Origin: Trypanosoma brucei
Taxonomy: Eukaryota
Length of the DNA stretch: 64,000 nucleotides
Reading direction: 5' to 3'
NCBI GenBank assembly: GCA_000002445.1
Contig: CP000069.1
Span: 416,001-480,000 of the forward strand
Shown here: positions 1 through 64,000 of the stretch, piece after piece
Numbering within the stretch: position 1 is the stretch's first letter
How the letters are laid out: the number at the start of each line of letters is the position of its first letter
Notes under the pieces: model-generated
The model's database searches: none
What the model saw: the letters and a program-made list of their open reading frames with translations, nothing else
Told to the model about the DNA's origin: nothing
Translations under genes and position numbers: made by a program

Positions 1-965
<965 letters not shown>

Positions 966-1045
966 CTATGCACATACCACACGCACATGCCCTCCAGGTG
1001 TATTACAGTTCCACTACACAGCCGCTCGCCGAAGAAGATAGAATT

Positions 1046-1082
1046 GAGGGGGAGTAAAAAGGGAAGGAAATAAAAAAAAAAA
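1046..1082 (-). promoter_or_regulatory. Polypyrimidine tract (read on the minus strand) in the inter-copy spacer. Candidate SL trans-splice acceptor / polyadenylation-coupling signal for the downstream protease copy. Repeated at 2807..2843, 4568..4604 and 6329..6365
   Basis: The plus strand shows a purine run 'ggggagtaaaaagggaaggaaataaaaaaaaaaacc' just downstream (minus sense) of the stop of the preceding copy. This is the general architecture of kinetoplastid mRNA processing. Confidence 0.45.
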
Positions 1083-1145
1083 CCAAGCAATAATGAACGA
1101 GAAACACCAATCACAAGGTGAAGCGCAACCCAAGACTACGCCACC

Positions 1146-2726
<1,581 letters not shown>

Positions 2727-2906
2727 CTATGCACATACCACACGCACATGCCCTCCAGGTGTATTACAGTTTCACTACACAGCCGCTCGCCGAAGAAGAT
2801 AGAATTGAGGGGGAGTAAAAAGGGAAGGAAATAAAAAAAAAAACCAAGCAATAATGAACGAGAAACACCAATCACAAGGTGAAGCGCAACCCAAGACTAC
2901 GCCACC

Positions 2907-4487
<1,581 letters not shown>

Positions 4488-4667
4488 CTATGCACATACC
4501 ACACGCACATGCCCTCCAGGTGTATTACAGTTCCACTACACAGCCGCTCGCCGAAGAAGATAGAATTGAGGGGGAGTAAAAAGGGAAGGAAATAAAAAAA
4601 AAAACCAAGCAATAATGAACGAGAAACACCAATCACAAGGTGAAGCGCAACCCAAGACTACGCCACC

Positions 4668-6248
<1,581 letters not shown>

Positions 6249-6428
6249 CTATGCACATACCACACGCACATGCCCTCCAGGTGTATTACAGTTCCACTAC
6301 ACAGCCGCTCGCCGAAGAAGATAGAATTGAGGGGGAGTAAAAAGGGAAGGAAATAAAAAAAAAAACCAAGCAATAATGAACGAGAAACACCAATCACAAG
6401 GTGAAGCGCAACCCAAGACTACGCCACC

Positions 6429-8009
<1,581 letters not shown>

Positions 8010-8196
8010 CTATGCACATACCACACGCACATGCCCTCCAGGTGTATTACAGCTCCAAGATATAGCATCCTGTGTGGGATGTTTTATTTTCTTTTTTAAT
8101 AAAAAAATTTTGATGTTTTTGTTTATTTTTATTTTTATTGATGCTGCCTTTTTTATTGTTATTTGAAGAGAAGAAAATTACTTTTTATTGCATATT

Positions 8197-8220
8197 AATA
8201 TATATATATATATATATATT
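8197..8220. repeat. (TA)n microsatellite, with a second (TA)n at 8349..8375, inside a T-rich AT-rich tract spanning 8060-8480
   Basis: Read directly from the sequence. Confidence 0.9.
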
Positions 8221-8851
8221 AGGTTTTTTCTATTTTTAGGATATATATATTTTTTCTCCTTTTTTTGTGTACAGCAGGAGTGACGGTGTCTATTTGTGTT
8301 ATGCTTATGCGTGGTAGCGTTGTTGATGTCGAATTTTTTTTGTGGCCTTATATATATATATATATATATATATATTAGTTGTCTAATAAATTATGTATAA
8401 CTTTTTGTATTTGGTGATTACCTTTTTACTTTGAGAGATGCGTTGGTTCTCTCTCTATTTTTTTAAGTGTTGTAAAAATTGTGTATATCCTTATGTTTAA
8501 TACTTTGTAAAATTAGATTGTCTTTCTATGATGAAGGGGCATCTCAGAGGGGCCTACTTTTAATTCGTGCCAGTGTGTTCCAGAGAACGGTGTAAGCTAA
8601 GTGTGTTGTGTGTCTTAGATTGAGGTGCATGATGGAAAAGATGATGTATTGAGGTTTGTGTTGGTTAACAGTGATACAGAAGGGCTGTCAGTCTCAGGAA
8701 AGCAGTTTCTCGGGGGCGGGGAGGGGGAGTAGGCGATAGAAATAAGAAGCAATTAAAAAAATAAAAAATGTTACCTTCACGACGGTACAGGCTCGATGGT
8801 CGCCCGTTTTCGATATCCAACATTACACATACTGTTTAGATGAATGAAGAT

Positions 8852-11647
8852 CTACCCTGATGCGATATTTGCCGCCGTTTGTTCTAACACCCACCAAAGT
8901 GATACCGCCATATCCGTCAGAGTGATCTGTCTCCTATTTTCTGTGGAGTGAGAACGCGAAGTAAGGGGGTAGTCGTCAAAAACCTCAACGGTGCGTGGGG
9001 TGACGAACCGTAGCGTCGCAAATGGTGTCAATTCCCTGTGACTTCCCATCGTTTCAACTTTGCAAATCTTCTTTTCCCCGCCTTCTCCATCTCCCTGGCC
9101 CACATTCTCTCCTCGCTGCTGTTTGCTTCGCCGCAGACTGAGGCGCCGAGGCGGGCCTCTTTCAAGTCCGTGGGTAGGAGGTGATTCAGAAGCTTCGACA
9201 CCGCTGCTGTCTACATCCACACTTTGGCCCTGTTTCTTCACTAAACGTACCGAAGGAGAGGTACGAAATGACCTCTCGGCACGTTCGACAAGTTTCCAGA
9301 AACCACTACAGAATTGTCCCGGGATGACCGTGTCTCCCAAGACACAAACTTTGAAAACCTCCCACCACCCCGCGCCGCTGCTGGCGTTGGCAGCTCCATC
9401 ATAAGGCGCGGCACCAGTTGCGGCGCTACGGTCGCTCTTTCTCTCCTTTTGGCGTTGGACAAGCGTAGCAAAGAGGCCTATGGCAACAAGCAAAGATTGA
9501 TGTTGCTGATGCTCGGGCATAAGGCAGAGGGCAAAACCCGAGGCCCGCAGGCATCGGACGACTGGCCAAGGTGTAGCAAGAGCTAAATCAATTGCATTTG
9601 ATGTTGCTTCGACTGCCCATGCATCAACCACTGGAAATATGTCACGTGGGAGAGTGCTGCATAGTAGTAGAGCCTCGAGTTGGAGATGCAGTGCACACTC
9701 AATAAGGCACTCGAGTTCTTCCTCACTTCGGCTGAAGAATGCAGAACAGGGAGCGCCCAAAGTGTCCCCACAACTTGCGGCATCTGTTGTAAAGCGTGAG
9801 ACTGGGTAATGTGCATTGGTATTTGATTTCTCAACTCTTGATAAGTGCCCGTTTGACTTTCTCTCGTGGACAGATTGTTGCTTTGTGAATAACCCACGGC
9901 ATCCAATGAGTCGGCGGGCGGTTGTGGACAAGGTAAACGTAATTGCTGCCAGGGGATCACGACCGACGGACGCTCGTGAGCCTCGCTGCAATGGCACGGT
10001 AAAAAGGGTGGGGCCTTGCTGTTGCTGTTGCTGGTGTATTGGGGCCCGCCGATTGTTATTATTTGCCGCTGCCGTTGTGGTTGGTGGTAGCAATTCAACG
10101 ATGCGCCGCGATTCAGCAACATCTATGCGTACGAAGCTACATGTCGCAGCGCACATAGCACTCCAGCACCGCAACGGTGAAGTTCCTCCCGCATGAAGAG
10201 AGCCGTGCACAGCATGCCGTCTCGCTCTACCTACCCACTTTTCTTGAAGTCTTTCATCGTCTTGTGAGCTTCTGCTTGTCCGAGGAAGAAGGGGTAACAC
10301 GTCGTTTGACCCCATGTGTGCTTCATCAAGCAAACGAACAACCAAAACTATGTCTCCAGCACCCTGTGAAGTTGGAGGTGATGAGGGCATCCGCAGCACA
10401 ACGCCTGAACAAGAAACGACGCATGAGTAGAAGTCCCCCTCTTGAGTGGATTTTCCCGCGCCCCTGTACCCGGTAAGAGCCCGCGGAAGCCAAACGCCCA
10501 CGCGTGACCCACGTCCAATCAGGTTGAAGTTTAACAGAAAAAACGGTGGGGGAAGTCGAAGTCGATACGGCTGCTGCTGTTGTGCTTCCTCAACTAGCAG
10601 GCAGCACAGTATACTGCAGAATGCCTTGAGGTGCGAGGAAAACCGCGGATCCATTTGCACAAGGTTGTGAAGGTGAGGAATGCTCTCAATGAGTGTCGCG
10701 TTTCCCACTAGTGCCACAATCTTAATTGCACAGGAGAAGTAATATGCGCGAGCGAACCGTTTCCCGCACTTGTCAACTGTGGCAAACCAATCACCCAATA
10801 GACCAGTGGCGGCACGTTGCACTTGAGTGCGTTCCTTAGACCGTATGTGAAAAGCTGAAGGGGCACCGCAAACATTGCCGAACTCAGCCTTCTCAGTAAC
10901 CTTCTCATCACTATGAACAAAACTCGTCTTATTGTCGTCACCACCTTCCTCACTATCAGTGGCCGCAGGAATTTCATGTAACTGCAGGAACCACAAAACA
11001 GCCTCCACCCAAGAGGAATTTGTTCCTGCTCCCGCAGTCGGACCAGGCGTCTCTAGTATTTCACCCCCTTGCTTTCCGGGGGACCACTCCTTAGCCCACA
11101 GCGAACCGCTGTGAAAAAGAAGGGCAAGAAAGAGTTGATCAGACCCTAGTAGATGCCTCCAAATTTCAATACAGCGCCTCCACCGCTGGGCGCTGCTGCA
11201 AGCAGAACTGCCCTTATTACTAAAAGACGTAGCATTAAGCGATGCTTTTGTGCTGCACACTCCGTTACCATCATTCTCATGTTCGCGCTGAGCCGTCAAC
11301 AACTTCTCCTCAGCTTCAACCTCCGCCTTCACCTCTGCTCCTTCGTATGTGGTTGTGTCGGCTTCCCAATCATCGTTTTCCACTACTTCTCCTACAAGGT
11401 GCTTGACAAGTGTCGGTAGGAGCCTTTCAAGTGCTCGGGACATATCCAAACCCACACCGCACCCCTCTGCGCTCTGTTTCCCGAGTCGTAGCCTCACACT
11501 TAGTTTTCCTGCTTTCCCGCTTTTGTTTTCTTTTTGACCTTCCGTGCTATTGTTACTGCTATTTCGCCCATTGCGGTGTTCATGTTGATGAGAGCGTGAG
11601 TAATGAAAGAGGACGTGCGTGGGAAAAAATGCCGATGACAAATACAT
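8852..11647 (-). CDS. Hypothetical protein (up to 931 aa). Low-complexity segments including poly-Q and poly-N. The true start may be the internal Met at 11443 (MSRALERLL...)
   Basis: Long minus-strand ORF. No family recognised. The N-terminal 68 aa are of uncertain coding status. Confidence 0.6.
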   Translation of the reverse strand: MYLSSAFFPTHVLFHYSRSHQHEHRNGRNSSNNSTEGQKENKSGKAGKLSVRLRLGKQSAEGCGVGLDMSRALERLLPTLVKHLVGEVVENDDWEADTTTYEGAEVKAEVEAEEKLLTAQREHENDGNGVCSTKASLNATSFSNKGSSACSSAQRWRRCIEIWRHLLGSDQLFLALLFHSGSLWAKEWSPGKQGGEILETPGPTAGAGTNSSWVEAVLWFLQLHEIPAATDSEEGGDDNKTSFVHSDEKVTEKAEFGNVCGAPSAFHIRSKERTQVQRAATGLLGDWFATVDKCGKRFARAYYFSCAIKIVALVGNATLIESIPHLHNLVQMDPRFSSHLKAFCSILCCLLVEEAQQQQPYRLRLPPPFFLLNFNLIGRGSRVGVWLPRALTGYRGAGKSTQEGDFYSCVVSCSGVVLRMPSSPPTSQGAGDIVLVVRLLDEAHMGSNDVLPLLPRTSRSSQDDERLQEKWVGRARRHAVHGSLHAGGTSPLRCWSAMCAATCSFVRIDVAESRRIVELLPPTTTAAANNNNRRAPIHQQQQQQGPTLFTVPLQRGSRASVGRDPLAAITFTLSTTARRLIGCRGLFTKQQSVHERKSNGHLSRVEKSNTNAHYPVSRFTTDAASCGDTLGAPCSAFFSRSEEELECLIECALHLQLEALLLCSTLPRDIFPVVDAWAVEATSNAIDLALATPWPVVRCLRASGFALCLMPEHQQHQSLLVAIGLFATLVQRQKERKSDRSAATGAAPYDGAANASSGAGWWEVFKVCVLGDTVIPGQFCSGFWKLVERAERSFRTSPSVRLVKKQGQSVDVDSSGVEASESPPTHGLERGPPRRLSLRRSKQQRGENVGQGDGEGGEKKICKVETMGSHRELTPFATLRFVTPRTVEVFDDYPLTSRSHSTENRRQITLTDMAVSLWWVLEQTAANIASG

Positions 11648-11758
11648 TTAGTTTGTGATTGGAGGGAGATGAAGGAATGAAACGAAGCAGAGGCTGTGGG
11701 AACGTGCGAATATATTTCGCAACCACAAAGTCATTCGCAGAGTTCAGCCAAGGACGCG

Positions 11759-11789
<31 letters not shown>

Positions 11790-11801
11790 GACACACACAC
11801 A
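11759..11801. repeat. (TC)n(CA)n compound microsatellite
   Basis: tctctctctctctctctcacacacacacagacacacacacag. Confidence 0.9.
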
Positions 11802-12109
11802 GTTTCTTCATTCAGTTCCCGTCCACAGAGAAAAGCTCGAAAAGAACAACCACTCTCTTGGTCACCGCACCGTGCCCCCAAAGAAAATCAAAGAAAAAGA
11901 AAAAAACAACTCCAATAGTAGTATTGTATTCATTTTCCCTTGCGTGGACAACTAGTACCACAACAAACTTATAGAATCCATCGCCGCAAAGTCTCCAAAC
12001 ACTCTCGACCCAACAACATGTGATCACGGCACATTAATGGTTCACACCAGTCCCAGCACTTTTTTTTTTTGGCGTGACACGTCGTAGGTACCACACCATA
12101 GTTCGCGCC

Positions 12110-13000
12110 TTACGGACACGTATTATAGAGGAAGTCCATCAATTTCACGGCGGTTTCGCCCTTATTCATAACACGCACGAATGCTTCATCGCATGTACGG
12201 AGAAAGAGATTCTGTCGTTTCTCCTCCGCGAGTGTACTTGGCACAGTTGGAACGTTGCCTGCAACACTCTCTGTGTAACGGCGCAATTGCGCCTCAACAA
12301 ATGATACATCGGGATGTGAAGCGGGGAGAGCATCACGCGAGAAACGAAGAAAATTGACGGTATACTCGTGTCCAGGGAATATATACGTATGATTGTCTCG
12401 TTTTTGCACATCCGTCGCATCACACGCACTGCTCTCACAGGCACCGTTAAGATTGTACACCTTCCGCAGGGCGCTACACATAAGTACGGCGTCGCCCTCA
12501 AAAAAGGCACCAATGCCACCGACAAACATTGTATCACCGGTGAAGAGTGCAATACCATTCTCCGCCTTTTGCGGGTGGTACACCTTGTATAGAACGTGAC
12601 CACTTGTGTGACATGGGGCGTCCAGCACATCTACCTTTAATTCCCCAATAGAGAAGTGATCACCTTCACGGACCTTTTCTGTGACACCTGGTATGGGTTC
12701 GTTCGCACCGCCGATAATACGGAATGCCCCCATAGCATTCAGTTTTTTCTGAAGGCTGATGTTTCCACCCGAATGATCGTGGTGTTTATGAGTGGAAAGG
12801 ATTGTACGAAGATCGGTCGTGCGGTCGACGCCACCGAGGCGCCGTACATAATCAATTACTGGGTCGATGTCCACTGAAACGTCGACGGCAGCCAGTGTGT
12901 TTGTTGCCTTGTCGTGAATGACATACGAGTAGTTATCCTTCAATACAGGTATTACTGCCACAGTAAAGGCGGTCCCGATGCTCTTCACTACAACTTCCAT
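12110..13000 (-). CDS. GLO2: Glyoxalase II (hydroxyacylglutathione hydrolase; metallo-beta-lactamase fold), 296 aa
   Basis: THKHHDHSGG metal-binding motif (THxHxDH). GDTMFVGGIG and downstream His/Asp ligands present. Overall glyoxalase II architecture, including the C-terminal substrate-binding region. Confidence 0.85.
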   Translation of the reverse strand: MEVVVKSIGTAFTVAVIPVLKDNYSYVIHDKATNTLAAVDVSVDIDPVIDYVRRLGGVDRTTDLRTILSTHKHHDHSGGNISLQKKLNAMGAFRIIGGANEPIPGVTEKVREGDHFSIGELKVDVLDAPCHTSGHVLYKVYHPQKAENGIALFTGDTMFVGGIGAFFEGDAVLMCSALRKVYNLNGACESSACDATDVQKRDNHTYIFPGHEYTVNFLRFSRDALPASHPDVSFVEAQLRRYTESVAGNVPTVPSTLAEEKRQNLFLRTCDEAFVRVMNKGETAVKLMDFLYNTCP

Positions 13001-13987
13001 TTTCGGTGGTGGCAGTCCACCTCAAAAATTGTTATCGAAGTTGTGAATAAACGGACAACCCCCCCCCTCCTCTTCAGTGTATAGCCTTTCCACCACCTTT
13101 TGCCCTGACTCTACAAATTGTGTTTGACAATATTGTATACGGAACCGTATTTAGCGCTTCACAGTGAGGACGCTACTGGCAACGATGGCGACGGTGGTTT
13201 TGATAACCGATTTCAAGTGGGAACGGAGTAACGAATGCAAACCTTTTTTTTCTTTCTTCTGTTCCTTGGTTACCGAATCCAACGCCCTAACTCTCCACTG
13301 GGTCTGATGTTAAAACTAAAAACTCAAAACAGATGCTTTTCAGAACCTGATGGGTGTGTGTGAGGGGAGGGATGGGAGAAATAACTGTGAAGGTTGTCGT
13401 CAGAGTGGAAAGTAACCAAACGAGTTTTGGTGAAGAAAGGTCTAGTAAATAAACAATTGAGGAGAGAGGGGGAAAAAAAAATACTACAACCATAACAATA
13501 AGCGAAGAGGCAAAAACATACGCCGCCAGCGCATATTCGACCATCAACGAGGGGATGTGTGGTGAATTTCCGTTACAACCAGATGATAGCGGAGGGAGAG
13601 AAAGGAGCAAATTTCTTCTTTCCCTCTTTTTTTTTTCTACTATCGCCGCAAAAAAAAAAAAGAGAATGATAACAATCAGATCATCGGCGCCCACGAAACT
13701 TCTCAAACACACAGACGTGGATAACCCTCCACCAATATTGCATCACTACCCCTCTTTTTTTTTTCCTTCCTTGCTGCACTCAATTTTGGCACCTCAAGCT
13801 CTCTCAACACCCTTGTTTTTTTTTCTCCACTTTCTTCCCCTCCTCCTCGCTTCTCTCCCCTGTTCCTTCCAGAACCAGTATCATTTTTGAGAGCCCGCAC
13901 AAGGATGCATATAAAATAACCACATATTGCTTGTCCTTCCCTTCTCCATCTCTTTTTTTCTTACCTTCACTTCAGAATACACACCAA

Positions 13988-15214
13988 CTACGAATAAAAA
14001 TCATATTGTTCATCACCCGTCTTGCGAGTGACTGTACGATAGGCACTTTCAATGTCTTTTGGTAGGACAACATATCTGTTCTTCCGCACCGCCAACATAC
14101 CCGCCTCATGACAAATGGACTGAATATCTGCACCTGTAAGCCGTTCCGGTCGCGTGACAAATTCCTCCAAGTCAACCTCAGGTGAAAGGTTCATTCGAGA
14201 TGTACAAACCTGGAAGACAAGCCGTTTCTGACGGCGATCGGGGTAGGGGAATTCGATCTTGCGATCAAGACGTCCAGGCCGAAGGATTGCGGGGTCCAGC
14301 GTATCCCAGCGATTGGTCGCCATGATAACTTTCACGTTAGTTGTCTGATCAAAACCATCCATTTGGGCCAACAGCTCAATTAACACCCGTTGAACCTCAC
14401 GATCAGCACCGGTTTGCGCATCAAAACGTTTGGTTGCAATGCTGTCAACCTCGTCTATAAAAATAATTGCCGGGGCATTTTCTCGTGCAAGTCGAAACAC
14501 ATCACGCACCTTACGCGGACCCTCGCCAAGGTACTTCTGCACAAATTCCGAACCCACCACACTAATGAAGGCCGCATTCGTGTGATGTGCAACAGCTTTC
14601 ACAAGCATTGTTTTGCCGGTGCCGGGTGGGCCGTAGAGCAAAACGCCACGTGGAGGGTCGATTCCAATCTGGTCGTATAGTGAGGCATGTGTAAGAGGTA
14701 ACTCAACCGCTTCCCGAATTTCTTGTTTTTGCATGTCGAGCCCACCCACATCACTGTACGTCACGTTTGGCCTATCTTCTTTACGGAGAACGTGGACCGC
14801 CGAGTCTATTTCATTGGGAAGAATCTGGACGCATGAATTGCTGCCCTTATGCAACCCCACACTTGCGCCAGGTTTCAGTTTTTCCTTGTCCAAGGTGCTT
14901 AAAATGCGTACATAGTAGTTGCTGCTCGAACTACCACCTACAATACCACGACCCGCCTCTACTGCCTCCACAAAAGTGCCAAGTACCAACGGGACAGCTT
15001 GAATTCGTTTCACTTCCTGTTTGGCTGCGCTCTCCTCCTTTTGGAGATGGTGCGTTTCTGTTTTGCAGATCATCGTCTTGAGTTCAAGGTTTTGTATGCT
15101 TCGCACCAGCCGCTCATGTTCTTCATACAAACTCAACGTCGCCGCGGGGGTACCACCTGCAACTGCGGCATTTGTTGTTTGCGCTAAAAGTGAAGTCATC
15201 CACCCCTTCTTCAC
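13988..15214 (-). CDS. RPT3: 26S proteasome regulatory AAA-ATPase subunit Rpt3 (PSMC4 orthologue), 408 aa
   Basis: Walker A GPPGTGKT, Walker B IIFIDEVD and second region of homology. Near-collinear similarity to human PSMC4 as I recall it ([103 protein letters not shown]). Confidence 0.9.
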
Positions 15215-15429
15215 TACCTTACGTACGAAGAAACAATCACGTGTTCAGTACGCTTCTTTTTCTTCTTCCCTTTCCTGTCCTGTAGAGTCGGTTTGGTGCC
15301 TCAAAGCAAAACTCGGCCCGTTATTTTTTCTGTGCCCTCCACACACACGGAGCTTTATGTATCTTTCCCTCTTTCTTTCTTTTTTTTTGTTTTCCACAAT
15401 AATTTCTTATTTATCTTCACTACCGCAAG

Positions 15430-15449
15430 ATATATATATATATATATAT
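15430..15449. repeat. (TA)n microsatellite, with another at 15806..15830
   Basis: Read directly from the sequence. Confidence 0.9.
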
Positions 15450-16653
15450 TGCTCTCGCCACAAAATAAAAGAGTTCCCCGCACTCAACTGATAGTCAAAT
15501 GATCGAATAACTCGTCAAATACAGACCAATCCCACCTCTCCTTCGTTTTGTCGTGTTGTTCCTTTTTTTTTTTGATAGCGGAAGGGCAGGTATGTAACAT
15601 ATGTAATGTTTGGTAAGGTGATGTGAGTGACAGAGGTAGAGGCAGAGATGGATGGATGGATGTAAAGATGGTAGAACATTTTTTTTTTAAAAAAGAGAAG
15701 CAAATATCAGTTTAAATTTATGCACATAACCAATGGCCATCATCACGTCGCAATACTGCAAAATATAAATATATAATATCAAATATACATCCACCACAAA
15801 ATAAGTATATATATATATATATATATATATGTTTATTTTAGCGGATGGAACAAAATTTACGGGTGAGAAAAAGAAGCCACAGCGCCCCTCTACACAGTTG
15901 ACAGCTCACCCCATCATTGCCAGTGGCTAGAGAAAAAAAGTAAAAAAAAACATAGGTTCACAAAATTATTAAAAACAGTGAAATTCAGAGATACAATATA
16001 TTTAGATATATATGATGTATATGTATACCCTGTCAGTGAAATGCACATACATATACAAATCAGATAAACGAACGCGAAAGACGATCGTAGCAAATAAATA
16101 CAAAAATACCGATACCCACACGCATATAAATAAATATGTATATTTGTGTGCGTATATTAGTAGTAGGAGGGGGGAAGCAATGACGTTAACGAGCAGAGAT
16201 ATCTCGTTTTCATTAAAAAAAAAACAAACTTTTCCCTCCACGTTTGCGCGGTCTTTCTTCCACTACCGCACTGTAACGTCGTACAAGTGGAGACTGGACC
16301 TTAACGGATTATGCGGTGGGGAATTTTTTCACAAAGGAGGTGTGAAGCGCAAAAATAATAATAATAGGAGTTGTTGTTATTGAAAAATATGGGAACTGCA
16401 GTACGGGGGTAGGGAAGAAGATAAAATATAAAAAAAGAAGTGAGTCAGCCTCCGAATATATCTTTCGTCCAGCTGCCTCTACGCCACGTTTTCGCCTCAC
16501 TTTCCTTTCCATTGCATGAATCGACGTTCATCCAATTCGACAGTTATACCGCTTTGGTGTCTTTCCCAACCTTCCTCTTCCTCTTTATTTCTTTCTTTGT
16601 GTGTGTCCTCACCAGCGATTCATCCATTTGACTTGCGCCAGTTATTTCTTTTC

Positions 16654-18132
16654 CTACTCGTGCGCCTCTTCATAGTACACATGGGCCTCCGATACGTCAA
16701 CACATCCGCGCTGCCACCTTTTTTGGGCATGGGCTCGCTCGATCCTTGCAATCAGCTGATCTGCAGTTTCACGCAAGTTACTCAATGGTATTTTTCCTTC
16801 CGACGTGCCACCGCTGGAAACTGCACCGGCCATGGTATTGACAGAATCATTACGAGGCATCACACGAGCACCGGCGTCAGTCTCCCAGGAGACACGATTT
16901 CGACTCCGTTCAACACTGTATTGCTGTTTTGCTCCCCAATGCGTAGCTATGCATGGCGGAAGGAAGTTACCTTGGCGGGTACCTCCAGTGAGGGGATTGC
17001 AAGAAAGTTGTGGAGGTTGCGACAGGGGATTAAGCCGGGCCGGGCGGAGCACCGGGAGGGGCCGTTTCTTCTTTTTCCTCACATTTTCCGGTGACTCGGC
17101 ATCAGGATCGGATTCGGCGTACACATTGCTGCGCGTATTGGTTGAAATCACCCTACCCGAGGAGCCAACGTGCCCACTAGTGATGGTGATAGTCGGAGCG
17201 TGAGCTGCAGTACACATATCGACGGTGCTATCTGAAGAGCTTGACGTTTCCTCACCGAATGACGTACTGCTATCAGATGTGCAAACAGGAGCTGTGTTCG
17301 TGGTTACCTTTTTTGATTGGTGCCGGCAAGAGACTTCCATATCTGAACTACATGTTTGAATCATCTCACAGCACTGCTCTAGTGCGCTGCGCAGCTTTCC
17401 TGAAGCGGCATATGGATCCTTCAGAGCATCGGTAATCAGTTTCCTCATTTCCACCAAGACTTTGCTCATGCGAGCCTCATTACAGTTGCCGTCACACACG
17501 TCTTGCCTCGAAACATCCTCAGCACATTCCTCATCAGGGATCGACTGTGTCTCCTCACTCTTCTGTACAGACCCTTTTCGTAGCACCATGAGTATTTTCA
17601 TGCACCGCCGCCTGTACACGGCAGCGGTCCTTCGGAGGTCACCAATTTCTCTCAGAAGAAGCATTACTCCGTTCAGTGCGCTCGTGGTATCAAACACGTC
17701 CTGTACCTCTCCTGCACTATAGTTTCCATCATCCCACCCCTTCGGCAATACACACAGGTGTTCGCAGGCACGCATGATACGGTGTGATGTGCTTTTATGT
17801 TCAGAAGCTCCATATACCGCAAAATTAAGCCCATCCCTGCAAACGTCTCCCCGCGAGCCATACTCATTCACCACTAGTTGCCGCAATGCTTCCTTCAGTG
17901 ACAGCACCATTCCTTGCGAAGGCGCCCCAATGGAATGGGAGTTGCTGACGCCTTGTCTCTTAGTAATTGGAATGCGAATCTGCTCATCTATGTATCCAGC
18001 GATTAGCAGGCAGAACGCTCGCGTGTTTTGATTGCCAATAGGACGTCTGGCACTTTTCCCCAGCAGATCGTCTGCAGGAACGGCAGCAGCATCGGTCACA
18101 ACCTTCAAACAATCACAAGAAGGCGCGCACAT
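16654..18132 (-). CDS. Hypothetical protein (~493 aa) with Ser/Thr-rich and basic segments. No recognised domain
   Basis: ORF 16654..18447 trimmed to the Met at 18132 (MCAPSCDCL...). The upstream 105 codons run through a (TA)-containing pyrimidine tract followed by AG, which is typical of a splice-acceptor region rather than coding sequence. Confidence 0.6.
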   Translation of the reverse strand: MCAPSCDCLKVVTDAAAVPADDLLGKSARRPIGNQNTRAFCLLIAGYIDEQIRIPITKRQGVSNSHSIGAPSQGMVLSLKEALRQLVVNEYGSRGDVCRDGLNFAVYGASEHKSTSHRIMRACEHLCVLPKGWDDGNYSAGEVQDVFDTTSALNGVMLLLREIGDLRRTAAVYRRRCMKILMVLRKGSVQKSEETQSIPDEECAEDVSRQDVCDGNCNEARMSKVLVEMRKLITDALKDPYAASGKLRSALEQCCEMIQTCSSDMEVSCRHQSKKVTTNTAPVCTSDSSTSFGEETSSSSDSTVDMCTAAHAPTITITSGHVGSSGRVISTNTRSNVYAESDPDAESPENVRKKKKRPLPVLRPARLNPLSQPPQLSCNPLTGGTRQGNFLPPCIATHWGAKQQYSVERSRNRVSWETDAGARVMPRNDSVNTMAGAVSSGGTSEGKIPLSNLRETADQLIARIERAHAQKRWQRGCVDVSEAHVYYEEAHE

Positions 18133-19315
18133 GCTCCAGCCAACTCCCGCGCTTTTACGTGGAGTATGTGTATACCAATCGGAACGGTTTATTCCTGCTG
18201 TTGGTGATAAAGAAAAAGTTGTGCAAGTGTATGTATATATATGTGGTTTGAATATGGTGATAAAGCCTTGTCCCCTCCGACCTGTACTGCGCCACCAATA
18301 TTTGCTCGAGTTGATTGTACGTTGTATAGTAAGCACGACAAGAATGTGGCTACCAACCTGCAATTGCGCAAGTTCCTGTGGGTTGCGGCTTTTTGCAGAT
18401 GGGCAAGAGAAGGGAAGGTAAAAGACCCTTTCAAAGTGGCGACGCAAAGAAACTAGAACAGTGGTGGCCGGCTAGCTTCCATTGCGTTTATACAAGTATT
18501 TGTTGATTCGAGTTGAGAAGAGAAAAGCCATGGGATCGAAGGGAAACATATATGCGAAAAGAAAGATTAGGGGAAAGGAGGGGGAAACACCACAAGAAGA
18601 CGACAAAGACAAGAAAACGGAGGGAATAAGTATTTATCAGGACTAACACCAACGTCGGCGGCCGAATGAATCAGGTGAGAAAAGGGGGGGATAATTTAGC
18701 AAATTGTAGACAAATATGTCAAAGATGTGATGGGGGAAAATGGTGATAACCTCTTGTAGGCAAATAAATGGATATGTGTACCCATCTGTAGCCTTGTGGG
18801 CGTGTCTGTAAATGAGTGCACGTGATATGAGCACTTGTTTATCAGAAATGAACATAACAACAGACCAGATGAGAGATTAATGCCGCAAAACACTACAAAA
18901 CAAAAACGGCCGCATGGGTGCAACAACGCTTACACGCCTCCATGGTGACAAAACAAGCGGGATGATATATCAAAAAGCGAGGAACCGATGGGAAAATACC
19001 TACGGAAAAGAGGAAAGCATTTCGTGCCCTACTCCGTGTTACTTTCTGCAAGAAAAACATGGCAAACAAGCTAGTATGTGCACATCCACCTTCTCAAATG
19101 GATATTTAGCATATAACCAGGCACTCAGACAACAATAAAAGGGAAGGAACCCCGTGCACGCACACACGCAAACAACCCTTTGCGCCCCTTTCGTTGCAGC
19201 ATCCGCCTGACTCCCACACCCGCTTAAGACATAAGAAAAATGCACATCTCCACATCATCGAAACACGAAGCAGGCTTTTCCTCATCCTGACACTCCCTTA
19301 CTGAACATTTGTAGA

Positions 19316-22300
19316 CTAATATGCAGTTTTAGCTGATCCACGCAAAAGATGAAACAAATCATTTACGCGGTTTGGGAATAAAGTATCGTCGCGTCCATCA
19401 CCACTTTCTTCACCGACGGCCTTCCGACAGCGTTCATACAAAACGATGTACGGAGTCTCATGCGGTCCGACGACACCGCTGGAACCTTTGAGGACAGCAT
19501 CAATATCCTTGGACTGTACCGACGATATGTGCGAGTCATTTGCTAACGCCCACAAGCCATCTTCGTCATTCTCCCTCTCCCCCTTTACCTCCGGGCATTC
19601 CTTCCCAGTTGAATCAGCGCCTGAAGGATGAAAAAGAAGTGAAAAATAGTGTCCGGAGTACACACCGGGCCCATTATGCAGCAAAACACCCCTCAGTTTG
19701 TATTGCACTTGGATGTCAACAAGCTCATCGCATTCTCCACGCTCCTCACGATGTGCGTTAGGATCAGGTGAGGTAATCATATTACCCATATTTCCATCAT
19801 CTTGACTACTATGGAGCGGTGAGCGACTTGATTTCCTTTCCACTCGAACTGGAACATGCAAACACTTCTCGATAGCCACTGCGTCCATCACTTTTTCGTG
19901 TGACTCCGAAGCGTGCGAGTACTGAAAGCGGTTCAGCTGCAAAATGAGGTAGTGTGGAATCCCTTCAACGGCGCTCTCTTCCACAACCCCTTGGGACTGT
20001 TCATCTTCCTCATTCTCAAAATGTGCACCTAACCCTGCCGAATGATTAACCGTTCCGTGCATGGCGGTGAACATCTCCGCCTGCTCATTGCTGCAACAAG
20101 ATTCACAGAATATCATATTTTCACCTTGAAGGACCTCCCTTGACTCGCGGTAGTTCAGAACCCTGCCGAGTAATTGCTGCAAGGACCGCTGAAAAGGCAC
20201 CCCTGCATTATTCTCATTCTCCTCAGCGTCGCACGACGCACAATCAGATTTACTTTCTACCCCTCTCATGGAAGCGTTATCCGTGTGATATGTGGTTATG
20301 GCCACACGACCATCGGCAGATAGTGCTATTTCTGTACTTTTGGAAATCTCCCGCTCATCGTTGGCAGTTGGCCCCTGAGCAGCGACACACGCAGATGATG
20401 TTACATGTGCTGCACCGTCACCATCACGGCGCAGTGGAACAGTAACAATCCAAAATGGGGCCCGCCGTGAGCGTGCCGCTCCGCATCCACTGCACTTAAT
20501 GGTGGACACGAGGTTCCCACCAAACCACCTTGAAACAAGCATGGGCCGCTGCTTCTCGTCTTTGCGTTTCCCAAACTTGGTGCCCGAATCAGAGCAGTCT
20601 TCATTGCTCTCATCTTGTCCCTCTATGTTGTCATTTTTTTCTGTAAACACGAAGTTGTCGATACGATCCATCAATGCCATAGCAAATTCGGAGGTATCGT
20701 GCTGGCGACCGTCGTTAAACGGCGGCGGCAAACATTGCTGCAGACGGTATGTATCAATGGCACAGCTATTATACCCGTTGCGTAGATGCCAGTGCATTTG
20801 GCTTAGAATAAGTGCTACCATAACAACTAGTTCGTCGGCACCACGAGAAAGCTTGTGGAAAACCGCCGTCGTCACTTTAGTTGAATCAACATTATTTTTT
20901 TTATTACTGTTGATGTCAGCGTTGCCGCCAGCGTCTTCGCCAACTTGCCCATCAGCAGCGCCTCGCTCGCTGAGTACCTGGAGGACACCGCGCACCAATT
21001 CCAAGCTAAAATATTTCGCGGTGAAAAGAAGCTGAAGAAAGCTATTTACGAAGCATGTATTTCCAGCATTCCTAAGGCCCAAGAAAAGTTGACAAACCGC
21101 AGAGACCGCCTCTCCCGATTCCTTACCACGCCGAGCAGCAGCCAAGTTGCCTAATCCGTCTGCCATTTCGAAGTTGTCGGCATTTCTTCTGGGGCCATCG
21201 AGTGACGGGGCTAATTTGACACCAGGTGCCGCATACAGTGGTTTCATTACCTCTCCGCTCGGGCAGCAGCTGGAAAGTTGTTTTCGACCCGCACCGTCGG
21301 CCCCACCTGATGAGTTTTTGTAATAATCTAGGAAAAGTCGGGGGATATGTCCCCGAAAGAGATTCGCCACTGTACTCAACTCATCTCTCGTCATATTTAC
21401 CGGCGTGCAGCACCGCTGCAGAGCTGGGAACACACTAAAGCATGCAAGGGAGAAGATGAGATGTGGCGTGGTGGATTTGGTAAACCTCCACACTTCTTCC
21501 GAAATCATTTCGAGGGCAATGCGTCCCACCATACTAATATCACCGACCACTGGCCTCGTCACCTCGGCCAAGTTCCCCAATGATTCTGTTATCAAGTGTA
21601 CGAAGGAGGGCACATCATTGTGCATTGAAGTCTTTAAGAGGGAACAAAACGCACTCACTGTGTACAAGCCGCTGCCATCCGCGGCTGGGCCGCCAACTGC
21701 ACACCCAGGAATGCTATCGGCAGGAATCGTATCATTAAGTGCAAAAATATGGAGCATCTTCAGTATTGAGTACGCCCTTTGGAGTAGCAAATGGATTACT
21801 ATTTGCTCGGATCGCCCATTATTGTTGTGACGGCAGTCAAATGGATCCTTGTGGCATCCGAAAAATTGCGCAGCAACCGGAACGCCATTCCGTTGCGCAA
21901 GCGGTGACTTTTTGAAATCGCTTATTTTCCTTGCGGCAGTCGAAAGGATCTCTCCCGCAACTCTGTGCAAACACCAAAGTGCTACGTCTAGTGGTGGAAG
22001 GGATGACTCAATACTGTCTGTCTCATCGTCGTGTGATAAGGGAGAAGTTGCTGTCTCTACTCTTCTTCTTCGTCTCCCTCGCCCACTGAAGGTTTCCTGC
22101 CGTGGCTTCGCGAAGTTGACGCCGAACGCGAGAAACCCAGAAACAGCTCCAGCAAAAAGCGATGGTTCAGCTGACCCAGCAAGGCTACTAAGAACGATCC
22201 CGGCAATGGTCCCATCGGCAGTCGCAAAATTGTTCTCCCCTGACCCCTCACTACTAACCTCATCCCTGCTCATTCCGGTTTCCCGTGAGCGGGTGAAGAC

Positions 22301-22639
22301 ATCCATCCGGGAATTATGGTAGGCCGTCTGCAGGGCGCTGCGCACCAAAGCTAACCCTAGCGGTGAAACATTTTCCACGTAATTACGACTCCTTTCGACG
22401 CGCATTCCAATATCTGATATGCGGCCAACAATAAAGTTTATGACATCGCGTTGACATGGTAGTGTAACTTTCTGAGATTGCCTAAAAAGGGCTGGTGAAT
22501 TAAGTTGCAGCAAAATATCAATAAGTGATGGTTGCGCACGCCGTTCCGCCTCTCCTTCCTCTATGGAGTATTGCTGCGAAAGAAAGTCACTGCCCGCACT
22601 AACCATCACACGGTCGGGTATTCCCTCCGGCTTCCGCAA
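19316..22639 (-). CDS. Ubiquitin carboxyl-terminal hydrolase (USP/UBP, peptidase C19 family), 1107 aa
   Basis: Cys-box GNTCFVNSFLQLLF and His-box YKLRGVLLHNGPGVYSGHYFSLLF, with a large insertion between the two boxes. Confidence 0.8.
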   Translation of the reverse strand: MRKPEGIPDRVMVSAGSDFLSQQYSIEEGEAERRAQPSLIDILLQLNSPALFRQSQKVTLPCQRDVINFIVGRISDIGMRVERSRNYVENVSPLGLALVRSALQTAYHNSRMDVFTRSRETGMSRDEVSSEGSGENNFATADGTIAGIVLSSLAGSAEPSLFAGAVSGFLAFGVNFAKPRQETFSGRGRRRRRVETATSPLSHDDETDSIESSLPPLDVALWCLHRVAGEILSTAARKISDFKKSPLAQRNGVPVAAQFFGCHKDPFDCRHNNNGRSEQIVIHLLLQRAYSILKMLHIFALNDTIPADSIPGCAVGGPAADGSGLYTVSAFCSLLKTSMHNDVPSFVHLITESLGNLAEVTRPVVGDISMVGRIALEMISEEVWRFTKSTTPHLIFSLACFSVFPALQRCCTPVNMTRDELSTVANLFRGHIPRLFLDYYKNSSGGADGAGRKQLSSCCPSGEVMKPLYAAPGVKLAPSLDGPRRNADNFEMADGLGNLAAARRGKESGEAVSAVCQLFLGLRNAGNTCFVNSFLQLLFTAKYFSLELVRGVLQVLSERGAADGQVGEDAGGNADINSNKKNNVDSTKVTTAVFHKLSRGADELVVMVALILSQMHWHLRNGYNSCAIDTYRLQQCLPPPFNDGRQHDTSEFAMALMDRIDNFVFTEKNDNIEGQDESNEDCSDSGTKFGKRKDEKQRPMLVSRWFGGNLVSTIKCSGCGAARSRRAPFWIVTVPLRRDGDGAAHVTSSACVAAQGPTANDEREISKSTEIALSADGRVAITTYHTDNASMRGVESKSDCASCDAEENENNAGVPFQRSLQQLLGRVLNYRESREVLQGENMIFCESCCSNEQAEMFTAMHGTVNHSAGLGAHFENEEDEQSQGVVEESAVEGIPHYLILQLNRFQYSHASESHEKVMDAVAIEKCLHVPVRVERKSSRSPLHSSQDDGNMGNMITSPDPNAHREERGECDELVDIQVQYKLRGVLLHNGPGVYSGHYFSLLFHPSGADSTGKECPEVKGERENDEDGLWALANDSHISSVQSKDIDAVLKGSSGVVGPHETPYIVLYERCRKAVGEESGDGRDDTLFPNRVNDLFHLLRGSAKTAY

Positions 22640-23497
22640 GGAAAAAAGTCTTTCCTCACCCTCGTCTCCAGCAAACTGTGCAAATGTACGTACTCACGTA
22701 CAGTTTTTATTCCTCACTCTTTAAAAAAAAAAAAGCGTATCGGCTCACGCGTCCTGCACTAGCACTTTGACGCCCTTGAGAATAAATGGGTGCCTATTTA
22801 TTTGCCTTACGGCCGTCTCACAATGTTTTTTGTTACTTCCCTACTTTATAATAGCAACAACAATTGTAACCGTTGCTGTTACTGCCCTTATATATAGGGT
22901 CTTAATGTGTATTCCCCTACTCTCGCTCAAGAGAAATGAAAAAAGGGGGTGAATAATCGAAAGACCACAACACATGTACGTACGCTGACGGGGAAAAGAT
23001 AGAAGGAAGAATGCACAGAATTCACCAAGGTGAAAGCGGAGGAGTTTGCGTGCAGATGGGATTGAGGAAGGAACAAGTGCACGTTCAATGAAGTTTCGGT
23101 TTTTACTTCACACGTGCATTTAGATTCTCCACCTCTCCACTTGACAGGCACGGGCAGACGTAAGACTACGCAAACCCCAAAAATTCACAACGACACAGAA
23201 AGATGTCTTTCCTTTTTCTGCTTGCCCCCACGTATTAACCTTTCCACTCAGCAAACCTCGTAGGTAAGTCACTGACTATTGCAGTGGTGCGCAGGCGATA
23301 GTGGAGAGTAAATCATAAAGTCAAGAGCCAAAGTCATTAGTCCCATCCGCTGCGCAGGCCTTCTCAACAAAAATGAGCTCACTGGTGATATCCATTATTT
23401 TCAACTTCTCACCGGTATCCGCGCATATGTGGCAACGAGAAATCGAAGAAAGACAAACTCCCATTGTGAGGATTCAAATTAGTCTGTACGAAACTGA

Positions 23498-25717
23498 TCA
23501 GCTAAGCGCAAGCAAGGAGGACCTCGCTTTAAACTCTCGCATGTTAACGGTCGCCATTCCCGTCAATTGCAGTTCCACTAACGATCGTATCAGCGATTCA
23601 TCCGAAAGCTGACAAATTCGCTGTATTAGAGAAAGTGGCACAAATTGCTGCTTAACGTTAGAGCTTGCCATCGCATGGGAGGTGAGAAGGTGCAATACTC
23701 GCACCGAGTCAGGAATTAGGGGACTGAAAAAGTTATTGTACGTCACACCACAGTACGTGTCTCCATGCCGCAGAGCCTCACTTGGAGTACCCTCATCACA
23801 TTTACCGCCGGCACACGGAAAGGCTCTTACAGCCTTCTGCACTTCCTCCAACGAGTCGTGCGGTGGGAGCACGGCCAAAAGGGTGGAGCGGAGCAACTCT
23901 GTTGCCAGCGACACCTTTGCGCCGGGTACGGCCATAATTGGTGGTAAAGAAAGGGGCCTTCTCATTACGTACTGTTGTTCCTGAGAAAGTTCGTCGCGAA
24001 TATACGCCCCAGAGCCTGTTAATGCGTTAGGCACGAACACCGGAACGCAGCTGGTCAGTGCCTTGGACAAATCGGTAGGCCCCACCGACTTCGGCGATAA
24101 GCGCTCCACATACGCGGTCAAACCGGGTATACGTTTCAGCCGCGTCAGCCTACCGAAAACAAGGTCTTCGTACAGTACAGCGAACGCAACAGCCTCATTC
24201 AATAGATGACCATCTGCCCATTCACAAGCGGCAGCGAAGAGGATGTTCAGAAGCTCGATGCTATTAGAAAGCTGTGTCATATTCTCATGGTAGCCTCTCG
24301 ATGTCCCCTGCACCACATTTGCTGGAGAAGTTGTGACATCATTAGCCTCACTCATTGTGGCATGCATCGAGGAGGATAGTGCGAAGGGAGAGAGCAGTGA
24401 ATGGAGACCCACCACGACATCCGAAAGTTGGTGTCGAAACGCCCAGAGCGACTGCAACTGCCGAAGCAACAACGGCGGCAGTATCACTGGGAAACGGCGA
24501 AGGGCCTCTCGCAGAAAGCAACAGAAGGGTAAATTTTCGTACCGAACAAAAAATAAACTCGGTTTGGACCCTTGCAATTTCGCGGCGTTTTCTTGCTCGT
24601 TTTTTCCATGGTTCACGCTGTTGCCGTCGCAACTACCATCCGCCTCGACACCACGTGATTCCATTGGAGCGCTCAGCCACAATTTAAGACGCTCAAGGAA
24701 TGGTACACATTCATTTTCCTCACCACCACCACTATCAACATCCTGCCGGCGGTGCAACATTCGATCAGCAGATCCTTGGAACAGTTTCACGCAATAGTGA
24801 CAACTCATAGGACCTCTCAGCGACTCCTCAAGCAGTGCGCCGCCGTAAGCGAGATCGTCCGGGAGCAGAAGTACAGAGAAGCGAATACGAGTGCGTCGAG
24901 TTGACTGCCTCACGCGACATAGAGCAGATAGCGAACTAATGTCATACAGAAGCAGTGTCAGAGGATCTTTTGTACGCCGCGACCTTTCAGTTGCAGAACT
25001 ACAGTTTCCGCCACCTACAGCAGCACGTTGTGCATTTCCCGCATTTGCACAGCACCGAACAATAAACAGTGCATATTTAACGCATAGACCGCAACCCCGT
25101 CCATGCAGTTGTACCTGTGCGCGACGTCTTGGGTTATGGAAGTCTGTGTGTGCGACTCGCTCCGCTAATCCGGATTTTTCATCATCGTCTCTACGGCGCT
25201 TCGCGCCCGAAAGGTAAATGTTACTGCAGTCGACACCTGTATCCCCTTCTCCTTCTTTCCCATCCTCCGCGTAAACGGCATCGCACCAATTCCGCGCCGC
25301 CTCTATACAATTAAGTCGTAGCACGCTGGCACTGGCATTGTAGGCACTTGCCCCCCGAGAACTGTCTTCAAGGCCCCGACAGTCGGGCATCAAGTTTACG
25401 GTGAAGACACGAAATCCCCGTCTCTCAAAGTCTTGTACGAGCGCGACTCGCTCCTGATGGGATGTAGAGGGTGCGAGAGAAACCTCTGCTGCTATAGCAA
25501 GTGGCAGGAACCCGTAGCAACCAAGTAGAGTGTTGGGTATCTGGAGAGAATCACTTTTAGTGTCACCGTCTCCGTCGGCCCGATTCAAAACTGTTGAAGG
25601 GCTCTCCTCCCAGGCCTCTCCACGGAGAAAGGCAAGTAGTGCATTGATTCCTTCGGACATGAGTAGGGCCGCGACTCGCGCAGCAGCTCCATCGAGTATA
25701 GCGAGAACATCACTCAT
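23498..25717 (-). CDS. Hypothetical protein, 739 aa. No recognised domain
   Basis: Long uninterrupted minus-strand ORF in a sensible position within the gene array. Confidence 0.6.
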   Translation of the reverse strand: MSDVLAILDGAAARVAALLMSEGINALLAFLRGEAWEESPSTVLNRADGDGDTKSDSLQIPNTLLGCYGFLPLAIAAEVSLAPSTSHQERVALVQDFERRGFRVFTVNLMPDCRGLEDSSRGASAYNASASVLRLNCIEAARNWCDAVYAEDGKEGEGDTGVDCSNIYLSGAKRRRDDDEKSGLAERVAHTDFHNPRRRAQVQLHGRGCGLCVKYALFIVRCCANAGNAQRAAVGGGNCSSATERSRRTKDPLTLLLYDISSLSALCRVRQSTRRTRIRFSVLLLPDDLAYGGALLEESLRGPMSCHYCVKLFQGSADRMLHRRQDVDSGGGEENECVPFLERLKLWLSAPMESRGVEADGSCDGNSVNHGKNEQENAAKLQGSKPSLFFVRYENLPFCCFLREALRRFPVILPPLLLRQLQSLWAFRHQLSDVVVGLHSLLSPFALSSSMHATMSEANDVTTSPANVVQGTSRGYHENMTQLSNSIELLNILFAAACEWADGHLLNEAVAFAVLYEDLVFGRLTRLKRIPGLTAYVERLSPKSVGPTDLSKALTSCVPVFVPNALTGSGAYIRDELSQEQQYVMRRPLSLPPIMAVPGAKVSLATELLRSTLLAVLPPHDSLEEVQKAVRAFPCAGGKCDEGTPSEALRHGDTYCGVTYNNFFSPLIPDSVRVLHLLTSHAMASSNVKQQFVPLSLIQRICQLSDESLIRSLVELQLTGMATVNMREFKARSSLLALS

Positions 25718-26123
25718 TCACTTCTTACAAAACACAAGAGAGCACGAACGGTGTCTCTCCCGTCTTTGTTGTGATTTCGATAGAGAAATTGGGTGACAAA
25801 AAAAAAAGGTCAGGTATGCATAAAAGCACAAACACATATGTATTTATTTATTAAGACATTCACATAATTCACAAAATCTGTCTTTTTCGGAGAAAGGGAG
25901 TGACATGGTGTGTTTCACGCACGCCCTGAGCTTTGGTGACGAGGAAGCAACGAGACCTTTATAATGATAACTTGTCGAACTCGGTAACACCCTCGCCATC
26001 GCCACAACACGGCACGCTCACGCGCACCACGACACGGTAGCAGAAAAAGTACTTGTTTAAGCTACAAAACGTAATTTCAGCACCCGCGCAACGGCGTGCC
26101 CCTTTTCGCTCTCATACAGTCAA

Positions 26124-27590
26124 CTAAGCGGGGGTGATTGTTTCTGCCGACGCCACGGCGTGGCAGTACTTCGAGCAATATAGGGTCCCGTCGACGGTGG
26201 AACTCCCACAATCACGATGCATTTTATTCCCACACCTGCACACCAACAATTCCTCCACTTCGCCGTACAATTCACACACGACGCAACACAGGGGCTCCCC
26301 AGGGTTCGTTGTAAAACCGTCCACGGAAGTGGCGTTATTTGCCCCATTCTTCGATGCAACACTTCGCTTCATGTTCGTGAGTGCGGGAAACAATACTTGC
26401 CCCACGTCACCGAACATTTGTATGTACGATTTATGCTCTTCTGCTGCCTCTTTTTCACGCTGTTTTGACGCAGCGGCTGTTCCCGCAGCCACAGCATCCC
26501 TACTCGTCTTCGCTGCACGCACCGCAGCATCATCCATATTGAGCTTCGTTGCGATACGAGCCATGCGCGCTTCCTCACGCTTTTTCCTGTCCCTGTAGTA
26601 TTTATCGTCGCTGTAGTCATCGTCACTGCTCCCGCCTCCCTCACTATCGCTGCTGCCACTAGTGCTACTATCGCTACTGTCAGCGGCGCTGTCACCATTC
26701 CTATCGCTAACATCAGCGGCAGCGTTCACATCTATGTTCTCTACCTTTTCGGCAAGCGCTTCACCTTCTCCATCACCATCACCGGCATCCGTAACTTCAC
26801 CTGATGCTGCTTTTAGGGGTCGTCTTTCAGGCACTACAGGCGGCTTGGGAAGTGGTGGCACGTCATGCACCTCCAATTCATCGTCTTGAACCATGGGCGA
26901 AACCGCGGTGGCCCTCGGAGAAACGGAACACTTTACGGTTACTTTGGTGAGTTTGATTGCACACTTGAGAAAGTGCAGTAGGCGTCTGTGAGAGTCAGCA
27001 CTCACGACGCGCTTTCCAACCAGTTGCGCAAGCAATATATTGCCTGCTGTGCCCCAGCAATTCATCATACGGGTAGCCACAGACGATGGCCCCCCTAAAG
27101 AACTTTTGTTATCGCCGGAACCGGAGAAGGAGCTGACGACTTGGTCCACAATACCAGCCACCACGGCATCAGGTAATAATATCTGCCGCTGGAAGCTAAG
27201 TGGTAGTTCTACTCGCTGCTCTATATTTGCTGCTTTACTGCCCAATCTCCGTTTTTCGTAGTTGTCACGATGTAGCCGCCTTGCGTATTCTGTAGCTATA
27301 TCCATAAGCATTTCAACTCCTTGTAATGCCATAACGTCCTCACCACCGCTGCCGGCATTGCCAGCTAAAGCTCCATGTAGAGGTTGGACTGCATCACTTC
27401 CATCTTGCTCTTTTTTCATTATATGAAGAGCACCGAGGAGTCTCATTGCCTGCGAAATCTCGAGGCGACGACCTTGCCATCGCTGAATCGCAACGACGGC
27501 AACACTGCGAAGATCGGACCTCCGCCCCATTAATGGGTCACTTGTGCAGTCGAAGTAAAGGAAGAAGTTAAGCATGAGCGCATGGTCCAA
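26124..27590 (-). CDS. PHD-type zinc-finger protein (488 aa) with an acidic, Ser/Asp-rich central tract
   Basis: The C-terminal CVVC-x12-CRC-x4-H-x2-C-x11-C-x3-C fits the C4HC3 PHD pattern. An SDSS/DDD acidic run lies upstream. Confidence 0.6.
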   Translation of the reverse strand: MDHALMLNFFLYFDCTSDPLMGRRSDLRSVAVVAIQRWQGRRLEISQAMRLLGALHIMKKEQDGSDAVQPLHGALAGNAGSGGEDVMALQGVEMLMDIATEYARRLHRDNYEKRRLGSKAANIEQRVELPLSFQRQILLPDAVVAGIVDQVVSSFSGSGDNKSSLGGPSSVATRMMNCWGTAGNILLAQLVGKRVVSADSHRRLLHFLKCAIKLTKVTVKCSVSPRATAVSPMVQDDELEVHDVPPLPKPPVVPERRPLKAASGEVTDAGDGDGEGEALAEKVENIDVNAAADVSDRNGDSAADSSDSSTSGSSDSEGGGSSDDDYSDDKYYRDRKKREEARMARIATKLNMDDAAVRAAKTSRDAVAAGTAAASKQREKEAAEEHKSYIQMFGDVGQVLFPALTNMKRSVASKNGANNATSVDGFTTNPGEPLCCVVCELYGEVEELLVCRCGNKMHRDCGSSTVDGTLYCSKYCHAVASAETITPA

Positions 27591-27903
27591 GGAAAATTAC
27601 GTACACGCATCTCCGTTATTCGTTTATGAACATGCTCAGCGTTAATATGAGCCAAGGAAAATGACGGGGAGGGAGGCAGAATAATACGCAAACAAGTGCT
27701 TGCACGCTTCGGTACACACCCCTCACCAATAACAAAAAATAGTAGTAAGAGTGACAGAGGGTTTTACCTTATGGTGTTGCATTCTCCTGAATCCTAACTT
27801 CATGCTATATCCGAAACCTCCGGTACCCGCAAGTAATTCAGTAATGGTTTACAACCCCAACGATTATTACTCTTTTCACGTGTTTATGTTGTCAACGGTA
27901 AAA

Positions 27904-29937
27904 TTACTTTGGGTTTTGTTTGCTCAGCAGCACAACCCGGCGTCGTGACACACAACGCTCACTAACTCCCAGGGGATAATAAAGTACACGGCACCACATG
28001 GGGGTTCTCTCAGCATCTAGTAACCAGTGTGTTTGACCCTCCCCAATTTCATATTTGAAGACGTCACGCGGAAAATCAGCACTTTCCTGGTCGTCTTCGT
28101 TAGGGCTGACGGTGTCGAATACAGCGTCACAATCCTTTGCAACATCTTGCACAAATTGCTCGGGTATTGCCTTATTAAGATCATTCACCCCTTCAGCACC
28201 ACATTGACATGTCGCGTTGCCATCACCTGACGCAAAGGGAAGCGGCATGGCACAGTCCACACCCAGACTCCGTATAAAGGCAATCCGAGCATGAAGTGGA
28301 TCGAGAAAAAATGATGAGGGAAAGCGGTACCACTCACGGCCTACGCAAAGTGTATAAAGAGTTTTCTCGCCCTTCTGTGGGGCATCACTTGCCTTTCGCC
28401 TGGCCAGCTCTCGTACCGTAGCGTAATTGTCATAGAGCTTCTGCTGTGGTCCCACGTAGAATTTGTGGATGGCCGCTGTGCGTGATAGGGAAACCGTTAC
28501 AATAAAAGACAACACAATGCAGCCCGTAGTGAGAAAGAAGGTGTGGCGCATGCGTTGGAGCCAACAGCCAGGGAGTTGTTTGCGGCGGCCACTGGGTTCA
28601 GCTCTCGTACTCGCGCTATGTAGCACCGCTCCGTTCTCGCTGTTCACAGATCTCGCGGTTCCTGCAAACGTAAGGTGTGTAAATGACAACGCAGCGGCCA
28701 GTGCGAGAAATGGAAAAGCGGGGGACATAAACCGCTCTTCTTTGTGTGACACCTTCAGCCAAAAGGCAAACCACAAAAAGAAGGGTGAAATGTAAAGCAA
28801 TCCTCGTCCACGCGAAACCGTAGGTTCGACTGGCCTAGTATCTGGCTTGGTGGTCGGCGACTTCTGTGTTTTCCGCCCCTTTTCCCCAGTCGTCTCTCCA
28901 GCATCAATCTCATCAGAATTCGTTGTCGCATTACTCACCCATGATGTCGTCGAGGGCTTAAGCAATACGACAAAGGGAGATAGAAGGCAAGCAACAAACA
29001 TCAGATGCGCGTTCAAGAGTAAATTCTTAAAAAAGAAGTACCACGGTTCGACACCGTAGAGCTCGGGACCACGTCCCTCACCTCCCATAAACATGTTGTA
29101 CCGCACGAGATTCAAAGCGCTCCACGTGATTTTGCCATTGCCACCATGGCAACCATTGTAATATAGTGTGTCAAAATACACGGAAAGTGGCACAACAACT
29201 GCGAGTGAAAGTAATAGCGAAACGGTAGAGGCGAGGGGAAACCTCACGAGCATATCCAATGCCATCGGCACCGCCAGCAAGGCGGCGAAAGGCCAACCAA
29301 TCACTGTGGATGAGACAACGGAGAATACGGTGCCGAAAATAGCGAAATTTATGGCCTGGAACTGCGAGCCACCCATCACCGACCTTTTCATTCTTGATGG
29401 AACCTTCCCTTCGACACGGGTGATACATTTCACAAGACTGCCGTCCGTTCGTAGCCAGCAACCCACCGCAACAAAGTAATTTATCATGGCGTAACTTGTG
29501 GGCAGGATACTCACTGCTGCATGTGTGATGGGGTAATTAAACAAAAGAAGTGTGAGTGCTGCCGCTGCAACTCGTTTACCAAACACCTTCCTAACGCCAC
29601 CAACGAAAAAAATCTCGCTTAGCGCCGTGACAACACCGCTAAATGCTCGAAGGAGAAAGTACACATCTATGTTACGCAGCCCTGAGGGGTTGTATATGCT
29701 AACAGCCTTGCTAATTATCGTTATAGGACCGACGTAGAGCCATGAAAAAAACCACGACCGCAGCGCAAAGCGAGGACAGTTCTCCCACGTTTGAAGGCCA
29801 CTGCCGTACATCAAGAAGTGCATCGGCTCCAAGAAATTGAATGTTTCATCGCAATCAGCAATAGGAAGAATGTACGAGGCAAAACAATGACTAAGCACTA
29901 AAAGCACCGCCCCGAGAAAGAGCCACATGCCAAGCAC
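27904..29937 (-). CDS. ALG9: ALG9-type dolichyl-P-Man alpha-1,2-mannosyltransferase (GT22 family), 677 aa, polytopic membrane protein
   Basis: N-terminal ILPIADCDETFNFLEPMHFLMYGSGLQTWE...ALRSW motif and C-terminal CVGREWYRFPSSFFL motif. Both match the ALG9 signatures as I recall them (human ALG9: IADCDETFNYWEPTHYL and CVGKEWYRFPSSFLL). Confidence 0.8.
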   Translation of the reverse strand: MLGMWLFLGAVLLVLSHCFASYILPIADCDETFNFLEPMHFLMYGSGLQTWENCPRFALRSWFFSWLYVGPITIISKAVSIYNPSGLRNIDVYFLLRAFSGVVTALSEIFFVGGVRKVFGKRVAAAALTLLLFNYPITHAAVSILPTSYAMINYFVAVGCWLRTDGSLVKCITRVEGKVPSRMKRSVMGGSQFQAINFAIFGTVFSVVSSTVIGWPFAALLAVPMALDMLVRFPLASTVSLLLSLAVVVPLSVYFDTLYYNGCHGGNGKITWSALNLVRYNMFMGGEGRGPELYGVEPWYFFFKNLLLNAHLMFVACLLSPFVVLLKPSTTSWVSNATTNSDEIDAGETTGEKGRKTQKSPTTKPDTRPVEPTVSRGRGLLYISPFFLWFAFWLKVSHKEERFMSPAFPFLALAAALSFTHLTFAGTARSVNSENGAVLHSASTRAEPSGRRKQLPGCWLQRMRHTFFLTTGCIVLSFIVTVSLSRTAAIHKFYVGPQQKLYDNYATVRELARRKASDAPQKGEKTLYTLCVGREWYRFPSSFFLDPLHARIAFIRSLGVDCAMPLPFASGDGNATCQCGAEGVNDLNKAIPEQFVQDVAKDCDAVFDTVSPNEDDQESADFPRDVFKYEIGEGQTHWLLDAERTPMWCRVLYYPLGVSERCVSRRRVVLLSKQNPK

Positions 29938-30021
29938 CTTTTGACGAAACTAATTTGTACCCCCTTTTCCTCCTATGACTTCAAGGACACACAAACACAA
30001 AGACAAAAAAGAAAAAAACGT

Positions 30022-30045
30022 ACACACACACACACACAGACACAG
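30022..30045. repeat. (CA)n microsatellite. Nearby are (CCCT)5 at 30393..30414 and (GGAA)5 at 30554..30575
   Basis: Read directly from the sequence. Confidence 0.9.
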
Positions 30046-31836
30046 AGGTGCACACGTGGGGATATCACACCTTTGTCTTCCTTTTGAAATAATCAATTAT
30101 GTTTACTGAGAGTAAGAAGAAAAAAAGCAAAGAACAATTAGGATGATACAGTTCGTGAAGAGGGCACAAAGGAACAGAGAATCTTGGAAAAGGAAAAATA
30201 AAATATCAAATGTCAGACGCAAATAATACTCAACTTCACGTCACATTACTTTATTCGGGTTGCGAAACATAAGGATAAAGAGACAACGTGTGTGTTGGTA
30301 TAACAATAATGAAGGACTTCCTCAATTTAATTTTTCTCAACCGATAAGAAAAAAATCAGAAGGACAAGACCAAGCATACACAAGTCCCAATTCCCTCCCT
30401 CCCTCCCTCCCTCCATTTCGTTCATTCACTCGTTGGCGCGCACGTGTATACAGATGCGGACGTTACTGGTGTAACTGCTGCCAAACTTCTTGTCGAGCGA
30501 CGGAGCGCAAAAAGGAGCCAAAGCAAGGAAGCAAAAATAGAAATATAAATAACGAAGGAAGGAAGGAAGGAAGGGAAAAAGCACAAGGCACACTGCAATG
30601 CACCACGAATACACGACCTCAAAAGAAAAGGTAAGAAAAGAAAAGAAAGAGCAACAGAAGAGAGAAAAAAAAAGAGGGGATATTAGACGTAAAGCAGTAT
30701 AAACACCGTGTGGATCATCTCCTTCGTTTCGCTTGAAATGACGAAGAGATGCAACTGACAATTCCAATAGTGACTTTTTGTTCAGGCACTTAATCCACCC
30801 ACCGGCACCGACACTCGCTAAAACGTCTAAGACAGTAATGGACGACTCACATGCAAGCACGTACACTCCTGCACGCAGGCATGTGGTTAAGGGAGGGGGA
30901 GAAACCTGAGATCCCAAAGGCTTACACCGGATGTGAGAAATCATCAAACATGAAACGTAGCTGGAATCAAAAAGAAAAAAGCACATAAATAAGTTAGCCG
31001 CGAAATAAAGCTTGCGAAGCGAACACATGGACTCACACGAATTGGGGGGGGGGGAAGAAGGATAAGAGGTATCCAAGTTGGTTTTCGGGGTTACGAGGTG
31101 ATGAAACGCAAAGACGTACAGCAAACAAGCAAAAGCAGCAGCAGAAGAATACCCCTTATGTGCTTCCCACCATTAATTTCCGCATGTCACTTCTCCACAC
31201 AATGCCACACGCCCATAAATACCTTACAACTTTTAGACGTCTCTCGTCACCGCTGCCATTATTGCTATCGTTCGTTTACTCAGTTTGAGCATCTCTCTGA
31301 ACTGCTTTCAGTTTCTTCATCTTTGCGTTTGGTGAGTTATTGTTGTTATCATTACCTCATTTATTCGATTCAGCTTTTATTATCCCTTGTTTCATTTGTT
31401 CCTCTTCTTTTTCTCGTTGCACCCTCCCCCTTTTTATCGATACTATTTTTCTCCGCATTTTCAACAACTATGGTGCAGCTTTCTCCCTCCCTTCTTCCTC
31501 TTGCCGCCCTCTTTACTGCTAGACACACACATACATATGAACACAAACACGCAAGTACACGTACACATACACACCAAGACGAAAAGATGGACGAGGGCGT
31601 ACAAACAATTGAGTTTATATATTTGATACACGCACAACACACATGTATGTGCATATTATATAAAGATGAGTATATGGAGAACAAATGTTGTTTAATTGAT
31701 GTGCCTAATATTGGAAAAAAATGAGACAAAAAAACTAGGTGAGGCCAGCGCACCCCGACAAGCATGACGACGAGAGAATAACCACAGGGAGAAAATAATC
31801 AACCACACATCAGCAGCGATCTGACTATTCACTGGT

Positions 31837-34062
31837 TTAGTCTATGGTTTTGTATGCCGTAATGGCCTCTCCGTCAACCGTCCGACCTGGTACAAAACAG
31901 AGGTAGTTGTCATGTTGAGCTTCTGACGCACTTCGTTGTGCTTCACCCCAACGCAATGGTGGCTGCAGCTCTGATGCGAGCCAATTCCAACCAAAGGCTC
32001 CATTCACGCGTGGAGTCAACCATTTGGCCGACCGCTTACCGACGACGTCACCCGAGATAACATCACCGTCACCTTCACCTTCACCAACTTCGTCTGTTTC
32101 CTCTTTTTGGCGGTACAACTTGGCCTCCAACACCTTTAACGAGGCCAATGAAGCAATGGTTAATTGAGTCACTCCGCTGCCCTTAGACACATCCATCGCT
32201 CCGGTCCCAGTCACTAACTTGTAGTTATCGACGCCCCGTGCGGCCGTTACCCTCTTGTAATCTAAATCTCTGTTGAGTGCCTTAGATACGTCCAATTCCT
32301 TGCGTTGTGTGCGGAACCGCATGCGAGCAATAATATCCTCGTCAATTGCATCCACGTGGCATCCCTCACTTTCGGTTTGTGCCTTCAATTTTTGGCGCCC
32401 CTCACCAGATGCGGCAGCACGTTTGCTACGTTCCTTTCCATCACTTTTACCGGCAGCCATGCTGGTAGCAGTTCCATCGCGTTTATTTTTATTATCCTTA
32501 ACTTTACTATTGCTGCAACCCTTGCATAAACCGTGTGACACTCCACGGCTACTGCTCGCGATGCTCGGTCGTTTGGTTTCCTCTTTCTCCATCTTCGCCT
32601 TTCCATTTTCTTTTCCTTCCCCCTCCCTTTCTCGTCCCTTCTTCTTCATTTCCTTTTCCTCCTTCGCTGCTTCCCTTTCATTTTCCACTTTTTGTACCGC
32701 CCCCTTTTTGATCTCGGTAGGGCATAACTGGCTTGTTCCACCACTGTCACCAATCTCACTGAACTGACTGGTTTCCTTTTCCGCTCCCGGCACACGCTGC
32801 TCGCTCAGGTTCATTAACGTCAGGTGCGGTAATTCCCCCCGTAGCTCCATTCCACGGCGAACCTCAGGCTTCGAGAGAAAGTTCTTTTGAAGAGACACGT
32901 AATGCAGACTTTTAGGAAGCGGCGGTACCTCGGTGATTCTGTTGTATAGGACACGCAACTTCTGTAAATTGGGGAACAGTGAGGAAACACTGTTGAGCTC
33001 CGTAAGGAAGTTACAAGAGAGATCGAGACTGCGCAATCCGAGGAGTTGAGGCTGCGGCTCCTCAACCGAGTCACAGTCGCTACCGACGTTCTGCCTGGGC
33101 AATATCGTGGTAATTGCATTAAAGCTTACGTCAAGTACCTGTAACGCATGGGGAGACCCCAGGAGTGAGTGGGGTGCAAAAAGCGGATGAAGATTTGTGA
33201 TCCTGTTATGAGATGCTTGCAGTTCACGCAATGATACCATACATTCCACTCCCTCGAGGCCCACCAACTCATTGTAGCTCACATCCAAAAGCACGACACG
33301 TCTAAACGCAGTGAGGCGTAATGGTTTTCCCACAACACCAGCAGCTCCATTTGCTTTTACGCCCTCTTCCCCTCCTCTTGCAACTGGCGTGGGCCTTGTG
33401 AGGAGTGAAATTTTGTTGCGGGACAGTTGCAAAACCTGCACGCATTCCATCGGGTTGACCCGCCCCTTTGCCAGAGAAACAATACCACTGCCGTGACAAG
33501 AATGTTTGCCCGGACCATGCGGACATGGTAATGTTCGTAACCGCTTCTCCGAGAAGTCCAGAAATGTTAAGCACGTCTCCTTCGGCAACCAGACACAAGT
33601 GCCGTTAACTGAGCGCTCTCCGTGCTTTGTTCCATTTCGATCCCGCTGCACACCCGCATGAGTGATGGGACGCGCCATTGCAATATCTGGTTTTACGAAT
33701 TTTTGGCCTTTTTTATTATTAGTGTCGCTATGTTTCATAATAACAACACGCTTTCCGCTTAGGGTTCGGGGCTGTGAATGAGGCCTCTTGAAAGTACTGA
33801 AGTCAACGTGTGAGAATGCGGGGATTCTCGATGACCGCACGGACGTACGAACACTGCAAATTGATGCCCGGGATGAAGGAGGAGCCCTGCTGCAAAAACT
33901 TAAGGCCATGAGGATATGAGATTTGGAGTCACTCGCTGCTTCAGACGCCGTCTGGGATTGCTTTGTGCTGACCCTCTTTGGCTCTTCAGGGGGCGGCTTG
34001 CGAGCACTCAGTTCTTCACTGTACAATGCTGTGGGCACATCAACGGACGCAATACGAGACAT
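31837..34062 (-). CDS. Leucine-rich-repeat protein, 741 aa, with a Lys/Glu-rich charged C-terminal half
   Basis: Consecutive LxxLxLxxNxL repeats (LDVSYNELVGL, LRELQASHNRITNL, LDVSFNAITTI, LDLSCNFLTEL, LRVLYNRITEV). Confidence 0.7.
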   Translation of the reverse strand: MSRIASVDVPTALYSEELSARKPPPEEPKRVSTKQSQTASEAASDSKSHILMALSFCSRAPPSSRASICSVRTSVRSSRIPAFSHVDFSTFKRPHSQPRTLSGKRVVIMKHSDTNNKKGQKFVKPDIAMARPITHAGVQRDRNGTKHGERSVNGTCVWLPKETCLTFLDFSEKRLRTLPCPHGPGKHSCHGSGIVSLAKGRVNPMECVQVLQLSRNKISLLTRPTPVARGGEEGVKANGAAGVVGKPLRLTAFRRVVLLDVSYNELVGLEGVECMVSLRELQASHNRITNLHPLFAPHSLLGSPHALQVLDVSFNAITTILPRQNVGSDCDSVEEPQPQLLGLRSLDLSCNFLTELNSVSSLFPNLQKLRVLYNRITEVPPLPKSLHYVSLQKNFLSKPEVRRGMELRGELPHLTLMNLSEQRVPGAEKETSQFSEIGDSGGTSQLCPTEIKKGAVQKVENEREAAKEEKEMKKKGREREGEGKENGKAKMEKEETKRPSIASSSRGVSHGLCKGCSNSKVKDNKNKRDGTATSMAAGKSDGKERSKRAAASGEGRQKLKAQTESEGCHVDAIDEDIIARMRFRTQRKELDVSKALNRDLDYKRVTAARGVDNYKLVTGTGAMDVSKGSGVTQLTIASLASLKVLEAKLYRQKEETDEVGEGEGDGDVISGDVVGKRSAKWLTPRVNGAFGWNWLASELQPPLRWGEAQRSASEAQHDNYLCFVPGRTVDGEAITAYKTID

Positions 34063-34521
34063 CTTTTATGTTCGGTGTGAAATAATTCCTATCAGTACAG
34101 TAACGCAGCCCACACGCACTCTCTCAATGTGACGTGCTCATGTAAACGAAAACCAAAGCAATTAGGAAAAAAAGAAAGGCAAGAAGATGGAAGAAGGAGC
34201 ACTATTACGCAGTCATTTTCAAAATAACAGAAGATCACGTTTCGAGGGGGGAAAGGTGATGAGCAGCTTCGTGAAGTTCGTGCACTCAAACTTGCAACTA
34301 GCAGCTCCTTTCCCGGAAGTAAACCAGGAAAGAGGTGAAAAAGATTAACAGCTACTGCAACCCGTCAATGCCAGCGCGGAACGGTACGCACAAAGAAATA
34401 ATACCACATTACAGATCCCAATGTTGTGGTTTAGACCCTATGCGACACCACAGTGAAGGTGTTTAACCGATCAAACCCTTCAAGATTAAACAACATACAG
34501 TGCACGTCGATGGCACCAGCG

Positions 34522-35826
34522 TCAATTCTCCAATCCCGCTGCGTTGTTGCCAAACCCTTCCGCCCTCAGCAGACCAAACATGGCATTCAGGGAAGCAGCG
34601 GTGATTGCCGCTTGGGCAGGGAGTGTAACCATGCAGCCACGAAAAGGCACCTCTTCCATTGTTTTGTAGTTGTATGCCCCCGTGCTGAGAAGTGAGAACA
34701 GTGAAAATGAGAGTTGTAACGCGGCCGCAGAAACCAATGAAGCAACGGCGACGGTAGGAGCCCGGTGCAGTACGGTAGGTTCCTGGAGTGACTTGGATAA
34801 AAGTTGTGTGCTTTGCTGTGCCGAAGGTCCGTCCCCATCATCCTGGGTATCCACGCCCGTGTCTTGCTCTGATATTCTCTCTTCATCTCCCACTTCTTGG
34901 GTCTTTGGCCCTTTATCGCTAGAAGTAGTGAGTAGATTCGTCCCTTCCTCCTCCTCTCGCTGGGGTTGGTTAAGTTGGTAACCCCACGGTTCCTGCTCAG
35001 AGACAACGGCTGGAGCAGTGCCGCTACTCGTAAGCCCCTCTCCACCAGCGGCAGCAGGACTTTCTCCTTCGATAACGGCATTTCCCGCCGGTTGTGGGTT
35101 GTCCACAACATCGGGGTTATAATTTGTCACCAGTACATCTGCAGCCCTATTTGGGTAGTCACCACTATAATCATCAGTGCCCAAAAGGGTGTCAGAAAGG
35201 GGATCGAACAACGTCCTCCTCTTATCCCGCCGCACCAAAAGGGCAACCACTCCTTGTCCCGTCATCACAGCCCATGCAATGTGACAAAGCAATAGGAGAA
35301 ATGCCTGCAAAACAGCGTGCTGTAAAAGCGGCATTTGAGGGCAGATGTTGAAGTCGTACAGCGTTGTACCATCGGTGTAAAATTCAAGACGCCGTGTAGC
35401 ATCCAACAGCGTACCAGCACCGCGTAGGGATGAAACCATCCCCATGCCACAACCTACTGCAGCTGAAGTTAGGGCAAACCGCGAGGAACTCTTAGCGATT
35501 AATTGGCCATAGCCGCGGGCAAATCGTTCCAATCGGTAAAGAAATACGAAAAGCATGACCCGAAATAGTATGCTGGTACAAACTTGGATCAGAACGACAA
35601 CATACGAGATTGCATTCGTGTGGTCTTCCGTTCGCACGTTCTGCACGATCGTGTAAAGTATTCCAGTAAGTAAAAGTGAAACGTAAGCAGAAACGGCGCC
35701 AAAGAGGGTAATAATGAGGAGCTGAGGATATGCCCTTAGGGAAACTGCTGTTAATAAACACAGTGGCGAATAAAGAAGTAAAAAGCAGCCAACAATGCCA
35801 ATAAAGTGCATGGTTTGCAGAGTCAA
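34522..35826 (-). CDS. Polytopic membrane protein with possible APH-1 (gamma-secretase subunit) homology in its N-terminal ~230 aa. It also carries a long acidic C-terminal tail (434 aa total)
   Basis: Seven predicted hydrophobic helices. Small-residue G-x-G-x-G helix motif (AAVGCGMGMVSS). Paired His helices (LLQHAVLQAF...LLCHIAWAV). Block similarity to human APH1A as I remember it (VLLQEVFRFAYYKLL vs SILFRVMLFVFLYRL). Not verified. Confidence 0.4.
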   Translation of the reverse strand: MTLQTMHFIGIVGCFLLLYSPLCLLTAVSLRAYPQLLIITLFGAVSAYVSLLLTGILYTIVQNVRTEDHTNAISYVVVLIQVCTSILFRVMLFVFLYRLERFARGYGQLIAKSSSRFALTSAAVGCGMGMVSSLRGAGTLLDATRRLEFYTDGTTLYDFNICPQMPLLQHAVLQAFLLLLCHIAWAVMTGQGVVALLVRRDKRRTLFDPLSDTLLGTDDYSGDYPNRAADVLVTNYNPDVVDNPQPAGNAVIEGESPAAAGGEGLTSSGTAPAVVSEQEPWGYQLNQPQREEEEGTNLLTTSSDKGPKTQEVGDEERISEQDTGVDTQDDGDGPSAQQSTQLLSKSLQEPTVLHRAPTVAVASLVSAAALQLSFSLFSLLSTGAYNYKTMEEVPFRGCMVTLPAQAAITAASLNAMFGLLRAEGFGNNAAGLEN

Positions 35827-36527
35827 CTAAAGAAGCAACGCCTTTGGCTACTTTCCCTCGTGCCGCTCCCCTGCAGAACGTTTGCAGCAGCGGTCCACTG
35901 CCCACAGCCTCTTTGATTGCCTTTTCTACTCTTTTGCCCTTGGGAAATTAAAAAAAAACTTGAGGATGAACAAAAGTGAGATAACCGACAGAAATGTTAA
36001 CTAGAGAGAAAACACGGTCATTGGATTGTCAGCAGCGGCACGTATCGGCAAACTACGGGAACTTGCGGTACCTCGTTTAGGAATCTTCGAAAGCAACATT
36101 GCGCCCCGCAAAGAACGCAGAACCCACAAGTGGCGTTGCACGCCGCACAACGGCAAAAAGGAATACTGACTGGGAGGAGGGAGGATAATTTGGTACATAC
36201 GGTGTTCTCGCGTACTGTTATTAGAGACCTGTAAGCCTTTGCCCACTCAATTTTTCCCCCTCCCCTTCTCTCACTTCCATCCAATTCTAAAATAATATGT
36301 ATCTATAAGCAAACGTAGAATCATATACACATTCACACTTTTTGATTATGGGAAATTCTTTGCATCTATTTCAGCTCTATTCAACATGACGATTCTTCGA
36401 AGGGCTCTTTTAAATAAAACAACCGGTGTTTAAGGATGAGGGGGAATAACTGAAACAAAGAAAACAAACGAAAAATAGATAATGAGTAGCAGAACTCGGT
36501 CCACTGAATGATGGTAGAAGCGTTGCC

Positions 36528-39500
36528 TCATGCACCCTCCTCCTCCGACGACGAATCATCGAAACTAGTAAACTGCTTTACTGCAGGTGGCTTCTGTTTT
36601 TGAGCTTCTTTAGATTTTGTGGAGGAGTCACTGCTGGCAGTCGATACACCATGCCGCGGTACAGTGAAACTGATATCCTCACCAGGATCTTCAATCGGTT
36701 GAAATGTTCCTCTCCTTCCGATGTGGCTTCCAACTATGCTCCCCAGTCCCTCATCGGTGCCAGTTTCAGGGGGCACATTAGATGCCCTCCCTGTAGTGAC
36801 AACACTCAAATCGCTCTTTAGGCCATCACCTTCTGCTTTTTTACCCTCGGCCGTTTTCACCTCCTTCGTTTCCTCTTCCTTCTCATCAACCTTTGGAGCT
36901 TCCGTCCGTGTCGGCTCTGACATCGGTGCAGTGGGATGATCCTCTGAATCGTCGTCCCAGTCGTCGTACTGGCTGACCGTTACCTTTGTCTTCGGCGCTT
37001 CAGAGTCTCCTTTTTCCTCTTCCTCCCTCGTTGAATCCGCCTTGGAAACTGTGAGAATCGGCCCCATCACGGCTGTGTCCTTCGATGACGATGGTGGCGT
37101 TAGAGTTTTTTCCACAGAGGGTTTCATTCGCGTAATGGAATCGCTACTGCTATTGCTTTCACTAGGTTTGAGTGAGACAGGCAACGCAGTGGCGTCAACG
37201 TTCGCCCTGACCAGCTCATCGCCCCTTCGCTCTTGGGTTCGGTGTTGCTTCTGCTGCGGCTGGCGTGCCTCAGCCGAGGAGGCACTCGAAGACGACTCCC
37301 GTGGTGCAAACATAATGGGACCCCGTTTTTCAATAGGAACGGACATCTCCAATGTGTTAACTGTTGAATCTGAAGACGAACCCTCAACCTTCCTTGCTAC
37401 TGCTGATTGGGTTGGGCGGTCAATAATTGACTTGGTATTCGATGCAGACGGTGGTTTCTTGTCGTCAATACTGCCCTGAACTGTAGAACCAGTTTGAGCC
37501 AAGTTTCCCTCTTTGGCTGTTGATTCAACTTTTGTTGGTAGAGCCGGACTCAAGAGCCTTTTTCCTTGGGAGATCAGGCTGCTATCTGAGGACTGAGATA
37601 GTCGTGGGGGCTTTTGAGGCTCGGGTGAATCTGCAAGCTGCGATGGATCAGACTCCACCCTCCGCATTGAAGTGCCCGCCAACACGTTCGGAGCTAAACC
37701 AGCGACCAGCGACTCTCCTGCGGTGCTCCTCTTTATTACCGGTGTTGACGCTACGTTTCCTTGTCCTTCACTGGAAGAGGTCATACGGTGCGAGTCAAAA
37801 AGCGCTTTTTCAACACGCGGAACTTGAGAAGGCCACCCATCTCCCTTCTCAGTTGCTCTCACCTCCTTCGTGCACACCGACTGCGAAAGTGTTGTGGTAA
37901 AATGTTGTGTCTCCTTGAGCTCATCGTGCACCTCCCTTAGGGTCTCCCTCATTTCCCCTAGTAAATTTTGCTGGCGTCGGTGTTCGTCTTCCAGGCGTTT
38001 GATCCTCAAGCTACAGTCCTCCTGAGACCCTGCCCACTGTTTGTGCTGCGTAACATCAGCCCCAATGGTGTGAAGTTCTGTTTCGAGTGTTCTCACAGCC
38101 CTGCGAATTGCATTCAGATCCTGTTGCAGCACACAGTCCTTGAAACGCCGCTCAGATGCCTCGTCAATTTCCGTCAGGGTACCATTTAGGGCATCAATCT
38201 TCGCTCTACACGCCTGAAGGTCGCGGGCGAACTGTTGCTGTTGCTGTTGGACCGTCTCTCCAACTTGGGTTACCAGCGAGCTTGTGGACTGCCCTTTGTC
38301 TTCCAGCCGATCTAACCGGGAGCTTGCCTCATTTGCACGCGCTTCCAATTTATCTGTACGCTCCGCCATATTCGTCTCCACGCGCCGCATATGTTGGTTA
38401 AACTTTACTTCCAGCCGGCCTGCCATTTGTTCTGCTGCTATCTCGGCTTCATTTGTTGCAATTGCCGTCGCTTCCAGCTCACGGCGCGATTCCCTCTGTT
38501 CTTGCCACAAACGTTGATGTTGCTGAAGCTGCGCGGACAGCGTTTGGGTGTCCTTTGCATTGTCGTCAGCGGTGCTGCGCAGATTGGTGAGATCCGCGAC
38601 CAGCCGGGTTGACTGCACTTCAAGCTGTGCCACACGACGCTCCATGCGCTCCACTTCGCCTCGAGATGTCGAACTGCTCGTTTCGCACCTCAGTGCTGCG
38701 TCGTTCGCGGCTTCCACCCTCGTGGACAACGCTTGCGAGCTGACGTTCATGTCACGGCGAAGTTGCTCAAGCCGCTCATTAAGGGAGCGCACAGTACCCT
38801 CAATGTTCAGTGCGTGTTGCTGGTTTTGCATTATGGCATTCTCCCCGCGACTGGCCTCAGCAGCCAATGTCTCACGGGCTTCCTCCAACACAACGATCCG
38901 GTGTTGCAGCTGCGGTATGCGATTATCTGTGATGCTTTCCAGTGACGTTCGTAGGTGCTGCTGCTGTTTCTCATAAACACTTACTCTATCCATCAGGGCA
39001 TCGAGTTGCCGCTTTTCGTTTTGTTGTTCCTGGACGTCGCGTTCGTAAACGTGCCGTAAGGCGTCAACGCCACTCTCTGCTCTCTGCGCGGTGCGGCGTA
39101 CACCCTCCAAGTCCGCCCTCAGTTTTTCGGCCGTCGAAACGGCAGCCAGATGAGATTCCAGTTGAGCCACCCGCGCATCACGATCCTCGATGGCGTCCTC
39201 TGCACGTTGCGCAGTTGCCATCGCGCGCTGCGAAACAACTACCGCCCTCTCCGCCACATCGCGCACCACTGCAATGGTCGCATCAGCGCGGCTTGCGGCC
39301 TCTTGTGCGCCGTCAGCCTTGCGCTCTGCCCTGTCTATACGAGACAACATTACCGCCGCACTCGCCTCAGCAGCTGAAACACGTTCCTGAAGTGTTGTCG
39401 TTTGAAGCCGTAGCTCTGCTCGGCACGTTGTTGTGCAGTCATGCACTTTGGCGCTCAAATCAGTCATGCCCTCAGTATGCTGTGCCATCTGTTTAACTAA

Positions 39501-40349
39501 TGTGTCTATCGGCGCCTGTAGCTCTCGACGCGTTGTGGCAAGGTGAGACTTCCATGTTTTGTCAACAAGTTCCTGCACGTGCGTGCCAAACGCTTCCACA
39601 TCAGACTTTAACTGCTGCTTCAGCTGCTGTCGTTCCCGTTGCTCCTCCGCTCGCATATCGATGTACCGCATAAGTTCCGCATCAAGCCGCTGGGCAATGG
39701 CGCTATTCTCACGTTCTTGGTGTTGTACACACTCCACACGAAGCAAGGCGCACTCAGACACCGCTGACTCCAGTCGTTCGCGCATCGCATCTACCTGCTC
39801 TCGCAGTTGTTCCTGCATGTCAAATTGGGTGCGGTCTCGCACTTTACTGTCACGAAGCAAATCCTCCACACGATGCTGTAGCAAAGATCGTGCTGTTTCC
39901 TCATCTTTCCGCTGCTGTTGAATGGCGACAGAGAGCTCATCTATCGCCCGACGTGATTGATGTTCAGATGTGCGCACCTCAACTAGCACCTCCTCCTTCC
40001 AGCGGCGACCCAGAGCTGTCAGTGTAGAAGAGCGGGAATCGCGCTCAGCGGCTAATTCACTGCGCAGACCGGCTACCTCACTCATCACAACACGCAGTTG
40101 CCGCTGGAGTTCCGCGATATACGCTGCTGAATCACCGCACTTTTCCCCATCATTGTCTGTGCGCCATGCCGCTTCAAAAGGAAAGTTCGAATTCCCCCTC
40201 ATGTCTCCCGTCGCACTGCTGCTAGTCCTGAATTTCAGGTCCCGATCCGCCCATTCGCATGAACCTGCCGTCGACCTTCGATAATAAAGGGCATCTTCTG
40301 TTGCCCGTAGTAGTTTAGCCGCTTCGCGCCCGAAATCAGTCATATGCAC
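36528..40349 (-). CDS. Large coiled-coil protein (1273 aa) with a Ser/Thr/Glu-rich, acidic low-complexity C-terminal third
   Basis: About 800 aa of heptad-like E/Q/R/L-rich sequence, followed by a disordered region rich in SSS/EEE/DD. Confidence 0.7.
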   Translation of the reverse strand: MHMTDFGREAAKLLRATEDALYYRRSTAGSCEWADRDLKFRTSSSATGDMRGNSNFPFEAAWRTDNDGEKCGDSAAYIAELQRQLRVVMSEVAGLRSELAAERDSRSSTLTALGRRWKEEVLVEVRTSEHQSRRAIDELSVAIQQQRKDEETARSLLQHRVEDLLRDSKVRDRTQFDMQEQLREQVDAMRERLESAVSECALLRVECVQHQERENSAIAQRLDAELMRYIDMRAEEQRERQQLKQQLKSDVEAFGTHVQELVDKTWKSHLATTRRELQAPIDTLVKQMAQHTEGMTDLSAKVHDCTTTCRAELRLQTTTLQERVSAAEASAAVMLSRIDRAERKADGAQEAASRADATIAVVRDVAERAVVVSQRAMATAQRAEDAIEDRDARVAQLESHLAAVSTAEKLRADLEGVRRTAQRAESGVDALRHVYERDVQEQQNEKRQLDALMDRVSVYEKQQQHLRTSLESITDNRIPQLQHRIVVLEEARETLAAEASRGENAIMQNQQHALNIEGTVRSLNERLEQLRRDMNVSSQALSTRVEAANDAALRCETSSSTSRGEVERMERRVAQLEVQSTRLVADLTNLRSTADDNAKDTQTLSAQLQQHQRLWQEQRESRRELEATAIATNEAEIAAEQMAGRLEVKFNQHMRRVETNMAERTDKLEARANEASSRLDRLEDKGQSTSSLVTQVGETVQQQQQQFARDLQACRAKIDALNGTLTEIDEASERRFKDCVLQQDLNAIRRAVRTLETELHTIGADVTQHKQWAGSQEDCSLRIKRLEDEHRRQQNLLGEMRETLREVHDELKETQHFTTTLSQSVCTKEVRATEKGDGWPSQVPRVEKALFDSHRMTSSSEGQGNVASTPVIKRSTAGESLVAGLAPNVLAGTSMRRVESDPSQLADSPEPQKPPRLSQSSDSSLISQGKRLLSPALPTKVESTAKEGNLAQTGSTVQGSIDDKKPPSASNTKSIIDRPTQSAVARKVEGSSSDSTVNTLEMSVPIEKRGPIMFAPRESSSSASSAEARQPQQKQHRTQERRGDELVRANVDATALPVSLKPSESNSSSDSITRMKPSVEKTLTPPSSSKDTAVMGPILTVSKADSTREEEEKGDSEAPKTKVTVSQYDDWDDDSEDHPTAPMSEPTRTEAPKVDEKEEETKEVKTAEGKKAEGDGLKSDLSVVTTGRASNVPPETGTDEGLGSIVGSHIGRRGTFQPIEDPGEDISFTVPRHGVSTASSDSSTKSKEAQKQKPPAVKQFTSFDDSSSEEEGA

Positions 40350-40509
40350 GGGGCTACAGCTCTCCCTCTTTTTCTTTCCTCAATTTATCCGGCACAACGT
40401 AGTATTATGTATGATCCCCTTTTTCTTTTTTTTTTTGCAGTCCCGGTCAAGGCTTTGCAAGCAAATTATGTGACCCTTCCTTCACGAAACAAAATCAGAT
40501 CCAACGAGC

Positions 40510-40544
40510 CTCTCTCTCTCTCTTTTTAATAATAATAATAATAA
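40510..40544. repeat. (CT)n followed by (AAT)6. Also (CAA)6 at 41144..41163 and (TA)n at 41697..41713 in the same 2-kb intergenic region
   Basis: Read directly from the sequence. Confidence 0.9.
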
Positions 40545-42392
40545 CTTCCGCCCCGCGACGCTATTTCCCCCTTCCTTCAGCCGCTGTTTACTCTAATGTC
40601 TTGCCCTTCAGCCTGGTGGAATGAGACAGTGAATCAATAACAGGATAGAAAGAGGTGTGAATGGGATCAGTCAGAGGAAAAACCGACTGCCTCTCCTTCT
40701 CACTGTACTAAATCTCAAAGTCACTTATTTTCCACCACACTTTGGCCTCTGCCTCGTTTTATTATTTTTTTTTTTGGCGAGGGAGAGGTGATTCAGGATT
40801 TCTAAATTTCCAATATTTGCAAGACAAAAAAAAACAGATATACCCGAGGGTAGACAAAAAGACGAAGAAAAGAAGAATGGAAAGGGGAATATTGCAGCAA
40901 TAACAAGATATAGATTTCAAACAAGTGAAAAAACAAAGCGACTGCCGACGAAAGAAAGAAGAGAAAAGGAAGTGCAAAAGTTTTATTATTAAAACTTTGA
41001 GAACGGGCAGAAAGTGCACATGAGAGGAACCCCAAAAAAGAAAAGGAAATATGGGACTTTTATTTTGCCCACTACCCGTTCCACATACGAGGTGAATGCT
41101 ACACAATGTGAGAAACAAAATTAGTGGGGTTGGAGGGGGGAAAACAACAACAACAACAACAAAGAACAGTAACAACACTACATTACACGACTAATGCTGA
41201 GTGACGCCCGCCCCTTTAGTGGCGGTGTGATAATGACACAGATAATACCAAAAAAAAACATTCATAGTGAAAAGAAGCACCTCATTGTTTCCTCTCCATA
41301 CATGACACCACATGCACCCACGGGGCACCGCAGTGCATACTCAATTCCAACTCCTCACCTTCATAGAACGTATTGCACCGTCGCATATGAAAGGGAAGCT
41401 GAAAAAGAAAGAAAGAAAGGAAGCGAAAAGCATCTACTGGTTTACTGTTGGTTTCAACAGCAATAGAAACGAACTTTCGAGCACTCCTCGGGGTCCTACA
41501 GCATCACTAAACCTTCACCACCACCCCCCTCTTCCCCGTTCCACCTTATCACTAGTGAGCCAAAACAACCAAAACAAGGGAATAATGAAATGAACTTGCG
41601 CACAGAAAAAGCACAACACCGGTTATTTGGTTGTTTTGCTTCACATACTTTCGGCCTACCGGCAGAAAAAAAAACACGATTTCCCCTCACGATGTATGTA
41701 TATATATATATATTTATATTTACTTATGCACACCCGCGCGTGTGGGTGTGTACAGCACAATACGACCGTATACCCCATCAGAACTTGAGCATTCACCAAA
41801 AGAGAGGGCATGTGCAAAAATTCAGACAGAATGACAGTTAGAATTGATTTAAAATATTTGAAATAAAAAGGTGAAAGAGTGAGCGGAGGAGCATAAAGAG
41901 AAATGTAGCCTAAGCAACGATTTAGGCAACTTTTTGCATGAAGATACATTGGGGCAGCTCTGAACATCAAAGACAACACATGACGCTCTAGACTCACAAC
42001 ACAATCTCAATACCTTCATTCTATGAGCCATTTGTTTTCTTCCAGCTTTCTATTTGTCCTCTCTGTTCCCACTGTTTTGTACAACTCTCCGTGCCTCTCC
42101 TTCCCTTGCGGTGACAAATAGGGATAAGAAAAAGAAAAACACGGATACGTCGCGAAATATTGCCTGCTCTGACAGAGGCATGTCCCAACACCATTCCTTC
42201 ATCATGCTGTAAACCTCTCCGTCTCCACTTGCCTCTAGTTTTTTTCTTCTTGCCTTTTCATTTAGAAACACATGTGATAATTAGATGTTCCTCTCTTCCC
42301 ACCCACCCTCCTTTTACTTTGAACTATATCCTTTTTCGTTTTCGGTGTTGAAGGAGAGACAGCAGCGTCGTTACAACACGCACCGTCCTCCT

Positions 42393-43286
42393 CTACAATG
42401 TATATGCCTCAAATGTCTCCATCACATGTTCACTGCAAGAAGGTACGGGACATTTGTTGCAAATGTACTGCGCACAGTCCTTGCACAACACCTGGTGTTT
42501 GCACGGATAACAGATTACAGTGCAGAGGCGCCGACGACATACCATACACTTTGACCGCTCATTGATAGTCATGCGCACGCGGCTAATCATTTCTAACATC
42601 TCACGCTCAATTTCCTGCAACTGTTCCAACGACCGGTGCTGCAGTTCCGCGATTACTGGCATTTGTACGTGGGTGCTAAAGACCTCAATTGTAATTTCCT
42701 CTCTTAGCGCTTTCAGTACCCGCTCCCTTCGCTCCGTAAGTGCTGAATCTTCACCGTAACGTTTCCTTCGCATCTCAGGCACCAATGCTCTTTGTTTATG
42801 CTCCTCCAGCATGTCTAAGCGGAACTGAATTTGTGAGGGGTTCAGGAAGGGCACACCAGCCTCACATGTCATTTCCACCCATTGCTGATACTCCGCTGGA
42901 CGGAATGGGGAATTCGAAATGGAGTTGAGTTGCACAACATTCCCGTTTTGCGTAGCTCGGAAACATGGGGGAAGCTCAATCACAATATGCCATTCAGTAC
43001 AGGCCATGTCGGCGGAAAACCCCGAGTACTTTGGACCCCTCCGCGCCCCTCTAACACAAGCGATGTAGTAGTGATCACTATTATCACGCCGCATGTCTTC
43101 ACTGCGCATTTCTAATAACACCCGCACGTAGCAACCGCGGACTACCTCCTCGAAGTTCTTCCACTCAATAAAGTTCACAAGTGTTGTGCGAAACAACTGA
43201 AGTTTCTTGAGCATGTCGTACGGTGGCGCCGGTATATGCTCATCTAACAAATAGTCGGTCTGAGGTGTAGCGGCCATATGTGGCAA
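42393..43286 (-). CDS. RING-finger protein, 297 aa (C-terminal C3HC4-like RING, resembling IAP/MDM2-style E3 ligase RINGs)
   Basis: C-terminal CMVCRRRLCTVICYPCKHQVLCKDCAQYICNKCPVPSC. The N-terminal domain is unassigned. Confidence 0.65.
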   Translation of the reverse strand: MPHMAATPQTDYLLDEHIPAPPYDMLKKLQLFRTTLVNFIEWKNFEEVVRGCYVRVLLEMRSEDMRRDNSDHYYIACVRGARRGPKYSGFSADMACTEWHIVIELPPCFRATQNGNVVQLNSISNSPFRPAEYQQWVEMTCEAGVPFLNPSQIQFRLDMLEEHKQRALVPEMRRKRYGEDSALTERRERVLKALREEITIEVFSTHVQMPVIAELQHRSLEQLQEIEREMLEMISRVRMTINERSKCMVCRRRLCTVICYPCKHQVLCKDCAQYICNKCPVPSCSEHVMETFEAYTL

Positions 43287-43886
43287 GGTACGACAGCCGT
43301 CTTACACAACCTATACTTCCTCCCTTGCCTCTGTGCTTATCAATTTTATCGTTTGAAAACTATTCCGTACCGCCTGTGTTCGGTTTTTCCTCCGTTTGGC
43401 TACCGTTGGTCTTTATTTATTTATTGGTGGCTGCCTTAACTTGGAGATGAGCCGGTGGTTCCCGCGTCTTGCACTAAATCCTTCGTTGCTGTTGTTGTTA
43501 TTTCCCGATCCTTGTCTTATCTTCCGGGTCCCGATTCCTTCGCCTCACTTCACAACTAACAATGACAGCCCGCAAAGAGGAGGAGAGAGCCAGCAAAGGA
43601 ATAAGGAAATAAAGTTTAAGAGGGCAAAACATGTAAATTAGCAAAATAAATAATAAATAAAACCGCGCAGGTCCTCCCTTTTTGGTGAAGATGCAGAAGG
43701 AGGAGACATTTGGAGACGTGAATGTCAATGCAACAACGTACGGAACGAGCACACCGTTACATCTCTCATCCTCAAACGTTTCGAAAGTTCAGCGGTGTGG
43801 GTCCATCACCTTCTTTACGTGGGTGCACATTCACGGCCCCGCGGCCCCTTTTCGGTCTTTACTGACCATTGTTCATCGGTCAGTTT

Positions 43887-45329
43887 TTACTTCTCACTTA
43901 ATAATTCCAACCAGTTAACCACACCCTTCGGCACCTCCATGGAAAAGACGTCTCCCATGCAGTTAACAAAATGCAGTGTGTCCTCTGCATTCCTGAAACA
44001 TTTGTCCTCAGCGATAAATGTTGAAGTCACCTCAAAGTTCTCGGGTGACATCTTTATATTGCGTATATCCTCCAGAAACTTCTCTTCCTCCTTCATGTGT
44101 CGCGCAAATGATGCCATCACCCCTAAAAGCAGCGGATAGTCGCCCAAGTCTTTCATCCGCATGCCACTGCGGTAAAAATTTTGCAGCCACGGCTCATCGG
44201 CGATATCAAGAGAAAAGTGCCGCAGAATGTAAGGCATACCAGTAATCCTGAGGATTTTGTGTCTCAACTCGTCTGTACTCTCCTTATTATCGGATCTCTC
44301 GGCCATCCTACCTGCTTCCTCAATGCTAGCATCCGCCACTTGTAGACATCCCTGCAAGTGTTCATAATTTTTCGCATGGTAGTGTGTATAGAGAAGCTCA
44401 ACTCCCACTAAACGAGCATCGGTCGTCCACAACTGCTGTGGTGTATGCCAATGTGTCACCAGTTGTTCCGCGTAAGCTGCCAATGGGGGAACGCGGTAAG
44501 CTAAGAAACGTATGAACCGTCTCTGAGCCTCCACCGTGGGGTCTAAGTTCGCTTCAGCGAGGCAATGAATTGCGTCGATAGCTGTATTCATCTTCCGTGT
44601 GAGAGAAGCTGATATAATTACCGCGGACGCAGCCGTCTGATCCCAGCGAGCAGAGGAATGACTCATCCACAACCATAATGTTAACACCTTCCTGTGGTCT
44701 CCACCCCGAGCGAGAAACAACAACACCGCGCCATAGTCCCTTGGACTGACAAATGACTTACGCAGAGCGATGTTAAACGCATCCACAACATTTTGCCTAT
44801 CCTCAGCCAAGGTGTGATCGCTCAGCAAGCATAATGAGTTAATAAGCGTACCTGAGAGATGTGGCACCTCCCGTATTTCACGCATTAACATCTGCTTCAC
44901 CTCCCGTGCGTAATCTGTTTTCGCCACCTTTTCCGCAAGGGCGCAAAGAAGCTCACAACACATGCCCACCGATACCGGGCGAAGCGCGTCGGCTAATTGT
45001 AACAGAGTCTTCGCCTCAATGCCATTTTTAGAAGATAATAATTGCATGAGCTGCGTCCCTACTTCCCGGGCAGAGGGATGGGAAGAAAGCAACGCCACCA
45101 CCCGCCGTGGTTCCCTCTGCAAAAGATAACTTCGACCCAAGCCAGCAGCTATGGGGACAGGAAGCGGTGCAACGGGATATTTCTCACGGAATGCTGACGC
45201 AACTTTCTGCACAGCTGCGGCATCATCGGGTACAAACTCGCTGCCGCACAGCAACTGCTGGAAACTAAGCAGCCGTGTAGCGCATCGCCGCATACCCAAA
45301 CACAATCGAGGGTTCTTTCTACATAACAA
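43887..45329 (-). CDS. Hypothetical protein, 480 aa. The N-terminus resembles a mitochondrial presequence (Arg-rich, amphipathic)
   Basis: Long ORF. MLCRKNPRLCLGMRRCATRLLSF at the N-terminus. Confidence 0.55.
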   Translation of the reverse strand: MLCRKNPRLCLGMRRCATRLLSFQQLLCGSEFVPDDAAAVQKVASAFREKYPVAPLPVPIAAGLGRSYLLQREPRRVVALLSSHPSAREVGTQLMQLLSSKNGIEAKTLLQLADALRPVSVGMCCELLCALAEKVAKTDYAREVKQMLMREIREVPHLSGTLINSLCLLSDHTLAEDRQNVVDAFNIALRKSFVSPRDYGAVLLFLARGGDHRKVLTLWLWMSHSSARWDQTAASAVIISASLTRKMNTAIDAIHCLAEANLDPTVEAQRRFIRFLAYRVPPLAAYAEQLVTHWHTPQQLWTTDARLVGVELLYTHYHAKNYEHLQGCLQVADASIEEAGRMAERSDNKESTDELRHKILRITGMPYILRHFSLDIADEPWLQNFYRSGMRMKDLGDYPLLLGVMASFARHMKEEEKFLEDIRNIKMSPENFEVTSTFIAEDKCFRNAEDTLHFVNCMGDVFSMEVPKGVVNWLELLSEK

Positions 45330-45775
45330 TGTGGGGAAATCATTGTACGTTTGAATAAGGGTGAAGCTGATATTGAAGAAAACAACAGCGCGACTTCCAG
45401 GAAAACATATCTATTACACTGTAAACGAAAAATAAACATGAACAAACAATAATCTTCCCGAGGTGATTGTGTGTGTATGCGCGTGCGGGAAGAGTGTTGA
45501 GAGAGCCAAACAGATGTGCCCCTGCCCACACGGGTGTACACGCAATAAAATGAATGAAATTGGTCCCACGGGCCTACGGGGGTGACAAAAGTAACCTGAT
45601 TTATTTAATCACGATTGCATCGGTCTAAAATAAAAGCTGTGAAGTTCTAAATCGTTTCCCTAGTTGGAGAAAATACCTTCCCACCTGCTTAATTTGGACA
45701 TGGCAACCCCATGTTGCACATTCCTCCGCCATTCAAGCAAAGGACGAGAGGAGGCGCGTGAGATACTAACAAAGA

Positions 45776-46402
45776 TTACCTAGCTCCCAAGACAGAAGCA
45801 ACTTTCCTTCTATCCTCATCATCCATCCTTTCCCAAAGGCAGCGTACAGTTTGGGGATCGCGAAGGTCGTACATCGAAAGTGTCTCTCCAACGGCTTCCT
45901 CAAGAAGCTCCACGACAGCGGAAATGCGTGCCAACATGGCTTGATGTTGCCTCCACTTAGCAGTGGATTGATTTGCATTGTCACCCTTCGAAAGCTCAAC
46001 GAACTTGTCGACCAACGCAGTGCAAAGTTTGCACACACGTGCCAGTGTTTCATCTACGTCACTACTTGTGTTGTACCCAAACCACTTCGCTGGGAGGAGG
46101 CCTTCAACCTCCTCAGGGGAAATACATTGTGCCACATTCTCTTCCCAGTGGCTCTCTCGTTCTGTCCATGAGAGGTCCCATGAGCGTATGTCTATTTCAG
46201 CTGCAGGATTGAAAAGAACTGTGCTTGTGGTGCGTCTGTCCCACTCTTGAAGGAGATGATTCCTGATGACGTCGAGGTCACGGGCGGATGACTCGGGGCC
46301 GGTGACAGATGCATCGTACGGGTTAATGGTATTCATTTTCCTGCAGCCAGTCATCCGCTCAGGATCTAATGTGTATGGTAGAATGGAATGCATTGTGCAC
46401 AA
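45776..46402 (-). CDS. Hypothetical protein, ~208 aa (the start may instead be the Met at aa 23)
   Basis: ORF only. No family recognised. Confidence 0.45.
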   Translation of the reverse strand: MCTMHSILPYTLDPERMTGCRKMNTINPYDASVTGPESSARDLDVIRNHLLQEWDRRTTSTVLFNPAAEIDIRSWDLSWTERESHWEENVAQCISPEEVEGLLPAKWFGYNTSSDVDETLARVCKLCTALVDKFVELSKGDNANQSTAKWRQHQAMLARISAVVELLEEAVGETLSMYDLRDPQTVRCLWERMDDEDRRKVASVLGAR

Positions 46403-46934
46403 TGATCTTTTTCTTTTTTTAAAAAAAAGACAAGGAACGGTTACAATAGAAACACCAACTATAGTAAACTACTTTTTCTCTAAAAACAATGAGTGAAAAA
46501 CTTTAACTTATTGCACCCTAAAGGGGGAAGGGAAAGTACGACACACCGTATGTGTCTTTTTTTTTCCTGCTATTTTAAGGGGTAAGAAGCACAAGGAAAA
46601 AAGAGGGCGAAGCATTAGAGTGGCGTAAGAACAGAAAATAAAGTGTAACGATGGTATTCCGGAGGCAGAAACGCTCTGAAAAACGGGGAGGAAGCGCGGA
46701 ATCAGAGATAAAACAAAATGTAAACGATGCACATCCGCACAGCAGGGGCCGTTACGCAGACCTACCCAAGTAGGCAAAAAACAATCGTGAAGACCATAAA
46801 AACAAGTGAAAAAATATATGTAGAAACAACGTGTGGTAAACGGAGTGCATCTGTAAGTATAATTCTGTGCGATGTATTTCCCAATAGATAGAAAAAAAAC
46901 AGTACGGAGAAAAGAGAAGAATATAAGTTGGTCA

Positions 46935-46936
<2 letters not shown>

Positions 46937-46966
<30 letters not shown>
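46937..46966. repeat. (TA)15 microsatellite, with another (TA)n at 47397..47413
   Basis: Read directly from the sequence. Confidence 0.9.
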
Positions 46967-46970
<4 letters not shown>

Positions 46971-47492
46971 GAAAATAAAGTTTCACCGAGAAGTCATGCA
47001 TGGACCCACCACAAAGTGACAAGGATGGCCACCATCATTTGAGTGGTAAGGCGCAGGGAGCTGGACATAATGGTCATTAGCGTCACACCCAGAGACTTAC
47101 GTGGCGCTTCAGCAACGCATTTAAGGCGGTAATGCAGCTCAACATATCTCTGCTCGAGGTTATCAAATTCCTCCTCCGTCACCTCCATGCAGCGAATGGA
47201 AAGCTGAATCGCAGAAGCTATTTTGCCTAAAAGAGAGAAACCACGCAACAAGAAAAAACAGAGACAACAATGGGTAATTTAGAAGGAACCTGTCACACAC
47301 CTACAGCCCAAAACTGCCGCAAAGCTGACTTCCTTTCAGTCCTCTTCAATTAAAAACAGTTTGAGACCACTCACTTGTGGTACTGTACCCTCTTCCATAT
47401 ATATATATATATACCCTATGGGTGCCAAAACCTATGAAAAAAAGAAAACTCCAAAGACTGAAGGATGAAAATGAATGGCAGCAACACTCCTT

Positions 47493-49202
47493 TTACCACA
47501 GTGTGGAGGTCCTGCGTAAGCTTGCCGCGGGAACAAATTCCTCTGGAGGCAGCAGATCCTTCGTAACGGGGCAACGATACAAAACGCGTACTTCAGGACC
47601 GCGATGTGGCATGGGTGATGAATGAGAGGCTTCATTCGATTTTTCCCTGATTTGTTTTTCTAAGGCTGCCTTGTAAGCTTCCCTTTTTTGCTTGGCTTTC
47701 CGGTTCTCTTCCTCTGTATACCGTTTAGTCTCCGAAATAGTTTCCTGAAGAAGGCGTTTCTCCTCTTCCAGAGCCCTATCCTTTGCTGCACGTTGTGCCT
47801 CCCGACTGGAGGCAATGTGTTTTTCTAAGTTGTCATAGAACTCTTGCTCTCTTTTCAGCCGGTTTTTCTCCTCCCTCTCATGAGCTGAGTAAAGCAAAAA
47901 TTTATCATGGCACTCATTTGCAGAGCTAACTTTCTTCAGGCCCTCTTTCTTCTTGCTTGCATCTCGCGTAACCATGGACATGGCTTTTTGTCTCTTCAGC
48001 TTTTCAGCTCTTCGACTTTGCTTTTCTTCCCGCTCGATTCGCTCTATGTATTGATTAAACTTCTTTTCACCCTCTATTCTTTCCAGCCTCTCTCCCTTGC
48101 GGATTCTCTCAGCTTGCTCAGCTAGTTGCTTGTTCACCTCAGCAAGCTTACGACATTCATTCCATCTAACTGAAGGGTTGTCACCCTCGAAGCGAAAAAA
48201 ACATTCAGTTGGTTGACCAAATGAGAGCGCTGCCGCGCCCTCCTCGACTGCACCATCGTCACTCCCGCGAGCCGCTTGTAAAGACGGATTTCTTCCCACA
48301 TCGTGGGCGTATCTTTTCCCACCGAAAGAAACACCCTTGCCTCCACCATAGTTCCATGCTGCCTCCATGGCACGCTGACGTTGGCGTTCATCCCTTTTTT
48401 TCTCAGCAAGTTCACGATTTGCATCCATTAGCGCTACACATCGATCCCGTTGAATACGCTTTCTCCTTGTATCATTATTCCACGGAAAAGGCTCGTAGTG
48501 CAGATCCCAGGCCGCTCCTTCAACTGGCTCCCCCTTTTTATGATTATCTAGTGATTCAAACGCTGCCTGCTGCAGTTGGTCTCGTAAGGCCTTCTTTCCT
48601 TCTATGGTTTTCTCGGGATCTAACGCATTACATGCCACGGTGTAACTTTCTATTCCGTTTGCTTCAGTCTCCATGCGCCGGCGTTGCTGAGCCTCACGTT
48701 CAGCTCTTGTGCGGTGCGCTTGCTCCATATTTACCTCTTGTAAACTCTTCAGTAGCCTTTGCTTGCACTTCGCGTCGTCCCTTTCACCCCAAGCATCAAC
48801 CTCATGACGGTGGCACCGGTGACGCACCTTCTCTCCCATTGCTCGTTGCTTTTTCACTTCTGCCAGCTGCATGTTGATCGCGTTTCTCGACGGTATCTTG
48901 GCATCGTATATGAGGTACTCTACATTAGGGCGATTATTTTTCCCAACTACTGTCATGACTTCACCACTGAACTCAGCCATGGGCGCGCGAGGGGCTTGCA
49001 GTTCCTTTTTTGTGTTTACCGCAGTTGCAATCCGCGCGACCTTTTGACTCACAGGCGGCCGTCTGCACGGGGACATGACGCGATGGGTGTTCCGCACCGC
49101 CTGCGCTTTTGGTTGAGGTGGTACGGGGTCATTGGGAATCGAAACCTTCAAGTGCTGAAGAAGTGCAAACTCCTGCGACGCGCATTCCATAGGGTTGTCC
49201 AA
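47493..49202 (-). CDS. Highly charged (Glu/Arg/Lys-rich), likely coiled-coil hypothetical protein, 569 aa
   Basis: Long ORF with ERxxE/KR-rich repeats. Confidence 0.55.
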   Translation of the reverse strand: MDNPMECASQEFALLQHLKVSIPNDPVPPQPKAQAVRNTHRVMSPCRRPPVSQKVARIATAVNTKKELQAPRAPMAEFSGEVMTVVGKNNRPNVEYLIYDAKIPSRNAINMQLAEVKKQRAMGEKVRHRCHRHEVDAWGERDDAKCKQRLLKSLQEVNMEQAHRTRAEREAQQRRRMETEANGIESYTVACNALDPEKTIEGKKALRDQLQQAAFESLDNHKKGEPVEGAAWDLHYEPFPWNNDTRRKRIQRDRCVALMDANRELAEKKRDERQRQRAMEAAWNYGGGKGVSFGGKRYAHDVGRNPSLQAARGSDDGAVEEGAAALSFGQPTECFFRFEGDNPSVRWNECRKLAEVNKQLAEQAERIRKGERLERIEGEKKFNQYIERIEREEKQSRRAEKLKRQKAMSMVTRDASKKKEGLKKVSSANECHDKFLLYSAHEREEKNRLKREQEFYDNLEKHIASSREAQRAAKDRALEEEKRLLQETISETKRYTEEENRKAKQKREAYKAALEKQIREKSNEASHSSPMPHRGPEVRVLYRCPVTKDLLPPEEFVPAASLRRTSTLW

Positions 49203-49836
49203 TGAAGGAGTGGAGACAATTCGTACAGGTGCTTAAAAATCTTTCCTATTTTTTAAAGAAAAAGAAGAAAGGAAGGAAGGAAGAGAATTACAAAAATCGA
49301 AGTGTTTTTTTTTTAAAATTTCATGCATTCGTGGAGTAACGCAAGCGTCGCTACCTCAGGAACCAGTCAGTGGTGGAGGGGTTATGAAATTGTATACAAC
49401 ACGCAGAGGGGAAGAGCGGAGGATGTGAAAAATAAACACACAGTCGCTCAGCCTCGCATACGGACACCAGAAGCTGTGGCAAATGCATTGCAAATTGAGC
49501 AAAAAGGACCCATTTCTTCGACCCATGGAAGCTGCGGTCCTCCCAACTGCAATGCGTGCGCATACGTGTCTCTGGTATACGTGTGTGTGGGGAAGGGGTA
49601 GAGGGCTATGTTTTTTCTAAAAACAAAAAAAAAAGAAAAGAGAGAAAGGTGAAAACACACTTTAAAAGGGAAACGAGAACGCCTCGTTGCGTCGCGAGCA
49701 CCCAAAGTTTACGAAGGATTTTGGTATTCAGCAGGACACCAATATAACAAAGGTTAAGATCAAGTTCCCATCATCCGTTGTACGTAAGCATTGTCAACAA
49801 CGGCGCAACCAGCTTGCTCACAGAATGTTTTTTTTC

Positions 49837-51087
49837 CTATTTTTGCAGCAAGTGTTTTTTTACTAGTTCGCACATCCTACGATACTTCAACTTCATAACT
49901 TCCTCCTCTGAGGGAAGCTTGGCATTAGCGACGAGATGGCGCTCACCACACTCATTCGCGTTCACATCAACTTTATCGTACAATACACTGTAAAAAAAAT
50001 TTCTCAAAGTCTTCAAGAGAATACCCTGCGACCATGCAAATCCATGGCTCGCTTCACCGGGCATAATTAATGGTCGTGACACGTACATATCCAACTGCTG
50101 CAACTCCACGGTCCTGTTCCCGACAATAGTCAAGATGCAGCCGCTATTCTTGTTCACATCACAGAAATGCGGAGCTGAAAAGAGGAAAATGTAGCTGGGC
50201 ACGCGAAGGCCCTTACGTATCCTGCCAAACATCCAACCAGGAAGATACCTGGACTCTCTGTACCGGTCAAAACTCATAAAGTTTTCCGAGCGCTCACTCG
50301 ACGCGTGGAATTCGATACCAGCAATGTGGGTGAATAAGTCGTTGCGCAACAGAAAGTTACACAACGCGTTATGGGTGTACCTCAGACAATTTCCTGTTGC
50401 CGTGTGTGAGCCGACGAAGGCGCAACCGGCGTAAAGCTTGTCCTCCTCCTCGTTCATGGGTTGATTTTGAACAAACTCATTTAACCGCAGCCGTGAGCGC
50501 TCCCTGGAAATTTCTTCTGTGAAACGGTACGTAGAAGCAATCCCACTGGACGAACAGAAAAAACGCTTATTTATAATGCAGGCTACAGGGAGCGTGGAAA
50601 AGAAGCGTCGCACCGTTTCTTCAATGGAATCCAGTGGAACATCACAGTGTATTGAGCGCAGGCGGAGCTCTGCTCGCAACGATCCGAAATCTCCCGGGGG
50701 GAACGGGTAGAACATTTCGTGGCGTCCAACCAGCGGTGTAACAGAGGGAAGGTCCAGCATACAAAGGGCGAGCATGTACAAAACCTCAACGGAGTGATGG
50801 CCGCCGTCCACGTAGTTGCCGAGGAAAACAAGATTCAGCTTTCCTTGTATTGCCCTACTTAAGACGTGCGTATCTAAACAGTGAGCCAAGTCTGCGGCGT
50901 GCCCTCTGCATGGACCTATGACGACTGTGTCACCAGAAACTTCCTCGAGTGGGCGACCACCATCGCGACGTGAAGCGGCCGCCGAAAGCACCTTAAGGAA
51001 CTCCACCGTCGCAACACATTCGCCGCGCAGCACCGACTTCACTGCCTCTCCTATATGTAGATGTGCTTCTGTCGATACAGATGGCAT
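49837..51087 (-). CDS. PPP-family Ser/Thr phosphatase-like protein (calcineurin-like metallophosphoesterase fold) with degenerate catalytic motifs. Putative pseudophosphatase, 416 aa
   Basis: GDxHG -> VIGPCRGH. GDxVDRG -> GNYVDGGHHS (Arg lost). GNHE -> GRHEM. Downstream HGG-like and SAPHF (SAPNY-like) elements retained. Start re-called to the Met at 51087 (MPSVSTEAH), because codons 1-32 of the supplied ORF translate a pyrimidine tract followed by AG. Confidence 0.65.
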   Translation of the reverse strand: MPSVSTEAHLHIGEAVKSVLRGECVATVEFLKVLSAAASRRDGGRPLEEVSGDTVVIGPCRGHAADLAHCLDTHVLSRAIQGKLNLVFLGNYVDGGHHSVEVLYMLALCMLDLPSVTPLVGRHEMFYPFPPGDFGSLRAELRLRSIHCDVPLDSIEETVRRFFSTLPVACIINKRFFCSSSGIASTYRFTEEISRERSRLRLNEFVQNQPMNEEEDKLYAGCAFVGSHTATGNCLRYTHNALCNFLLRNDLFTHIAGIEFHASSERSENFMSFDRYRESRYLPGWMFGRIRKGLRVPSYIFLFSAPHFCDVNKNSGCILTIVGNRTVELQQLDMYVSRPLIMPGEASHGFAWSQGILLKTLRNFFYSVLYDKVDVNANECGERHLVANAKLPSEEEVMKLKYRRMCELVKKHLLQK

Positions 51088-51117
51088 CCGCACAATCCTA
51101 ATCCAATACTTATACCG

Positions 51118-51176
51118 TGGGCAAAGAGAGAAAAATATCAAGGAAGAAGGTAAAATGGACATAACAGGGAAAGAGT
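51118..51176 (-). promoter_or_regulatory. Polypyrimidine tract plus AG (minus strand). Candidate SL trans-splice acceptor for the phosphatase-like gene
   Basis: Minus-strand sequence tctttccctgttatgtccattttaccttcttccttgatatttttctctctttgccc...ataag...attag, then ATG. Confidence 0.5.
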
Positions 51177-51295
51177 TCTCCATATACTGTTTTTAATGCG
51201 CAAAACTTGTATTTTAAAATTTGTTGCATATCCGAGTATGCACGTACACGGAGGAGGTGGTTGGTGTACTCCCTCAGCCGGCTTCCTAGCTGTCA

Positions 51296-51616
51296 TTATG
51301 CCTTTGGCGTCTGGTGCAAAGAATCAATAGTGTCGTAGTACACAGACAACAGTTCAGACACCTCCAAGTAGAGATTGCACACCCTTTGCGTTGGAGCCAC
51401 AACACTGTAAGTCTGCATGACGTCCAGCACCGGCTGATTCCGTGCGGCACCGATGATGCGAAACTCAGAAAGAGTTTTACGACGGGAGTATGGGGTGAGC
51501 CGCAGCGAATGCAAGGCGTGTCGTGTATGCCTTGGAAAGGGCGAGAACTTGTAGTAGCTCTTCAAACTGTCAAGATTCCGCCGCAAATCGCAACGCTGCT
51601 TTTGTTTTCGAGTCAT
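51296..51616 (-). CDS. Small basic hypothetical protein, 106 aa. Coding status uncertain
   Basis: Lone ORF filling the gap between two genes. The spacing to both neighbours (~200-300 bp) is compatible with a real gene. No family recognised. Confidence 0.3.
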   Translation of the reverse strand: MTRKQKQRCDLRRNLDSLKSYYKFSPFPRHTRHALHSLRLTPYSRRKTLSEFRIIGAARNQPVLDVMQTYSVVAPTQRVCNLYLEVSELLSVYYDTIDSLHQTPKA

Positions 51617-51932
51617 TCCTTTCGCTATGCTAGTTGATGTTGACTAGACATATTGGTGCAATCAATCAAAATAGTAAGGGGTAGTCTTCTCTTTCTTTCT
51701 TCAGTTGGGAAAAATTGAATAGGTGCACGCACGAGCCCCGCCCTGCTGTACAATGCTGCCCACCCCCTCCCCCCAGAACACGAAAGGTAAATGATAAACA
51801 GTGAAAAAGGTTCATATCATAACCTTCTCCTTCGCTAGTGAGTGAACAGGTCCCAGTGCGGAGTTATGAGTATACTTACCCGCGCACGTACCCTATTTTT
51901 TTTTCTCAACAGACCGACCGTACCGGGGATCG

Positions 51933-53429
51933 CTACATTACCCCCACGGCACCGCTAGACGCACCGCGTGACATTCCTTCCATCCTACGTTTCAGTAGAT
52001 ACTGTTTCTGGCGTGTCCTTTGGTAATCGTAGCGCCACACGAGCTCCTGATGGTAGTGATCCACCACACCCTGTGGGTTCCGTCCTGAGAGGAACCCAAT
52101 CTTGTATAATTTTCGCTCGAAGTCACTTGAGGCATGCCACAACGGTCCCCAGCCAAGACCGGCTAGCTCACCAGAATTAATAAGAAAACGAAGAAACGAT
52201 CGATACTCGTACTCGTCAAAGTTGCCGATTTGAATCGGATGAAAGTGTGAATCCTTCTCCGGGTCATACGGTGCGTACTCATCCAAACTATTAGCGAAAC
52301 GGTCCGTTTCAACGTTCGGAAACCCGCTAATTCCATCAAACGGCTTAAAGTCCCTTGTTGTGCACGTAATGAAGAATTTGTTAGGGTCGTCACCGGAGAG
52401 GATCATTTTATTTAACCCACGAACGAAACTGAGCCGCGAGGCGGGGATGCGCGGAAGCTCTTGCGGGTAAAGGTCAATATCAGTTGAACTTTCGTTAAAA
52501 GAAGCCAAACCACGAAGAAAGTCTGGGTGCGGATACCGGAAGTGCGTCTCGTGCGAAAAGAGGTTCCAGCCGTCCACAACAATAACAACTGGAAGCTTCT
52601 TTTCTTCACTCAATTCGTCCATGAGAAATTTAACACACACACTTTGGCGATCAATTGAGGCCGGGGCCACGGCTCGGTGTCCCCACTCGCACAACTCATA
52701 GAGGTTTTGTGGTTGCCGTTCCCCTTGTTCGGTAGGCAGGTCCTTCGGAGTGCATCTCAATTTCCATGAGGTTAGTGTTGCACGATTGGCGACGGCAAAG
52801 TACTTCAAGAAGGAGCGTGCAGCATCCGGAGCATCAAAAAATCCGGGTAAAATAGTGCTTGGCCAACACCACTCTCCGTGAGTCCAAGCTTTCGCATCTG
52901 GAACATACAGCGTCACGATATTTCTACTTCGAGCGAAGTGCACCACTTGACACATCAGTGCACTCTTTCCGCATCCGGTTGGTCCGTCGACGATAAACCC
53001 TGTTCTGCCGTTCGTCAAAGAACTAAGCACAGAACGTTTGGTATGCCAATGCTGTACTTTGTCAACAAACAAATTAAGCAGGTGCGTTTCCTTACGATAC
53101 AAGAACCCCCTCGGGTGCCCAGGGGGCATCGTCTGAAATACTCTTCCTCCTAAACCTTCTGGAAAAAATTGTATCAACTCGTCGTTACCTACACAGTACA
53201 TCGAGTTAATGTCGTTAAAGCTAAGCTGCGTTGGGGTGAGCTGCGGCGGATGCGAGTACGTCCGGCTAACGGTTCGGACGGGAACACCGTTCTTTAACTT
53301 ACGTGTTTCCTTCAGGGGAATTGCACCATCCCACATTGCTACCGGTGCTTCACAGGCGTCTGTGTAACATGTGACGGGGGGGCGCATGTACATTGCAGCC
53401 AAGCTCTTCTTTAGGGTCTTGGAGCGCAT
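51933..53429 (-). CDS. P-loop NTPase, possibly mitochondrial ribosomal protein S29 / DAP3-like, 498 aa
   Basis: Walker A GFIVDGPTGCGKSALM. Walker-B-like VVIVVDGWN. The overall length and the single P-loop placement resemble DAP3. The family assignment comes from memory only. Confidence 0.4.
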   Translation of the reverse strand: MRSKTLKKSLAAMYMRPPVTCYTDACEAPVAMWDGAIPLKETRKLKNGVPVRTVSRTYSHPPQLTPTQLSFNDINSMYCVGNDELIQFFPEGLGGRVFQTMPPGHPRGFLYRKETHLLNLFVDKVQHWHTKRSVLSSLTNGRTGFIVDGPTGCGKSALMCQVVHFARSRNIVTLYVPDAKAWTHGEWCWPSTILPGFFDAPDAARSFLKYFAVANRATLTSWKLRCTPKDLPTEQGERQPQNLYELCEWGHRAVAPASIDRQSVCVKFLMDELSEEKKLPVVIVVDGWNLFSHETHFRYPHPDFLRGLASFNESSTDIDLYPQELPRIPASRLSFVRGLNKMILSGDDPNKFFITCTTRDFKPFDGISGFPNVETDRFANSLDEYAPYDPEKDSHFHPIQIGNFDEYEYRSFLRFLINSGELAGLGWGPLWHASSDFERKLYKIGFLSGRNPQGVVDHYHQELVWRYDYQRTRQKQYLLKRRMEGMSRGASSGAVGVM

Positions 53430-53737
53430 CCCTTAGTGATTTATTGGCTTGACCTAAGTTGTCCAGCAGAAAGTAATACGGGGGGAAGTGGGAAAAATAT
53501 TTACGCACGATGAACCTCATGTAGTTCGGAGACGGTGATAGTGCAAGGGGCGTCTTTGGCCCCCCACGCACAACGTGATGCAAAAAAGTCTGAAGTCAAA
53601 AGCGTAGCTTCCTCCCTTTTCTCATCAACAGACGGCGATACACACACGCACATTTCTTTATTACTAGGGGTTTGAGTAAAACGAGAGAAAGAGCTGTCAC
53701 CACGGAGCGTGATAACCAATATGCACCCTTGTTGTGA

Positions 53738-54586
53738 CTACTGAGAAGTCATTAGGTTCTGGCATACCTTTGCAGAGCTACTGTAGGGAGGGTTTTGCAC
53801 AGCCAACTCAGCATATTTGGGGTCCTTTTCCATGCAATACGGAGTCATCGTCCACGGCACAGTTACATCTTCCGGTTCGCCTTGATGAAGAGCAATAGTC
53901 CTGATTAACCCACCGCTGGAACCGTCTCGACTGTACGCGTGCGCGACGGCGCGCTGACAGAAACGGATGCATTCTTCTTTCGTCATCCCCGGTTTGTAAT
54001 TGGCGTCGAAGAATGAATACAGGAAAACAGAACCACTTCCCCCCAGAGCATAGTCCAGCTTCACGCACGCACCACCGGTAGGAATGCTATAAACAGATCC
54101 CCCGTTCAAAGGATCATAACCAGCCACAATAATACCAGCGGTTATATTCCACTTGTTCATATAGCACAGCTTTTTGAATATATTGGCTGCTGTTGCAACA
54201 TTCACCGGCTGCGAAATATCTGTCTCATAGCTCTCTAGATAATTTGCTGTCTGCTCGGCGAGTGCCTGAGTGTCGGCGGCAGACCCACTCCGGCAGCAGT
54301 ATATCCTTTTGGCCAACTTCGTCAGCTTGTTGCTCGCGCGATTTACCACATAAGCTCCCGTGGAAGTTCGCGAATCAGCGGCCAGAACGACTCCATCCTT
54401 ATAAGAAACAGCCATGATGGTTGTTCCGAGTGAAACCGCCTCACTCAGTTGCGGGTCGAGGACTGCAGCATCTGGTTGGAAATATTCCCTTGCAGTTTGG
54501 GCTGGTCCATTTGCTGTCGGTTCATGCGCCAGCGTCAGCGGGTACGAGGGTTCGTGCAAGAGTGTACCGGGGGGGCGTCTCAACAT
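53738..54586 (-). CDS. 20S proteasome beta-1 subunit (PSMB6/Pre3 type), 282 aa including propeptide
   Basis: Processing site G|TTIMAVSYKDGVVLAADSRTSTGAYVVNRASNKL closely matches beta-1 (human PSMB6 [34 protein letters not shown]). Conserved Asp17, Lys33 and Ser/Gly contexts. Confidence 0.85.
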   Translation of the reverse strand: MLRRPPGTLLHEPSYPLTLAHEPTANGPAQTAREYFQPDAAVLDPQLSEAVSLGTTIMAVSYKDGVVLAADSRTSTGAYVVNRASNKLTKLAKRIYCCRSGSAADTQALAEQTANYLESYETDISQPVNVATAANIFKKLCYMNKWNITAGIIVAGYDPLNGGSVYSIPTGGACVKLDYALGGSGSVFLYSFFDANYKPGMTKEECIRFCQRAVAHAYSRDGSSGGLIRTIALHQGEPEDVTVPWTMTPYCMEKDPKYAELAVQNPPYSSSAKVCQNLMTSQ

Positions 54587-54830
54587 TCTTTCTTATTTCT
54601 GGATTTCTTTGTGGGAAACTTTGTTAAACTCCGAAAAAAAAAATAGATGTCATAAGTATCGGCTAGTGAGACCGGGGGAGCGGTGTGACACTGACAGGGT
54701 TAACTAAGTGATGTTCCCACCACGCAAAAATAGTTGACAAGTTAAGCTCCACTATCGGCATTGGACTCTCCCCCCTTTTGGTTCTTCTTTTTCTCCGTGT
54801 TAAGAACAACTGGAGGACAAGAGGTACTTA

Positions 54831-55478
54831 CTAGAATATAGTGAATGTTTTCTTGAGCTCCTCGCCCACATTATGGTCCGTTGGGTTTGCCATCGCCTCA
54901 TATACAACATTAGTCGCCGTCTGCTGGTAAACCGGTCTCCCCGTCGACTCGCCGAAAAGTTCTATCCGAAGTATGTGGGTTTCGTCGTCTCCGAAACTAT
55001 GCTCGAATAGCATTCCCATACACCCTGCTGAGGAAAATTTCGCCGGGTTCAAACGGTACGCTATGCGGTCGTCGGCAGACACCTGGGCGAGTTGAATCTC
55101 CTCCTGGTGTTGTAAACGTCGAACGGAATCAAATCCAACAACACCGGTGGGGTTGCAGAACAGCTTCACTTGGGAAGGGGCGAAATCGTCATTGGTTCCA
55201 AGGATCGATACGGATCTAATACGGCAAACCTCCTTGAGTGGAATGAGCAAAAGCAACTCCGGGTCAGCATCACTACATATTGGTTGATCGTTGTCACCTT
55301 TCGCCGGATCAAAGATACGCGCTGCCTCTGAAACACTATTTCGCGAATTCCACAGCTGCAAAAGATCAACGTCCACTTGTGCATTTAGTGGCGACCCCAC
55401 ACCAAACATACCGCCGCGCGCAAATCCGTCCTGAAGATGATCATGTGTCCCTGTGCCTTGACGGCAGTTGCAAGGCAT
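54831..55478 (-). CDS. PITH-domain protein (proteasome-interacting thioredoxin C-terminal-domain family, DUF1000), 215 aa
   Basis: ...LLLIPLKEVCRIRSVSILGTNDDFAPSQVKLFCNP...FDSV...AYRLNPAKFSSAGCMGMLFEHSFGDDETHILRIELFGESTG is PITH-like. Start re-called to the Met at 55478, because the upstream 44 codons are poly-Phe/Leu translated from an A/T run. Confidence 0.6.
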   Translation of the reverse strand: MPCNCRQGTGTHDHLQDGFARGGMFGVGSPLNAQVDVDLLQLWNSRNSVSEAARIFDPAKGDNDQPICSDADPELLLLIPLKEVCRIRSVSILGTNDDFAPSQVKLFCNPTGVVGFDSVRRLQHQEEIQLAQVSADDRIAYRLNPAKFSSAGCMGMLFEHSFGDDETHILRIELFGESTGRPVYQQTATNVVYEAMANPTDHNVGEELKKTFTIF

Positions 55479-55787
55479 CAACTGTTTATTTATTTTTTTT
55501 AGCTCATCCAAAAACAATCCATCGCAACATGAGGTAAATGAGCGCAAAAAAAAAAAGGTCAACAACGAAAGGGCGGTAAAGAAAAAACAAAACAAAAAGC
55601 AGCGCTCCACTAAACATTATCAGAAATAATGGAGACTTTCAAGGAGGCACGCACATCATGATAACAAAAGCACGATGAAAGTACGGAGACGGCTTCACTC
55701 CGCTCACACAGCGAACACCGTCGTTAATGTGAATCTTACTTCTCATTAAATACCCCATGCACACACACGACGAAAGAAATCATCCCT

Positions 55788-56687
55788 CTACTGGCATTTC
55801 CCCGGCGCAAAGAGCGCGGTATGATATCTGAACATTTCGTAAGTGACAGCGGAGGGAGGCATTATACCTTGCTCAGAAAAAACAAGCGTGACCATCGATG
55901 GAGGAACAAATTCTACGAGGGGTACATCGCTACTCCCTTCGGGCTGCCTGAGATCTGCGGTGCTGAGGGGGAAAATGTGGGCAAACTTAAAGGTTTCACA
56001 GAGGACGTAGAAGGGAACATTCATAGCAGATGCCACTGTTGCTATTTGTAGGGATCCCGTTGAATGAACGAGCCCTCCATGCTCGGTAACACAGTAAGCA
56101 CCGGTGACGACAAAGTCTACTTTGCTCATAACAGCGCCTACACCGGCATCTGGTATGATGGTGCAGTATTGCTGAAGCTTTTCTTTAAGTTTCAACCCTT
56201 CATGAGTTGCAGATGCTTTTCTTAAAAGTGCCTCACCAGTACCCTGAGGGTACTTTGCTGTTGCCGGACGACCCTCACAAATGTAAAAATGAACACCCTC
56301 CCGCTCCTGAATGGCACAGGCAATCGCGAGAGCCAACAAATCACCACAACCGTGAACCAGTATTCGCGAGGTGCTTCGGATGAAAGGAAGCATGTCATTG
56401 ATTTGGTCTTTTTGGCTGCACTCAAAATCCCTGAGTCGTGACTCGCACCGTGCATTCATGTCAACTAAACTACTCCTTAAGTCTGGGCTGTTTGCCGCGT
56501 CTTTAGTTAGGTCTATGCGAAAGCGCTCAAAGCCGTCACCGATAGACTTGTAGCCCTTCAACATATTCGTTATTTCCTTATCGAGCTCTGAATATGTTGA
56601 AAACTGTTTAGATGTCAGCAGCTCTTGCACCTCCTTCACCACCCTGATCATGATGCTAATATCATAGTCATCATGGGGCACTTCCAT
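55788..56687 (-). CDS. eIF-2B alpha/beta/delta-family protein (most like eIF2B-alpha/GCN3; a sugar-phosphate isomerase of the same fold is the alternative), 299 aa
   Basis: ILVHGCGDLL, GRPATAKYPQGTGEAL, VDFVVTGAYCVTEHGGLVHSTGSLQIATVASAMNVPFYVLCETFKF match the IF-2B family core. Start re-called to the Met at 56687 (MEVPHDDYD). Confidence 0.6.
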   Translation of the reverse strand: MEVPHDDYDISIMIRVVKEVQELLTSKQFSTYSELDKEITNMLKGYKSIGDGFERFRIDLTKDAANSPDLRSSLVDMNARCESRLRDFECSQKDQINDMLPFIRSTSRILVHGCGDLLALAIACAIQEREGVHFYICEGRPATAKYPQGTGEALLRKASATHEGLKLKEKLQQYCTIIPDAGVGAVMSKVDFVVTGAYCVTEHGGLVHSTGSLQIATVASAMNVPFYVLCETFKFAHIFPLSTADLRQPEGSSDVPLVEFVPPSMVTLVFSEQGIMPPSAVTYEMFRYHTALFAPGKCQ

Positions 56688-56928
56688 GTTTACTCCCCCC
56701 TTGATAGACACACTAGACCCAAAAGCAAACCGACATGAGTAGCAGCAATAACAGGAACATGAAAGCATCAATAGAAAGTGACGTTTTTTTTTTTTTTGAA
56801 GGTAGCGAGTAAAGAAGGGTAAACCAGCAGTTATCAGGCACTGAGATGGTAATACAGTCGATCTGGAGAAATGATTCACTTCTCTGTGTGGACACAAAAA
56901 TACGCATAGATAGGACCAACAATGGGTG

Positions 56929-59631
56929 TTAAAGTGACTCTATAAAGAGCAGAACTTCTTGGCAATAATCAGGAACCTGATGTTTCGCCATCGCGTCCAT
57001 GACCAAATCTTTTGTCACAGAGGGCGCCAAAATAGCAGTTTCCTTGAGCACACCCACAAGGATGGGCTTCAGTCCCACAGTCTCGTCATGATCATCTAGG
57101 TGTATCAACAGCTTCTTGAGTAATGGAGTGGCCTGTGATAATATCTCGTCTATAACAATCGGGCAGACTTCATTCTTATTTTCTAAAATGGCTAACAATC
57201 CCGACGCAGCTTTTGCACGTATCATGTCATTGGAATCATCGAACCGCAGGATAATTGACTGCAATATGTCGCTAGCGGACCCCGCATTAATCGGTAAATA
57301 AGAAAGGTTCGGTACATTGACCATGCACATCAGCCTCATTTCGGGGTCATCCGCATCCGATGCATTGCACCAGTTGGTCACAACCTTTGAAGAGAGAGCA
57401 AAGGCATTGTCACACAACGAAGGCTCCAGCAATTTGCGGTGCCACTCCTGCAGCAGAGCACACTGGGAGCTTACGGCAACCTTTCGAAACAGATGTGCCT
57501 GACCACCAGGACGGAAGGCCCCTAGAGGTAAAATAACGACTCGAAGCACCTCCTCCAACTGACGCCCTGAAAACACTGGCACTTTCCGCCAGAGAAGTTC
57601 CTCCAGCATACGCATATACTGCAAACAGTCAGTGACGCGTTGTGTGAAGTCAATGTCACTTAGTTTCAGTAAAAATATATTAGACAGCTGCTCGCCGTAC
57701 ATACCGATATTGCTCGAACTCAGCACAAGGTCGGAGAACGCACTAACAGGCATTCGAGTTCCGTAGCGGGATAAAATTCTTTTAAAGTGTAAGTCATAAA
57801 TAGCTCCCGGCTGCCCCGTAACGACAGTGGATAGGTGCGCAGTGCATTTCGAGACACGTTCCTGCACGGAAGGAAAACTGGAAGATCGTAGGCAAAGGAA
57901 AGCATACAGCAACACTGAGTCAAGCGTCCGTTGATTTACATCGTCGCGAACTTCCTGGGGTAGTGGGTTATCTGGTGTGGCGACAAAATCACGCTCCCCC
58001 AGAACCTTTATAACCACATCGAGAGTATCCAAGAGAGAACACAGTAGAGCTTCAGAATCGCTTTCCAATACGTCACTTTTCGTCATTGCACTTACGATAT
58101 GTGTGGCATTCGTCGCTGACAGCAGCGATTTCGAACCTTCTATAAGATACCGAAATGCAACCAAAATGCTGCACTTAACCGACGCAGCAGCGGTCGAAAA
58201 AAGCGTGGGGGAGTTGGTTGCCTCACCGTTTGCTGATGAAATGACAACAGTCTTCGAGCGTGACTGAATGACAGTAGGCTGTGATGCCTCAGATTCTTTC
58301 GGTGCTTCCTTCGAAGTCAAAAACGGTAAATACTGATCCGGTGTGAGGAACTTCCCCAAAATTTCCAAGCAGATAAGAGATTCTTGGACAACGTCCTGAC
58401 TGTCCCTTAGAGACTTGTACAACACACCCAAAATTTGCTCCACGAACTGTACGACAGATTTCTCAGTGTGGTAAATAGACATCCACAATATGCGTAACGC
58501 AACAACGCGTCTGTTGTTGGAAGAAAATGGAACGACCCAATCTATCGCGCAGACATCTGCAAAAACAGTCTCTATAAAACCACGTAACGACTCAGCAACC
58601 ACATAACGGGCGCCCAAAGATGGTCGGCGTCGAAGAACAGGATAAAGACTTGTATCAACTGTAGTTAGTGACATGTCAGGATACTCCTCATCTCCATACC
58701 ATTCAATATCCTTCATGGTAACCCTTCTCTTCGTTATATCGATGGTGTTGTCTTCGTTATCGAGAAGGTACTGTTTTCCCATATTTTCTAGTACCTGGAG
58801 TGCTTTCTCTGAGACAGCAGGAAAGTGATCAGTCACAAGAAGTAACAGATGGGGAAGTAGCCTTCGGTGCTGATCTTGACGTTCCTGTATGTCCAAAAGC
58901 GACATGGAAAGAAGGTCTACGAGGGCCGACCGCACAACCTCAGCATGATCATTCGCCAAAACAAACAATGTGTACGCAGTTGTCCGGTTTGCGGGTTCAT
59001 CCTTGCCGTCGGCAAGGATCTCCACGGCTCCTCGTTGTATGAGTGACGCCAGTGTCCGCGCAGCCTCTGCCCGAACCACACTGTGTTTGTGTAGTAGACA
59101 GTTTTTTACGACTTTTGCCAAGGGAAGGGACACGTGCTTCACTTGTACAGGCTCAATTTCGCAGAGCCGTACACAGGCGCGACAAGCCTCCTTCTTTAGA
59201 TCAGGGTAGGCGTCTCGCAGACAATTTTCAAGCAGTACCTGCAAAAAATCGATATAGTTCCGAGGCCCGATTTCATGGGGGAAAGTTTCCATGCAAAGCA
59301 CCGCAAGCCTCAATAATAGAAGTCGCAGTTCCTCACTTTCCTCCGCAACGGGCGAAACACCTATTCGCGTTACCACTGCCGGCAAAACCCAGTCGAGGAC
59401 AGACGGCGGCTGCCTCACAAGAATAGACGATACAATTTGAATGGCGTACTCACGACACCTCTCAGCACTGTCCTCAAACCCCCGAAGGCAACTACGGAGC
59501 AAATCGAACTCTTTTCCTTCTGTTAGCTTGCCGTCTGAACACAGATCAAGGAGTTTGGTGTACGCCTGCAACCGCTTTGGCCGAGCAACATCGGAAAGTT
59601 CATTCAAATGCTTGGGGAAGAGATCCATCAA
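56929..59631 (-). CDS. HEAT/ARM-repeat protein, 900 aa. Possibly a dynein-assembly-factor-5 / HEATR2-like scaffold, though that is speculative
   Basis: Long, helical, Leu-rich repeat character throughout. No enzymatic motif. Confidence 0.5.
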   Translation of the reverse strand: MMDLFPKHLNELSDVARPKRLQAYTKLLDLCSDGKLTEGKEFDLLRSCLRGFEDSAERCREYAIQIVSSILVRQPPSVLDWVLPAVVTRIGVSPVAEESEELRLLLLRLAVLCMETFPHEIGPRNYIDFLQVLLENCLRDAYPDLKKEACRACVRLCEIEPVQVKHVSLPLAKVVKNCLLHKHSVVRAEAARTLASLIQRGAVEILADGKDEPANRTTAYTLFVLANDHAEVVRSALVDLLSMSLLDIQERQDQHRRLLPHLLLLVTDHFPAVSEKALQVLENMGKQYLLDNEDNTIDITKRRVTMKDIEWYGDEEYPDMSLTTVDTSLYPVLRRRPSLGARYVVAESLRGFIETVFADVCAIDWVVPFSSNNRRVVALRILWMSIYHTEKSVVQFVEQILGVLYKSLRDSQDVVQESLICLEILGKFLTPDQYLPFLTSKEAPKESEASQPTVIQSRSKTVVISSANGEATNSPTLFSTAAASVKCSILVAFRYLIEGSKSLLSATNATHIVSAMTKSDVLESDSEALLCSLLDTLDVVIKVLGERDFVATPDNPLPQEVRDDVNQRTLDSVLLYAFLCLRSSSFPSVQERVSKCTAHLSTVVTGQPGAIYDLHFKRILSRYGTRMPVSAFSDLVLSSSNIGMYGEQLSNIFLLKLSDIDFTQRVTDCLQYMRMLEELLWRKVPVFSGRQLEEVLRVVILPLGAFRPGGQAHLFRKVAVSSQCALLQEWHRKLLEPSLCDNAFALSSKVVTNWCNASDADDPEMRLMCMVNVPNLSYLPINAGSASDILQSIILRFDDSNDMIRAKAASGLLAILENKNEVCPIVIDEILSQATPLLKKLLIHLDDHDETVGLKPILVGVLKETAILAPSVTKDLVMDAMAKHQVPDYCQEVLLFIESL

Positions 59632-60071
59632 GTACCAAACAAGGGCTATATCAACACTATGAACGTTGGAAAACTGATGTGAGTAATAAAATTATAGAGG
59701 AAAGCAGTGTAGATATAAACAAATTGTCCGTGGTTAACAATCAGTGGTCGCTCCTACTTCCCTCATAATAGGCTAACAAAGTGAACCTTCGTTTTTTTTC
59801 AACACGCAATAGTAAAGTTATGGCGAGCGCCCGAAGGTGGACCAAGTACCTACGGCGATAGTTACGTCATATCAGAAATATGAATACGTTTGACATAGTT
59901 TCAAATTGCAACGGGAACCGTCCTGGTGTTTTCTGCACTGTACAGCAGGGCCTGAGGTTGTCAAGCCCCACACGCCAAAGATTATCTACCATCAACGTTT
60001 GCTTCTTTCGTGGTAGAAACGCGGCAGACCATCAACACGTTGACTCCACATCCCCCCCCAAAAAAAAAACC

Positions 60072-60148
60072 GTATGGCTACCATTTAATGTGTAGCACCG
60101 CAGAGCAGGGCATCTCAGAGCGACAAACACATTAAATGGTAACCATAC
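60072..60148. repeat. Inverted repeat: 22-bp arms (gtatggctaccatttaatgtgt / acacattaaatggtaaccatac, one mismatch) around a 33-bp spacer, immediately preceded by a C9A9 homopolymer pair at 60052..60069
   Basis: Read directly from the sequence. Could form a hairpin or cruciform with a 22-bp stem. Confidence 0.85.
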
Positions 60149-63100
60149 TTGATACTGTAAAGTAATACAACACCCCTATCTGTTGTCTTTCCGCGATTCA
60201 CCAGTAAATGCTCACTTAGAAAGGTATATAGTTTCACGTGAACGTAGAATGATTAAGCGAATAAAAATCAGATTAACAACAACGAATAAGCGTTTTACCT
60301 CACGGTGTGCAACAATATTTTCTGCTGTATGACGGTCATCTACCTTCGACGATGCCTCTGCAAACATACGGAACAAGCCACAAGATCCAGGCTATCACGG
60401 CGTGCATCACCAAAGGGACCGATCAACCACCCTGAAGGAGAGAATTAATGCCCCAGTGATGTGTAAGAAAAATCTCATTCGAGATATGTTTATTTCGCCT
60501 TGTCGCTGAATAGTTGCCTTGTCCTCCGTGTCTGAAACACAAGCACAATAATCAGCTTGGTTTCCTCTTCCGAGAGTGAGCCTAACTTTGTAGCTGTGCA
60601 TGCACTTCCAACAAGCATCTTCCAATTTACAAATGCTATGGGTTGCCACACTTAGTTGTACGTCAATTCCTTGCCTCACATTATGATCATCCTAAAAGGC
60701 GCGAAATTTTCGTGTCTTATATGTGCCACCCCAGTTGTAGTCGCCCTTTATGTGCCTTATGTTGTCATGCATATCGAAAACAGGCAAGATACATTTAAAA
60801 AAACGATACCGATTATCCTCAATGGTATTTATTAAGCAAGGGCTGATTTCTTTCACGAATAGAGAACGAACAAAGTGAGGAGCCTGCGTTCTTCATCGCT
60901 AAAGTGTGCGTAAAACACGACCCCACCATTTTTCAAACGATCGTCGAACCGAAACTTGAAAAGCAACTGAGAATAAACCGCGGTTCCGCTGAGAGGTACC
61001 TAATGATGCTTCCATTTCATTTTATACAGTGCTCTCCAACCAGGCAGAAATAACTCTGTGAACAGTAAAACGTCGACGATATTTATCGATAGATACGTCA
61101 ATGTAGGAACAGTTTCCACACGGATCCTATATTATGTGCTGCCTCGTCAATGGCAGACAAAAAATACAACGGTTACACTTTCTACAGCAAACTAAAGCAC
61201 CTACCAAAATAATTTCTGTCCATGCGGCGCGGCCACTCGGATCCTAAGCCCCCCCTCAAGCACAAAAAACTGCAATCACAGCCACATTCCATGCCGCCAG
61301 TTGGTGTGCACACGCCACTCACAACGGCAACAGACACCGTGGTAAACGCGCCGAAGTACTTTGTGCTGTTTTTTTTTTCCAAATTCTCCAGAACAAGAAA
61401 GACCTCACCAAGAAGGAACAGATAGAGGCGGACCACGCCCATCCAAAATTTCAACGTACGCTACGGCCATCACGAACGAGTTCACAGATGACGCAAGAAT
61501 ACCAATGCAGCCACAAACACAGGCGCGCGGCTGCAAATGAAAGACTCTCCGTCTCAACCTCCCGAGCCCTCAGAAACTGAACAACACTCAGTTGGCAGCG
61601 GTTACCGGTTGTCGGAAAAGTCTTCGTCACACAGGGGCAACGTATCAGCAAATACGAAGTTGTCCCGATTCCGTCGGGAAACCATAGCCTTACCGGCTGC
61701 AGTCTCCGGCCACATGTCAGAATTGACCCACGCAAGCCGCGTCAACAACGTACCAGAAGCGAGCGGACAGCAGTGCAGGAAGGTAGGCATGGATGACCTC
61801 AAGTGGAGAGCACAAGGGGAAGCGTCCCCTTCCAATTCTCTCCAGAGAAAAGGTAGTGAAAAGGATTTGGGAACCGCTGCTGGTTCTCTTTTTTTCTTTC
61901 TCTTGATTCCCTCTGAGCCGCTGTGGCACGCTGAACGAAAATTTCACCACATGGGGCGAACGGGCCGCGCAGGCAGAACGTAATACAAACGAGAAAGGGT
62001 CATACCACCTCGACCCGCCAACGCCAGGCAGTCATGCGGCGATGCAACGAAAGAAACATGAATACCTCGGAGCAGGACAGCGGCTTTTGCCACGTCCCCG
62101 GCAAACTATCGTTAGGGTAACCCGTTTCCAGGGGAGGGGGCTTATCATTAAGGGGTCGGGCAGTATCACCGACAGCAGATTCCCTAATTTTTAATTATTG
62201 GGGATAAACAACCCGGTGCCCCGGGTCGAATCATAAACCCTCTTCATCTCGGCGTTTCACACCCCTTTATGCGTGGGAACAGATCCACTCCTTCCCCCAC
62301 ACACAAATTTTTTGAAAGTGTCTAAGAGTGCACACCATTTCCCTTATTTTTTATTTTGTTCTGGGATTCCCATTTCTACACATCGGAAACTATGACCTTC
62401 GGCCCCCAATCTTTTCTTACTTCCCTTTTGGAGAATTGTGCCTCTCCCTCCCCGTCGACACCCAATCGGCGTTACCAGACAACATTGACGGGTCGGGGCC
62501 ACCTCAGCAGGAAGCTCTCCGACTCCAAGGAGATGCCTGGTGAAGCGGTGAAGAACCTTACGAACAAGTGGACAACATTTTCCCTGAGTCGTGTGACCCA
62601 ACCCTGCCGGAGCGGGGCCACTGCCCTTCAGTGACAGCGTGAGGTCACAGCACCGATATCGAAGCAAGTAAAGAAGCCTGATGACCTAAGGGCACGTCGT
62701 TCAACAAAATTTAAACCGGGTGCGTGCAATATGCAGTATCAGGTTTTTTTCTTTTTTGCGTCGCATGTCGTGTGTACGGCCAGCCCACTTGCAGCAGTAT
62801 GCCCACAGAAGCACACGCGCAAACTGAAAAAGCAACAGCCGGTTTTAGCAGACAGCATCCAGCAAAGATTAGCTAAGTATTTTATTTACGCCCTTTAAAG
62901 AAGAAAACAGGCGTTCTAAGACTCGGGGTCATCAAAGGCCAAAAGTACACTTTCCCGGCTGCGAATGCCTTCTTTCAGACGTCGGATGCCCCTGGCCGCT
63001 TCATGCGTGGTAAAAAGCTTCCGCGCGTACTCACGGCCAAGTACAAGAAAAGGAAAAGAAACCGATTACGTGGTCGTTCTACAAAACTTATAGTCGGGAA

Positions 63101-63940
63101 CATCAACGGCAGGCAATGGCAACCACTGATGGGGCCGGTGAGGGAATCGGCAGTTGAACCGTGACTATTGTTTTCTCACGTACTCACACTTCCTCTTTCG
63201 TAGAATAACGGTACCGAAGTGTCATAAGATATGCTTGAACACACTCCATCGACTACTCTCAAGGAAGAAATCGTGTGGAGATGTGATCCTAAAGGCAAAT
63301 AACGGCAAACCGGGTGCTGTAACAGCTGTACAGCCGGAGAAATCAAAGCGAACCGACGTTGAGCCAAAAAAAAATTTGAAGCAGCATGGCCGAGAGGATC
63401 AACACATGCCGACGACGACTCTTATTCCAAAAAGAAGCTCCCTCTTTACTGCAGTTACGGATTGCCAACTTCGGTGGAGGCACCATTGCAACGGGTCAAA
63501 ACTGATTGGGAGACCAACGAACACTTGGTTGGGACTTCATCCTGAAGTTGTTGCACAGTTTCCCGCTGCAACCACTTGATTATCGCAGCAAGAAACTATG
63601 CTGTACGGAATGGCGGATCCGGAGCGGCGCGACATACATGCCTTCGCCATCGGCTATCACTGATATGCGGGAACAACCCGACGTGGCACTCTGACGGCAA
63701 TGATTCCGAGGACGCACAAATGGCGGTATGCTCCAACACAGCGGGGTAATTGAGGGCCCTTTTCCACCGACGACCCCAGGCTCTGATATGGGAGTCAAAT
63801 GTGAGGTCATGGTGAAACACTTGAAGTGTGCTTTTCCTTTTCACTGTTTGAAGATATTCACAGTCACCGGGAAAGACAGCAGAGAAATCTTTTTTCATTT
63901 TTTTTTTTTAGAATTTTCTTCGTGCCTTCGTGAGAGTTTC

Positions 63941-64000
63941 CCCCCACTGGCGCGGCCATCAGCCATCACCGTAGAGCCCTGAGATGCTATCGGTCTGGCG
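63941..64000 (+). mobile_element. Possible 5' terminus of an ingi/RIME-type non-LTR retroposon running off the right edge
   Basis: 'cccccactggcgcggccatcagccatcaccgtagagccctgagatgctatcggtctggcg', preceded by a T-rich run. It resembles my recollection of the conserved ingi/RIME 5' end ('CCCTGGCG...'), but I could not verify this. Confidence 0.3.

What the first reader, a model, noticed from the sequence alone, without database searches (positions are those of the whole stretch)
34522..35826. Candidate APH-1 (gamma-secretase subunit)-like membrane protein with a long acidic tail
The N-terminal ~230 aa are seven hydrophobic helices. One carries a G-x-G-x-G small-residue packing motif. There is a pair of His-bearing helices (LLQHAVL... 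/ LLCHIAW...), and I can align blocks to human APH1A from memory. If genuine, it implies that at least part of an intramembrane-protease scaffold is present in trypanosomes. The additional ~200-aa acidic C-terminal tail, carrying DTQDDGD and EEEEG runs, has no counterpart in animal APH-1.
Basis: inference. Interest (0 to 1): 0.5.

Follow-up and report, generated by a model that had tools for sequence, protein, structure and literature searches.

The report
Trypanosome APH-1, already annotated
This Trypanosoma brucei gene does encode a divergent homologue of APH-1, the scaffold subunit of the gamma-secretase membrane protease, but public databases already name it so, and its acidic "tail" is really a long disordered loop inserted between the fifth and sixth membrane helices.

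Summary
The ORF is real. It lies on the minus strand (CDS 34522..35811, 429 aa from the ATG) and is identical to T. brucei TREU927 XP_845239.1 / UniProt Q585D0. UniProt names that entry "Aph-1 protein", and T. equiperdum and T. cruzi orthologues carry the same name.

The APH-1 assignment holds:
- Pfam Aph-1 scores 33.2 bits (cut-off 25.6), and no other family matches.
- A trypanosomatid profile matches a canonical APH-1 profile at 99.3% probability (E 1e-20).

- Only five helices lie in the first ~200 residues.
- Both cited histidines sit in one helix, TM5.
- The acidic stretch (about residues 196-345, net charge -21) is a poorly conserved, disordered insertion in the cytosolic TM5-TM6 loop. 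Conserved TM6 and TM7 follow it.

G120 and G124 match human G122 and G126. H177 matches human H171. Human H197 is Q366 here.

Published work reports a presenilin-type peptidase and a nicastrin homologue in T. brucei. PEN-2 could not be checked. Verdict: a correct call, already annotated, and of modest interest.

The parts
34522..35811 (-). Complete CDS of the T. brucei APH-1 homologue (429 aa plus stop; ATG at 35811, TGA at 34522-34524). The in-frame TTG at 35826 is only the mechanical start of the ORF listing.
   Evidence: ORF list and sequence. Exact identity to XP_845239.1 / Q585D0 of T. brucei TREU927.
35206..35808 (-). N-terminal membrane block, TM1-TM5 (helices at aa 2-27, 30-59, 65-99, 113-141, 162-202). 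It matches Pfam Aph-1 profile positions 5-172.
   Evidence: Pfam, AlphaFold pLDDT >90, hhalign 99.3% against canonical APH-1.
35440..35454 (-). G120-C-G122-M-G124 in TM4. G120 and G124 align with human APH-1A G122 and G126 (the GxxxG assembly motif). The family-wide form of the motif is G-x-G-F-G/A.
   Evidence: E-INS-i alignment of 72 relatives plus human: G at these three columns in 71, 68 and 47 of 73 sequences.
35281..35283 (-). Codon of H177 in TM5, aligned with human His171. It is Gln in the T. cruzi, T. rangeli and T. melophagium orthologues.
34777..35205 (-). Acidic, poorly conserved, predicted-disordered insertion in the cytosolic TM5-TM6 loop (aa ~203-345). The human interval of 13 residues corresponds to 176 here. 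It contains the EEEEG and DTQDDGD runs.
   Evidence: Composition. pLDDT about 45-55. 20% identity among Trypanosoma orthologues against 55% in the TM blocks, and acidic in all seven. Loop length 13-352 across the family.
34555..34758 (-). C-terminal membrane block: TM6 (aa 352-374), a lumenal hairpin, and TM7 (aa 393-419).
34714..34716 (-). Codon of Q366 in TM6, aligned with human His197. It is His in the T. cruzi-clade orthologues and in 50 of 73 family members.
35341..35343 (-). Codon of C157 (CPQMP motif, lumenal TM4-TM5 loop). It is one of a nearly invariant cysteine pair and is absent from human APH-1.
   Evidence: Cys/Cys in 63 of 67 sequences that have residues at both columns. Lumenal position inferred from APH-1 topology and the positive-inside count.
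34633..34635 (-). Codon of C393 (RGC motif, lumenal TM6-TM7 loop), the partner of C157 in the conserved cysteine pair.

Best explanation
The gene encodes the Trypanosoma brucei orthologue of APH-1, the seven-helix scaffold subunit of the gamma-secretase intramembrane aspartyl protease.

Shown here:
- It belongs to the APH-1 sequence family and has the APH-1 fold.
- Its helices run TM1-TM5, then a ~150-residue acidic disordered insertion, then TM6-TM7.
- It keeps R84 (human R87), the TM4 glycines G120 and G124 (human G122 and G126), and a polar TM5/TM6 pair H177/Q366 (human H171/H197).

Inferred from the human complex:
- The helical funnel binds the nicastrin transmembrane helix and the presenilin C-terminus, and so stabilises presenilin for assembly with PEN-2.
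- The N-terminus is lumenal and the C-terminus cytosolic. The acidic insertion therefore projects into the cytosol, away from the nicastrin ectodomain and the subunit interfaces.
- In the cytosol the insertion could act as a regulatory, trafficking or phosphorylation platform. This last point is speculative.
- The near-invariant C157/C393 pair in two lumenal loops probably forms a disulfide that animal APH-1 has lost.
For: Sequence family:
- Pfam Aph-1 at 33.2 bits, above the 25.6 cut-off, E 4.4e-8, with no other family above threshold. 6 of 7 Trypanosoma orthologues hit it.
- The exhaustive profile search found 72 relatives. 36 are Pfam Aph-1 down to E 3.9e-58, and there is no competing family.
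- hhalign, trypanosomatid profile against canonical APH-1 profile: 99.3%, E 9.7e-21 for TM1-5; 95.9%, E 6.3e-9 for TM6-7.

Fold:
- AlphaFold model with pLDDT 79.3, pTM 0.74 and a membrane core above 90.
- The top three Foldseek PDB hits are APH-1B and APH-1A.

Residues and topology:
- Four of the seven functionally tested human residues listed in PMC8745412 are identical here and one (H197 to Q366) is a polar substitution.
- The TM5/TM6 polar pair is H/Q in the T. brucei, T. congolense and T. vivax orthologues and Q/H in the T. cruzi-clade orthologues. Among 65 sequences with residues at both columns, none has Q/Q.
- The positive-inside distribution fits APH-1 topology.

Partners and existing annotation:
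- T. brucei has a MEROPS A22A presenilin-type peptidase (PMC3837538, Table 2) and a nicastrin homologue (PMC8400621).
- UniProt, and GenBank records of T. equiperdum and T. cruzi, already use the name Aph-1.
Against: - Direct pairwise similarity to human APH-1A and APH-1B is weak (phmmer E 0.015 and 0.46). The assignment rests on profiles and the fold.
- Human Q83, E84 and H197, reported as important for assembly and activity, are S80, I81 and Q366 here.
- No experiment shows that this protein binds presenilin or nicastrin in any trypanosome. No paper on trypanosome APH-1 was found.
- PEN-2 could not be searched for in the T. brucei genome with the tools available.
- The AlphaFold alignment contained canonical APH-1 sequences, and AlphaFold was trained after 5A63 was released (August 2015). 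The fold match is therefore not fully independent of the sequence evidence.
Confidence: 0.8

Rival explanations
1. It is an APH-1-fold protein that has been repurposed. It descends from APH-1 but no longer works, or no longer works only, as a gamma-secretase scaffold. The large acidic cytosolic loop would then carry a trypanosome-specific function.
For: - Three of seven functionally tested human residues are changed: Q83 to S, E84 to I, H197 to Q.
- A ~150-aa insertion is present in all Trypanosoma orthologues.
- The family is diverging fast in trypanosomatids: the Leishmania-group orthologues no longer hit Pfam Aph-1 at all.
- No known gamma-secretase substrates such as Notch or APP exist in these organisms (general knowledge).
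Against: - The membrane core is conserved at 55% identity among trypanosomes, with the GxGxG motif, R84 and the polar pair retained.
- The partner subunits presenilin and nicastrin are retained in the same genomes (PMC3837538, PMC8400621). This is most simply explained by a working complex.
- The TM5-TM6 loop varies from 13 to 352 residues across the family, so it looks tolerant of insertions.
Confidence: 0.13
2. It is the trypanosome counterpart of TMEM147. TMEM147 is the APH-1-like seven-helix subunit of the Nicalin-TMEM147-NOMO (BOS) complex of the ER multipass translocon, not a gamma-secretase subunit.
For: - TMEM147 and APH-1 are recognised structural homologues (PMC7505659).
Against: - Pfam reports Aph-1 and no other family above threshold even at E up to 10.
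- The profile search pulls in canonical APH-1 proteins only.
[quoted passage not shown] Here TM3 is long, at aa 65-99.
Confidence: 0.04
3. It is an unrelated seven-helix membrane protein, such as a transporter or receptor, and its resemblance to APH-1 is due to hydrophobic composition.
For: Weak Pfam hits to DUF6040 (E 0.49) and Mem_trans (E 0.76). Pairwise E-values to human APH-1 are marginal.
Against: - Both of those Pfam hits are far below their cut-offs.
- All profile, profile-profile and fold comparisons single out APH-1.
Confidence: 0.02

Closest known systems
Human gamma-secretase subunits APH-1A and APH-1B (PDB 5A63 chain C; 8OQY and 8OQZ chain C)
   Same: - Pfam Aph-1 membership.
- Conserved P29, the TM3 Arg (R84 = R87), the TM4 GxxxG glycines (G120 and G124 = G122 and G126), and the TM5 His (H177 = H171).
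- The same inferred topology: N-terminus lumenal, C-terminus cytosolic.
   Different: - Only ~15-18% identity.
- The TM5-TM6 cytosolic loop is 176 residues where the same human interval has 13, and is acidic and disordered.
- Human H197 is Gln, and Q83/E84 are Ser/Ile.
- A Cys pair in the lumenal loops (C157, C393) that human APH-1 lacks.
- No long cytosolic C-terminal tail.
Non-animal APH-1 proteins recovered here (e.g. the euglenid Entosiphon sulcatum P0055, Pfam Aph-1 E 2e-28; the fungus Calcarisporiella thermophila P0080)
   Same: They share the G-x-G-F-G motif, the 'C-P-x-x-P' motif before TM5, the 'G-C ... S-L-P-x-Q' motif at TM7, the Cys pair, and a polar TM5 residue paired with His or Gln in TM6.
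   Different: These proteins are 243-284 aa, with TM5-TM6 intervals of 15 and 38 residues against 176 in the trypanosome protein.
TMEM147 (Nicalin-TMEM147-NOMO / BOS complex of the ER multipass translocon; PDB 6W6L chain 4)
   Different: - A clearly poorer structural match than APH-1.
- No sequence-profile match.
- Its TM3 cytosolic end is shorter than in APH-1 (PMC7505659), whereas the trypanosome TM3 is long.

Membership tests
APH-1 (Pfam PF06105, gamma-secretase subunit) | Sequence-profile match above the curated family threshold | tested here: met
   33.2 bits against a gathering cut-off of 25.6, E 4.4e-8. 6 of 7 Trypanosoma orthologues match. hhalign 99.3% against a canonical APH-1 alignment.
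APH-1 (Pfam PF06105, gamma-secretase subunit) | Seven transmembrane helices in the APH-1 arrangement | tested here: met
   [not shown]
APH-1 (Pfam PF06105, gamma-secretase subunit) | GxxxG motif in TM4 (human G122, G126), required for complex assembly | tested here: met
   G120 and G124 align with G122 and G126. Human G130 is S128 here.
APH-1 (Pfam PF06105, gamma-secretase subunit) | Conserved polar residues in TM5 and TM6 (human His171 and His197) | tested here: inconclusive
   H177 = His171, but His197 is Gln366. A polar pair is kept, and the H/Q order is swapped in the T. cruzi-clade orthologues. Whether Gln substitutes functionally is untested.
APH-1 (Pfam PF06105, gamma-secretase subunit) | TM3 polar cluster (human Gln83, Glu84, Arg87) | tested here: inconclusive
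   R84 = Arg87 is conserved. Gln83 and Glu84 are Ser80 and Ile81 in T. brucei. T. cruzi keeps the Glu.
APH-1 (Pfam PF06105, gamma-secretase subunit) | Physical association with presenilin, nicastrin and PEN-2, and a requirement for presenilin stability and activity | not testable with these tools
   Literature only. T. brucei has an A22A presenilin-type peptidase (PMC3837538) and a nicastrin homologue (PMC8400621). No interaction data were found. PEN-2 could not be searched for because no tool holds the T. brucei genome.
TMEM147 (APH-1-like subunit of the BOS complex) | Best sequence and fold match is to TMEM147 rather than to APH-1 | tested here: not met
   [not shown]

The most novel reading that the evidence does not exclude
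Trypanosomatids retain a complete but strongly remodelled gamma-secretase. Its APH-1 scaffold has acquired a 125-155-residue acidic, disordered cytosolic loop between TM5 and TM6. It has also exchanged one of the two 'essential' histidines for glutamine, reciprocally in different trypanosome lineages, and keeps an ancestral lumenal disulfide that animals lost. The Leishmania-group orthologues, currently labelled 'hypothetical' and invisible to Pfam, would extend this scaffold to all trypanosomatids. That would overturn the published absence of APH1 from Euglenozoa (PMC2770060) and support an APH-1/nicastrin/presenilin core in the last eukaryotic common ancestor.
Probability: 0.55. Interest if true: 0.4.

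Novelty: already known. Interest (0 to 1): 0.2.

Why it matters
The family call confirms an existing automated annotation and is not a discovery. It has some value for the evolution of intramembrane proteolysis. A 2009 survey, whose kinetoplastid sample was Leishmania major, did not list Euglenozoa among the groups with APH1 and nicastrin (PMC2770060). This gene, its pan-trypanosomatid orthologues and an euglenid homologue show that the scaffold is present there. Organisms without Notch or APP therefore keep the complex for some other purpose. The T. cruzi papers suggest the flagellar pocket, endocytic trafficking or autophagy. The corrected anatomy gives concrete, testable handles for anyone studying the parasite complex as a drug target: the cytosolic loop insertion, the H/Q swap and the conserved cysteine pair.

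Tried and rejected
- + strand reading of the given coordinates: full of stop codons, so the gene is on the minus strand.
- Direct phmmer or profile searches of the PDB sequences: only marginal E-values to APH-1 (0.015 to 5), not decisive alone.
- hhalign of the 7-sequence alignment against the single human sequence: only 22% probability. The comparison needed profiles on both sides.
- First AlphaFold run with 7 orthologues: pLDDT 47, too poor to rely on, although APH-1B was already the top Foldseek hit. It was superseded by the 72-sequence run.
- Word-indexed homologue searches with alignments A1 and A3: these returned only Trypanosoma sequences plus one unnamed protein (P0066) and added nothing on Leishmania. 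The exhaustive representative search plus cluster look-ups was what revealed the wider family.
- Literature searches for a paper on trypanosome APH-1, or for a Tb927 identifier linked to Aph-1: none found.
- PEN-2, presenilin and nicastrin could not be searched for in the T. brucei genome, because no available collection holds eukaryotic genomes. Neighbouring genes in the window are unrelated.
- TMEM147 identity and an unrelated 7-TM family were considered and rejected.

Full report
**What is at the coordinates.** The interval 34522..35826 holds a 434-codon ORF on the minus strand. The + strand reading is broken by many stops. The mechanical ORF starts at a TTG. The first ATG is at 35811 and gives a 429-aa protein beginning MHFIGIVG, as in all orthologues. 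This protein is identical, end to end, to XP_845239.1 / AAZ11680.1 / UniProt Q585D0 of Trypanosoma brucei brucei TREU927, on a 1,618,915-bp contig. From my own knowledge that size fits chromosome 6. GenBank calls it 'hypothetical protein, conserved'. UniProt calls it 'Aph-1 protein'. The T. b. equiperdum, T. equiperdum and some T. cruzi records say 'Aph-1 protein' or 'putative Aph-1 protein'. All ORFs of 200 aa or more that carry a Pfam domain lie on the minus strand, as expected for a trypanosome polycistronic unit.

**Is it APH-1? Sequence evidence.**
- Pfam Aph-1 (PF06105) is the only family above threshold: E 4.4e-8, 33.2 bits against a gathering cut-off of 25.6. Residues 11-193 of the 434-aa ORF (6-188 from the ATG) match profile positions 5-172 of 231.
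- Six of seven Trypanosoma orthologues hit the same family.
- An exhaustive HMMER search of 1.84 billion cluster representatives with a four-species profile found 72 proteins at E ≤ 1e-3. Of these, 36 are Pfam Aph-1, with a best E of 3.9e-58. The only other family seen was a single Spt20_SEP hit.
- A 19-sequence trypanosomatid profile was compared with a 9-sequence canonical APH-1 profile. That profile includes human APH-1A, whose recalled sequence I verified as identical to 5A63 chain C. The match is 99.3% probability, E 9.7e-21, over TM1-TM5.
- The C-terminal 84 residues, compared separately, match human and canonical TM6-TM7 at 95.9%, E 6.3e-9.

**Is it APH-1? Structural evidence.**
- With only 7 orthologues AlphaFold gave a poor model (pLDDT 47). 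Even so, APH-1B was the top PDB hit.
- With the 72-sequence alignment the model reached pLDDT 79.3 and pTM 0.74, and the membrane core was above 90.
- Foldseek ranks APH-1B, APH-1B and APH-1A first (E 1.8e-4 to 1.5e-3). TMEM147 chains come at E 0.31 or worse.
- TMEM147 is a recognised APH-1 structural homologue in the ER multipass translocon (PMC7505659). It is the only serious alternative family, and it is clearly the poorer match.
- Caveat: the model was built from an alignment containing canonical APH-1 proteins, so the fold result is corroboration and not independent proof.

**Corrected anatomy.** Hydropathy and both models agree on the following layout:
- TM1 at 2-27, TM2 at 30-59, TM3 at 65-99, TM4 at 113-141 and TM5 at 162-202.
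- A low-confidence, essentially unstructured stretch to about residue 346.
- TM6 at 352-374, a short hairpin, and TM7 at 393-419.

The 'acidic C-terminal tail' is an insertion in the TM5-TM6 loop. In an E-INS-i alignment, the interval that holds 13 residues in human APH-1A holds 176 in T. brucei. It ranges from 13 to 352 across the family. The loop starts with RRDKRR. The positive-inside count (5 K/R in loop 3-4) fits the established APH-1 topology of lumenal N-terminus and cytosolic C-terminus. The insertion should therefore be cytosolic. This is an inference.

The insertion is present in all seven Trypanosoma orthologues, at 125-155 aa. It is acidic in all of them (net -9 to -21) but only 20% identical on average, against 55% for each membrane block. 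So composition is conserved and sequence is not.

**Motifs.**
It corresponds to the APH-1 TM4 GxxxG motif: G120 and G124 align with human G122 and G126. The family-wide form is G-x-G-F-G/A.
H177 aligns with human His171. H165 aligns with a non-conserved human position.
- Human His197 (TM6) aligns with Gln366, beyond the insertion.
- The T. brucei, T. congolense and T. vivax orthologues have His(TM5)/Gln(TM6). The T. cruzi, T. cruzi marinkellei, T. rangeli and T. melophagium orthologues have Gln/His. Among 65 family members with residues at both columns, Q/H (22), H/H (10), H/Q (7), D/H (7) and N/H (6) dominate, and Q/Q never occurs. This fits two interacting polar side chains, as in the human protein.
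- PMC8745412 lists seven human residues as important for complex formation and activity: Q83, E84, R87, G122, G126, H171 and H197. In T. brucei, four are identical (R84, G120, G124, H177), one is a polar substitute (Q366) and two are changed (S80, I81).

**Partners and prior knowledge.**
- A T. cruzi presenilin-like protease (PMC7698364) and a T. cruzi nicastrin-like protein (PMC8400621) have been characterised. The nicastrin paper also aligns a T. brucei homologue.
- MEROPS lists an A22A (presenilin-type) and an A22B peptidase for T. brucei (PMC3837538, Table 2).
- I found no paper on trypanosome APH-1.
- A 2009 survey whose kinetoplastid sample was Leishmania major listed APH1 and nicastrin only in Holozoa, Amoebozoa, Plantae and Heterokonta (PMC2770060).
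- PEN-2 could not be checked, because none of the searchable collections holds the T. brucei genome.

**Mechanism.** The most likely function, at about 0.8, is the canonical one. The seven-helix funnel would bind the nicastrin TM helix and the presenilin C-terminus and stabilise presenilin for assembly with PEN-2. That the protein has the family's sequence signature and fold is shown. That it assembles with trypanosome presenilin and nicastrin is inferred. A regulatory or trafficking role for the acidic cytosolic loop is speculation. Rivals are a repurposed APH-1-fold protein (about 0.13), a TMEM147-type translocon subunit (about 0.04) and an unrelated 7-TM protein (about 0.02).

**Verdict.** However, the gene is already named Aph-1 in public databases, and the supporting anatomical description was partly wrong. 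Novelty: already known. Interest: low to modest. The secondary observations below are the only new material, and none was tested experimentally: the loop insertion, the H/Q reciprocity, the conserved Cys pair, and the unrecognised Leishmania-group orthologues.

Noticed in passing
P0035, P0041, P0043, P0047, P0020 (orthologues of window 34522-35811): Full-length relatives exist in Leishmania (L. braziliensis XP_001563067.1, L. naiffi, L. guyanensis, L. panamensis), Leptomonas seymouri, Novymonas esmeraldas, Lotmaria passim and Phytomonas sp. EM1. The named Leishmaniinae examples score E about 1e-17 to 1e-22 against the Trypanosoma profile, and the Phytomonas one 4.3e-58. All are labelled 'hypothetical' or 'integral membrane protein', and none gives any Pfam Aph-1 hit even at E ≤ 1. 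This probably explains why a 2009 survey using L. major did not list APH1 in Euglenozoa (PMC2770060).
   Followed up: partly
window 35341-35343 (C157) and 34633-34635 (C393), minus strand: Two cysteines, in the 'CPQxP' motif before TM5 and the 'RGC' motif before TM7, are both Cys in 63 of 67 family members with residues at both columns. That includes short canonical non-animal APH-1 proteins, but human APH-1A lacks both. Both lie in loops predicted to be lumenal, which suggests a disulfide lost in animals.
   Followed up: partly
window 35281-35283 (H177) and 34714-34716 (Q366), minus strand: There is a reciprocal His/Gln exchange at the positions equivalent to human His171 and His197. The T. 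brucei, T. congolense and T. vivax orthologues have H/Q. The T. cruzi, T. rangeli and T. melophagium orthologues have Q/H. Q/Q never occurs among 65 relatives with residues at both columns.
   Followed up: partly
window 1146-8003, minus strand: Four head-to-tail copies (period 1761 bp) of a 524-codon ORF encode a cathepsin-L-like cysteine peptidase (Peptidase_C1 E 8e-74, I29 propeptide, DUF3586 C-terminal extension). From my own knowledge this looks like the known T. brucei chromosome 6 cysteine peptidase (rhodesain/brucipain) array. The array may continue beyond the window start.
   Followed up: partly
window 36528-40349, minus strand: The immediately upstream neighbour is a 1273-aa ORF with no Pfam domain. 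It is rich in Glu, Arg, Gln and Ala, which looks like a long coiled coil, and has a Ser-rich acidic C-terminal third. It was not examined further.
   Followed up: no
P0021 (eukprot, 1424 aa): One relative of the family is 1424 aa, with the APH-1-like N-block at residues 1-206. It may be a gene-model fusion or a true multidomain protein. It gave no Pfam hit at E ≤ 1.
   Followed up: no
window 27904-29937, 19316-22639, 13988-15214, 53738-54586, minus strand: Ordinary housekeeping neighbours: an Alg9-like mannosyltransferase, a UCH-type ubiquitin hydrolase, a proteasomal AAA ATPase and a proteasome subunit. None is related to gamma-secretase, so gene order gives no functional support.
   Followed up: yes

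Follow-up and report, generated by a model that had tools for sequence, protein, structure and literature searches.

In the window analysed here, a 64,000-nucleotide stretch of Trypanosoma brucei DNA, we examined an open reading frame on the minus strand, an orientation that the first-pass annotation of this DNA had not given. The frame at 49837-51087, whose stop codon occupies 49837-49839, is T. brucei TREU927 gene Tb927.6.1230, and its product is 100% identical to XP_845245 / UniProt Q585C4; the gene ID for Q585C4 was taken from Additional file 1 of Brenchley et al. 2007 (PMC2175518). In GenBank the protein is labelled only as 'hypothetical protein, conserved'. The features assigned to the locus are as follows:

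51088 to 51183, minus strand: 32-codon N-terminal extension in the 448-aa GenBank model, putative 5' UTR
49837 to 51087, minus strand: Tb927.6.1230 coding sequence, 416 aa plus stop (list of open reading frames, Pfam and calcineurin A matches)
50899 to 50916, minus strand: motif 1, GPCRGH (residues 58-63) in place of GDxHGQ (translation and calcineurin A alignment)
50800 to 50820, minus strand: motif 2, GNYVDGG (residues 90-96) in place of GDxVDRG (alignment and translation)
50713 to 50727, minus strand: motif 3, GRHEM (residues 121-125) in place of GNHE (alignment and translation)
50542 to 50556, minus strand: CSSSG in place of CVHGG, with the metal-ligand His replaced by Ser180 (profile alignment, family table and translation)
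50305 to 50322, minus strand: AGIEFH in place of RAHE, with the metal-ligand His replaced by Ile258 (family alignment)
50164 to 50178, minus strand: SAPHF (residues 304-308), equivalent of the PPP motif SAPNY (alignment and translation)
50092 to 50112, minus strand: strand TVELQQL, equivalent of calcineurin beta-14 (VMNIRQF), the PxIxIT docking edge (alignment)
49978 to 50043, minus strand: amphipathic helix GFAWSQGILLKTLRNFFYSVLY, aligned with the calcineurin-B-binding helix (HMMER alignments)
49849 to 49908, minus strand: predicted C-terminal basic amphipathic helix EEEVMKLKYRRMCELVKKHL (structural model)

The 448-aa start was rejected in favour of the 416-aa protein. The start Met aligns with 51087 in all six Trypanosoma orthologues, the TrypTag N-terminal tagging primers were built on the ATG at 51087, and equiperdum annotations of the protein also have 416 aa. 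The 32-codon extension contains a pyrimidine-rich stretch at about 51118-51151, with the uninterrupted core TTTTTCTCTCTTTGCCC, as well as AG dinucleotides at 51110/51109 and 51099/51098. It is probably a 5' UTR carrying a polypyrimidine tract and candidate AG splice acceptors, from which we infer the splice site.

The first-pass annotation had described a PPP-like fold, and Pfam, the PDB calcineurin A chains and AlphaFold/Foldseek all agree with this description. Pfam Metallophos (PF00149) matched Tb927.6.1230 with 25.6 bits (E 2e-5) and so passed its gathering cut-off (21.5), and phmmer searches with the single sequence against PDB calcineurin A chains gave E values of 1e-14 to 1e-10. Using a profile built from seven orthologues, we obtained E 1e-36 for 9b9g_I, a construct hit at three places. 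Conventional calcineurin A chains (1aui_A, for example) reached about 1e-21, while BSU1 and PP1 (E 3e-9) scored more weakly than calcineurin A. The AlphaFold (AF2) model has a confident PPP/calcineurin fold (pLDDT 81.7, pTM 0.80), which Foldseek aligned to calcineurin A over about 370 columns with E 4e-21 and TM 0.65/0.74. Foldseek matches to calcineurin, PP1 and PP5 spanned E 1e-17 to 4e-21, with ranks 1-34 all occupied by calcineurin A, calcineurin-fusion constructs included. Outside its own family, the best library matches of the protein bear all calcineurin motifs. By sequence, profile and predicted fold, Tb927.6.1230 is a PPP-fold protein nearest to calcineurin A (PP2B), with PP1 ranking lower.

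The closest known systems are human PPP3CA (PDB 1AUI, 1M63) and T. cruzi TcCaNA/TcCaNA2. The domain order is shared with calcineurin A, i.e., a PPP fold followed by an amphipathic helix aligning to the calcineurin-B-binding helix, whereas identity is just about 19-21% by Foldseek and the model contains an inserted, disordered stretch of some 16 residues (264-279). Trypanosome calcineurin A proteins are short, bind CaNB and lack the calmodulin-binding and autoinhibitory domains. Tb927.6.1230 resembles them in its shortness (about 380-420 aa). Its chain stops at residue 416, beyond a single basic helix, and has no autoinhibitory segment; since trypanosome CaNAs lack both domains, this feature is non-discriminating in the lineage.

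The blocks GPCRGH, GNYVDGG, GRHEM and SAPHF that had been named earlier were all found in the minus-strand translation. Residue equivalences were drawn from the orthologue profile alignment, combined with the numbering of human calcineurin A-alpha. In motif 1, the calcineurin A alignment places Pro59 and Arg61 at the metal-ligand Asp and His, as had been proposed, and also His63 at the position of Gln. In motif 2, the reported loss of the phosphate-binding Arg stood (Gly95), but the replacement of the bridging Asp by Asn91 had been missed; Asp94 is kept. GRHEM is present as listed, but Arg122 in this apparently conserved block replaces the metal-ligand Asn, which had been overlooked, while the general-acid His123 is kept. 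The changes first named were therefore correct but fell short of the full damage, four having escaped notice, namely Asn91, the GRHE substitution and the His to Ser and His to Ile exchanges in HGG and RAHE.

Altogether, six of six canonical metal ligands (Asp90 to Pro59, His92 to Arg61, Asp118 to Asn91, Asn150 to Arg122, His199 to Ser180 and His281 to Ile258) and both phosphate-binding arginines (Arg122 to Gly95 and Arg254, the RG arginine, to Thr231) are replaced in Tb927.6.1230. The only catalytic residues kept are Asp121 (Asp94 here) and the general-acid His151 (His123 here). The single-sequence phmmer alignment misplaced the RG/RAHE region (residues 230-260), for which the profile alignment and family table were used instead; Ile258 was placed by aligning IRG-x-x with canonical IRGHE/LRAHE in the family alignment.

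The first-pass annotation had recognised that ligands conserved at shifted positions would overturn its reading. We found no alternative Asp/His/Asn ligand set in the profile and family alignments, the only candidates being His63, adjoining motif 1, and His261, which follows the lost RAHE His by three residues and whose placement is uncertain because the HMMER profile alignment is gapped around 258-261. Shifted ligands were rejected, as His261 and His63 are unable to rebuild a six-ligand site. Catalysis via Cys60 was likewise rejected, there being no CX5R motif and the Cys not being conserved outside Trypanosoma. Given the replacement of all six metal ligands, as judged from the alignments and the predicted structure, canonical metal-dependent catalysis by Tb927.6.1230 is very unlikely, and the original call of a likely pseudophosphatase is well supported.

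The open reading frame is intact. Identity is 51-63% across seven Trypanosoma species and about 37-38% to other trypanosomatids. GPCRGH and FLGNYVDGG are invariant in the seven Trypanosoma sequences. Across the family at large, the Pro, the Arg and the His of motif 1 are each present in 17/18 sequences; in motif 2, Gly95 is found in 23/24 and Asp94 in 24/24. Arg122 and His123 of motif 3 occur in 15/24 and 16/24 sequences, respectively, and His261 in 13/25. In a 22-sequence family whose mean column identity is only 23%, conservation reaches 90% or more at Pro59, Arg61 and Gly95. The library search retrieved 17 family representatives at E < 1e-30 and canonical calcineurins only from about 1e-20, and a neighbour-joining tree set the GPxRG family apart from sequences with intact motifs.

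Besides Angomonas and diplonemids, no fewer than seven Trypanosoma species carry an orthologue of Tb927.6.1230. Members with GPxRG, GDxIDGG and GRRE occur in the diplonemids Sulcionema specki, Rhynchopus euleeides and Artemidia motanka, where GRRE marks the loss of the general-acid His. A word-index profile search was swamped by PPP words and gained one further diplonemid sequence. The relatives of Tb927.6.1230 also include metagenomic sequences. The replacements are conserved from trypanosomes to diplonemids. What appear to be 'degenerate' motifs in fact form a signature that is conserved (GPxRGH, G[DN]x[IV]DGG and GRHE), which is new here.

In TrypTag, C-terminally tagged Tb927.6.1230 was assigned to 'cytoplasm, flagellar cytoplasm' and the N-terminally tagged protein to 'cytoplasm[patchy]'. 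Its mRNA is bound by CSD1 and drops on CSD1 depletion during RBP6-driven development. The protein is not in the SILAC proteome supplement. Literature searches returned no functional study of Tb927.6.1230 (biochemistry, assay, interaction or phenotype), and the earlier remark that PPP-family pseudophosphatases are little studied in kinetoplastids was a fair one.

The pseudophosphatase status of Tb927.6.1230 is already known. Table S5 of Brenchley et al. 2007 (PMC2175518) gives its motifs, in agreement with our alignments, as GPCRG, GNYVDGG and GRHE under 'other catalytic mutations', alongside the orthologue LmjF12.0050 with GPIRG, GNYIDGA and GKHE, and kPPPs of such kind were termed pseudophosphatases in the same work. 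Substrate-trapping or scaffolding roles were then proposed for the kSTP pseudophosphatases, with non-canonical activity also raised as a possibility for the group (Szoor 2010, PMC2994645). Reviews from 2010 and 2017 treat the group as pseudophosphatases with suggested substrate-trap or scaffold roles, and PMC5743797 puts Tb927.6.1230 under 'kSTP (pseudo)'. With the three classic motif changes in print since 2007, this part of the finding holds but rediscovers a known annotation. The kPPP/kSTP group, in which the gene is listed by ID with its substituted motifs (Brenchley 2007, Szoor 2010), is a heterogeneous bin and no clade, whereas Tb927.6.1230 is specifically calcineurin-derived. The group is also described as 'kinetoplastid-specific', whereas the family of Tb927.6.1230 is also found in diplonemids, and this label in current annotations should therefore go.

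A second kinetoplastid PP2B group (Tb10.70.0350, Tc00.1047053510187.500 and LmjF36.1980), with the motifs GDVRG, GNYIDSC and GNHE, has been flagged as possible pseudophosphatases (PMC2175518). These proteins are calcineurin-like and share with Tb927.6.1230 the changes of the motif 1 His to Arg and the motif 2 Asp to Asn, but unlike Tb927.6.1230 they retain Asp in motif 1 and an unaltered GNHE. The group was absent among close relatives of the Tb927.6.1230 family in the library search and family table, and the shared motif 2 Asn is probably convergent, because distant family members still have Asp. Loss of metal ligands from a calcineurin-like phosphoesterase fold is also seen in retromer VPS29 and in the B subunits of DNA polymerases alpha, delta and epsilon, which are protein-binding scaffolds. 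They belong to distant superfamily branches outside PPP, are without a calcineurin-B-binding helix and have no detectable sequence similarity to Tb927.6.1230.

We then considered the peripheral surfaces of the protein. The model predicts a helix at residues 349-370 (pLDDT about 60-75), which aligns to the human calcineurin-B-binding helix with Trp352/Ser353 conserved. Trp352 is present in 23/24 family members, and the Phe, the Ser and the hydrophobic spacing of the helix are also conserved. A putative calcineurin-B-binding helix is retained in the family, a feature that is new here. The strands equivalent to the PxIxIT docking edge are likewise retained, as judged by alignment, in most family members, which is also new: beta-14 reads LELRQF in most Trypanosoma orthologues, and beta-11 (DPGYRLYR) and beta-14 (IRQF) are kept in distant members. 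In T. brucei itself beta-14 has diverged, with LQQL for IRQF and Glu in place of the key Asn, an observation that speaks against a docking role in this species. The predicted C-terminal helix (residues 394-413, pLDDT about 70) contains Y402, R404, M405, C406, K410 and L414, all invariant in Trypanosoma, and gives a weak profile alignment with the calmodulin-binding segment of mammalian calcineurin A; any function of this helix would be speculative.

We consider it probable, with good confidence, that Tb927.6.1230 is an expressed, conserved and catalytically dead paralogue of the calcineurin A (PP2B) catalytic subunit. As for mechanism, our best guess is that it would act as a calcineurin-like subunit for docking or scaffolding, devoid of catalysis. 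The protein would be incapable of metal-dependent phosphoester hydrolysis and would work as a binding module, a reading we favour because the putative calcineurin-B helix is kept and the beta-11/beta-14 PxIxIT edge is kept in most members. Most likely, its partner in the cytosol would be calcineurin B or an EF-hand protein related to it. It might serve there as a scaffold or, alternatively, be a decoy that draws the regulatory subunit or docking-motif partners away from active calcineurin by competition. By homology, Arg61 and Arg122 may fill the former metal site and either stabilise the fold or maintain an anion-binding pocket.

A pseudophosphatase acting outside the calcineurin pathway, whose former active site binds phosphorylated substrates as a 'natural substrate trap', is rather unlikely in our view. 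Such a role has been suggested for kSTPs generally (Szoor 2010, PMC2994645), and a phospho-binding function had been put forward for this protein in the first-pass annotation. Two arginines and a histidine lining the former metal site could indeed bind phosphate, but the residues that contact substrate phosphate in calcineurin (the Arg122 and Arg254 equivalents) are lost. In PPP enzymes, moreover, the substrate phosphate is held largely by the metals, and the conserved calcineurin-specific peripheral elements would be needless for a pure active-site trap. The substrate-trap and calcineurin B/docking models are not mutually exclusive.

We regard as improbable the idea that Tb927.6.1230 is still an enzyme, in which the conserved pocket of Pro59, Arg61, His63, Asp94, Arg122, His123 and Glu124 acts on phosphoesters or in another reaction, either in the absence of the canonical binuclear metal centre or by means of new ligands including His63/His261. 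Conservation of the pocket residues clearly exceeds the family background, and His63 (17/18) and His261 (13/25) are new, family-specific histidines; as His123 and Asp94 are also kept, a metal-independent or non-canonical activity is conceivable. However, the full set of metal ligands and both phosphate-binding arginines are replaced, and neither Pro at the calcineurin Asp90 position nor Gly at the Arg122 position can bind metal or phosphate. The diplonemid GRRE sequences are also without the general-acid His, so that not one catalytic residue is shared by all family members, and we know of no metal-independent PPP. That the locus is a decaying pseudogene or a mis-annotated, functionless reading frame, with the motif changes reflecting erosion, is barely credible and already effectively refuted by conservation and expression: although the catalytic motifs are heavily degraded, the GenBank name is uninformative and the upstream start is doubtful, the 416 codons are uninterrupted, orthologues extend to diplonemids, the replaced motifs stay invariant instead of drifting apart, AlphaFold gives a confident, well-folded model, the tagged protein is seen in cells and the mRNA is regulated.

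Extending the calcineurin-derived binding module to the whole family, it is tempting to speculate, although this is doubtful as a complete account, that the GPxRGH family is an ancient pseudo-calcineurin of at least kinetoplastids and diplonemids, whose retained helix still partners calcineurin B or some other EF-hand protein, and which acts as a Ca2+-responsive decoy or scaffold tuning calcineurin signalling, with two conserved arginines occupying the former metal sites. To our knowledge, functionally characterised PPP-family pseudophosphatases are rare, and we know of none from trypanosomatids. If true, a pseudo-calcineurin decoy would be among the first functionally defined PPP-family pseudophosphatases. 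The value of Tb927.6.1230 itself is modest and lies in its being cleanly calcineurin-derived, with a strongly constrained 'dead' site and a retained putative regulatory-subunit helix, which offers a concrete, testable hypothesis of calcineurin B binding or of a docking-motif decoy.

A single long ORF occupies 49837-51183 on the minus strand; its 416-codon version (49837-51087) begins at the second ATG. Translated, the ORF matches T. brucei brucei TREU927 XP_845245/UniProt Q585C4 at 100% identity. Brenchley et al. 2007 (PMC2175518; Additional file 1) list Q585C4 as Tb927.6.1230, class kPPP (a kinetoplastid PPP group that includes pseudophosphatases), and the window therefore belongs to T. brucei chromosome 6. 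In GenBank, the TREU927 and gambiense proteins are annotated with 448 aa, from a start 32 codons further upstream. We favour the 416-aa model as better supported, in agreement with the coordinates of the first-pass annotation. The Met aligned with 51087 is the first residue in all six Trypanosoma orthologues compared, T. equiperdum proteins are annotated at 416 aa and the ATG at 51087 was used by the TrypTag N-terminal tagging primers. The additional segment is as follows.

51088-51183, minus strand: N-terminal extension of 32 codons, without counterpart in the orthologues

Within this extension, a pyrimidine-rich stretch (~51118-51151; uninterrupted core TTTTTCTCTCTTTGCCC) is followed by AG dinucleotides at 51110/51109 and 51099/51098, an arrangement typical of trans-splice acceptors, which suggests a putative splice site here. 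The extension is thus probably 5' UTR rather than protein.

Each of the 24 ORFs of 250 aa or longer in the window is on the minus strand and the cumulative GC skew declines steadily, which would fit one polycistronic unit without a strand switch. The upstream neighbours (51933-56897, minus), a DAP3/mS29-like mitochondrial ribosomal protein, a proteasome subunit, a PITH-domain protein and an IF-2B family protein, are ordinary housekeeping genes with no functional link to Tb927.6.1230. Downstream, minus-strand ORFs at 47493-49202 (569 aa) and 43887-45329 (480 aa) matched nothing in Pfam at E <= 0.001; the former is very Lys/Glu/Arg-rich and resembles a charged coiled-coil protein. Four head-to-tail ORFs at 1146-8003 (minus), each listed as 524 aa, are spaced by exactly 1761 bases, and the one copy scanned encodes a cysteine protease of the papain family, in which an I29 propeptide and a C-terminal DUF3586 extension were recognised. 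The array, which may continue past the window start, is probably the T. brucei cathepsin-L tandem array of chromosome 6.

The PPP-like fold proposed from the sequence is real, and Pfam, PDB sequence, profile and predicted-fold matches all agree on it. Pfam Metallophos matched Tb927.6.1230 at 25.6 bits (gathering score 21.5, E 2e-5), and phmmer against PDB sequences ranked calcineurin A chains (E 1e-14 to 1e-10) above BSU1 and PP1 (E 1e-7 to 1e-5). A profile built from seven Trypanosoma sequences reached E 1e-36 with 9b9g_I, a construct matched in three stretches, and ~1e-21 with ordinary calcineurin A chains (1aui_A, for example), versus ~3e-9 for PP1 and BSU1. The AlphaFold2 model, computed from a 22-sequence family alignment, has a mean pLDDT of 81.7 and a pTM of 0.80. 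In Foldseek against the PDB, calcineurin A, including calcineurin-fusion constructs, fills ranks 1-34, followed by PP1 and PP5; the best match, 1m63_E, gave E 4e-21 and TM 0.65/0.74 over ~370 aligned columns at 19-21% identity. By these comparisons Tb927.6.1230 is a calcineurin-A-like PPP, a narrower assignment than "PPP-like".

The metal ligands of human calcineurin A-alpha are Asp90, His92, Asp118, Asn150, His199 and His281; His151, paired with Asp121, is the general acid, and Arg122 and Arg254 bind phosphate. Residues were mapped to this numbering using profile and family alignments, which also put right residues 230-260, misplaced by the single-sequence phmmer alignment.

Canonical catalytic motifs and their counterparts in Tb927.6.1230
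GDxHGQ: G58-P-C-R-G-H63; Asp to Pro59, His to Arg61
GDxVDRG: G90-N-Y-V-D-G-G96; Asp to Asn91, Arg to Gly95, Asp94 kept
GNHE: G121-R-H-E; Asn to Arg122, His123 kept
CVHGG: C178-S-S-S-G; His to Ser180
vRGcs: T-G-N-C; Arg to Thr231
(L/I)R(A/G)HE: I255-A-G-I-E; His to Ile258

By these alignments, none of the six metal ligands is left, nor is either of the phosphate-binding arginines. The first-pass annotation had noted three of the changes and overlooked five; it took GRHEM as a conserved block, in which Arg122 in fact replaces the metal-ligand Asn. Its pseudophosphatase reading is supported by the loss of all canonical metal ligands, and it survives a search of the alignments for shifted ligands, where His63 and His261 are the sole candidates: two candidates cannot restore a site that needs six. 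We infer with high confidence that canonical metal-dependent catalysis is absent. For this very gene, the literature already contains both the motif changes and the pseudophosphatase reading. Brenchley et al. (2007) enter it in Table S5 as GPCRG, GNYVDGG, GRHE and kPPP, in the section "Group 2 - Other catalytic mutations", with GPIRG, GNYIDGA and GKHE for the L. major orthologue LmjF12.0050, which a 2017 review classed as "kSTP (pseudo)" (PMC5743797).

As judged from alignments, the "degenerate" motifs are a conserved signature rather than erosion. GPCRGH and FLGNYVDGG are invariant across seven Trypanosoma species (51-63% identity to the T. brucei protein). An orthologue-profile HMMER scan of 1.84 billion representatives returned 17 proteins at E < 1e-30 before a score step to ~1e-20, where fully canonical calcineurin motifs start. 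Of the 18 family sequences covering motif 1, 17 have Pro for Asp90, 17 have Arg for His92 and 17 have His for Gln; Arg122 is changed to Gly in 23/24 members and Asn150 to Arg in 15/24. No member of the family alignment has His at the His199 or His281 positions, while Asp121 (24/24) and Trp352 (23/24) are retained. Pro59, Arg61 and Gly95 reach 90% conservation or more in the 22-sequence alignment, where mean column identity is only 23%, and a midpoint-rooted neighbour-joining tree without bootstrap splits the family from intact-motif sequences. The remodelled site is under purifying selection. His63, directly after motif 1 (GPxRGH), is characteristic of the family (17/18); canonical sequences covering the motif have Gln there (31/31). 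His261, three residues past the lost RAHE His, occurs in 13/25 family sequences and also in 9 canonical ones.

The family extends beyond kinetoplastids. Besides the trypanosomatid Angomonas deanei and metagenomic sequences, it includes three representatives from EukProt diplonemid transcriptomes (Sulcionema specki, Rhynchopus euleeides and Artemidia motanka), which read GPVRG/GDMIDGG/GRRE and have also lost the general-acid His. The 702-aa Artemidia motanka transcript (P0028) carries precomputed Pfam PF05118 (aspartyl/asparaginyl beta-hydroxylase) plus Metallophos, either a true domain fusion or a chimeric transcript assembly.

Regulatory surfaces of calcineurin A seem partly retained. Residues 349-370 (GFAWSQGILLKTLRNFFYSVLY), a predicted helix with pLDDT ~60-75 in the AlphaFold2 model, align to the calcineurin-B-binding helix with preserved hydrophobic spacing. 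The calcineurin PxIxIT docking edge is formed by the beta-11 and beta-14 strands; distant family members (DPGYRLYR, IRQF) closely conserve the canonical DAGYRMYRK and IRQF. The beta-14 strand reads LELRQF in most Trypanosoma, whereas that of T. brucei is less conserved (VELQQL, with Glu where calcineurin has a key Asn). A C-terminal basic helix (394-413), with Y-R-M-C-K-L positions invariant in Trypanosoma, aligns weakly to the calmodulin-binding segment. After the former RAHE strand, a ~16-residue insertion (264-279; ~50251-50298, minus; pLDDT < 50) lacks a counterpart in calcineurin A and varies among Trypanosoma save for a conserved Glu and Glu-Ser.

The TrypTag supplement records "cytoplasm, flagellar cytoplasm" for the C-terminal tag and "cytoplasm[patchy]" for the N-terminal tag; the protein is therefore made, and cytosolic, in procyclic forms. 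CSD1 binds the Tb927.6.1230 mRNA, which drops on CSD1 depletion during RBP6-driven development. Our literature search found no functional study of the gene, and no other main-text mention of it than the CSD1 result.

Tb927.6.1230 is thus a cytosolic protein with a calcineurin fold that has lost every canonical metal ligand, and we tentatively suggest that it may be a non-catalytic calcineurin-like subunit. Helix 349-370 would be the contact for calcineurin B or a different EF-hand protein, docking-motif partners might be bound as well, and the protein could be a scaffold or a decoy of the active enzyme. The arginines at two former metal-ligand positions may fill the metal sites, where they could give the fold stability or preserve an anion pocket. 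The pseudophosphatases of this kinetoplastid group have been suggested to be natural substrate traps, scaffolds or proteins that gained another activity (Szoor 2010; PMC2994645). That Tb927.6.1230 is purely an active-site phospho-trap seems to us quite unlikely. A non-canonical enzyme, in keeping with the conserved pocket and the retained His123 and Asp94, is more improbable still; His123 is lost in diplonemid members. A pseudogene is excluded by conservation and expression. A Ca2+-linked pseudo-calcineurin decoy or scaffold, common at least to kinetoplastids and diplonemids, is a possibility that we hold with considerable doubt. Small additions to the published reading are that the protein is assigned to calcineurin specifically, that the altered motifs form a conserved signature, that diplonemids have the family and that the regulatory helix is apparently retained.

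What the first reader, a model, noticed from the sequence alone, without database searches (positions are those of the whole stretch)
59632..64000. Gene-free 4.4-kb block terminating a >59-kb single-strand gene array: likely transcription-unit boundary
All 27 CDS to the left are on the minus strand, with typical 0.3-1 kb spacers. To the right the coding signal stops entirely. The sequence is not simple low-complexity spacer. It has balanced composition and many short ORFs in all frames, which is how decayed coding sequence looks, for example a retroelement or RHS-like pseudogene. In T. brucei such regions often coincide with divergent strand-switch regions and RNA pol II start zones.
Basis: inference. 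Interest (0 to 1): 0.5.

Follow-up and report, generated by a model that had tools for sequence, protein, structure and literature searches.

The report
Known trypanosome strand-switch region, one arm
The gene-free 4.4 kb is the already-mapped upstream arm of a divergent RNA polymerase II start region on Trypanosoma brucei chromosome 6, carrying one low-level non-coding transcript and ending in a RIME retroposon, so it is ordinary and already described.

Summary
The window is T. brucei TREU927 chromosome 6, Tb927_06_v4:416001-480000. The last CDS (56929-59628, minus) is Tb927.6.1290, a DNAAF5/HEATR2 homologue.

Positions 59632-64000 have no coding signal, no Pfam domain in any frame, no tRNA or Rfam hit and no repeats. 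Their ORF lengths are what chance gives.

The boundary reading is right in kind. Kolev et al. 2010 list Tb927.6.1290 as the first ORF of a minus-strand Pol II unit of type "Divergent". Its partner is the single plus-strand gene Tb06.3A7.960, about 8.7 kb away.

The block is not the switch point. It is the minus-strand arm. G+T skew and TSR-type 10-mers keep minus polarity up to about 63.8-64.5 kb and flip only beyond the window edge. A processed minus-strand transcript, Tb6.NT.36, is mapped at 61055-59800.

The "decayed retroelement/RHS" idea fails, with one exception. The last ~100 bp (63898-64000) are the poly(A) 3' end of a ~0.5-kb RIME, which has a perfect 12-bp target-site duplication and lies mostly outside the window.

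Verdict: already known, low interest. Side notes are a 22-bp hairpin with a compensatory change, and sense-oriented Pr77 elements in the same region in three Trypanosoma species.

The parts
56929..59628 (-). CDS of Tb927.6.1290 (DNAAF5/HEATR2 homologue, 899 aa), the first ORF of the minus-strand Pol II unit Tb927.6.1290 -> Tb927.6.820
   Evidence: It is 100% identical to XP_845251.1 and carries the Pfam domains TPR_DNAAF5 and HEAT_DAAF5. The coordinate offset of +416000 comes from Kolev Table S1. The unit table is Kolev Table S14.
59629..59799 (-). Candidate 5' UTR, AG splice acceptor (minus-strand AG at 59675-59674) and pyrimidine tract (about 59676-59709) of Tb927.6.1290
   Evidence: Read directly from the sequence. 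This is inference; the splice site was not checked against data.
59800..61055 (-). Tb6.NT.36, a 1255-nt trans-spliced and polyadenylated 'novel transcript' (0.54 RNA per cell in procyclics), probably non-coding
   Evidence: Kolev 2010 Table S7 gives Tb927_06_v4 477055->475800, minus. It is absent from the homology, peptide and no-ORF tables S8-S11. An AG sits at 61057-61056 on the minus strand. Divergence from T. b. gambiense is 2.6% with 9 gapped columns. There is no coding score.
60051..60148 (-). Hairpin inside Tb6.NT.36 (arms 60072-60093 and 60127-60148, 22 bp, 33-nt loop), followed on the minus strand by T10 G8 (60051-60068)
   Evidence: Inverted repeat and fold, z = -2.8. One stem pair reads U.G, C-G and U-A in three T. 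brucei-group genomes on the minus-strand RNA. The T10G8 run matches TSR coding-strand 10-mers.
61056..63885 (-). Remainder of the minus-strand arm of the strand-switch region. The Pol II start zone of the unit must lie here or at the RIME.
   Evidence: Plus-strand G+T skew is -0.07 to -0.20. Minus-strand TSR-type 10-mers occur at 61511, 62131, 62294-62298 and 63364. It lies upstream of the mapped splice acceptor at 61055. The exact start site was not determined here.
63886..63897 (-). Downstream copy of the 12-bp target-site duplication TGAAAAAAGATT (read on the minus strand)
   Evidence: It is identical to the copy directly in front of the element's 5' end at L002 5204-5215.
63898..64000 (-). 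Poly(A) tail (T12 on the plus strand, 63898-63909) and last 91 nt of a RIME retroposon. The element continues about 400 bp beyond the window.
   Evidence: Total length is ~504 bp. In T. b. gambiense the 5' end is an intact Pr77 hallmark, with CCACC at 16-20, TCAA at 21-24 and CGTG at 25-28. Words from the 3' end recur among TSR-enriched 10-mers.

Best explanation
Positions 59632-64000 are the minus-strand half of an ~8.7-kb divergent strand-switch region on T. brucei chromosome 6 (Tb927_06_v4 about 475.6-484.3 kb).

RNA polymerase II starts in a broad zone to the right of position 61055, most likely between about 61 kb and the centre of the region at about 64.4 kb. It then reads leftwards.

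The first product is a low-abundance, spliced and polyadenylated non-coding RNA, Tb6.NT.36 (61055-59800). Next comes Tb927.6.1290 (DNAAF5), followed by the rest of a unit of at least 98 kb that runs down to Tb927.6.820.

The opposite arm, outside the window, reads rightwards into the single gene Tb06.3A7.960.

A ~0.5-kb RIME retroposon has inserted at the centre of the region, in the same orientation as the minus-strand unit. Only its poly(A) 3' end is inside the window.

Shown: absence of coding sequence, strand polarity, the opposite-strand neighbour, synteny, RIME anatomy, and published unit and transcript assignments.

Inferred: the position of the start zone within the arm, and the chromatin marks.
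For: 1. Identity and coordinates. The last CDS is 100% identical to T. brucei TREU927 XP_845251.1. Three ORF coordinates in Kolev 2010 Table S1 match window ORFs with a constant offset of 416000.

2. Published mapping. Table S14 of Kolev 2010 (PMC2936537) is based on 5'-triphosphate-end RNA-seq. It lists Tb927.6.1290 -> Tb927.6.820, minus, 'Divergent', followed by Tb06.3A7.960, plus, 'Divergent'.

3. Right-hand neighbour. In the 98.3%-identical T. b. gambiense locus the next real gene (310 aa) is on the opposite strand, about 8.7 kb from the DNAAF5 ATG. Its TREU927 coordinates are 484320-485252, plus strand.

4. Polarity.
- Plus-strand G+T skew is -0.093 over 59632-63897, similar to intergenic spacers inside the unit (-0.076).
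- It is +0.116 over the other arm.
- The cumulative minimum is at about 63.8 kb.
- 10-mers that Wedel 2017 found enriched on the coding strand of start regions fall 22 minus / 4 plus between 60 and 64 kb. They fall 9 plus / 1 minus between 64 and 66 kb; the 9 plus-strand hits all lie between 64.02 and 65.81 kb.
- A G10 run sits on the plus strand at about 64.52 kb.

5. Transcript. Tb6.NT.36 is mapped on the minus strand at 61055-59800.

6. No coding or RNA gene. The block is also the fastest-diverging stretch locally: 2.1% against 0-0.85% in CDS.

7. Conservation of architecture. DNAAF5 heads its unit, with opposite-strand genes upstream, in T. vivax, T. theileri and T. cruzi. In Leishmania it is internal to a unit.
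Against: - No chromatin or nascent-RNA track could be read here. The exact start site or sites and the H2A.Z/H4K10ac extent at this locus are inferred from general properties of such regions.
- Sequence to the right of 64000 comes from T. b. gambiense and T. b. equiperdum, not from the strain of the window.
- Without the RIME words, the 10-mer bias inside the window is modest: about 6 minus loci against 3 plus.
- Several pyrimidine tracts lie on the plus strand at 61.3-62.8 kb. They fit the antisense initiation reported for all such sites, but they are not explained in detail.
- Tb06.3A7.960 gave no detectable transcript in procyclic cells, so the opposite arm may be weak.
Confidence: 0.87

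Rival explanations
1. The block is only a long spacer inside a continuous minus-strand unit, which continues with further minus-strand genes to the right.
For: T. b. gambiense annotation places a 162-aa gene on the same strand 40 bp beyond the window end. A minus-strand processed RNA lies in the block.
Against: - The 162-aa ORF lies across a RIME that has a 12-bp target-site duplication, a Pr77 5' end and a poly(A) tail.
- Composition polarity flips at about 64 kb.
- The next real gene is on the plus strand.
- Kolev Table S14 starts the unit at Tb927.6.1290.
Confidence: 0.04
2. The block is decayed coding sequence: a degenerate ingi/DIRE retroelement or an RHS pseudogene.
For: - A RIME touches the right edge.
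- The orthologous T. cruzi region carries an RHS gene and Pr77 remnants.
- Stop codons are slightly fewer than simulated: 326 against 366 +/- 18.
Against: - Six-frame Pfam scan at E<=1 gave 0 families, so no reverse transcriptase, endonuclease or RHSP.
- tblastn with a T. cruzi RHS protein gave nothing below E = 1.9.
- tblastx against the T. vivax, T. theileri and T. cruzi upstream regions hits only the RIME 5' part, outside the window.
- The longest open run equals chance.
Confidence: 0.05
3. The block hides an unannotated protein-coding gene, for example the 148-aa plus-strand ORF at 61537-61983 or a small ORF in Tb6.NT.36.
For: The ORF at 61537-61983 is also open in T. b. gambiense. Weakly positive codon scores occur on the plus strand at 61.25-62.9 kb. 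Tb6.NT.36 is spliced and polyadenylated.
Against: - Scores are 0.03-0.09 against 0.1-0.2 in real CDS, and they change frame.
- Divergence is 2-3% with indels.
- There is no Pfam match.
- Tb6.NT.36 is not among the transcripts with homologues or peptides.
- The ORF length is within chance.
Confidence: 0.05
4. Besides transcription initiation, the region serves as an ORC1/CDC6-bound site or a replication origin. This would be an added role, not an alternative.
For: Tiengwe et al. 2012 report that replication initiation sites in T. brucei lie at the boundaries of transcription units (paper abstract, listed).
Against: Nothing specific to this locus was found in the text or supplement that could be read. 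Only a minority of unit boundaries are active origins; this last point is from my own knowledge of that paper.
Confidence: 0.15

Closest known systems
Divergent strand-switch regions / divergent transcription start regions (dTSRs) of Trypanosoma brucei (Siegel 2009; Kolev 2010; Wedel 2017; Staneva 2022)
   Same: - A 5-10-kb CDS-free interval between two units that point away from each other.
- G/T-rich coding-strand bias and G-runs.
- Low-level processed non-coding RNA.
- This very locus is listed as 'Divergent' in Kolev 2010 Table S14.
   Different: Nothing essential differs. One arm leads to a single-gene unit (Tb06.3A7.960) with no detectable transcript in procyclics. A RIME sits at the centre.
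RIME, the non-autonomous partner of ingi (L1Tc/ingi clade non-LTR retroposons carrying the Pr77 hallmark)
   Same: About 0.5 kb long, with a poly(A) tail and a 12-bp target-site duplication. The Pr77 5' end has the CGTG downstream promoter element at +25 to +28. Such elements are reported to accumulate in strand-switch regions (PMC4748587).
   Different: Only the last ~100 bp are in the window. No reference RIME sequence was available for a direct alignment, so the subfamily is not assigned.
T. brucei intergenic lncRNAs (Kolev 2010 'novel transcripts'; Guegan 2022)
   Same: Tb6.NT.36 is spliced-leader trans-spliced, polyadenylated, of low abundance and without conserved coding capacity.
   Different: No function is known. 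It contains an unusually perfect 22-bp hairpin.

Membership tests
T. brucei divergent strand-switch region / Pol II transcription start region | Flanked by transcription units on opposite strands that point away from each other | tested here: met
   All genes to the left are on the minus strand. The next real gene to the right is on the plus strand.
T. brucei divergent strand-switch region / Pol II transcription start region | Experimentally mapped Pol II initiation (5'-triphosphate RNA ends) | not testable with these tools
   No read tracks were available. The published Table S14 of Kolev 2010 assigns the unit start to Tb927.6.1290, type 'Divergent'.
T. brucei divergent strand-switch region / Pol II transcription start region | Enrichment of H2A.Z, H2B.V, H4K10ac, RNA Pol II and SPARC | not testable with these tools
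   This is a general property of such regions. No locus-level data could be read.
T. brucei divergent strand-switch region / Pol II transcription start region | G/T-rich bias and G-runs on the coding strand of each arm, flipping at the centre | tested here: met
   Skew is -0.093 in one arm and +0.116 in the other, with the cumulative minimum at about 63.8 kb. 10-mer counts are 22 minus / 4 plus, then 9 plus / 1 minus. A G10 run lies at about 64.52 kb.
T. brucei divergent strand-switch region / Pol II transcription start region | No protein-coding sequence in the interval | tested here: met
RIME / ingi-clade non-LTR retroposon (element at the right edge) | Pr77 hallmark at the 5' end: CCACC at 16-20 and the CGTG downstream promoter element at +25 to +28 | tested here: met
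   L002 5216-5243 reads CCCTGGCGATGCCGGCCACCTCAACGTG, which matches the description in PMC4748587. This part lies outside the window.
RIME / ingi-clade non-LTR retroposon (element at the right edge) | 3' poly(A) tail and flanking target-site duplication | tested here: met
   A12 at 63898-63909 on the minus strand. The perfect 12-bp duplication TGAAAAAAGATT is at 63886-63897 and at L002 5204-5215.
RIME / ingi-clade non-LTR retroposon (element at the right edge) | About 500 bp, without reverse transcriptase or endonuclease coding capacity | tested here: met
   About 504 bp from the Pr77 start to the end of the poly(A) tail. It holds only a 162-176-aa ORF.
RIME / ingi-clade non-LTR retroposon (element at the right edge) | Sequence identity to a reference RIME | not tested
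   No reference sequence was available. Indirect support comes from the 5' 250 nt, which match Pr77-bearing repeats in T. theileri and T. cruzi. The 3'-end words also recur in at least 6 start regions genome-wide.
Decayed ingi/DIRE or RHS pseudogene (for the 4.3-kb block itself) | Remnants of reverse transcriptase, AP endonuclease, RNase H or RHSP domains in some frame | tested here: not met
   Six-frame Pfam scan found 0 families at E<=1. RHS tblastn gave no hit below E = 1.9.
Unit boundary next to a tRNA, snRNA or rRNA gene | A Pol III or Pol I gene in the interval | tested here: not met
   No tRNA. No Rfam match at the gathering threshold, nor at E<=1.

The most novel reading that the evidence does not exclude
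The sense-oriented RIME at the centre of the region may not be a passenger. Its intact Pr77 internal Pol II promoter (CGTG element at +25 to +28) could supply, or help position, the start of the >=98-kb unit headed by Tb927.6.1290.

Pr77-bearing elements lie in sense orientation upstream of DNAAF5 in T. brucei, T. theileri and T. cruzi. In T. brucei the insertion looks recent, so these appear to be independent insertions.

RIME 3'-end words are enriched 6:0 on the coding strand of the 5'-most fifth of start regions in Wedel 2017's own 10-mer list, where they are not commented on.

This would mean retroposons are recurrently recruited as directional promoter modules for polycistronic units.
Probability: 0.1. 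Interest if true: 0.55.

Novelty: already known. Interest (0 to 1): 0.15.

Why it matters
It matters little beyond correct annotation. The locus is one of about 150 Pol II start regions in T. brucei, and it is already listed as such.

The useful corrections are these:
- The polarity switch lies at the window edge, not at the last CDS.
- The block carries a mapped non-coding transcript.
- The "gene" annotated just to the right in T. b. gambiense is a RIME.

The Pr77-promoter idea has been suggested in general terms by Heras 2007 and Macías 2016. If the sense-oriented RIME/Pr77 elements at the heads of units proved functional, this well-defined locus would be a convenient test case.

Tried and rejected
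- Exact-sequence look-ups of the window's DNAAF5 protein and of P0001 found no contig. The T. b. gambiense and T. b. equiperdum members were used instead.
- tRNA and Rfam scans of the window, the tail at E<=1, and four orthologous loci were all empty.
- Tandem-repeat and dispersed-repeat searches gave nothing of note except one hairpin.
- The first Pfam call failed because of stop codons. It was repeated with stops masked and found nothing.
- The HpHbR mono-allelic silencing paper was read because it concerns a chromosome 6 strand-switch region. It deals with a different locus, Tb927.6.360-440.
- Siegel 2009 could not be retrieved.
- Maree 2017, Tiengwe 2012 and the Guegan 2022 supplements gave no locus-level information.
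- A literature search for the gene and transcript IDs returned one unrelated paper.
- A replication-origin role was considered and could not be assessed.
- The large protein-database searches were not spent on the chance-length ORFs, because codon score, divergence and Pfam already argue against coding.
Full report
**What the window is**

The last large ORF (56929-59628, minus strand) encodes an 899-aa HEAT/TPR protein of the DNAAF5 (HEATR2) family. It is 100% identical to T. brucei TREU927 XP_845251.1 and to the T. equiperdum protein.

Kolev et al. 2010 (PMC2936537) Table S1 gives Tb927_06_v4 coordinates for three ORFs:
- Tb927.6.1070: 424852-427647
- Tb927.6.1230: 465837-467183
- Tb927.6.1280: 471788-472768

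These equal window ORFs 8852-11647, 49837-51183 and 55788-56768 with a constant offset of 416000. The window is therefore Tb927_06_v4:416001-480000. The DNAAF5 gene is Tb927.6.1290 and the finding covers 475,632-480,000. The four tandem ORFs at the left end are the cathepsin-L array.

**Checking the observation**

- No ORF above 148 aa exists in 59632-64000.
- A codon-usage score trained on the window's own genes is positive and frame-consistent across every CDS. It collapses to about 0, with changing strand and frame, after 59631.
- The longest stop-free run is 163 codons. Simulated sequence of the same dinucleotide content gives 151 +/- 30, so the "many short ORFs in all frames" are uninformative.
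- Composition is balanced, with GC 0.478.
- There are no tandem repeats, no dispersed repeats shared with the rest of the window, no tRNA and no Rfam family, even at E<=1.
- A six-frame Pfam scan with stops masked found no family at E<=1.
- Against T. b. gambiense the block is the fastest-diverging local stretch. It differs by 2.1% with 22 gapped columns, against 0-0.85% in neighbouring CDS.

**What lies to the right**

The T. b. gambiense orthologue (L002, 98.3% identical over window 55001-64000) extends 5.6 kb beyond the window. Coordinates beyond 64000 below are window-equivalents taken from this locus, good to about +/-20 bp.

Its annotation has a 162-aa gene on the same strand 40 bp beyond the window end. 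After that comes a 310-aa gene on the opposite strand. In TREU927 this second gene is Tb06.3A7.960 at 484320-485252, plus strand.

The 162-aa "gene" is not a gene. The only part of the whole 8.7-kb interval that is conserved in T. theileri and T. cruzi is a ~250-nt stretch inside it, and that stretch is conserved at nucleotide level in all frames.
- It begins CCCTGGCGATGCCGGCCACCTCAACGTG.
- This fits the published Pr77 hallmark of L1Tc/ingi-clade retroposons: CCACC at 16-20, TCAA at 21-24 and the CGTG downstream promoter element at +25 to +28 (PMC4748587).
- The element runs on the minus strand of the window and ends in A12, which is T12 at 63898-63909 on the plus strand.
- It is flanked by a perfect 12-bp duplication, TGAAAAAAGATT, at L002 5204-5215 and window 63886-63897.
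- Its length is about 504 bp, so it is a RIME. Only its last ~100 bp are inside the window.

**Where the strand polarity switches**

Plus-strand G+T skew is negative across the whole minus-strand array, and it stays negative in the block:
- -0.093 over 59632-63897
- -0.076 in spacers inside the unit
- +0.116 over about 64.4-68.3 kb

The cumulative minimum is at about 63.8 kb.

Wedel et al. 2017 (PMC5579346) showed that start regions carry G/T-rich words on the coding strand, and listed them in Dataset EV1. Scanning with that list gives:
- 22 minus-strand against 4 plus-strand hits between 60 and 64 kb
- 9 plus against 1 minus between 64 and 66 kb, with all 9 plus-strand hits between 64.02 and 65.81 kb
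- a G10 run on the plus strand at about 64.52 kb
- T10G8 on the minus strand at 60051-60068

Nine of the minus hits are RIME words. Without them the bias inside the window is about 6 loci against 3, so the skew is the stronger argument. The centre of the region is thus at about 64.4-64.5 kb, at the RIME 5' end. The block is the minus-strand arm, not the switch itself.

**Published experimental assignments**

Kolev 2010 Table S14 was built from 5'-triphosphate-end RNA-seq. The authors report enrichment at every divergent unit, with both sense and antisense reads. The table lists "Tb927.6.1290 -> Tb927.6.820, minus, Divergent", then "Tb06.3A7.960, plus, Divergent", then "Tb927.6.2150 -> Tb927.6.1300, minus".

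Since Tb927.6.880 lies at 377-379 kb, the unit is at least 98 kb long.

Table S7 lists a novel processed transcript, Tb6.NT.36: 477055->475800, minus strand, 1255 nt, 0.54 RNA per cell. This corresponds to window 61055-59800. The sequence has the expected AG at 61057-61056 on the minus strand. The transcript is not among those with homologues, peptides or no ORF.

Minus-strand transcription therefore crosses at least the left 1.4 kb of the block, and initiation must lie to the right of 61055. Tb06.3A7.960 gave no detectable transcript in procyclic cells.

**Conservation**

DNAAF5 is the first gene of its unit, with opposite-strand genes upstream, in three other species:
- T. vivax, with a 7-kb gap
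- T. theileri, with GH125 fragments 2.1 kb upstream
- T. cruzi, with an RHS gene and a 98-aa ORF upstream

In Leishmania donovani it is internal to a unit and has different neighbours. The boundary is therefore a Trypanosoma-wide feature at a synteny break. G+T skew minima lie 0.5-4.4 kb upstream of the ATG in these species.

The [quoted passage not shown] reading is right. The [quoted passage not shown] reading is wrong for the block and right only for the RIME at its very edge. The refutation criterion is met only superficially, by a non-coding RNA and a RIME ORF.

**Novelty**

This is already known. The locus is in a published list of Pol II units and its transcript is in a published table. 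The general architecture is textbook for T. brucei: 5-10-kb start regions, G/T-rich coding strand, and retroposons accumulating at strand-switch regions.

**Side observations**

1. A 22-bp hairpin lies inside Tb6.NT.36 (60072-60093 / 60127-60148).
   - One stem pair reads U.G in TREU927, C-G in T. b. gambiense and U-A in T. b. equiperdum on the minus-strand RNA. The fold energy stays near -40 kcal/mol in all three.
   - On the plus strand, TREU927 has a C.A mismatch.
   - This could reflect selection on an RNA structure, or palindrome-templated repair.
2. Pr77-bearing elements lie in sense orientation upstream of DNAAF5 in T. brucei, T. theileri and T. cruzi.
3. RIME 3'-end words (TAGCATCTCA, GGTGATGGCT, GGCTGATGGC, GGAAACTCTC and others) appear in Wedel's list with counts of about 6 on the coding strand against 0 on the non-coding strand, in the 5'-most fifth of start regions. 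That paper does not mention retroposons.

Observations 2 and 3 keep alive, at low probability, the previously suggested idea that Pr77 promoters contribute to polycistronic initiation.

Noticed in passing
window 60051-60148: A near-perfect 22-bp inverted repeat (arms 60072-60093 and 60127-60148, 33-nt loop) lies inside transcript Tb6.NT.36. On the minus strand it is followed by U10 G8. One stem pair varies in a compensatory way on the minus-strand RNA across three T. brucei-group genomes (U.G, C-G, U-A), and the fold energy stays near -40 kcal/mol in all three. It has no Rfam match.
   Followed up: partly
window 63886-64000, continuing to about 64401 (L002 5216-5731): A RIME retroposon on the minus strand with an intact Pr77 hallmark, A12 tail and perfect 12-bp target-site duplication TGAAAAAAGATT. 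The T. b. gambiense annotation calls a 162-aa 'gene' across it (L002 5101-5589).
   Followed up: yes
L004 841-1092 (+); L005 9398-9490 (+) and 3172-3363 (-): Pr77-bearing retroposon remnants occupy the orthologous strand-switch region in T. theileri and T. cruzi. One copy in each species is in sense orientation upstream of DNAAF5. In T. cruzi the sense copy coincides with the G+T-skew minimum, 527 nt upstream of the ATG. In T. theileri the element lies between two Glyco_hydro_125 fragments.
   Followed up: partly
Wedel 2017 Dataset EV1, compared with window 63912-63989: Nine of the published 'GT-rich' start-region coding-strand 10-mers are RIME words. Eight fall in the window at 63912-63989: CGAAGAAAAT, GAAGAAAATT, GGAAACTCTC, GGGGGGAAAC, GGCTGATGGC, GTGATGGCTG, GGTGATGGCT and TAGCATCTCA. 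The ninth, TGGGCACGTG, lies in the RIME 5' half outside the window. In region 1 their counts are 6-8 on the coding strand against 0-1 on the non-coding strand. This hints at sense-oriented RIME/ingi at the 5' edge of several start regions.
   Followed up: partly
window 7918-8613 (-): A second published novel transcript, Tb6.NT.35 (Tb927_06_v4 424613->423918), lies in the spacer between the cathepsin-L array and Tb927.6.1070. That spacer has an atypical positive plus-strand G+T skew of +0.22.
   Followed up: no
window 1146-8003: Four tandem 1761-bp copies of the cathepsin-L-like cysteine peptidase gene (part of the Tb927.6.960-1060 array; Peptidase_C1, Inhibitor_I29 and DUF3586 domains). The mechanical ORFs are 524 aa because they start at an upstream GTG.
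   Followed up: partly
L002 357-1289 (window-equivalent about 68.3-69.3 kb, plus strand): Tb06.3A7.960 is the only gene of the opposite unit. It encodes 310 aa, and by my reading of the translated sequence has a hydrophobic (signal-peptide-like) N-terminus and a hydrophobic C-terminus. It has no Pfam family. Kolev 2010 list it as having no detectable transcript in procyclic cells.
   Followed up: no
L006/L007 (Leishmania donovani): In Leishmania the DNAAF5 gene is internal to a transcription unit and has different neighbours on both sides. The Trypanosoma strand-switch therefore coincides with a synteny break.
   Followed up: partly
window 61360-62760 (+): Several pyrimidine tracts lie on the plus strand (T11 at about 61369-61379, plus tracts near 61880-61912, 62340-62440 and 62745-62760), inside an arm whose overall polarity is minus. 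They may relate to the antisense initiation reported for all such sites, but they remain unexplained.
   Followed up: no
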